This document shows positions 1-24,637 of a stretch of 24,637 bases of DNA, one piece after another. Made by a program: the position numbers and the translations under genes. Position 1 is the stretch's first letter. Every line of letters starts with the position of its first letter. The stretch lies in UHGV virus genome UHGV-0173695; one strand, written 5' to 3'. The notes under the pieces were generated by a model that was not told the DNA's origin, ran no database searches, and saw nothing but the letters and a program-made list of their open reading frames with translations. This DNA comes from a virus.

Positions 1-841
1 CTTCTCCCAAACCAAGGTATGCGAGAAGGCCGGCAACATCCTTTCCACTCAAATTAGTCAGCGTCTCATCCAGTGGCTGCTTGCCTGACAGCGCATTGTT
101 AATGGTGGTGCTGAATTTCGGGTCATTGTTAATGGCCGCGGCAATTTCTTTCAGTGTGTCCAGTGTGGCTGGCGCACCGTTAATCAGAGCGGTAATAGCA
201 GCCTGAACAAACGCAGTAGTCGCAATCCGCGTGGTGTTATTTCCTGCGGCAGGCGTCGGCGCTTTTGGTTCTCCGGTAAATGTCGGATTATGTTTCTGTG
301 CATACTGGGTATGAGGATCCTGTGCGGCAATGTGGTTTCTCATCTGGTCATCCACATACAGCTTTAATTCCAGGACTTTATCATCCACGTATTTACGGGT
401 CGCCAGTACCACTGACGGGTCGATTTTCAGCGTGATGGCTTCGGTGTTCGTGACAACCAGAATCATGCGGATAGTCTGGGTGCGTCCACTGCCTTCCTGC
501 AACTGCGGTTTGTACGTTTCCGGGCAGTTTGCCACCGCAATGAGTACACCTTCATCATCATAAAGACCAATCTCACGGATCCAGAATCCTCCCTCGTTTT
601 CAGGGATGATTTGCTCCGCAATAATCTGGCTCTGATTGTTAGGGTCAACACTCAGAAGATTCAGCGGTGCAATGCGTTTCTGGTTAATCAGTTTTGTTTG
701 TGCAGGGTCTGGTGTTGGTAACACACCATTTGCATCACCAACGGCCATTTGCGTCAGATTCAGCTTACTGCCGAGCATCGTCGCGTTAGCCAGTCGTGCC
801 GCGCCCTGATTAGTCAGAATGGCGTAGTATTTCACTGTCAT
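1..841 (-). CDS. H: Tail fiber protein, N-terminal portion (3' end lies beyond the left window edge)
   Basis: Minus-strand frame is open from ATG at 841 to position 1 (checked codon by codon; no stop). Translation begins MTVKYYAILTNQGAARLANATMLGSKLNLTQMAVGDANG, typical of the conserved N-terminal baseplate-attachment domain of P2 gpH-type fibers. ATG overlaps the stop of I (ATGA). Absent from the ORF track because no stop lies in the window. Confidence 0.8.
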   Translation of the reverse strand, partial: MTVKYYAILTNQGAARLANATMLGSKLNLTQMAVGDANGVLPTPDPAQTKLINQKRIAPLNLLSVDPNNQSQIIAEQIIPENEGGFWIREIGLYDDEGVLIAVANCPETYKPQLQEGSGRTQTIRMILVVTNTEAITLKIDPSVVLATRKYVDDKVLELKLYVDDQMRNHIAAQDPHTQYAQKHNPTFTGEPKAPTPAAGNNTTRIATTAFVQAAITALINGAPATLDTLKEIAAAINNDPKFSTTINNALSGKQPLDETLTNLSGKDVAGLLAYLGLGE

Positions 842-1446
842 GCGTTTACTCTCAGATTATCAATTAAATGAATGGCCGGGGCAGGGAAATAGTCCCCTTC
901 GACAATAATGGACTCCGGGGTGTAGGGATAAACCGTCAGGGCATCGCCGTGATAGCATCCCGTACCAACGAAAATCTTTCCGTTCACACTCAGGCTGATC
1001 GCCAGCCCCGTCAGATGGCGACTTACTGGTTTTGCATCCGCAATAAGGCGCTCAAGTTCCTGATACATTTCATCGGTGATGCCCTGATCAAGTACTCCGA
1101 CAACAATGCGAAATGTTCCCGGCTCCTCGTTGAGTTGCCACCACTCCTTTACTTCAATCAGGTAGCCGAGAGGCTCCACGGCTCTTCGCAGTGCGCTGAT
1201 GGTCCCTTTGTGTCGGTGTATCAGCCATGCATCACGAATCACCTGTCGCTTTGTCTCTTCCGGCCAGTTGCGATCCCAGCGGTCAACGGAAAATGCCCAG
1301 GCGAGATAAGGCAGCAGATGCACCGGGCAGGTATCCGGCGACCACAGCGTGTTGAGGTCTACCGGAATGTCTGTAATGCGTGTTCCGATGGCTTCGGCAC
1401 AACGCATGAAATTGCTGGCTGATGGTGGTAACAGTGAATTACTCAT
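838..1446 (-). CDS. I: Baseplate assembly protein I
   Basis: Position between J and H; internal start MSNSLLPP at 1446 overlaps the J stop (ATGAGTAA). Track ORF extends to 1479, but that N-terminal extension overlaps J. Confidence 0.8.
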   Translation of the reverse strand: MSNSLLPPSASNFMRCAEAIGTRITDIPVDLNTLWSPDTCPVHLLPYLAWAFSVDRWDRNWPEETKRQVIRDAWLIHRHKGTISALRRAVEPLGYLIEVKEWWQLNEEPGTFRIVVGVLDQGITDEMYQELERLIADAKPVSRHLTGLAISLSVNGKIFVGTGCYHGDALTVYPYTPESIIVEGDYFPAPAIHLIDNLRVNA

Positions 1447-2335
1447 TGCGCCCACCTTCGCTGATGGTGAACGACTCACAGCGCGCCGCCTGTATGTCGC
1501 TGATGGCCATATTCTGTGTGGGTTCGATTATCTCCACGCGTTGCACACCGTGCACATGCAGTGCGGCAGCAATGGCGGACAACGCCACGTCCTGACCGAT
1601 AAGCCCCTGCTCAGCCAGCCACTTCCTGAACGACGATTCAGCCGCCGCCAGAATAGGTTCGGATTCCGGGCCGGGGTAAAAGTACAGTTTTGCATTCAGC
1701 CGCCATGTCACGATTCTGGCGCTCTGTACAGTAAGGCGGTCGGCCACCGGGCGGGTATCCTCTGCATTCAGAACGGCGCGAACGGTATTAAGCAACGCCT
1801 CCGTTGCTGTGCCGTCGCCTTCAGTGGACAGGATGGAAACCGTCACATTTGCCGGAGACGGACTGATAGCCCGCGCATCACGCACCAGACCGCTGGCGCT
1901 GCGGGCAAAATACTCGTATGCACCTGACGGGCCAGCAACACTCAGGCCATCGTACGCCCGCTGCGCCCGCAGTCTCAGCGAGGTGTCACTTTCCATCACT
2001 GCGTCGGTGGTATCCGTTGCCGGAGTGATGGTCAGGCGCTTTGTGTTCATATTGCCCGCGAGGTTGTCCAGGTCTGTCCCGGCGCTGTGGCTTAACATGC
2101 AGGCGCGTGCCCCCTCATTGACCCGCTGGCGTAACAGCATTTCACGAAACGCTGTTGTCTGGGCGATAACGTTCAGGGGTTCCGATTCCAGCTCCAGCGC
2201 GGCGGAGACGGCTTCACGCTGTTCGGCGGGATAAGCCGCAATCATCATGGCCTTTGTGTCAGCCAGAATTGCCTCAAAGTCAGGCTCCGCGATGATGGCG
2301 GGTTCCGGTAACTGGGAAAGGTCAACGGCGGGCAT
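1439..2335 (-). CDS. J: Baseplate assembly protein J
   Basis: 298 aa, similar size to P2 gpJ; position between W and I. Confidence 0.9.
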   Translation of the reverse strand: MPAVDLSQLPEPAIIAEPDFEAILADTKAMMIAAYPAEQREAVSAALELESEPLNVIAQTTAFREMLLRQRVNEGARACMLSHSAGTDLDNLAGNMNTKRLTITPATDTTDAVMESDTSLRLRAQRAYDGLSVAGPSGAYEYFARSASGLVRDARAISPSPANVTVSILSTEGDGTATEALLNTVRAVLNAEDTRPVADRLTVQSARIVTWRLNAKLYFYPGPESEPILAAAESSFRKWLAEQGLIGQDVALSAIAAALHVHGVQRVEIIEPTQNMAISDIQAARCESFTISEGGRNE

Positions 2336-2338
2336 GAT

Positions 2339-2689
2339 TTACTCCCTCAGCGTGATGGTTAACTCAACATTCTGCATGGTCTGCATGACAGTGCCCGACA
2401 GCGTCACCCCGGCGCGGCCTCCCGCTTTCCAGACAACGTCGATGGCATCCAGGGCAATGCGGGGTTCCCATCGTGTCAGCGCAATCACGGCAGCACTCAT
2501 GCATTGCAGACGCGTGGTGTTATTCATGGGTTCGTCAATCAAATCAGGCACAAGGCTGCCATATTCCCGTCGCATAACCCGGCTTGCCAGCGGGGTGGTC
2601 AGGATATCCCTGACTGACTGTTTCAGGTGCTCCATATCGTTCAGGTTTCCCGTCCCGTCCGGATTCATTCCTGTGTAGCGGGTTGTCAC
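2339..2689 (-). CDS. W: Baseplate assembly protein W (GPW/gp25 family)
   Basis: 116 aa; position between V and J; size matches P2 gpW. Confidence 0.9.
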   Translation of the reverse strand: MTTRYTGMNPDGTGNLNDMEHLKQSVRDILTTPLASRVMRREYGSLVPDLIDEPMNNTTRLQCMSAAVIALTRWEPRIALDAIDVVWKAGGRAGVTLSGTVMQTMQNVELTITLRE

Positions 2690-3267
2690 TGCGGGCCTCC
2701 TGTCGAATCGCTGCCGCCTTTCACGCCACCGTGTTTATGCGTATGCACGGTAATGCCGTTTGAGGTGAAGTTGCCGCCGCTGTGCGTGATATTGCCGCTC
2801 ATCTTTCCTCCTTTTGTGACGTCAAGCGTCGCTGTTCTCAGAAGGTCTGTGCATTCCACGACAGGTGTGTCCAGTGTCACACTGACGGATGCCTGCAGGG
2901 TGGCCGTTTTCATGCCGCTGGCGCTCAGTGCGCCTGCGTCCGCGTCGTAGCGGAACACCGCGCCATCCGGCGCGCTGACCACGATTTCTTTCAGGCTTTT
3001 GCCGGGGGCCGGATTGGCATCACTCCACAGGCTGCCAATTATCATGGCGGTTTCCGGGTTGCCGCCAATGCAGGCAATTACCACCTGTTCGCCTGGTGAT
3101 GGCGGCAGCCACACATTGAAGGCTCCCGCGCGCGTGGTGTTCCAGCGCAACCAGCCTGTTTCCAGTTCGCCGCTGCGAACGCGCACGCGCCAGGACTTCT
3201 CATCAACTTCAGAGATGATCCCGGTGCGGATGATATTGCTCAGCAGTCGCATGAGTTCTGCGCTCAC
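2686..3267 (-). CDS. V: Baseplate spike protein V
   Basis: 193 aa; motifs RTGIISEVDE, HTHKHGG and a Gly-rich C-terminus as in P2 gpV; ends overlap S and W. Confidence 0.9.
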   Translation of the reverse strand: MSAELMRLLSNIIRTGIISEVDEKSWRVRVRSGELETGWLRWNTTRAGAFNVWLPPSPGEQVVIACIGGNPETAMIIGSLWSDANPAPGKSLKEIVVSAPDGAVFRYDADAGALSASGMKTATLQASVSVTLDTPVVECTDLLRTATLDVTKGGKMSGNITHSGGNFTSNGITVHTHKHGGVKGGSDSTGGPQ

Positions 3268-3908
3268 CGTACAGCCTCCGCAATCCGGCCCAGCACCGTG
3301 TTATAAATCAGGCGCTCATCTGCCTGGCTGATACCCAGCAGCTCACGTACCGGGTAATCGGTGAAAATGCCCGGCGCAACCTGATCGCGCTCACCGTACT
3401 GATGAACGCGGGCAATACGTGCGGCTACGCCGCTGTAACCCACCGTCACACCGGAAGCATCTGCACGGGCTTTCAGGTAGCGGGCGGTGCGCAGTTTTAC
3501 GAACATGGGGACGCGCTTTGTGCTGTCCTGGTTGATGCGCCGGGTGCGTATTTCCAGAAAACGGTCGATGTCATCCCGGTAAAACGTGCGGATATTATTT
3601 TTATCCTCATCCCACCCGGTAATGGTTCGCCCGTATTTCCCCGTGTCGTGATGCCAGTTTTTCAGCGTGCGTGCTTCGTTATTCCAGATAAAGCGAATGC
3701 GCTCCTGTATCCGGGTTACGCGGCGTCTGCGTGGTGTCCATGCGGTCCCGTCCGGCGCTTTCTGTGACCGGATACGTGCCTGCTGGGCGCGGCGTAAATC
3801 CTGTGCCAGCTTTCTGGCGATGTTATTGATGGCCTGCTGATTCAGGCTGTCGCGGATAGCCTCAAAGGTTTCATCCACGCGGGTGAATGCCTTATCCATC
3901 GCTTTCAC
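3264..3908 (-). CDS. S: Tail completion / virion morphogenesis protein (S-like), longer than P2 gpS
   Basis: Position between R and V; 214 aa versus about 150 aa recalled for P2 gpS. Start at 3908 or at the in-frame ATG at 3899; overlaps the R stop. Confidence 0.7.
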   Translation of the reverse strand: MKAMDKAFTRVDETFEAIRDSLNQQAINNIARKLAQDLRRAQQARIRSQKAPDGTAWTPRRRRVTRIQERIRFIWNNEARTLKNWHHDTGKYGRTITGWDEDKNNIRTFYRDDIDRFLEIRTRRINQDSTKRVPMFVKLRTARYLKARADASGVTVGYSGVAARIARVHQYGERDQVAPGIFTDYPVRELLGISQADERLIYNTVLGRIAEAVR

Positions 3909-4359
3909 CCCGCGTCACATCCTGGAATACATGCGACCAGTCGCCTTCGGAAGATGGCAGGCGGGGTTTTGGCTCCGGCAGGTGTTCTGCCTGCGGCGTG
4001 CCCTGACTGCTGCGCGTGATGCGAACGCGTTCCCGCAGAGGGAGCGTAAACAGGAGATCGGCGCTGTCATCGTCATTGATAACGGCGGAGAATTTGATGT
4101 CCTGATTACGCTCCGGATTGAGCAACAACTGTGGCTGATTTTCTGATAACCACGCCAGTAGCGGCAGCGTGAGGTCGTCCAGCTCCCCGGCGTAATCCAT
4201 GACAAACATCACCATCTGATAGCGGTAAACAAACGAGGGCGTTTCTCCGGTCGTTTCAATGTTGCCGCTCTCCACGAAAATGGTGAATTTTTCCGGGTTG
4301 GCCTGACACCATCGGCATGAACGGGTCATGGCTTCACGCAGGGAATCAGTTTTCAGCAT
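3892..4359 (-). CDS. R: Tail completion protein R
   Basis: 155 aa, same length as P2 gpR; begins MLKTDSLR; position after the lysis genes. Confidence 0.85.
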   Translation of the reverse strand: MLKTDSLREAMTRSCRWCQANPEKFTIFVESGNIETTGETPSFVYRYQMVMFVMDYAGELDDLTLPLLAWLSENQPQLLLNPERNQDIKFSAVINDDDSADLLFTLPLRERVRITRSSQGTPQAEHLPEPKPRLPSSEGDWSHVFQDVTRGESDG

Positions 4360-4636
4360 GGTTGTTGTCCTCGTTGTTCAGTCGTTGCAGTCTGCGCTGT
4401 TCCAGTAATTCAATGGCCCGTTTATCCGCGTTACAGGTTTCCAGTGCATCCAGAAGGCGGTCGCCCCATATACCGAGATTTCCCCATGTGGGAGTATCAG
4501 GGAAGGGGGGAGGCATTACTGGTATGGTCAGCGTCTGCGGTATAAGCCGGACTGACGGCGCTGGCCGTGGCGCGTTCTGCGTGCCTGCGCAACCTGTCAG
4601 TAAAACGAGCGTCAGGCAAAGCGTGGGCGCATTCAT
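4346..4636 (-). CDS. lysC: Outer-membrane spanin (o-spanin) lipoprotein, LysC-like
   Basis: Internal start MNAPTLCLTLVLLTGCAG gives a signal peptide with lipobox LTGC; Pro-rich mature part; starts inside the i-spanin gene in another frame (overlapped spanin architecture as in P2 lysB/lysC). Confidence 0.7.
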   Translation of the reverse strand: MNAPTLCLTLVLLTGCAGTQNAPRPAPSVRLIPQTLTIPVMPPPFPDTPTWGNLGIWGDRLLDALETCNADKRAIELLEQRRLQRLNNEDNNHAEN

Positions 4637-4904
4637 CTTTTGCAATATCGTTGCGTAGCTGTTCACGTCTGGCCTCTCCGTCCTGATTTCGCTGTTGATT
4701 TTCCACGCGGAGTTGCGCCAGCACCTGCTGCATATCCTGTACCCCGGTGCTGATGATATTCAGGGTGTCGACGGTACTTTTCAGGGCGCTGGCCTGCGCT
4801 TCGTTTCTGGCGTTCTCCCGGCCCAGCGACCACGACAGACGCATGGATGTTCCCCATGCGGCAATCAGAAGGAAAGCGACGCCCAGCGTGGGCCAGAGCT
4901 TCAT
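4497..4904 (-). CDS. lysB: Inner-membrane spanin (i-spanin), LysB-like
   Basis: Internal start MKLWPTLGVAFLLIAAW (N-terminal TM helix) then a charged coiled-coil-like region; ATG at 4904 overlaps the endolysin stop (ATGA). Track ORF 4497..5048 has a non-coding-looking N-terminal extension. Confidence 0.65.
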   Translation of the reverse strand: MKLWPTLGVAFLLIAAWGTSMRLSWSLGRENARNEAQASALKSTVDTLNIISTGVQDMQQVLAQLRVENQQRNQDGEARREQLRNDIAKDECAHALPDARFTDRLRRHAERATASAVSPAYTADADHTSNASPLP

Positions 4905-5293
4905 GCCGGATAGGCTCCGTGTGGTAACTGAAAATGCGGTCCGTCTTTCAGGGTCTTCCAGTCGCCGCCCCATTCCACCGGAATATTCAGTTCCCGGCTG
5001 GCCTGTCTGAATGCTGCTGCGATTTTTTCGTACAGCGGCCATTCCCATGACACCTGGCTGCCGATATAAGCCACAACATCCACGGCATGCCCCGTAAGGT
5101 GGCGGCTGTTCATGGTCTGGCTCTTACCCGTGGCCACCAGTTGCTTCTGGCGGTAACGGCTGCGCAACCCTTCGGTGATACCAAAATCCACTTCCGAGAT
5201 TTCCAGTGCCCGTCGGGTCACTTTCACCAGATCAGGATTTACGCCCTGCAAATTCTTTTCGCTCCGGCTGCTGAATTTAAATGTGTTGCTCAT
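4901..5293 (-). CDS. Endolysin, peptidase M15-family (L-alanyl-D-glutamate endopeptidase type)
   Basis: 130 aa; zinc-binding signature SRHLTGHAVDV (H-x6-D) with a downstream His, characteristic of M15 peptidoglycan peptidases; located between holin and spanins. Not a P2 gpK-type lysozyme. Confidence 0.8.
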   Translation of the reverse strand: MSNTFKFSSRSEKNLQGVNPDLVKVTRRALEISEVDFGITEGLRSRYRQKQLVATGKSQTMNSRHLTGHAVDVVAYIGSQVSWEWPLYEKIAAAFRQASRELNIPVEWGGDWKTLKDGPHFQLPHGAYPA

Positions 5294-5613
5294 TCGTCCT
5301 TCTCCTTCACCCTGCGATTAAAGGCCGCAATAACCTTGTCGCGTGCTTTCTCTGCCCCCATAAAACCGATTGATGCGCCGATAAACGTCACGGCATCTTC
5401 AGGAAAACCGAAGAAGCGCAACGACCCGGCCACGGCCATGGCAAGAACGCCGCACGCCAGCGATCCCGTTACGGTCTGAACCAGTGTTCGTCCGTCATAA
5501 AGACTCATCAGCGCGGAAATGCTGACCGCCGCGCCTACTGCATACACCGTTGGCAGGTGGTCAAAGAGCCACGCAATAACCTGCTCTGTGATCCCTGTTT
5601 GAATGGTGCTCAC
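5290..5613 (-). CDS. Holin (putative, P2 gpY position)
   Basis: Proposed GTG start at 5613 directly after the X stop, preceded by GGGGGGAG Shine-Dalgarno; product has 2-3 hydrophobic segments and a charged C-terminus (RRVKEKDE); stop overlaps the endolysin ATG (ATGA). The exact start is uncertain. Confidence 0.6.
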   Translation of the reverse strand: MSTIQTGITEQVIAWLFDHLPTVYAVGAAVSISALMSLYDGRTLVQTVTGSLACGVLAMAVAGSLRFFGFPEDAVTFIGASIGFMGAEKARDKVIAAFNRRVKEKDE

Positions 5614-5615
5614 TG

Positions 5616-5816
5616 CTACTCCCCCCACAACTGAATCATTTCTCGTTTCTTCTTCTCCGGCTCCGGCATCTCCACTTCCTGCCCGGCGTCCAGAAATACC
5701 TGTTGACAGAGTCCGGGGTTGGCATCCAGCACCTTTTCGGTGACGCCCTGCGTCGTGCCGTAGTACCGGAAACAGAGCGAATCCACGGTGTCGCCTTCCA
5801 GTGCCTTCACTTTCAT
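5616..5816 (-). CDS. X: Tail protein X (LysM-like)
   Basis: Internal start MKVKALEGDTVDSLCFRYYG...NPGL resembles P2 gpX; ATG overlaps the L stop (TGATG at 5814-5818). Confidence 0.75.
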   Translation of the reverse strand: MKVKALEGDTVDSLCFRYYGTTQGVTEKVLDANPGLCQQVFLDAGQEVEMPEPEKKKREMIQLWGE

Positions 5817-6319
5817 CAGCACAGCTCCGCAAAGATTCGCGGGCGGCACAGAATGTCAGAGATGGCCCAGCTCACATCACGCCACAAATCCGATGTCTGT
5901 ATATCCAGAGCGTCCGCCCGGCGGTCGCCCTTGTCCGTTGTGTCTGCATCACGATAACGCTCCAGAATCAGGGCGCGTGTGGCGGTATAAACAGCATTGC
6001 GCCAGTGCCAGAGATTGACGCTTTCTCCGTTAATTACGGGTGCCGGAACATCGGCCAGCGTCTGATGGCCAGCCGCCTGCTGTTCCTGCTGCCATGCTTC
6101 CAGCTCGCGGGTAACGTGAGCCACGGCCCCGGTGGCAGTATGCAGCAGGCGGGAGGTGGTCACGCGGCCCGGCAGTCGTACCGCCAGACGCAGCTCGCGC
6201 AGCACAATATCCGGCCAGAATGCACCTGCTGAAATGCGAGTGTCGCCATCATCGGTATCGGTGATGTCGTCCTCTGCGGGTCCTGGTTCAGTTCTGGCAA
6301 CCATACTCATGGGGTTCAC
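5816..6319 (-). CDS. L: Head completion/stabilization protein L
   Basis: 167 aa; position after M and before X as in P2. Confidence 0.85.
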   Translation of the reverse strand: MNPMSMVARTEPGPAEDDITDTDDGDTRISAGAFWPDIVLRELRLAVRLPGRVTTSRLLHTATGAVAHVTRELEAWQQEQQAAGHQTLADVPAPVINGESVNLWHWRNAVYTATRALILERYRDADTTDKGDRRADALDIQTSDLWRDVSWAISDILCRPRIFAELC

Positions 6320-6414
6320 TCCTGAAAAAAAAATCGGGCGGTGGGTGCGCGGTGTAAACGGTCACGGAGTCAAACCGGAACACCGTGCACGCCGCCCGCT
6401 GACGGGGTCAGTCG

Positions 6415-7215
6415 TTAACCGCGCTTCGCCTTCTGCGACGCGGTGGTTTTTCGTGTTGCAGGCTTCCGCGTTGTCTTTTTACTTTTGCTGCTTTCGTCCT
6501 GCGTCTGCGGTGTGCTGGCGTCTTCTGGTTCGGCTGCGGAATCGGCTTTTTTCAGGGCGCGGGAAAGGGTTGCAATCTCGCGTTTCACACCTGCGTTCGG
6601 GTTCAGGTGCATTGCTTCGCGCATCAGCTTCAGTGATGAGGCCATGCTGTCCGCATCGGTCAGGCCACGACGGGCAAAGGCACACGCCTTGCATAATTTG
6701 GCGCGCACTTCGTCCGGCATGTCCTGGTCGGTGACAATCTCCCGGAGGGTATCCAGTGGTTCGATAAAGGCGGATAAATCCGCGTCGGCATCCGTCCCGG
6801 CCTGCGTCAGTACCGGGTTGCAGATTTCTTCGGTCAGTACCGTGGCAGCAGTACGGCCAAAGTTATCCGGCATAATGAGGTTGTGACGGACCACATACGC
6901 ACCAATACGCAGCGCCAGCGGAAGATCGCCGCAGTCAATCGCCCACACCATCAGCGTGGCAATCACTTCATCCTGCTGCCCGCCGTCAGCCTCCAGCGTT
7001 CCCTCAATCCAGCCGGAAAAGTCCGGCAACAACTCTTTTTTGATGGCGGCTTTCGCGCTTCTGGCCTGTACGCCCTTAAGCCGGGCCTGTGCCAGACGCA
7101 GACGATACAGCACCTCTTCATGCGCGGTACGCGCGGCGTGGTCCACGCCTTCATTCGCCCGGCCTGCGCGCTGTGCCATCACGTTCTGCCAGTGTTGCTG
7201 TGCAGGAGTAATCAT
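6415..7215 (-). CDS. M: Terminase small (endonuclease) subunit M
   Basis: 266 aa; position after N; Lys-rich C-terminal tail; GGAGAG Shine-Dalgarno upstream. Confidence 0.85.
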   Translation of the reverse strand: MITPAQQHWQNVMAQRAGRANEGVDHAARTAHEEVLYRLRLAQARLKGVQARSAKAAIKKELLPDFSGWIEGTLEADGGQQDEVIATLMVWAIDCGDLPLALRIGAYVVRHNLIMPDNFGRTAATVLTEEICNPVLTQAGTDADADLSAFIEPLDTLREIVTDQDMPDEVRAKLCKACAFARRGLTDADSMASSLKLMREAMHLNPNAGVKREIATLSRALKKADSAAEPEDASTPQTQDESSKSKKTTRKPATRKTTASQKAKRG

Positions 7216-7260
7216 TTTTTCTCTCCGTTACAGGCGGGCATGATGCCCGCCGTGAGTTGA

Positions 7261-8313
7261 TTAGCTGTCGGCGAACTTCAGGCCAGTGACCATCGCGCAC
7301 TTGCCATAGTCTTCAACGACATAAGCGTCATTGATGGACTGATAGGTGGCGATGCGGTTGTATTCCGGTTCGTCTTTCATCAGACGACGCATTGAACCTT
7401 TCTGCCAGTAAATCGACAGGTTGTTGAACGAGGTGATCAGCATCGTTGCATCCGGGAAGAACGGCGCAAGGAACACGCCCAGCCCGCCAATGGTGCGCGA
7501 TGACAGGATGAGCTGCCCGGCAAGTAATTCCGCATTGGGATTCTGGCCGCTGATGCTGTTCAGCACGGGCAGACGCAGCGAGTTAAACAGGTTGCGCCCC
7601 ATAATCACCACGAGGTCGTCAGCTTCCTTGTGCCATTCATCCAGCAGGGATGAACGCGCGTCCTGTACCAGTGCATCAGCGTTCGCATACTTACCCGCGT
7701 GCGCCACGGTGTTGTCCATGTTGCGGGAGGTCAGCGTCACGTCATTCATAACGCGTTCGCTGGCGTCGGTTCTGATGTGCTCCAGCCAGCCCACGTTAAC
7801 GTCCTGAAGCAGCTTGTTGGTGCTGAAGTTGGACTCATCCGCGTGAGACGTGCCGTTGAAACCGATCATGATGCGGTCAAGCGCCACCTGTCGGGCAATC
7901 TGTGCGCTGATGCGGGACTGAAAATCAGGGTGTGCCGACCAGGCATCAAGCTGCGGATACGAAATAAACGTGTCGTAGTTCACCTGTTCGCACTGGTATT
8001 TGCGGTTTTTCAGATCAACCACATTATTCGGGTTACGGCGTTTTGTTCCGTCATAACTGGTATTCGTGCGCGCAATTGGTCCTGTGGTATCCAGGAGGAT
8101 TTTTTCGCCTTTCTGGTCGGTCACGCCGATCACGTTAATTCTTTTCGTAAATTCGGTACTTTCCTTTGAGGCGTTTTCAAAACGCTGCTGCACCGCGGGT
8201 TCCACGGTAAATCGCGATACCAGTGCAGATACCGGGATATTGTTAAGCGACGCCTGCTGCGCCATATAGCAACCCAGCTTGTTGCGGGTAATATCTGACA
8301 TCACCAGATTCAT
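7261..8313 (-). CDS. N: Major capsid protein N
   Basis: 350 aa; position between O and M; size as P2 gpN. Confidence 0.9.
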   Translation of the reverse strand: MNLVMSDITRNKLGCYMAQQASLNNIPVSALVSRFTVEPAVQQRFENASKESTEFTKRINVIGVTDQKGEKILLDTTGPIARTNTSYDGTKRRNPNNVVDLKNRKYQCEQVNYDTFISYPQLDAWSAHPDFQSRISAQIARQVALDRIMIGFNGTSHADESNFSTNKLLQDVNVGWLEHIRTDASERVMNDVTLTSRNMDNTVAHAGKYANADALVQDARSSLLDEWHKEADDLVVIMGRNLFNSLRLPVLNSISGQNPNAELLAGQLILSSRTIGGLGVFLAPFFPDATMLITSFNNLSIYWQKGSMRRLMKDEPEYNRIATYQSINDAYVVEDYGKCAMVTGLKFADS

Positions 8314-8336
8314 AAAAAATTTGCTCCTTTGTCTTA

Positions 8337-9173
8337 TCAGAAGTCAGCCAGCTGGTCGGAGGCTGCGCCCGTTGCGGTGAACCGGTTCTGCGGATCGCCG
8401 TCCTGCGTGCGCAGTTTTTCCTTCAGTGCTGCCAGCTCTGTGGTCAGTGAAGTGATTTTCTGGCGGTCCTGCTGATGGCGGGTTTCCAGTGCATTAAAAC
8501 GGTCGATAATGTCGGCCTGTGACGTTGCGACGCCTTCCACCGCTTCCTGAATGCGGGAAAAACTGGCGTCATCCGCTTTGCGGCCACGGCCAATAATCCC
8601 CATTACGCGGTTAAACCACTGGGTGCCTTCTTCCTGGCGTTGTTCTGCCATTTCGATGATTTCAGACTCGATGGCTTCGGAGATAAGCGGTGCTTCACCC
8701 TGGACACTGTTGAACGTCATCACCGCCTGACGTTGCTGTGCCGTGAATTTCAGGCGCTCAGTGCCCAGGCTTGCCGGGGTGTCGGTCATCGCCAGCCCGA
8801 CCAGATAGGCGCGCCCGTTAACGGAGAACTGCGGGTGCAGTTCGATACTGGAATAGATTTTCTTGCCGTCCGCGACAAGCTGCTTCATGCGCTCGGTCGG
8901 TTCGATTTCTGCATACAGCGCAGTACGTCCGGCCAGCGGGCCTTCCGTAATATCTTCCGTACTCAGCGCGGTGACATCGCCCATTGCGGAAAATTCGCTT
9001 GACGGGCATGGCGAGAGATAGTGCTCAACGTTCACGCGGGCGGCGTAAACATCCGGGTTGAAGTTCTCGGCGGCTTCACGCAGATGCACCGGACTGATTT
9101 CGCGGCCATCAACAGTTGATCCGGAGACAGCCACGCGAAACTTTTTGCGGGATGTCTTTTTTTCATTAGCCAT
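8337..9173 (-). CDS. O: Capsid scaffolding protein O
   Basis: Internal start MANEKKTSRKKFRVAVSGSTVDGREISP resembles the P2 gpO N-terminus; GAGGGG Shine-Dalgarno 9 nt upstream of ATG at 9173. Track ORF extends to 9206. Confidence 0.85.
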   Translation of the reverse strand: MANEKKTSRKKFRVAVSGSTVDGREISPVHLREAAENFNPDVYAARVNVEHYLSPCPSSEFSAMGDVTALSTEDITEGPLAGRTALYAEIEPTERMKQLVADGKKIYSSIELHPQFSVNGRAYLVGLAMTDTPASLGTERLKFTAQQRQAVMTFNSVQGEAPLISEAIESEIIEMAEQRQEEGTQWFNRVMGIIGRGRKADDASFSRIQEAVEGVATSQADIIDRFNALETRHQQDRQKITSLTTELAALKEKLRTQDGDPQNRFTATGAASDQLADF

Positions 9174-9327
9174 AGTTTTTGCCCCTCTGACTGGTTCTTC
9201 AGTCATGATGGCAAAGCGTAACAGGCTGATACAAAGGGCTTTTGTTGTAAGAAAACGGCCAGAACAGGGGATTAAGGAGAACGGTTTCGCGCGCGGGTAA
9301 TCTTCCTGTAATTACTCAGGGGGAGCA
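9174..9327. promoter_or_regulatory. Divergent late promoter region (P_O leftward, P_P rightward), expected target of an Ogr-type late activator
   Basis: 154-bp non-coding gap between divergently transcribed O and P, the position of the P2 late promoters; I could not pin exact -10/-35 or activator half-sites by eye. Confidence 0.4.
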
Positions 9328-11079
9328 ATGATTCAGGACGCTTTTGTGCGCCAGCGTGCGCGGCAACTTTACTGGCAGGGTTATCCGCCCGCAGAAATAT
9401 CACGTCTGATGGGAATAAACCCGAACACGATTTATGCGTGGAAAAAACGTGACCAGTGGGATGAAACGCCACCCGTGCAGCGTGTCACGCAGTCCATCGA
9501 TGCGCGCCTCATCCAGCTTACTGAAAAACAGAATAAAACAGGCGGTGACTTTAAGGAAATAGACCTGCTGACCCGGCAGCTTAAAAAACTGCATGATGGC
9601 CAGCCGGATGCGACGGTCACAGGAAAGAAAGGCCGGGCGAAAAAACTCAAAAATCATTTCACGCCGGAACAGATTGCCGCACTGCGGGAAAAAATCATCA
9701 GCAGGCTGGAGTGGCATCAGCGGGGCTGGTTTGACTCCCTGACCCTTTGCAGGGAAGCCGGGATACGTAACAGGATGATCCTGAAATCCCGACAGATTGG
9801 GGCGACCTGGTATTTTGCACAGGAAGCGCTGCTGATGGCGCTGCGTGACGATGTGGCGCAACCTTACCAGCGTAACCAGATTTTTTTGTCTGCGTCGCGT
9901 CGTCAGGCGTTCCAGTTTAAAAGCATTATTCAGAAGGCCGCGGCTGAAGTTGATGTGGAGCTGAAAGGGGGCGATAAAATCATCCTCTCCAACGGCGCAG
10001 AGCTGCATTTTCTCGGCACTTCTGCTGCGTCGGCACAGTCCTATACGGGCAATTTTTATTTTGATGAATTTTTCTGGGTCAGTCGCTTTGCTGAACTGCG
10101 CAAGGTGGCTGGCGCTATGGCAACCCTCAGCGGACTGCGGCGCACCTACTTCTCCACGCCATCCACCGAAACGCACGAGGCATACGCCTACTGGAACGGC
10201 GACCGCTGGAACGAGAAAAAGGCCTCGCATAAACGCCAGCGTTTTTCTGTGGACTGGAAAACGCTGCATAACGGGCTTATCTGCCCTGACCGGACGTGGC
10301 GGCAAATTGTCACGCTGGAAGATGTGGTTAATCACGGCTGGAAACACACCGATATTGACGAAATCCGTGATGAAAACACCGAAGACGAGTTCCTCAATCT
10401 CTATATGTGTGAGTTTGTTCGCGAAGGGGAATCGGCATTTAACCTGAATATCCTGATTGGCTGCGGTGTTGACGGATACGACGACTGGAAAGACTGGAAA
10501 CCTTTTGCTCCCCGCCCGATGGGGAATCGTCCGGTATGGATTGGGTATGACGCAAACGGCAGCAGTGGCAACGGCGACAGCGGCGCTGTGTCCGTGGTGG
10601 TTCCTCCGGCTGTTCCTGGTGGCCGTTTTCGAACGGTGGAGACGCGACGCGTTCAGGGGCTGGAGTTTGAAGAACAGGCCAGAGTCATTGAAGAGTTCAC
10701 GTATCGCTACAACGTGGAACACATCGGCATTGATGTGACGGGCGGGAACGGGGAGGCTGTTTATCAGATAGTGAAACGGTTTTTCCCTGCTGCTATTCCG
10801 TACACCTTCACGCTGTCATCAAAACGGTCGCTGGTACTGAAAATGCTGCAAATAATGCGTGCCGGGCGGTGGGAATACGATCGCGCCGAACGCGAGCTGG
10901 TCGCGGCCTTTAACGCCGTGCGTAAGGTGAAAACACCGGGCGGCTTTATCACTTACGAAACGGACCGCGCGAGGGGGATCAGCCACGGCGACCTTGCGTG
11001 GGCAACCATGCTTGCTGTCATTAACGAACCGATTGGCGGCGAAGGAGAAAACGAGCGTTTCACGGTTATGGAGTTCTGA
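9328..11079 (+). CDS. P: Terminase large (ATPase) subunit P
   Basis: 583 aa; begins MIQDAFVRQRARQLYWQGYPPAEISRLMG with an N-terminal HTH as in P2 gpP; stop overlaps the Q start (TGATG). Confidence 0.95.
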   Translation: MIQDAFVRQRARQLYWQGYPPAEISRLMGINPNTIYAWKKRDQWDETPPVQRVTQSIDARLIQLTEKQNKTGGDFKEIDLLTRQLKKLHDGQPDATVTGKKGRAKKLKNHFTPEQIAALREKIISRLEWHQRGWFDSLTLCREAGIRNRMILKSRQIGATWYFAQEALLMALRDDVAQPYQRNQIFLSASRRQAFQFKSIIQKAAAEVDVELKGGDKIILSNGAELHFLGTSAASAQSYTGNFYFDEFFWVSRFAELRKVAGAMATLSGLRRTYFSTPSTETHEAYAYWNGDRWNEKKASHKRQRFSVDWKTLHNGLICPDRTWRQIVTLEDVVNHGWKHTDIDEIRDENTEDEFLNLYMCEFVREGESAFNLNILIGCGVDGYDDWKDWKPFAPRPMGNRPVWIGYDANGSSGNGDSGAVSVVVPPAVPGGRFRTVETRRVQGLEFEEQARVIEEFTYRYNVEHIGIDVTGGNGEAVYQIVKRFFPAAIPYTFTLSSKRSLVLKMLQIMRAGRWEYDRAERELVAAFNAVRKVKTPGGFITYETDRARGISHGDLAWATMLAVINEPIGGEGENERFTVMEF

Positions 11080-12125
11080 TGAGCAGAAAAAATAAAAAAG
11101 TGCGCATGAGTTCACGCATTGATCTCGCTGATGCGCTCAGGAAAGAATCGTCGCTCAGTGCATTCACATTTGATGGTCCTTATCGCCTGACCGGGCATGA
11201 TTTGCTGGACAATATGTACTGTGCTGATAACGGGCGGTGGTATGAAACCCCGGTGGACTGGTACGGTCTGGCAAGAGCTGCCCGGCAAACGTCCTGGCAT
11301 CAGTCTGCGCTTTACTTTAAGCGCAATGTATTGCTCGGTTGCTATATTCCGCACCCGCTGCTTTCCCGGCAGGATTTCTCGGCGCTGGCGCTGGACTGGT
11401 TTGTGTTCGGTAACGCATTCCTTGAGCTTCGAAGCAATATGCTCGGCGAACCGCTTAAATTACGGCACGCCCTGGCGAAATACATGCGACGCGGAAGCGA
11501 TCTTGAATCATGGTGGTATGTGCAGGATGGCAAGGACGCGTTTCAGTTTCGCCCTGGCAAAGTGTGCCACCTGATGAATCCGGATATTAACCAGGAAATC
11601 TACGGCATGCCGGAATATCTCGGCGCATTACTCTCGGCCAGCCTGTCTCATTCGGCGGACATGTTCAGAAAACTGTATTACGACAACGGATCCCACGCCG
11701 GGTGCATCATCTACATCGGTGCAGCGCAGGTAAACCGCGAAAGCATGGACTCCCTGAAAGAAACGTTACAGGGTGCGCGTGGTGGTGGTGCATTTAAAAA
11801 CGTGCTCATTCATGCGCCCAACGGTGGCAAAGAAGGTGTGCAAATTTTGCCGTTCCAGCAGATCACAGCAAAGGATGAGTTCATGAATGTTAAGGCGGCA
11901 TCCCGTGATGATGTGCTGGCTGCGCACCGCGTTCCGCCGCAACTGATGGGGGCGATGCCGGGTGAAAAAAGTGCGTTTGGTGATGTGGAGAAGGCCGCGC
12001 GGGTTTACGCAATTAACGAGCTGATGCCCGTCATGGAGGCCATGAAGCACATCAATGACTGGCTTGGCGAAGAGGTGATCCGCTTTAACCCTTACGCACT
12101 GTTAGATACCCAGCCCACATCCTGA
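11079..12125 (+). CDS. Q: Portal protein Q
   Basis: 348 aa, size as P2 gpQ; immediately follows P; followed by a hairpin and the non-coding cos-proximal region. Confidence 0.9.
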   Translation: MSRKNKKVRMSSRIDLADALRKESSLSAFTFDGPYRLTGHDLLDNMYCADNGRWYETPVDWYGLARAARQTSWHQSALYFKRNVLLGCYIPHPLLSRQDFSALALDWFVFGNAFLELRSNMLGEPLKLRHALAKYMRRGSDLESWWYVQDGKDAFQFRPGKVCHLMNPDINQEIYGMPEYLGALLSASLSHSADMFRKLYYDNGSHAGCIIYIGAAQVNRESMDSLKETLQGARGGGAFKNVLIHAPNGGKEGVQILPFQQITAKDEFMNVKAASRDDVLAAHRVPPQLMGAMPGEKSAFGDVEKAARVYAINELMPVMEAMKHINDWLGEEVIRFNPYALLDTQPTS

Positions 12126-12152
12126 CGCGCTTCGCTTGTCTGCTGCTTCGCC

Positions 12153-12175
12153 GGGGCATAAAAAATTTATGCCCC
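12153..12175 (+). terminator. Hairpin downstream of Q (GGGGCATAAA-aaa-TTTATGCCCC); weak terminator candidate
   Basis: Perfect 10-bp inverted repeat 28 bp after the Q stop; no clear T-tract follows, so its function as an intrinsic terminator is uncertain. Confidence 0.35.
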
Positions 12176-12549
12176 GACTCTCCAGCTCCTGTATCAATCA
12201 GATAATTTCACGACGCCTTCCAGTTTATCGCCACCATCGACGGTCAGACTCTTACGCAATCCTACCGCGTTGACTGTATGTTCTCGCCGCCTCAGTGCGA
12301 TTTTGACGGCCTTACCTTTCCCCCCATCAAATCAAAAGCCCTCACATCTTTTTCACGCTCAGCGTGAGAAATATGGCCATTCTGTTGTGTCGCTGCGACA
12401 TCGCTCAGGGAATGCTATTTACCCCCTGAAACGCGGGCTGTTCCCCCGTCACCTGCGCGCAGAAAAAACGCGTTTTTTTGTGCACGCACGGATCCTTGAC
12501 GGATCCAGCCGCCACGCGGGCCGGAAGGGCAAAAAGTCGTTCAAAAAAA

Positions 12550-12576
12550 TTGTGCAAGTTTGTGCACTATTGTGCA
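12550..12576. repeat. Three direct repeats of TTGTGCA phased exactly 10 bp apart
   Basis: aTTGTGCAagtTTGTGCActaTTGTGCAg read directly from the sequence (copies at 12550, 12560, 12570). Confidence 0.6.
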
Positions 12577-12872
12577 GTTTGAAAATGAGCATATATTTAA
12601 CACGCGCGTTAGCTTGAGTTGACTAAAAATTTCAGTGGATTGGGCGAGGTGAAACTATAAACGCAAAATCCCAGTGACTAGCTAACAACAATCCCAGAGT
12701 GTGTTTGAATCTGGAGGGGTTAATATGAAAGATTGTTTGACAAATTTGATGTTTTCTAAATGCGTTAACCACTATGAGGCGGAGAGTGCATCTCCGCCTT
12801 TGTATGTGCGTCGGGCATGGCACGCTCGTTTCGTTTGTGCGCCCGTTCAGGGTTTCATTCTCTGATATTCAG

Positions 12873-13160
12873 TCAGCGTGGATAAATTAACTTGAATTTG
12901 AGGAAGTTTTGTTTAATCCAGTCTTTAACATTTTCCCTTCCCTGAATACCTGATGGTAAGTGTTCGTGAATCATCCATTCGACAATGAGTTTCTCTTTCA
13001 GGGAGTATGCCTTAAAGGAATTAAGCATATTTAGTACTTCATAACCCTCTTTGCGGCTAAACCGATGGCGGTCAGCAGCGGTTTTCGTGGGATCATCTCC
13101 TGGCAAAGCAGTCCAACTGTAATCGTCATAAAATAAATCGCTTCTTTTAATATCGGTCAT
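12873..13160 (-). CDS. Hypothetical protein, 95 aa, AT-rich; cargo gene at the tin/old position
   Basis: Complete ORF; weak Shine-Dalgarno (AAGGA) upstream; a stem-loop (CCACCTC...GAGGTGG) lies in the 66-bp gap from the upstream gene; no family recognised. Confidence 0.45.
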   Translation of the reverse strand: MTDIKRSDLFYDDYSWTALPGDDPTKTAADRHRFSRKEGYEVLNMLNSFKAYSLKEKLIVEWMIHEHLPSGIQGRENVKDWIKQNFLKFKLIYPR

Positions 13161-13226
13161 TTGATTATCCTTTTCAGAAGAACCACCTCTCCAACTATTG
13201 TTGAGGTGGTGAAAAAGCAGAAATCG

Positions 13227-13505
13227 TTATGCAGCTTTGAGCAGTGCGCTGCTCATTGCATAGTCGTACCCAAGCATGTATGCCTCAAAGGCGTCTTTAT
13301 GTCTGACTGTGCCAGCCTGGCTATATGGAATATTTGCCAGGAAGGAATCATCTTTAGCTTTAGGAATACCGATCATTGCGTGAAGTACACCAAGCTCGTA
13401 TGCGCAGGCAGCGCAGCGGTGGCGGCCTGTCTGTCCCTGGTTATCGGGAAGGTGTGAGTATTGGGGGTTGTATCGGTGGGAGTTTTTACAAATCTTTATA
13501 CCCAT
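13227..13505 (-). CDS. Hypothetical protein, 92 aa; cargo gene at the tin/old position
   Basis: Complete ORF with GAGGT about 9 nt upstream of the ATG; no family recognised; the overlapping plus-strand ORFs look less protein-like. Confidence 0.45.
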   Translation of the reverse strand: MGIKICKNSHRYNPQYSHLPDNQGQTGRHRCAACAYELGVLHAMIGIPKAKDDSFLANIPYSQAGTVRHKDAFEAYMLGYDYAMSSALLKAA

Positions 13506-13611
13506 ATTTGATTTACCTCAATAAAATGAGGTGTTCACCTTTACATGGGCACACGCAGAAAATACGATTCCGGCGAGCTCAAGAGGTAGATGACACCTCG
13601 ATTTCTTTGGC

Positions 13612-13642
13612 GCCCCAATAGTTACCGCTATTGGGGCGTTTT
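13612..13642 (+). terminator. Rho-independent terminator-like hairpin (plus strand)
   Basis: Perfect 10-bp stem GCCCCAATAG / CTATTGGGGC with loop ttaccg, followed by GTTTT. Confidence 0.5.
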
Positions 13643-13784
13643 CCTATGCATGACACACAAACAAAGTGGTCATATCGTGATCGATCCTACAAAATCCCAT
13701 ACAACTGTCAAGGGTATTGATCGTTTTAATCGATAGATAAATCAATATCTATCTGTTTAACAGATCGATTATTAGGGTAAACAT

Positions 13785-13807
13785 GAAAAAACACCCGTGA
13801 AGGGTGT
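13785..13807 (-). terminator. Rho-independent terminator downstream of the parR-like gene (minus strand)
   Basis: Minus-strand hairpin ACACCC-ttca-CGGGTGT followed by a T-run (plus strand AAAAAACACCCGTGAAGGGTGT), 8 bp after the ParR stop. Confidence 0.55.
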
Positions 13808-13814
13808 TTGTAGG

Positions 13815-14129
13815 TTATTCTGGGAAAAACTCCTGAATGTTCCTTTTTAACTGGCTCTTACTGTGACTGTTTTCTGTTGCAGATGTGCCAGTATGCTTGT
13901 TTCGGATGTTATTTCTTGGTGGTATTGCTTCCTCTTCCTGCCATTCAGCCAGCCAGTAAGCAAAGGCGGGATCGCTTTTAATAAGCGCCAGTCCAGCCAG
14001 AAATGCCGCGCGTTGCGCGCGGCTGCGTTCGGAGGCTGGCAGGCTGTCGAGATAATTACACGCTTCTCGTTCACTCTTGACGGCTGCTGGCTTCAGATAG
14101 AAACTTATCCGTCTGGTTGGAGTCGTCAT
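13815..14129 (-). CDS. parR: ParR-like centromere-binding protein (ribbon-helix-helix, type II partition)
   Basis: Internal start MTTPTRRISFYLKP...NYLDSLPASERSRAQRAAFLAGLALIKSDP closely resembles plasmid R1 ParR as I recall it; AGGAG Shine-Dalgarno 7 nt upstream; start 5 bp after the ParM stop. Track ORF 13815..14264 has an N-terminal extension overlapping parM. Confidence 0.75.
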   Translation of the reverse strand: MTTPTRRISFYLKPAAVKSEREACNYLDSLPASERSRAQRAAFLAGLALIKSDPAFAYWLAEWQEEEAIPPRNNIRNKHTGTSATENSHSKSQLKRNIQEFFPE

Positions 14130-14133
14130 TGGT

Positions 14134-15093
14134 TTACTCCTTGTCCATTGCGTACAGCCCATTAACCAGAGCAAACTGTGGCACCCCGTCCGCGATGAAA
14201 GTCGCATTAACTCCGCAGGCTTCGCGGATAGCGGGTGCCACAATCTCCGCCCCGCCACCGACAACCATCACCCGCCCGTAACCCGAAAACCCCGCCAGCG
14301 CGCGGATCACTCGTTGTTTCAGTGTTTCTTCCTTTTCACGAATAACCGCCATCAGGCTGGCGTAATGCGCGTCATTGTGGATGTGCTGGCGCAACCAGGC
14401 TTCATCATGGCGATGTTCGATAATGGTATTGGCGATGTGGTGACTGGTGCGCATACCGTTAGTGGCCATCACCGACAGTACGGCATCGGCCATCAGAGAA
14501 ACGCCTACGTGTGGATCGCAAAACACCTGGCTGATACCTGCCAGTTGCCCCTGAACCTTTGCCACATCCAGCGTGGTTCCGCCCAAATCCACAATCAGCA
14601 GGGATTCAAACGGACTCATGTCAGCCAGTGCCTTAAAGCCAGCCGGAATGGATTCAGGCATAACCCGCACGTTACGGATAGTGAATGCTTCGCCGTTCTG
14701 GTACTCCACCGGGCGCATAACGTTCGCTTTTTTGCGGTTGATGTTGGCCATGTCCGGCTGTGCGTTTGTGTCGAAATATTCGCTCAGTGGCAGGGTGACA
14801 ACCACATCCACTTCCTGTGGTGTGATGCCTGATTTGACCAGCGCGTGATGAATGGCAATGACATTCACATCGCTGTACTGGTATTGCGTGTCGGTCGTCT
14901 GGACAAAGCGATCGCTGACCGGATCAAAACCATAGCGCACGCCATCAAGCATGTAGTTCGCGGGCTGCGTGCCACCGAACGGCGCAGACCATTCCGACTT
15001 GAAGCTGTTTGGGCTGATGGCGTTGCGGCGTTCGCCGTTCTCAGTCCATGCCAGCTTGATGTTGGTGGAGCCGTCATCGATACAAATTTTCAT
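14134..15093 (-). CDS. parM: ParM/StbA-family actin-like ATPase (type II partition motor)
   Basis: 319 aa; N-terminus MKICIDDGSTNIKLAW (R1 ParM begins MLVFIDDGSTNIKLQW as I recall); further matches ISPNSFK, YSDVNVIAIHHAL, DLGGTTLD, VMVVGGGAE. Confidence 0.9.
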   Translation of the reverse strand: MKICIDDGSTNIKLAWTENGERRNAISPNSFKSEWSAPFGGTQPANYMLDGVRYGFDPVSDRFVQTTDTQYQYSDVNVIAIHHALVKSGITPQEVDVVVTLPLSEYFDTNAQPDMANINRKKANVMRPVEYQNGEAFTIRNVRVMPESIPAGFKALADMSPFESLLIVDLGGTTLDVAKVQGQLAGISQVFCDPHVGVSLMADAVLSVMATNGMRTSHHIANTIIEHRHDEAWLRQHIHNDAHYASLMAVIREKEETLKQRVIRALAGFSGYGRVMVVGGGAEIVAPAIREACGVNATFIADGVPQFALVNGLYAMDKE

Positions 15094-15120
15094 GTCGCTT
15101 TTCCTTATGTTGATTAATTA

Positions 15121-15240
15121 ATCGTTTACGGGATTCTGAAATCCCGTTTTTGCCTGTTTTATGCGCGCTTCATATATCGCGGCGCGTTTTTTGCTCATTT
15201 ACGGGATTTGTGAATCCCGTTTCTGTCTGTTTTTTGTTTC
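15121..15240. repeat. parC-like region: two imperfect direct repeats of about 36 bp, each with the palindrome ACGGGATT-N4-AATCCCGT, upstream of parM
   Basis: Palindromes at 15128-15147 and 15201-15220, 73 bp apart, each followed by a T-rich tail (TTTTTGCCTGTTTT / TTTCTGTCTGTTTT). The first lies between the A stop and the parM start; the second lies within the last codons of A. Confidence 0.5.
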
Positions 15241-17992
15241 CACTGGTCAGGCCACCCCGCAGCAGGTCTGCTTTGCGGCGGGCGCGTTCAGTGGTTTCAC
15301 TGATTCTCTGTGCGTGCTCTGCGTCGCGGATGGCGCGCAGCATGTCAGAAAGCACGGTAACGGGTGTTTTCATGGTGTTCTGGTCTTGCTGAAGTGTGGA
15401 TGCCAGGCGTGCGGCGGCTTCGGGGTCTGATGTCCCCAGCTGTTCCAGATAGCTGGCGACCGGGTTATGGCGGATCTCCGTACTGCTTACGCCGTGGTTA
15501 CGGCTCAGGCGCTGCCAGAGCTGCGTGATCCGGCTGTCCGGTCGGGTATCCGGTTTGCGTACAATTTCAAATCCCTGCGGTGCAATGTTGCTGCCGTCAA
15601 CGTACAGACTGCCGCCCCGTAACAGGTGCTGCATCTGCTGTTCACCGATATGCAGGCCGAGAGATTCAGCAGACTCCCGCCATTCTTTAGCGAGTAGTTC
15701 GTGGTTATCAGGCAAAGGCCGCTGCTGTTTGCGGCTCTGTGTCCAGCTCTGCATTTCATCACGGCTGTTTTTTGCCTGTTTGTCACGAAGCGAACGCATC
15801 AGCGCCCGGCGTTCGTGCCGTTTCAGTGAGCGCATCCATTCGTTCACTTCAACGCCGTCAGGGAGCTGCGGCCACGGTGCTGGCCGTTCTTCCGGCTGTT
15901 CTGTCCCGTTGTTGTCCGTTTCCTGTACACGGGGACAGTTATTGCCACGAGTCCAAGGGGCGGCAGGGCCGCCCTGAAGGTCAAAACCATTTTCGTGGGC
16001 GTTGTCTTCTGGTTCTGGTTTACGTCTTACCAACTTCCAGTTATCCGGATGCGTGCACACACGGGAGGATTCCCCGATGAGTGGTGACCAGATCCCGTAA
16101 ATCTGTACGCTCTGTTCGCCGTAATCGTTCAGCTCATCTGCGAGGTCGTAGGCGGTGCGAATCAGGTAGTCCTTGCGTGGAACAAGCACGCCACCCTGTT
16201 TTTCAATGTAGGTGGCAAAACACCCGGCATCGGCGGCAGCGAGTACCGCATCCATTGCATCATCTTTCAGCCGTTGCGGGCCTTCCGGATTGCGTGCCAT
16301 CTGGCTGGCAAGGCGGCGCAGTTCACGCCACACCTGACGGGAGGGGATGCCAAAGAACTGGAACTGACGGACCCGGTGAAGGCGCGCCCAGCCGATGGCG
16401 CGCTCCACGCTCTCGGCCATTGATTTTCCGGTTTCGTGGTCAACGCGTGGCTTGCCCGTTTTCGGGTCGATGCCATCCACGGCGCGGCTGTCCAGGTTCT
16501 TTCCGATGTAGGTAGCGATGTAGCTGGTTGGTGTGCCTTTTGAGCCGTCGACATACTCCGCCTTAAAACGCGGAGTTATGTCATCGCCCAGCTCGTGGCG
16601 GTCCTCCTGAATGGCAATATCGCAGACGTGGGACACGATGGTTTCAATCTCGTCCGGATGTGCAAAGACCATCATATGCCAGTGCACAGTGCCGTCATGG
16701 TGAGGCTCCACCGTGCGGATGCCATACCAGCGCAGGCCGTCGCGGTTCAGTTTTTTGCGGACCGCCGCAAAAAACGTGTTAACCAGGTAATCGCTGGAGT
16801 CGCGCATGGTGGCCCCGTTCCATTTGGGGTTCGGATGACCGTTCTCCGTTGTTGCGTGGTATTTTGACGGGCAGGTGACGGTCAGAAACACCGCTCTGTC
16901 GCCACGGGCTTCGGCCAGAAGTTCCAGTCCCTTCATGGTGGCCATCATTTCTGCCTTACGGTGAACCGGGTTACTTACTCCCGCGTAATACACCGTCTCG
17001 AGATCAATCGTGAACCCGTCTTCATTTTCCAGCGTGAAACTTTTCAGGAAATCGCGTGTTTTCTCGCGCTGTGCGCGAAACTCGCTTAACGCGTCCTGGC
17101 TCAGATAGGGCGATGTTTTTCTGGAAACCAGACAGGCGGCGCGGAGTTGTTCTTCCCGCCACTCGCAACGTAACAGCCACAGTTTGCGTTTCCACCATTC
17201 CGCACAGGTCAGGCGAAGGATTGCGCCCGGCAGCAGCTCCGTGTCTGGTTCGTTCCTCCGGTCTTTGTCTGTTGTCAGTGCGTCATAATGTGGAGGCATG
17301 GCGTGCAGGTGTAACGCCATGCGGGCCAGCATCTGATACGCCTTCAGCGTTACATCCATGGTCAGCTCGCCATCGGTCGCGCCAAAGCCATCGCAGAGTT
17401 TTTCGAAGGTGCTGCTGAACATCGCCGCCGTCATGGTGGCCAGCGTCTGTATCTGGTGTTTGTTGAGCTGCGGCAGGTAAAGCAAATCGTCCAGGCGTTC
17501 GCGTCCGGCAAGGGAGCGATAACCCGGTGTCAGCCAGCGGTGATCGGTGCGGTCCAGACGTTCGAATATTTTGCGCAGGGTTCCGCGTGCATAGCGTTCC
17601 GCCTGCCAGCTCTTTTTGCCTTTCCGGCGATCGGCTTCCTGTTTTTTGCGCAGGAAGGAGAGGTGGCGAATAAGCGGATCGCGCAGATAGGACGGCAGCA
17701 GGCGCAGCGAGGCCATGGCTTCATCCACTGCGCCGCGTGCCTGTTTTCTGGCGTCTCCTGCCAGTGTGATGGTTTTGTCCTGTTTTTCCTGTGCGTCCAG
17801 GCTTTTATTAATCAGGTTGCCCAGCGGCGTGGCGGAGAACGCCGCATCAGCCATTTCCTTGCGGCGCTCGTTCTCTGCCCGGTAGGCATCCAGCCAGGAG
17901 GAAAGCGCGGATTCAGGAGCGGGGATCCCCGTTCCTTCACGCCCCACTGCGTGGCGCGGTTGTTGCCAGTCCCTGATGTACTCTGCCGTCAT
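15170..17992 (-). CDS. A: Replication initiation protein A (rolling-circle endonuclease), P2 gpA family
   Basis: 940 aa; contains HWHMMVFAH and TSYIATYIGKNLD (HUH-type and catalytic-Tyr motifs of gpA-like initiators). Longer than the roughly 761 aa recalled for P2 gpA. Confidence 0.9.
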   Translation of the reverse strand: MTAEYIRDWQQPRHAVGREGTGIPAPESALSSWLDAYRAENERRKEMADAAFSATPLGNLINKSLDAQEKQDKTITLAGDARKQARGAVDEAMASLRLLPSYLRDPLIRHLSFLRKKQEADRRKGKKSWQAERYARGTLRKIFERLDRTDHRWLTPGYRSLAGRERLDDLLYLPQLNKHQIQTLATMTAAMFSSTFEKLCDGFGATDGELTMDVTLKAYQMLARMALHLHAMPPHYDALTTDKDRRNEPDTELLPGAILRLTCAEWWKRKLWLLRCEWREEQLRAACLVSRKTSPYLSQDALSEFRAQREKTRDFLKSFTLENEDGFTIDLETVYYAGVSNPVHRKAEMMATMKGLELLAEARGDRAVFLTVTCPSKYHATTENGHPNPKWNGATMRDSSDYLVNTFFAAVRKKLNRDGLRWYGIRTVEPHHDGTVHWHMMVFAHPDEIETIVSHVCDIAIQEDRHELGDDITPRFKAEYVDGSKGTPTSYIATYIGKNLDSRAVDGIDPKTGKPRVDHETGKSMAESVERAIGWARLHRVRQFQFFGIPSRQVWRELRRLASQMARNPEGPQRLKDDAMDAVLAAADAGCFATYIEKQGGVLVPRKDYLIRTAYDLADELNDYGEQSVQIYGIWSPLIGESSRVCTHPDNWKLVRRKPEPEDNAHENGFDLQGGPAAPWTRGNNCPRVQETDNNGTEQPEERPAPWPQLPDGVEVNEWMRSLKRHERRALMRSLRDKQAKNSRDEMQSWTQSRKQQRPLPDNHELLAKEWRESAESLGLHIGEQQMQHLLRGGSLYVDGSNIAPQGFEIVRKPDTRPDSRITQLWQRLSRNHGVSSTEIRHNPVASYLEQLGTSDPEAAARLASTLQQDQNTMKTPVTVLSDMLRAIRDAEHAQRISETTERARRKADLLRGGLTSGNKKQTETGFTNPVNEQKTRRDI

Positions 17993-17998
17993 AGTGAT

Positions 17999-18598
17999 TT
18001 ACTTCGTCATGCCATTCAGGGTGTCGCGGCAGACGGTAGCCAGCCGCTGAATTTCCAGCACGGTGTCTTCTGTGTCGGCATAGTGATGTGTGATGCGGAT
18101 GCTGTCGGCAATCACATCGACGATCGCAGAGGATGGGCGCTGGTAAATGCCAATAACGGACGGGGTGCCACCTTCAATACGGTAAAGCCTGTAATTTCCC
18201 TCGTGGCTGTCAATCATGTAACGACCATCAATAACAATCTTTCCGTCAGCGAGCTGCGGTACAGGCAGGGATTTCAGGTACATGTCATAACGTTCACGCA
18301 CGCGAACGGCAAGATCACGCTCTGTGTTGAGCAGGTATTCAAGAAAGTCGTTGGCGAGAATCATGCTGCGTTTCTCCTGGTCACAGGTGTGTGACGTGTT
18401 CATGTTGTTGTGAGTGGATGAGTTGTCCGCATTCCGGAGTAACGTGGTATCCATCCAGAACAGGGCGACATAGCCCAGTTCTTTAAGCTCTTTGCGGGCG
18501 GCGTGTTGTGACACAGCGGTAACAGCGATAAAGCATTCTCCTGCCTGTAAGTTGTCGCGATGCAATCCGCTGAAGATATAGATGTTTTTATGTGTCAT
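17999..18598 (-). CDS. Hypothetical early protein, 199 aa
   Basis: Internal start MTHKNIYIFSG with GGAG Shine-Dalgarno upstream; ends 7 bp before the A start. Confidence 0.5.
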   Translation of the reverse strand: MTHKNIYIFSGLHRDNLQAGECFIAVTAVSQHAARKELKELGYVALFWMDTTLLRNADNSSTHNNMNTSHTCDQEKRSMILANDFLEYLLNTERDLAVRVRERYDMYLKSLPVPQLADGKIVIDGRYMIDSHEGNYRLYRIEGGTPSVIGIYQRPSSAIVDVIADSIRITHHYADTEDTVLEIQRLATVCRDTLNGMTK

Positions 18599-18669
18599 GG
18601 TCTTATCTCCGTGACAGGGATGTGCGAAGGCCTCCCGCCGCAAGGTGCAGGAAAGGCCCGGAACAGGAA

Positions 18670-18900
18670 TTAACGGAGTTTGTTTTGCTGCTGGATGAGC
18701 TGCTGAAGCTCGTACAAATCATCCGCCAGATAGCTAAAAACAGAGGCGGAATAAGTGTTTGATAGCGCATGACTGCGCTCATGCAGCATATTGATGTGCA
18801 TGATTTGCGCGACGCGTGATGCGCGGAAAAGTCTGCGGTTGATTTCAGTCTGGATGTGACGACGCTCCGCGATAGCGCGGTGCTGTTTGCGGTTTGCCAT
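18670..18900 (-). CDS. Hypothetical early protein, 76 aa, basic
   Basis: Complete ORF; no Cys, so not an Ogr-type zinc finger; follows a 320-bp non-coding region. Confidence 0.45.
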   Translation of the reverse strand: MANRKQHRAIAERRHIQTEINRRLFRASRVAQIMHINMLHERSHALSNTYSASVFSYLADDLYELQQLIQQQNKLR

Positions 18901-19079
18901 GGTGTGGCCTCTGTAGTTGCAAGTTTTGAAAACTCACCATCCAGAGGTGGAAAACTCGGGGTGGTGAGACGTACAGGGTTTCCACAACCGGCAACTACAG
19001 AACCCGGCCCGACCGAAGTCGGCCCCGTACGCCCCACCATAATTCGTGTGCGAAAAAGACGTGGCGATACAGTACACAC

Positions 19080-19100
19080 AAAAAAACCGCTGGCGCGGTT
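19080..19100 (-). terminator. Weak terminator-like hairpin on the minus strand (AACCGC-gcca-GCGGTT followed by a T-run)
   Basis: Plus strand AAAAAAACCGCTGGCGCGGTT; short stem, so low confidence. Confidence 0.3.
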
Positions 19101-19220
19101 GTGCGCTGTAGTTGTCAGCGGGGTGGAAATCCCGGCACCCGTTTTATGAGATGCAGCGGAAATGTAACCTGACTGATTGCGGCATGGCAAGCAGTTTTTT
19201 TGTGTGTGCATGATGATTAC

Positions 19221-19781
19221 TCAGTTTGGTAATAGCTCGTACAGCACGGCGTCGGCGGCGGTGCGGCGACCGTAAAGAAAACGTGCTGTGCGAGTGGTGA
19301 CTTTTATTTGCAGTGTGTGATTAATGTGTTTTGCTATCATGGCGAACGTCATGTGCTGCTCATCATGTAGTTCAGTCACCAGTTCCACCAGGTGATCGCT
19401 GTATCTGGTCAGGTGGTGGAGTCCTCCGCATTTTCGCAGGCTGTAACCACGTTTTTTCAGGTGCACTTGTACGGTGCGAATGGTGCATCCCACCTCGGCG
19501 GCCAGTTCCCGTGCCGTTCTGGTGCGGCGGTTTTCGATGAGAAAGGCGATCTCCTTTGCACTCAGAGTCTTTTTCTTGCGGCCAATCAATCCACGATCAC
19601 GTAAAAAACTTAGTCGGTGCATAACTGCGTCATGGGTTCGTTGAATTTGTTCGGTTATCTGGCGTGTGTTGCACTCCTGATAAAGCGAGATAAGCATTTC
19701 ATCTTCCTGTTGTGTCCATGGCTTTACATGTGCCGGAGCCACGCCAGGTGTACCCATTGGTTTGAGTTTGAAGTTGTGCAT
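19221..19781 (-). CDS. Putative DNA-binding protein with three tandem helix-turn-helix-like repeats
   Basis: 186 aa with three repeats of about 45 aa (WTQQEDEMLISLYQ...HRLSFLRDRGLIG; SAKEIAFLIENRRTRTARELAAEVGCTIRTVQVHLKKRG; a third repeat), resembling GcrA/Myb-like HTH units; family assignment is tentative. Confidence 0.55.
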   Translation of the reverse strand: MHNFKLKPMGTPGVAPAHVKPWTQQEDEMLISLYQECNTRQITEQIQRTHDAVMHRLSFLRDRGLIGRKKKTLSAKEIAFLIENRRTRTARELAAEVGCTIRTVQVHLKKRGYSLRKCGGLHHLTRYSDHLVELVTELHDEQHMTFAMIAKHINHTLQIKVTTRTARFLYGRRTAADAVLYELLPN

Positions 19782-19966
19782 ATTTCTTACCCCGTTAGTG
19801 GTGGTGCTTTACACGACGTATAAACCGCGGTGGTGGCACCACACTTCAAACATTCGTTTCACAATTTCGCGGCAGTAGTAGCCATTGGTATCTCTTGTCA
19901 GGTCGTAGCGGTTGCCGTAACGCTGATGCATCCATCGTTCAAAGGCTTTGTGCATGCTCTGGTCCC

Positions 19967-20266
19967 TTACTGGTTAAGGAAAAAATCAAAAACCTTGTCG
20001 ATGCGTTGCAGTAGCTCTCGTTGCATTGCTTCCGGCGTTTCTGGTTCACCAGGCGAACCCAGTGGTGCGCAGAAATCAGCGATTTCATGATGGAGCGCCA
20101 GGCGAATGGCTGGAGACATGGTTCTGGCGTGCTCCAGCTCATCCAGCAGTGCCAGCACGGCAGACGGCGAGAGCATTGCGCGAAACGCCAGTAATTTTTG
20201 ATGCGTTGCCATTCGTTGCAGGTCAATCGCCAGTTCGCGTAATTCCTGATGGTTGATGGCGCTCAT
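19967..20266 (-). CDS. Hypothetical early protein, 99 aa
   Basis: Complete ORF whose start overlaps the stop of the upstream gene. Confidence 0.45.
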   Translation of the reverse strand: MSAINHQELRELAIDLQRMATHQKLLAFRAMLSPSAVLALLDELEHARTMSPAIRLALHHEIADFCAPLGSPGEPETPEAMQRELLQRIDKVFDFFLNQ

Positions 20267-20508
20267 GCTCTGGCTTCCTTCAGTAGCTGGTTAAACATGT
20301 TGGTAAGTGGATTGCCGCACCCGAACGGCATCGGGTTTATCTGGTAAGAAAAGCGACCGCCTGTTCTGCGCTCTTTTCTTATGACTGAACCGCTGCGCCA
20401 GAGTCGGCGTAACTCCGCATTAATGGCTGTGGTTGGGGTATTCAGTGCTGCGGCGATTTCTCCACCGCTACACCCCGGATTGGCGGCGATGTAGTCCAGA
20501 ATGGTCAT
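20263..20508 (-). CDS. Putative winged-helix DNA-binding protein, 81 aa
   Basis: N-terminus MTILDYIAANPGCSGGEIAAALNTPTTAINAELRRLWRSGSV resembles a winged-HTH fold; overlaps neighbours at both ends. Confidence 0.5.
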   Translation of the reverse strand: MTILDYIAANPGCSGGEIAAALNTPTTAINAELRRLWRSGSVIRKERRTGGRFSYQINPMPFGCGNPLTNMFNQLLKEARA

Positions 20509-20708
20509 CTGCGTGACTCCTGTACCTGTCTGATAAGATTCACCTGCACCACGTTGGTGGCGCAGAAGTAAGTGTCGTCAGTGAGATAAATGTGATGCGC
20601 GTCAGGTTGCGAACGGTGACGGTCGAGCGTTTTAATCAGCCGTTCGTCAACTTCGTATTCACGTCCTCTGGAAGTGAAACGAACGACGGTAAATCGCTTA
20701 ATTGCCAT
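20505..20708 (-). CDS. Hypothetical early protein, 67 aa
   Basis: AAGGAGG Shine-Dalgarno 4-5 nt upstream of the ATG. Confidence 0.5.
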   Translation of the reverse strand: MAIKRFTVVRFTSRGREYEVDERLIKTLDRHRSQPDAHHIYLTDDTYFCATNVVQVNLIRQVQESRR

Positions 20709-20794
20709 TGCGCCTCCTTGGCGTGTGCGAATACCTCCGCGAATGCGGATTGTTTTTACATTTTCTTATCTAACCTGTGGTTTTATTTGCTCTG

Positions 20795-20908
20795 TTATTC
20801 GCCAGTGAAAAAGCGTTCAATCTTTTTTACTGAATGAATAATTCGCATAATCCCAATGGCGCAGGCCACCGAAATAATCAGAACAAGCCATGAGATAAAT
20901 ATACTCAT
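20795..20908 (-). CDS. Candidate small membrane peptide, 37 aa (MSIFISWLVLIISVACAIGIMRIIHSVKKIERFFTGE)
   Basis: ORF below the track size cutoff, found by hand translation; ATG overlaps the stop of the upstream 81-aa gene (ATGA); one predicted TM helix then a basic tail. Confidence 0.3.
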   Translation of the reverse strand: MSIFISWLVLIISVACAIGIMRIIHSVKKIERFFTGE

Positions 20909-21150
20909 GCAATATTCCCCAGCTTATACGGTTCAATATGTTCCCCGCATTCTGCGGCACAGATCAGCTCGGAAAGTTCGTTAAGTGCATCCAGATCATC
21001 AGCGTAAAAAGCCACGTCATACAGACTCCGGATTGCCCTGGTCAATGAGTCACGGGCTGCACGTTCAGCATGAGCGCCTGATGCACTTAAGCGAAAATAA
21101 AATCGTTCAAGTGCTTTGTTAATGAGAGTTTTATATTCTTTGCCCATCAC
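20905..21150 (-). CDS. Hypothetical early protein, 81 aa
   Basis: Complete ORF in the early operon orientation. Confidence 0.45.
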   Translation of the reverse strand: MMGKEYKTLINKALERFYFRLSASGAHAERAARDSLTRAIRSLYDVAFYADDLDALNELSELICAAECGEHIEPYKLGNIA

Positions 21151-21158
21151 AACGCCCT

Positions 21159-21437
21159 TTAATCTGCTTTCTTAATTTCAGCTTCTGAATCCATACAAAT
21201 AATTTCGATATAGGGTTCATCGCTATTAGCCTGGCGCGCTTTTTCAGCTTCGTTAATGGCTTCGCGAACGGTCTGGTACGGAAGCTCCACGATCAGTTGT
21301 GCGTTGTTCGCATAAACGTGAGTAACTGCTTTTTTTTCTGCCTGGGCTACAGCATCAATAGCTGATGCACGTAATAACAGTTCACCGCGAAAATCAATAA
21401 AACGGATAAATACACCTTGTGCATGCTCTTTGGTCAT
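21159..21437 (-). CDS. Hypothetical early protein, 92 aa
   Basis: Internal start MTKEHAQG at 21437, just after the upstream stop; the track ORF start at 21497 would overlap the upstream gene by 50 nt. Confidence 0.45.
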   Translation of the reverse strand: MTKEHAQGVFIRFIDFRGELLLRASAIDAVAQAEKKAVTHVYANNAQLIVELPYQTVREAINEAEKARQANSDEPYIEIICMDSEAEIKKAD

Positions 21438-21447
21438 AAAGCACCTG

Positions 21448-21798
21448 TTATAAATCAGCCTGTTTAATAAAACTTTGCCCGCGAAGCAGACGATCAACCG
21501 TGCGAAGTGCTTCGTATAATGTGAAATCCTGCCCGAATTGATTGTCGCCGCAGCTCAATGCAAAAATGCGGTTTCCGGTAAACGGATTGCGTGGGCATTT
21601 GTGGACCACGATTCCAGCTTTCTCAATCAGCCAGGCATGCTCGCCGATTTGTTTTACTGGGTAGCCATCCGGCGTTGCGTGTGTTTCGCTCAGGCTGTAG
21701 CGAGAGTTGCTACGTGATGCACTGGTAGCGAAACGGTTAGCATGGCGTTCCGCACCGTTGCGGAAGCGCTGCTGTGAAGAATTGCGCTGTAGTTTCAT
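21448..21798 (-). CDS. Hypothetical early protein, 116 aa
   Basis: Complete ORF with a single possible ATG start. Confidence 0.45.
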   Translation of the reverse strand: MKLQRNSSQQRFRNGAERHANRFATSASRSNSRYSLSETHATPDGYPVKQIGEHAWLIEKAGIVVHKCPRNPFTGNRIFALSCGDNQFGQDFTLYEALRTVDRLLRGQSFIKQADL

Positions 21799-21933
21799 AT
21801 TAAAACTCTGTACCTTCGGTAAGGTGTACTCGTGTCACCTTGTATTGATTTGTGGTATTTTTTGTGTGTCTAGGACTTGGACTGGCCGGTTCAGGTCCTG
21901 GCTTATGTTTAATTAAATTGTTTAGAGGTTTTC

Positions 21934-22125
21934 ATGTCAGAAGATAAAAAAGTTGTTAATTTGTTGAGTGACCTTAGTGCTGCTCTGGATAACATTAACC
22001 CTCCTAGGGTAAAAACGACGGGTGATAAAGACGCATTAAACGCAGAGATTCATATATTACTGGCGTTAGTAACTGACAAAATTCAGCGTAAATACCCACC
22101 TGTCACACAACTGGTTGATTTTTAA
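21934..22125 (+). CDS. Hypothetical small protein, 63 aa, in an AT-rich island, opposite in orientation to the early operon
   Basis: AGAGG Shine-Dalgarno 5 nt upstream of the ATG; convergent with the 140-aa minus-strand ORF; a GC-rich hairpin lies between the two stops. Confidence 0.35.
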   Translation: MSEDKKVVNLLSDLSAALDNINPPRVKTTGDKDALNAEIHILLALVTDKIQRKYPPVTQLVDF

Positions 22126-22131
22126 TTTGAT

Positions 22132-22554
22132 TTATGCCGGGCTGCTCCCGGCATCTTCTAGCTGCCATAATGTCTCGTCACCTGATAGAGCAAAACGAAA
22201 TGAGTGAAGTATATCCTCCCGAGAGAAGCTCACGGCTACAGCTGCGGGAAAGTCAAATATAATCCCACCTTCATTTTTAAAACGATTACGCAATTGATAG
22301 GCTATCGGTTTGATTTGCGCAGGAAGAGTATCTACATCTCTTCCATTGACAACAGAATCTTTGTTTTCCAGTACTGATTTAGCGATTAGATATAGATGCC
22401 AGTAACTGGTTACAATTGTTACTCCTGTGATGTGTCGTAAATTAATTGCAATTCGTCCGTTATTATGTTTTTCCGCAAGGTATTTCAGGTTATCAATTAA
22501 TGCTTGGTCATTTTTTGAAATAGTTATTGTGAAATCTGACGTGTTTGTTTTCAT
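22132..22554 (-). CDS. Hypothetical protein, 140 aa, AT-rich; possible moron downstream of cox
   Basis: Internal start MKTNTSDF at 22554, 4 bp after the cox-like stop. The track ORF 22132..22797 has a low-complexity N-terminal extension overlapping the cox-like frame. The sequence is visibly AT-rich compared with the flanking phage genes. Confidence 0.5.
   Translation of the reverse strand: MKTNTSDFTITISKNDQALIDNLKYLAEKHNNGRIAINLRHITGVTIVTSYWHLYLIAKSVLENKDSVVNGRDVDTLPAQIKPIAYQLRNRFKNEGGIIFDFPAAVAVSFSREDILHSFRFALSGDETLWQLEDAGSSPA
22136..22152. terminator. GC hairpin GCCGGG-ctgct-CCCGGC between convergent ORFs (possible bidirectional terminator)
   Basis: Perfect 6-bp inverted repeat 11 bp after the plus-strand ORF stop, overlapping the last codons of the minus-strand ORF. 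Confidence 0.4.
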
Positions 22555-22558
22555 ACGA

Positions 22559-23080
22559 TTAGTTGCCTCTGTTGTTTCTGAGTTGGTCCAGTTTTGAGCT
22601 TCTGCCTGTATAAACTCGCTTACCGTTAATGGTCTGGCAGTCTTCTTTATTAGCTGGAGAGAACTTCCTTTTCTGGCGGTCATACGTCCAGTAACTTTTC
22701 CAGTTGTGCCATTCTGGGGGCTCGTGCTCTGGTAGCTCATCAGCCAACTTGTCCCACTCTTTGGCGTTAAACCACCATACTCCGTCTGAGTTTTCATCTT
22801 CCGGGTTTGTGCGCGTCTTGTGTCCCGGCATTTGACCGCGATGAATGGCTACGCGCAGTGCAGATTTTGTTAGCCCAATATATGCCGCGCCTTTTTCCAG
22901 AGAGCAAAGCCCGGCGATCGGACCATCCAGCCGTAAAGTCGCTCCTTTTTTGTAGGAACGCTTTTTCTTGTTTTCTTCGTGTTCGTCGTCGTTGGCGGCA
23001 TCAATGGATCCGCTGAGTGCGTCACTTTCCTGAAGTGGTTGGTGGTCAGATAACTCTTTATCGGCAATGAAGTCCCGCAT
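22559..23080 (-). CDS. cox: Cox/Apl-like excisionase-type DNA-binding regulator, extended form (173 aa)
   Basis: First gene of the early operon, divergent from C. Central region AYIGLTKSALRVAIHRGQMPGHK...GVWWFNAKEW parallels the P2 Cox pattern (HTH then an aromatic-rich segment) as I recall it. Has an acidic N-terminal extension and a Trp-rich C-terminal extension absent from the 91-aa P2 Cox. Confidence 0.6.
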   Translation of the reverse strand: MRDFIADKELSDHQPLQESDALSGSIDAANDDEHEENKKKRSYKKGATLRLDGPIAGLCSLEKGAAYIGLTKSALRVAIHRGQMPGHKTRTNPEDENSDGVWWFNAKEWDKLADELPEHEPPEWHNWKSYWTYDRQKRKFSPANKEDCQTINGKRVYTGRSSKLDQLRNNRGN

Positions 23081-23183
23081 TTGTTATCCTCTTGCGTTGG
23101 TGCGCTTGTTGCGCCTTGTGATGGTTTGTTTTGGTTTGTTTTCTTCACCCTGTGGTGAAGAGTAAAAAGAGGATACTCATCGT
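23081..23183. promoter_or_regulatory. Immunity switch region with divergent promoters (Pe leftward, Pc rightward) and operator-like repeats
   Basis: Tandem direct repeat GGTTTGTTTT x2 (23123-23142) followed by inverted repeat TTCACC-ctgt-GGTGAA (23144-23159), between divergent cox and C. P2 C repressor is known to bind direct repeats flanking the early promoter. Confidence 0.5.
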
Positions 23184-23525
23184 ATGGTGAACATGTCAAG
23201 AGATTACGCCAAAAAACTAAAGGCGATCAGAAATGCGGAAAAACTTACACAATCTCAGTTTTCGCAAGTAACGGGGGTTTCTGTAGGGACTATAGGAAAT
23301 TATGAGTCTGGATATAAACCTGCGCGCATTGAGGTTGTAGAAAAAGTAATCCAAGTCGAGCGATTCGAAAAATACACTATGTGGATACTTCACGACAAAA
23401 CATTTCCCGCTGCCGGGCAGGTTGCTCCGGCTCTCTCTCTTGATGGCTCTATTCAGTCGGAGGGCGATCAGGTTTCAATCGGTATTACCCAAAAATCACC
23501 CCGATCAGGCCGCAATGTTGGCTGA
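23184..23525 (+). CDS. C: Immunity repressor, P2 C-type
   Basis: 113 aa; KLKAIRNAEKLTQSQFSQVTGVSVGTIGNYESG...FEKYTMWIL...GQVAPAL parallels P2 C as I recall it. Start could be 23184 or the in-frame ATG at 23193. Confidence 0.85.
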   Translation: MVNMSRDYAKKLKAIRNAEKLTQSQFSQVTGVSVGTIGNYESGYKPARIEVVEKVIQVERFEKYTMWILHDKTFPAAGQVAPALSLDGSIQSEGDQVSIGITQKSPRSGRNVG

Positions 23526-23594
23526 CTCTACACATTGAGCGAATTACATATCGCAAGGAGTGTTTAGTTAATTTATCCGTTAGAGGGGCTAATC

Positions 23595-24587
23595 ATGTCG
23601 ATTAAGCAACTCAAAGACGGACGTTATCAGGTCGATGTCAGACCGCAGGGGGCGGAAGGAAAGCGGATTCGAAAAATCTTTGCCCTGAAATCAAAGGCTC
23701 AGGAGTTTGAGAAGTATGTGTTACAGAACTTTCATGACAAGCCATGGCAGGCTAAGCCAGCTGATCAGCGGCGATTATCAGAGCTGCTTGATGCGTGGTG
23801 GATGCTTGATGGGCGTAATCAGGCTTACGGGGATAGCTACAGGGTTAGGCTAGGGAAGGTTGTTCGTGAAATGGGAGATCCTCGCGCCAGTCAGATGACG
23901 CGAAAATTTATGCTTGAATATCGGTCAGAGAAATTACAGGCCGGATTAATGCCGTCCAGTATTAATCGTGACTTATGCGTACTGTCTACCATGTTCACGG
24001 TGCTGATTGAAGCTGAGGTCTTTCACAACGCGAACCCTGTACGCGGTATACGAAAACTGAAAGTTCAGAACACAGAGATGGCCTTTCTTTCTGATGATGA
24101 GATTGAACGGCTTCTTGAGCGACTGGAGGGTGATGCGCGTCGTGTTGCCATTCTGTGTCTTTCTACTGGTGCCCGATGGAGTGAAGCATCGGAACTACGT
24201 GGAGAGCATATCGTTGGCAACCGGGTGACGTTCTTTAACACCAAAAACGGAAAATCCCGTTCGGTTCCTGTGGCGGATTCGGTCGTGCCTCTGATTAAAA
24301 CCCGTCGAACGGGGTTATTGTATCAGGTTGATTATCTGAAGTTCCGGGAGATTCTTCAGGAGGTGAAACCGGATTTGCCGAAGGGGCAGGCTACGCATGT
24401 CATGCGTCATACATTTGCCACACACTTTATGATGAATGGCGGAAATATTGTTACGTTGCAACGAATCCTGGGGCACGCAACGATTCAGCAAACAATGACG
24501 TACGCTCATTTTTCGCCGGACTTCTTACAGGACGCGATCAACTTTAATCCGCTGGCTGAAAGTGTCCATAAACTGTCCATCGATTAG
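23595..24587 (+). CDS. int: Tyrosine integrase (P2 Int family)
   Basis: 330 aa; C-terminal catalytic region HVMRHTFATHFMMNGGNIVTLQRILGHATIQQTMTYAHF (R-H-x-x-R...Y); located after C and at the prophage edge as in P2. Confidence 0.95.
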   Translation: MSIKQLKDGRYQVDVRPQGAEGKRIRKIFALKSKAQEFEKYVLQNFHDKPWQAKPADQRRLSELLDAWWMLDGRNQAYGDSYRVRLGKVVREMGDPRASQMTRKFMLEYRSEKLQAGLMPSSINRDLCVLSTMFTVLIEAEVFHNANPVRGIRKLKVQNTEMAFLSDDEIERLLERLEGDARRVAILCLSTGARWSEASELRGEHIVGNRVTFFNTKNGKSRSVPVADSVVPLIKTRRTGLLYQVDYLKFREILQEVKPDLPKGQATHVMRHTFATHFMMNGGNIVTLQRILGHATIQQTMTYAHFSPDFLQDAINFNPLAESVHKLSID

Positions 24588-24637
24588 TTATAATTTGTGT
24601 TAATTTGTTCCCCCTGTTTTGGCTTATTCGTTGAAAA

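Follow-up and report, generated by a model that had tools for sequence, protein, structure and literature searches.

The open reading frame at positions 22559–23080 on the minus strand very probably encodes a full-length, 173-residue Cox protein that would belong to the larger Cox proteins of "group 2", as this group is described in the accessible part of Nilsson et al. 2011 (PMC3448106), and that is carried by a PhiECO5-type prophage between serS and dmsA. On the sequence comparisons and structure models, the additions on either side of its Cox core are read as tails rather than as a recognisable added domain. Throughout, "the window" denotes the whole 24,637-nt stretch of the viral genome UHGV-0173695 that was analysed.

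The cox gene, its start and its core

The gene, its ribosome-binding site and the segment encoding the core are located as follows.

22559–23080, minus strand: long cox gene, 173 codons plus a TAA stop (open reading frame list, PF10743, PHROG 23196 and identical annotated coding sequences)
23087–23093, minus strand: Shine-Dalgarno sequence AAGAGGA, with a 6-nt spacer to the cox ATG (ending 7 nt from it; read from the sequence)
22676–22930, minus strand: codons 51–135, Cox winged-helix core and helices α3 and α4 with the PPEWHNWKSYW motif (AF2, Foldseek, alignment)

The frame reads from the ATG at 23080 to the TAA at 22559 and opens the leftward operon. At 173 residues, its product is 1.9 times as long as P2 Cox (91 aa; cox of AF063097). 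An earlier note on this DNA had described the first early gene as encoding a Cox-like switch protein of nearly twice the length of P2 Cox, and the family, the canonical position and the length all agree with that description. Pfam Phage_Cox (PF10743) matches residues 58–129 over profile positions 11–86 of 87 (E = 1.9e-7), with a score of 31.2 bits against a gathering cut-off of 27.5. PHROG 23196, labelled "transcriptional regulator", spans residues 1–173 end to end (E = 1e-116), and the general Cox PHROG, phrog_1831, matches residues 28–134 (E = 2e-16). Pairwise similarity to P2 Cox is weak by BLASTP (E = 0.003 over 55 residues), and hhalign, run with the family alignment against P2 Cox as a single sequence, reached a probability of only 10% and was not relied on. 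A phmmer search of PDB sequences returned only a chance match to NDUFA12 (E = 3.4) and did not reach P2 Cox (4LHF) by sequence alone, and NCBIfam gave no match to the protein. A weak PADLOC hit to mad1 in the winged helix-turn-helix (wHTH) region (E = 0.0016) was taken as generic wHTH similarity and not as a defence role.

With 32 close homologues as input, AF2 first gave a poor model (mean pLDDT 51.6); a broader alignment gave a better core (pLDDT 79–90) and left the tails unchanged. The top PDB match in Foldseek is P2 Cox (4LHF), with E = 9.6e-4, a probability of 1.00, a TM score of 0.72 and an rmsd of 2.7 Å over 78 of 79 columns, and 4LHF was also the top fold match for the first model (TM 0.58). 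As modelled, residues 51–135 are shown to form a P2-Cox-like winged helix with two C-terminal helices after it. When P2 Cox is included in the alignment, residues A65, G69, P85, P93, W109, W124 and W127 correspond to P2 Cox A18, G22, P38, P45, W61, W81 and W84, and these seven positions, the initiator Met apart, are invariant across the short and long forms. They include P85, W124 and W127, the counterparts of the P2 Cox residues P38, W81 and W84 that are needed for function and implicated in oligomerisation, which the two tryptophans drive (PMC3936717). The profile score above cut-off and the fold match bear out the Cox-like central HTH region that had been read from the sequence, the alignment makes the similarity to the family clear, and the product is a genuine member of the Cox family, whose proteins govern the choice between lysis and lysogeny and the excision of the prophage. 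Five of its six tryptophans (W102, W103, W109, W124 and W127) lie inside the Cox-homologous domain. What had been taken for a Trp-rich C-terminal extension is thus mostly the canonical Cox α4 oligomerisation helix, and the true extension, residues 136–173, is Trp-free and basic.

Characterised Cox, Apl and Xis proteins are typically small, about 80–95 aa, a size that this 173-residue product does not match. Because uncharacterised family members span 100–192 aa continuously, a small size is typical rather than defining.

Given the unusual length, a wrongly annotated start was weighed as an alternative, with a normal-length Cox starting downstream and the N-terminal "extension" being untranslated leader. 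Conservation of the first 36 nt at the nucleotide rather than purely the protein level would suit this alternative, as would the variable and predicted disordered nature of the acidic stretch that follows and the fact that one homologue entry, P0052 (136 aa, a Salmonella variant), was called from an internal Met. However, a search for in-frame ATG, GTG or TTG codons between codon 1 and M84 found none, the downstream non-ATG start raised in the earlier note included, and M84, the next in-frame start, sits within the recognition-helix region. The strong Shine-Dalgarno sequence and the ATG are kept as a pair in all related loci, even at 36–39% protein identity. Homologues of 161–192 aa from E. 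coli, Shigella, Salmonella, Yersinia and Serratia, together with two distant relatives, keep the frame from M1, and all indels among more than 30 homologues are in frame, many of them falling in the acidic region. Nei-Gojobori estimates from six loci gave dN/dS values of 0.35 for the acidic linker (codons 13–40), 0.04 for the basic patch (codons 41–57), 0.08 for the winged-helix core (codons 58–118), 0.016 for the Trp motif (codons 119–135) and 0.125 for the C-tail (codons 136–165), with dS close to 1 in all five regions. The lack of a downstream start, the conserved Shine-Dalgarno–ATG pair, the in-frame indels and the dN/dS values together make a normal-length Cox from a downstream start highly improbable, and translation from the ATG at 23080, giving the full-length protein, is well supported by the comparisons.

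The N- and C-terminal tails

Outside the core, four segments were distinguished.

23045–23080, minus strand: codons 1–12, conserved N-terminal motif MRDFIADKELSD, constrained also at the nucleotide level (alignment, synonymous differences)
22973–23044, minus strand: codons 13–36, acidic linker of net charge −8, variable, indel-rich and predicted disordered (alignments A1/A2, pLDDT, charge)
22931–22972, minus strand: codons 37–50, basic patch NKKKRSYKKGATLR of net charge +7, just before strand β1 (dN/dS, charge)
22562–22675, minus strand: codons 136–173, true C-terminal extension of net charge +7, Trp-free and conserved (KRKF..KEDC..GKRVY..RKSKLEQ; dN/dS, alignments)

The N-terminal motif follows the pattern M-x-x-x-I-A-D-K-E-L-S-D, in which I5, A6, L10 and S11 are invariant in 32 homologues. 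The nucleotides of codons 1–12 are identical in the Salmonella locus, and the proportion of synonymous differences (pS) in these codons is 0.12 versus about 0.55 across the rest of cox. Part of the N-terminal conservation thus appears to lie at the DNA level: codons 1–12 overlap the candidate lysogenic promoter Pc described below, and if this candidate is indeed Pc, the overlap would explain the low pS. The acidic N-terminal segment singled out in the earlier note is present and corresponds to residues 19–41. Residues 1–36 carry a net charge of −10, the acidic region differs among homologues by 0–15 residues in length as well as in sequence, and residues 1–38 have pLDDT below 50 in both AF2 models. 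In the basic patch, K45 is invariant in the homologue alignment; a Salmonella clade (P0049–P0055) carries a Leu-rich segment in place of the patch, so the make-up of the N-tail is not uniform.

In the C-tail, F140, K145 and R160 are invariant in the 32-homologue alignment, and the distant homologues P0067 and P0068 (36–39% identity) also carry the tail, in the form YWTYDR...RRSKLE. It is modelled at a pLDDT of only 55–62, with a weak β-hairpin and a helix predicted at 148–170 in both AF2 models. Pfam, NCBIfam, PADLOC and the PDB yielded nothing for the parts outside the Cox core, and in PHROGs the C-tail is matched only by the protein's own family.

A profile search found 281 relatives of 118–192 aa; with the whole-library search included, lengths ranged over 100–192 aa, and the sampled relatives show an acidic-then-basic N-tail of varying length. 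The 173-residue form is therefore the upper part of a continuum and not a discrete fusion. Of the earlier suggestion of a Cox-like switch protein that may combine excisionase and repressor roles with an added domain, the assignment as a Cox-type switch protein is supported. The added domain is not: the N-terminal extension is predicted disordered and is rich in indels, and the C-tail has neither a family nor a structure match and a low pLDDT. Nor is extra length needed for the dual role, since acting as both excisionase and repressor is normal for short Cox and Apl.

These observations allow different views of what the tails contribute. They might be translated but mostly lack a protein function, so that the protein works like a short Cox, with the N-terminal codons kept by the overlap with Pc or other regulatory DNA and the acidic stretch being a tolerated spacer. 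The low pS of codons 1–12 is what this view would predict, as is the placement of the best plus-strand promoter candidate, whose −35 lies in codons 5–7 and whose extended −10 lies over the cox Shine-Dalgarno sequence; the variability of the acidic region agrees with it, and so does the N-tail of the wider subfamily, which varies continuously from about 10 to 70 residues as total length runs from 100 to 192 aa. Selection speaks differently for the rest, however. With dS saturating, purifying selection on the basic patch and the C-tail is strong, relatives too divergent for DNA alignment again show an acidic run and then a basic patch, and the IA[DE][KE] part of the N-terminal motif outlasts synonymous and conservative changes in P0067 and in the P0049 clade. 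We therefore think it unlikely that the tails are mostly without function.

At the other extreme, the conserved C-tail, possibly together with the N-terminal motif, could be a true added functional module, in line with the idea of the earlier note, that gives a function P2 Cox lacks, such as an integrase-contact tail or a motif for host-factor docking or degradation. Phage lambda Xis recruits Int through a disordered C-terminal tail, a parallel that favours the former option, and conservation of the C-tail down to 36–39% identity, its three invariant residues and the weak hairpin and helix seen in both models point the same way. Against this, neither sequence databases nor confident modelling supply a module outside the Cox core, and many group 2 Cox proteins of 118–137 aa share the int-C-cox context without having a C-tail, indicating that this tail is dispensable for the core role of the family. 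An added module is thus rather unlikely, and we retain the reading of a full-length Cox with tails.

The switch region and the attachment arm

The genes and candidate sites around cox are listed below.

23184–23525, plus strand: C-type immunity repressor, 113 aa, HTH_3 (Pfam HTH_3, E = 5.6e-10)
23595–24587, plus strand: tyrosine integrase, 330 aa (Pfam Int_N and Phage_integrase)
23170–23199, minus strand: candidate early promoter Pe, TTGACA, 18-nt spacer, TATCCT (10 of 12 consensus matches; best minus-strand score)
23145–23159 and 23177–23191, plus strand: direct repeats TCAYCNTRTGGTGAA, candidate C-repressor operators (repeat family D1; they flank the Pe −10)
23095–23139, minus strand: candidate cox-boxes, four exact ACAAnnC direct repeats with a 10-bp period and a fifth, degenerate one (CAAC) in phase (pattern, TRF)
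23061–23090, plus strand: candidate lysogenic promoter Pc, −35 TCGGCA, 18-nt spacer, extended −10 TGTTATCCT (best plus-strand position-weight score)
24594–24608, minus strand: ACAAATTAACACAAA, a pair of ACAAA boxes in phase just beyond the int stop, candidate Cox excision site (pattern search)

The C gene, annotated as immunity repressor GpC in ON470623, starts 103 bp from cox on the opposite strand and is followed by int. The order of int, C (HTH_3), an interval of about 103–110 bp and a long cox is identical in all 11 related loci examined, and judged by sequence the layout of the window is the int-C-cox arrangement of P2-type phages. Both Pe hexamers are kept in every locus compared, and the TTGACA-18-TATCCT sequence is likely to be Pe. 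The TCAYCNTRTGGTGAA repeats give way to GATAACC-type repeats exactly in those loci that have a different N-terminal half of C, which fits C operators that define immunity. The ACAAnnC block, for which TRF gives a period of 10, is kept in all loci regardless of the type of C and whatever the divergence of Cox, with the phasing retained in the distant locus L015; ACAA-N6-ACAA-N6-ACAA, which matches at the switch, is expected by chance only 0.01 times.

A consensus promoter scan found no plus-strand promoter with at least 9 of 12 matches. The Pc candidate has a weak −35 at 23061–66 and an extended −10 at 23082–23090, and overlaps the cox Shine-Dalgarno sequence and first codons; L014 and L015, the two distant loci, share its TGnTAT(C/T)CT motif. 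The cox-boxes and Pc are candidates assigned by pattern, Pc being a predicted and not a mapped promoter.

A perfect 9-bp inverted repeat, TATCCTCTT / AAGAGGATA, was also seen at 23085–23093 and 23167–23175. Reverse-complementing the Shine-Dalgarno sequence of C gives the −10 of Pe, and doing so with that of cox gives the extended −10 of the Pc candidate, so that each promoter overlaps the ribosome-binding site of the rival gene.

The region is mosaic, as seen when window positions 23139–23437 were compared with loci L005, L008 and L009. In the E. albertii locus (L005), int is identical to that of the window and cox is identical except at its 3' end, and the N-terminal half of C and the operator repeats at Pe are only 52–73% identical. 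In L006 and L007, the C of the window is retained and cox has diverged to 72–95%. These combinations indicate that exchange of immunity (C with its operators) is independent of exchange of Cox, the junction lying near 23139. A further variation was observed in the distant metagenome locus L015 (2308–3709), where four tandem HTH_3 genes (111, 115, 91 and 105 aa) stand between int and cox in place of the single C repressor.

At the attachment arm, ACAAA-N5-ACAAA occurs only twice in the window when both strands are counted (0.07 expected), once at the switch and once at 24594–24608. The latter lies between the att core, which is a copy of the serS terminator, and a pair of ATGGACA repeats. The box region of the arm is broadly kept in seven loci, although the first box reads GCAA, not ACAA, in three of them (L007–L009). 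A search of the att arms of L014 and L015 for cox-box-like repeats gave nothing clearly similar to the switch repeats. The serS terminator sequence copied in the att core reads AAAAAGCGCC(C/T)GC(A/G)GGCGCTTTAA. The 3' end of int contains two copies of ATGGACA at a distance of 11 bp (window 24563–24580, minus strand; L012 740–765), and inverted GTCCAT repeats are present at the other prophage end in UTI89; these repeats are probably integrase arm-type sites. Elsewhere in the window, a third match to ACAA-N6-ACAA-N6-ACAA, ACAATAGTGCACAAACTTGCACAA, lies at 12550–12573 (minus strand) in a mostly non-coding stretch near the expected cos, after a 348-aa open reading frame that ends at 12125 and is probably the portal gene. 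It could be a chance match or another Cox-type site.

[quoted passage not shown] By analogy, Cox would be made first, from Pe, as are P2 Cox and 186 Apl. It would then bind cooperatively to the ACAAnnC boxes at 23095–23139, which lie one helical turn apart between the face-to-face Pe and Pc, and would thereby shut off the lysogenic promoter Pc. Binding to the similar phased repeats at 24594–24608, next to int, would direct excision.

Relatives of the long Cox and the possible role of its tails

The protein resembles P2 Cox in the position of its gene, first in the early operon and divergent from C and int, in the winged-helix fold with two C-terminal helices, in the seven conserved core residues and in having direct repeats in phase, candidate sites in the window, both at the switch and close to att. 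It differs in about 49 extra N-terminal and 38 extra basic C-terminal residues, in a core identity of only about 21–31%, in candidate boxes of the form ACAAnnC in place of the P2 cox-box TTAAAG/CNCA and in having a 113-aa HTH_3 protein as its partner repressor. The likeness to 186 Apl lies in the combination of excisionase and switch regulator, the arrangement proposed here for the window cox; Apl binds 5–7 direct repeats with 10–11 bp spacing between convergent pR and pL and at att (PMC7498355). In contrast, Apl is a short protein from another Cox/Apl subgroup, with an HTH predicted to lack a wing; in solution it is a monomer, and the switch it works with is of the CI/CII type (PMC7498355).

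Among the closest known systems is PhiECO5 of UTI89. Its Cox is 99% identical to that of the window (171 of 173 residues) and is the same type of protein, and it shares the serS/dmsA integration site and the gene order. According to the accessible part of Nilsson et al. 2011 (PMC3448106), PhiECO5 is assigned to the tentative immunity class IX, and group 2 Cox proteins exceed those of group 1 in size, only six conserved residues being common to both groups. These six agree with the seven invariant positions found here, and we infer that PhiECO5 Cox belongs to group 2. That part of the source holds no analysis of the tails of group 2 Cox.

Cox proteins of intermediate size (118–137 aa; of the P2SIDE7, pro147 and pro483 type, and the 126-aa protein of Arsenophonus pArsFIN13) have in common with the window protein the PPEWHxWK motif, an acidic-then-basic run before β1 and an adjoining divergent HTH repressor. 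They lack the 38-residue C-tail, have shorter N-tails and are 27–36% identical to it. In the Arsenophonus locus (L003), A. nasoniae pArsFIN13, the 126-aa Cox gene, with the PPEWHSWKDYWMYDR motif shared with the window, is carried on a 33.6-kb circular plasmid-like element with RepA and Soj (ParA-like) genes, and the 3 kb flanking cox on each side hold no integrase. The finding points to a P2-like phage-plasmid whose Cox may serve purely in switch regulation.

The long form itself is already known, being annotated in databases and noted in the literature, as far as the accessible part of PMC3448106 goes. Coding sequences identical to the window gene are present in the phage records PV468777, ON470599 and ON470623, as "regulatory cox family protein" or "regulatory protein". 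Among 5426 complete E. coli genomes, 357 have this gene or a close variant of it, ST131 strain EC958 being one; the PGAP name is mostly "Cox family DNA-binding protein". A scan of contigs gave a single locus (E. albertii), and the diversity used here was drawn from E. coli genomes and further encoding contigs.

Beyond cox, a 140-aa open reading frame (22132–22554, minus strand) begins 4 nt past the cox stop and is followed by a convergent 63-aa one (21934–22125, plus strand); neither has a match in Pfam, PHROGs, NCBIfam or PADLOC. The slot between cox and the DUF4761 gene differs in every related locus and so behaves as a hotspot for accessory genes (morons).

To our knowledge, the mechanistic and structural work on Cox and Apl was all done on short forms, and a literature search on recombination directionality factors (RDFs) with acidic or extended tails yielded nothing relevant. 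Our best guess at a role for the tails is accordingly speculative. The basic segments may add non-specific DNA contacts or contacts between subunits, and the acidic tail may hold these in check through electrostatic self-inhibition, thereby setting the concentration at which filaments form. A further, tentative reading, which we hold to be on the improbable side, is that the tails add a regulatory layer absent in P2 Cox, either with the acidic N-tail as an intramolecular DNA mimic or with the C-tail recruiting the integrase in the manner of lambda Xis. As a DNA mimic, the N-tail could mask both basic segments until a threshold concentration or a partner releases it; such a partner might be Int, a factor from a satellite phage, a host protease or the C repressor.

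The int-C-cox switch of the window is thus a standard one of P2 type; it belongs to the PhiECO5 class, common in ExPEC lineages, ST131 and UTI89 among them. Its significance is small beyond a tidy annotation, though the tails of the long form may bear on the tuning of excision factors that form filaments. If the tails do add a regulatory layer, the long Cox would be a gated switch and excision factor and not a simple cooperative binder.
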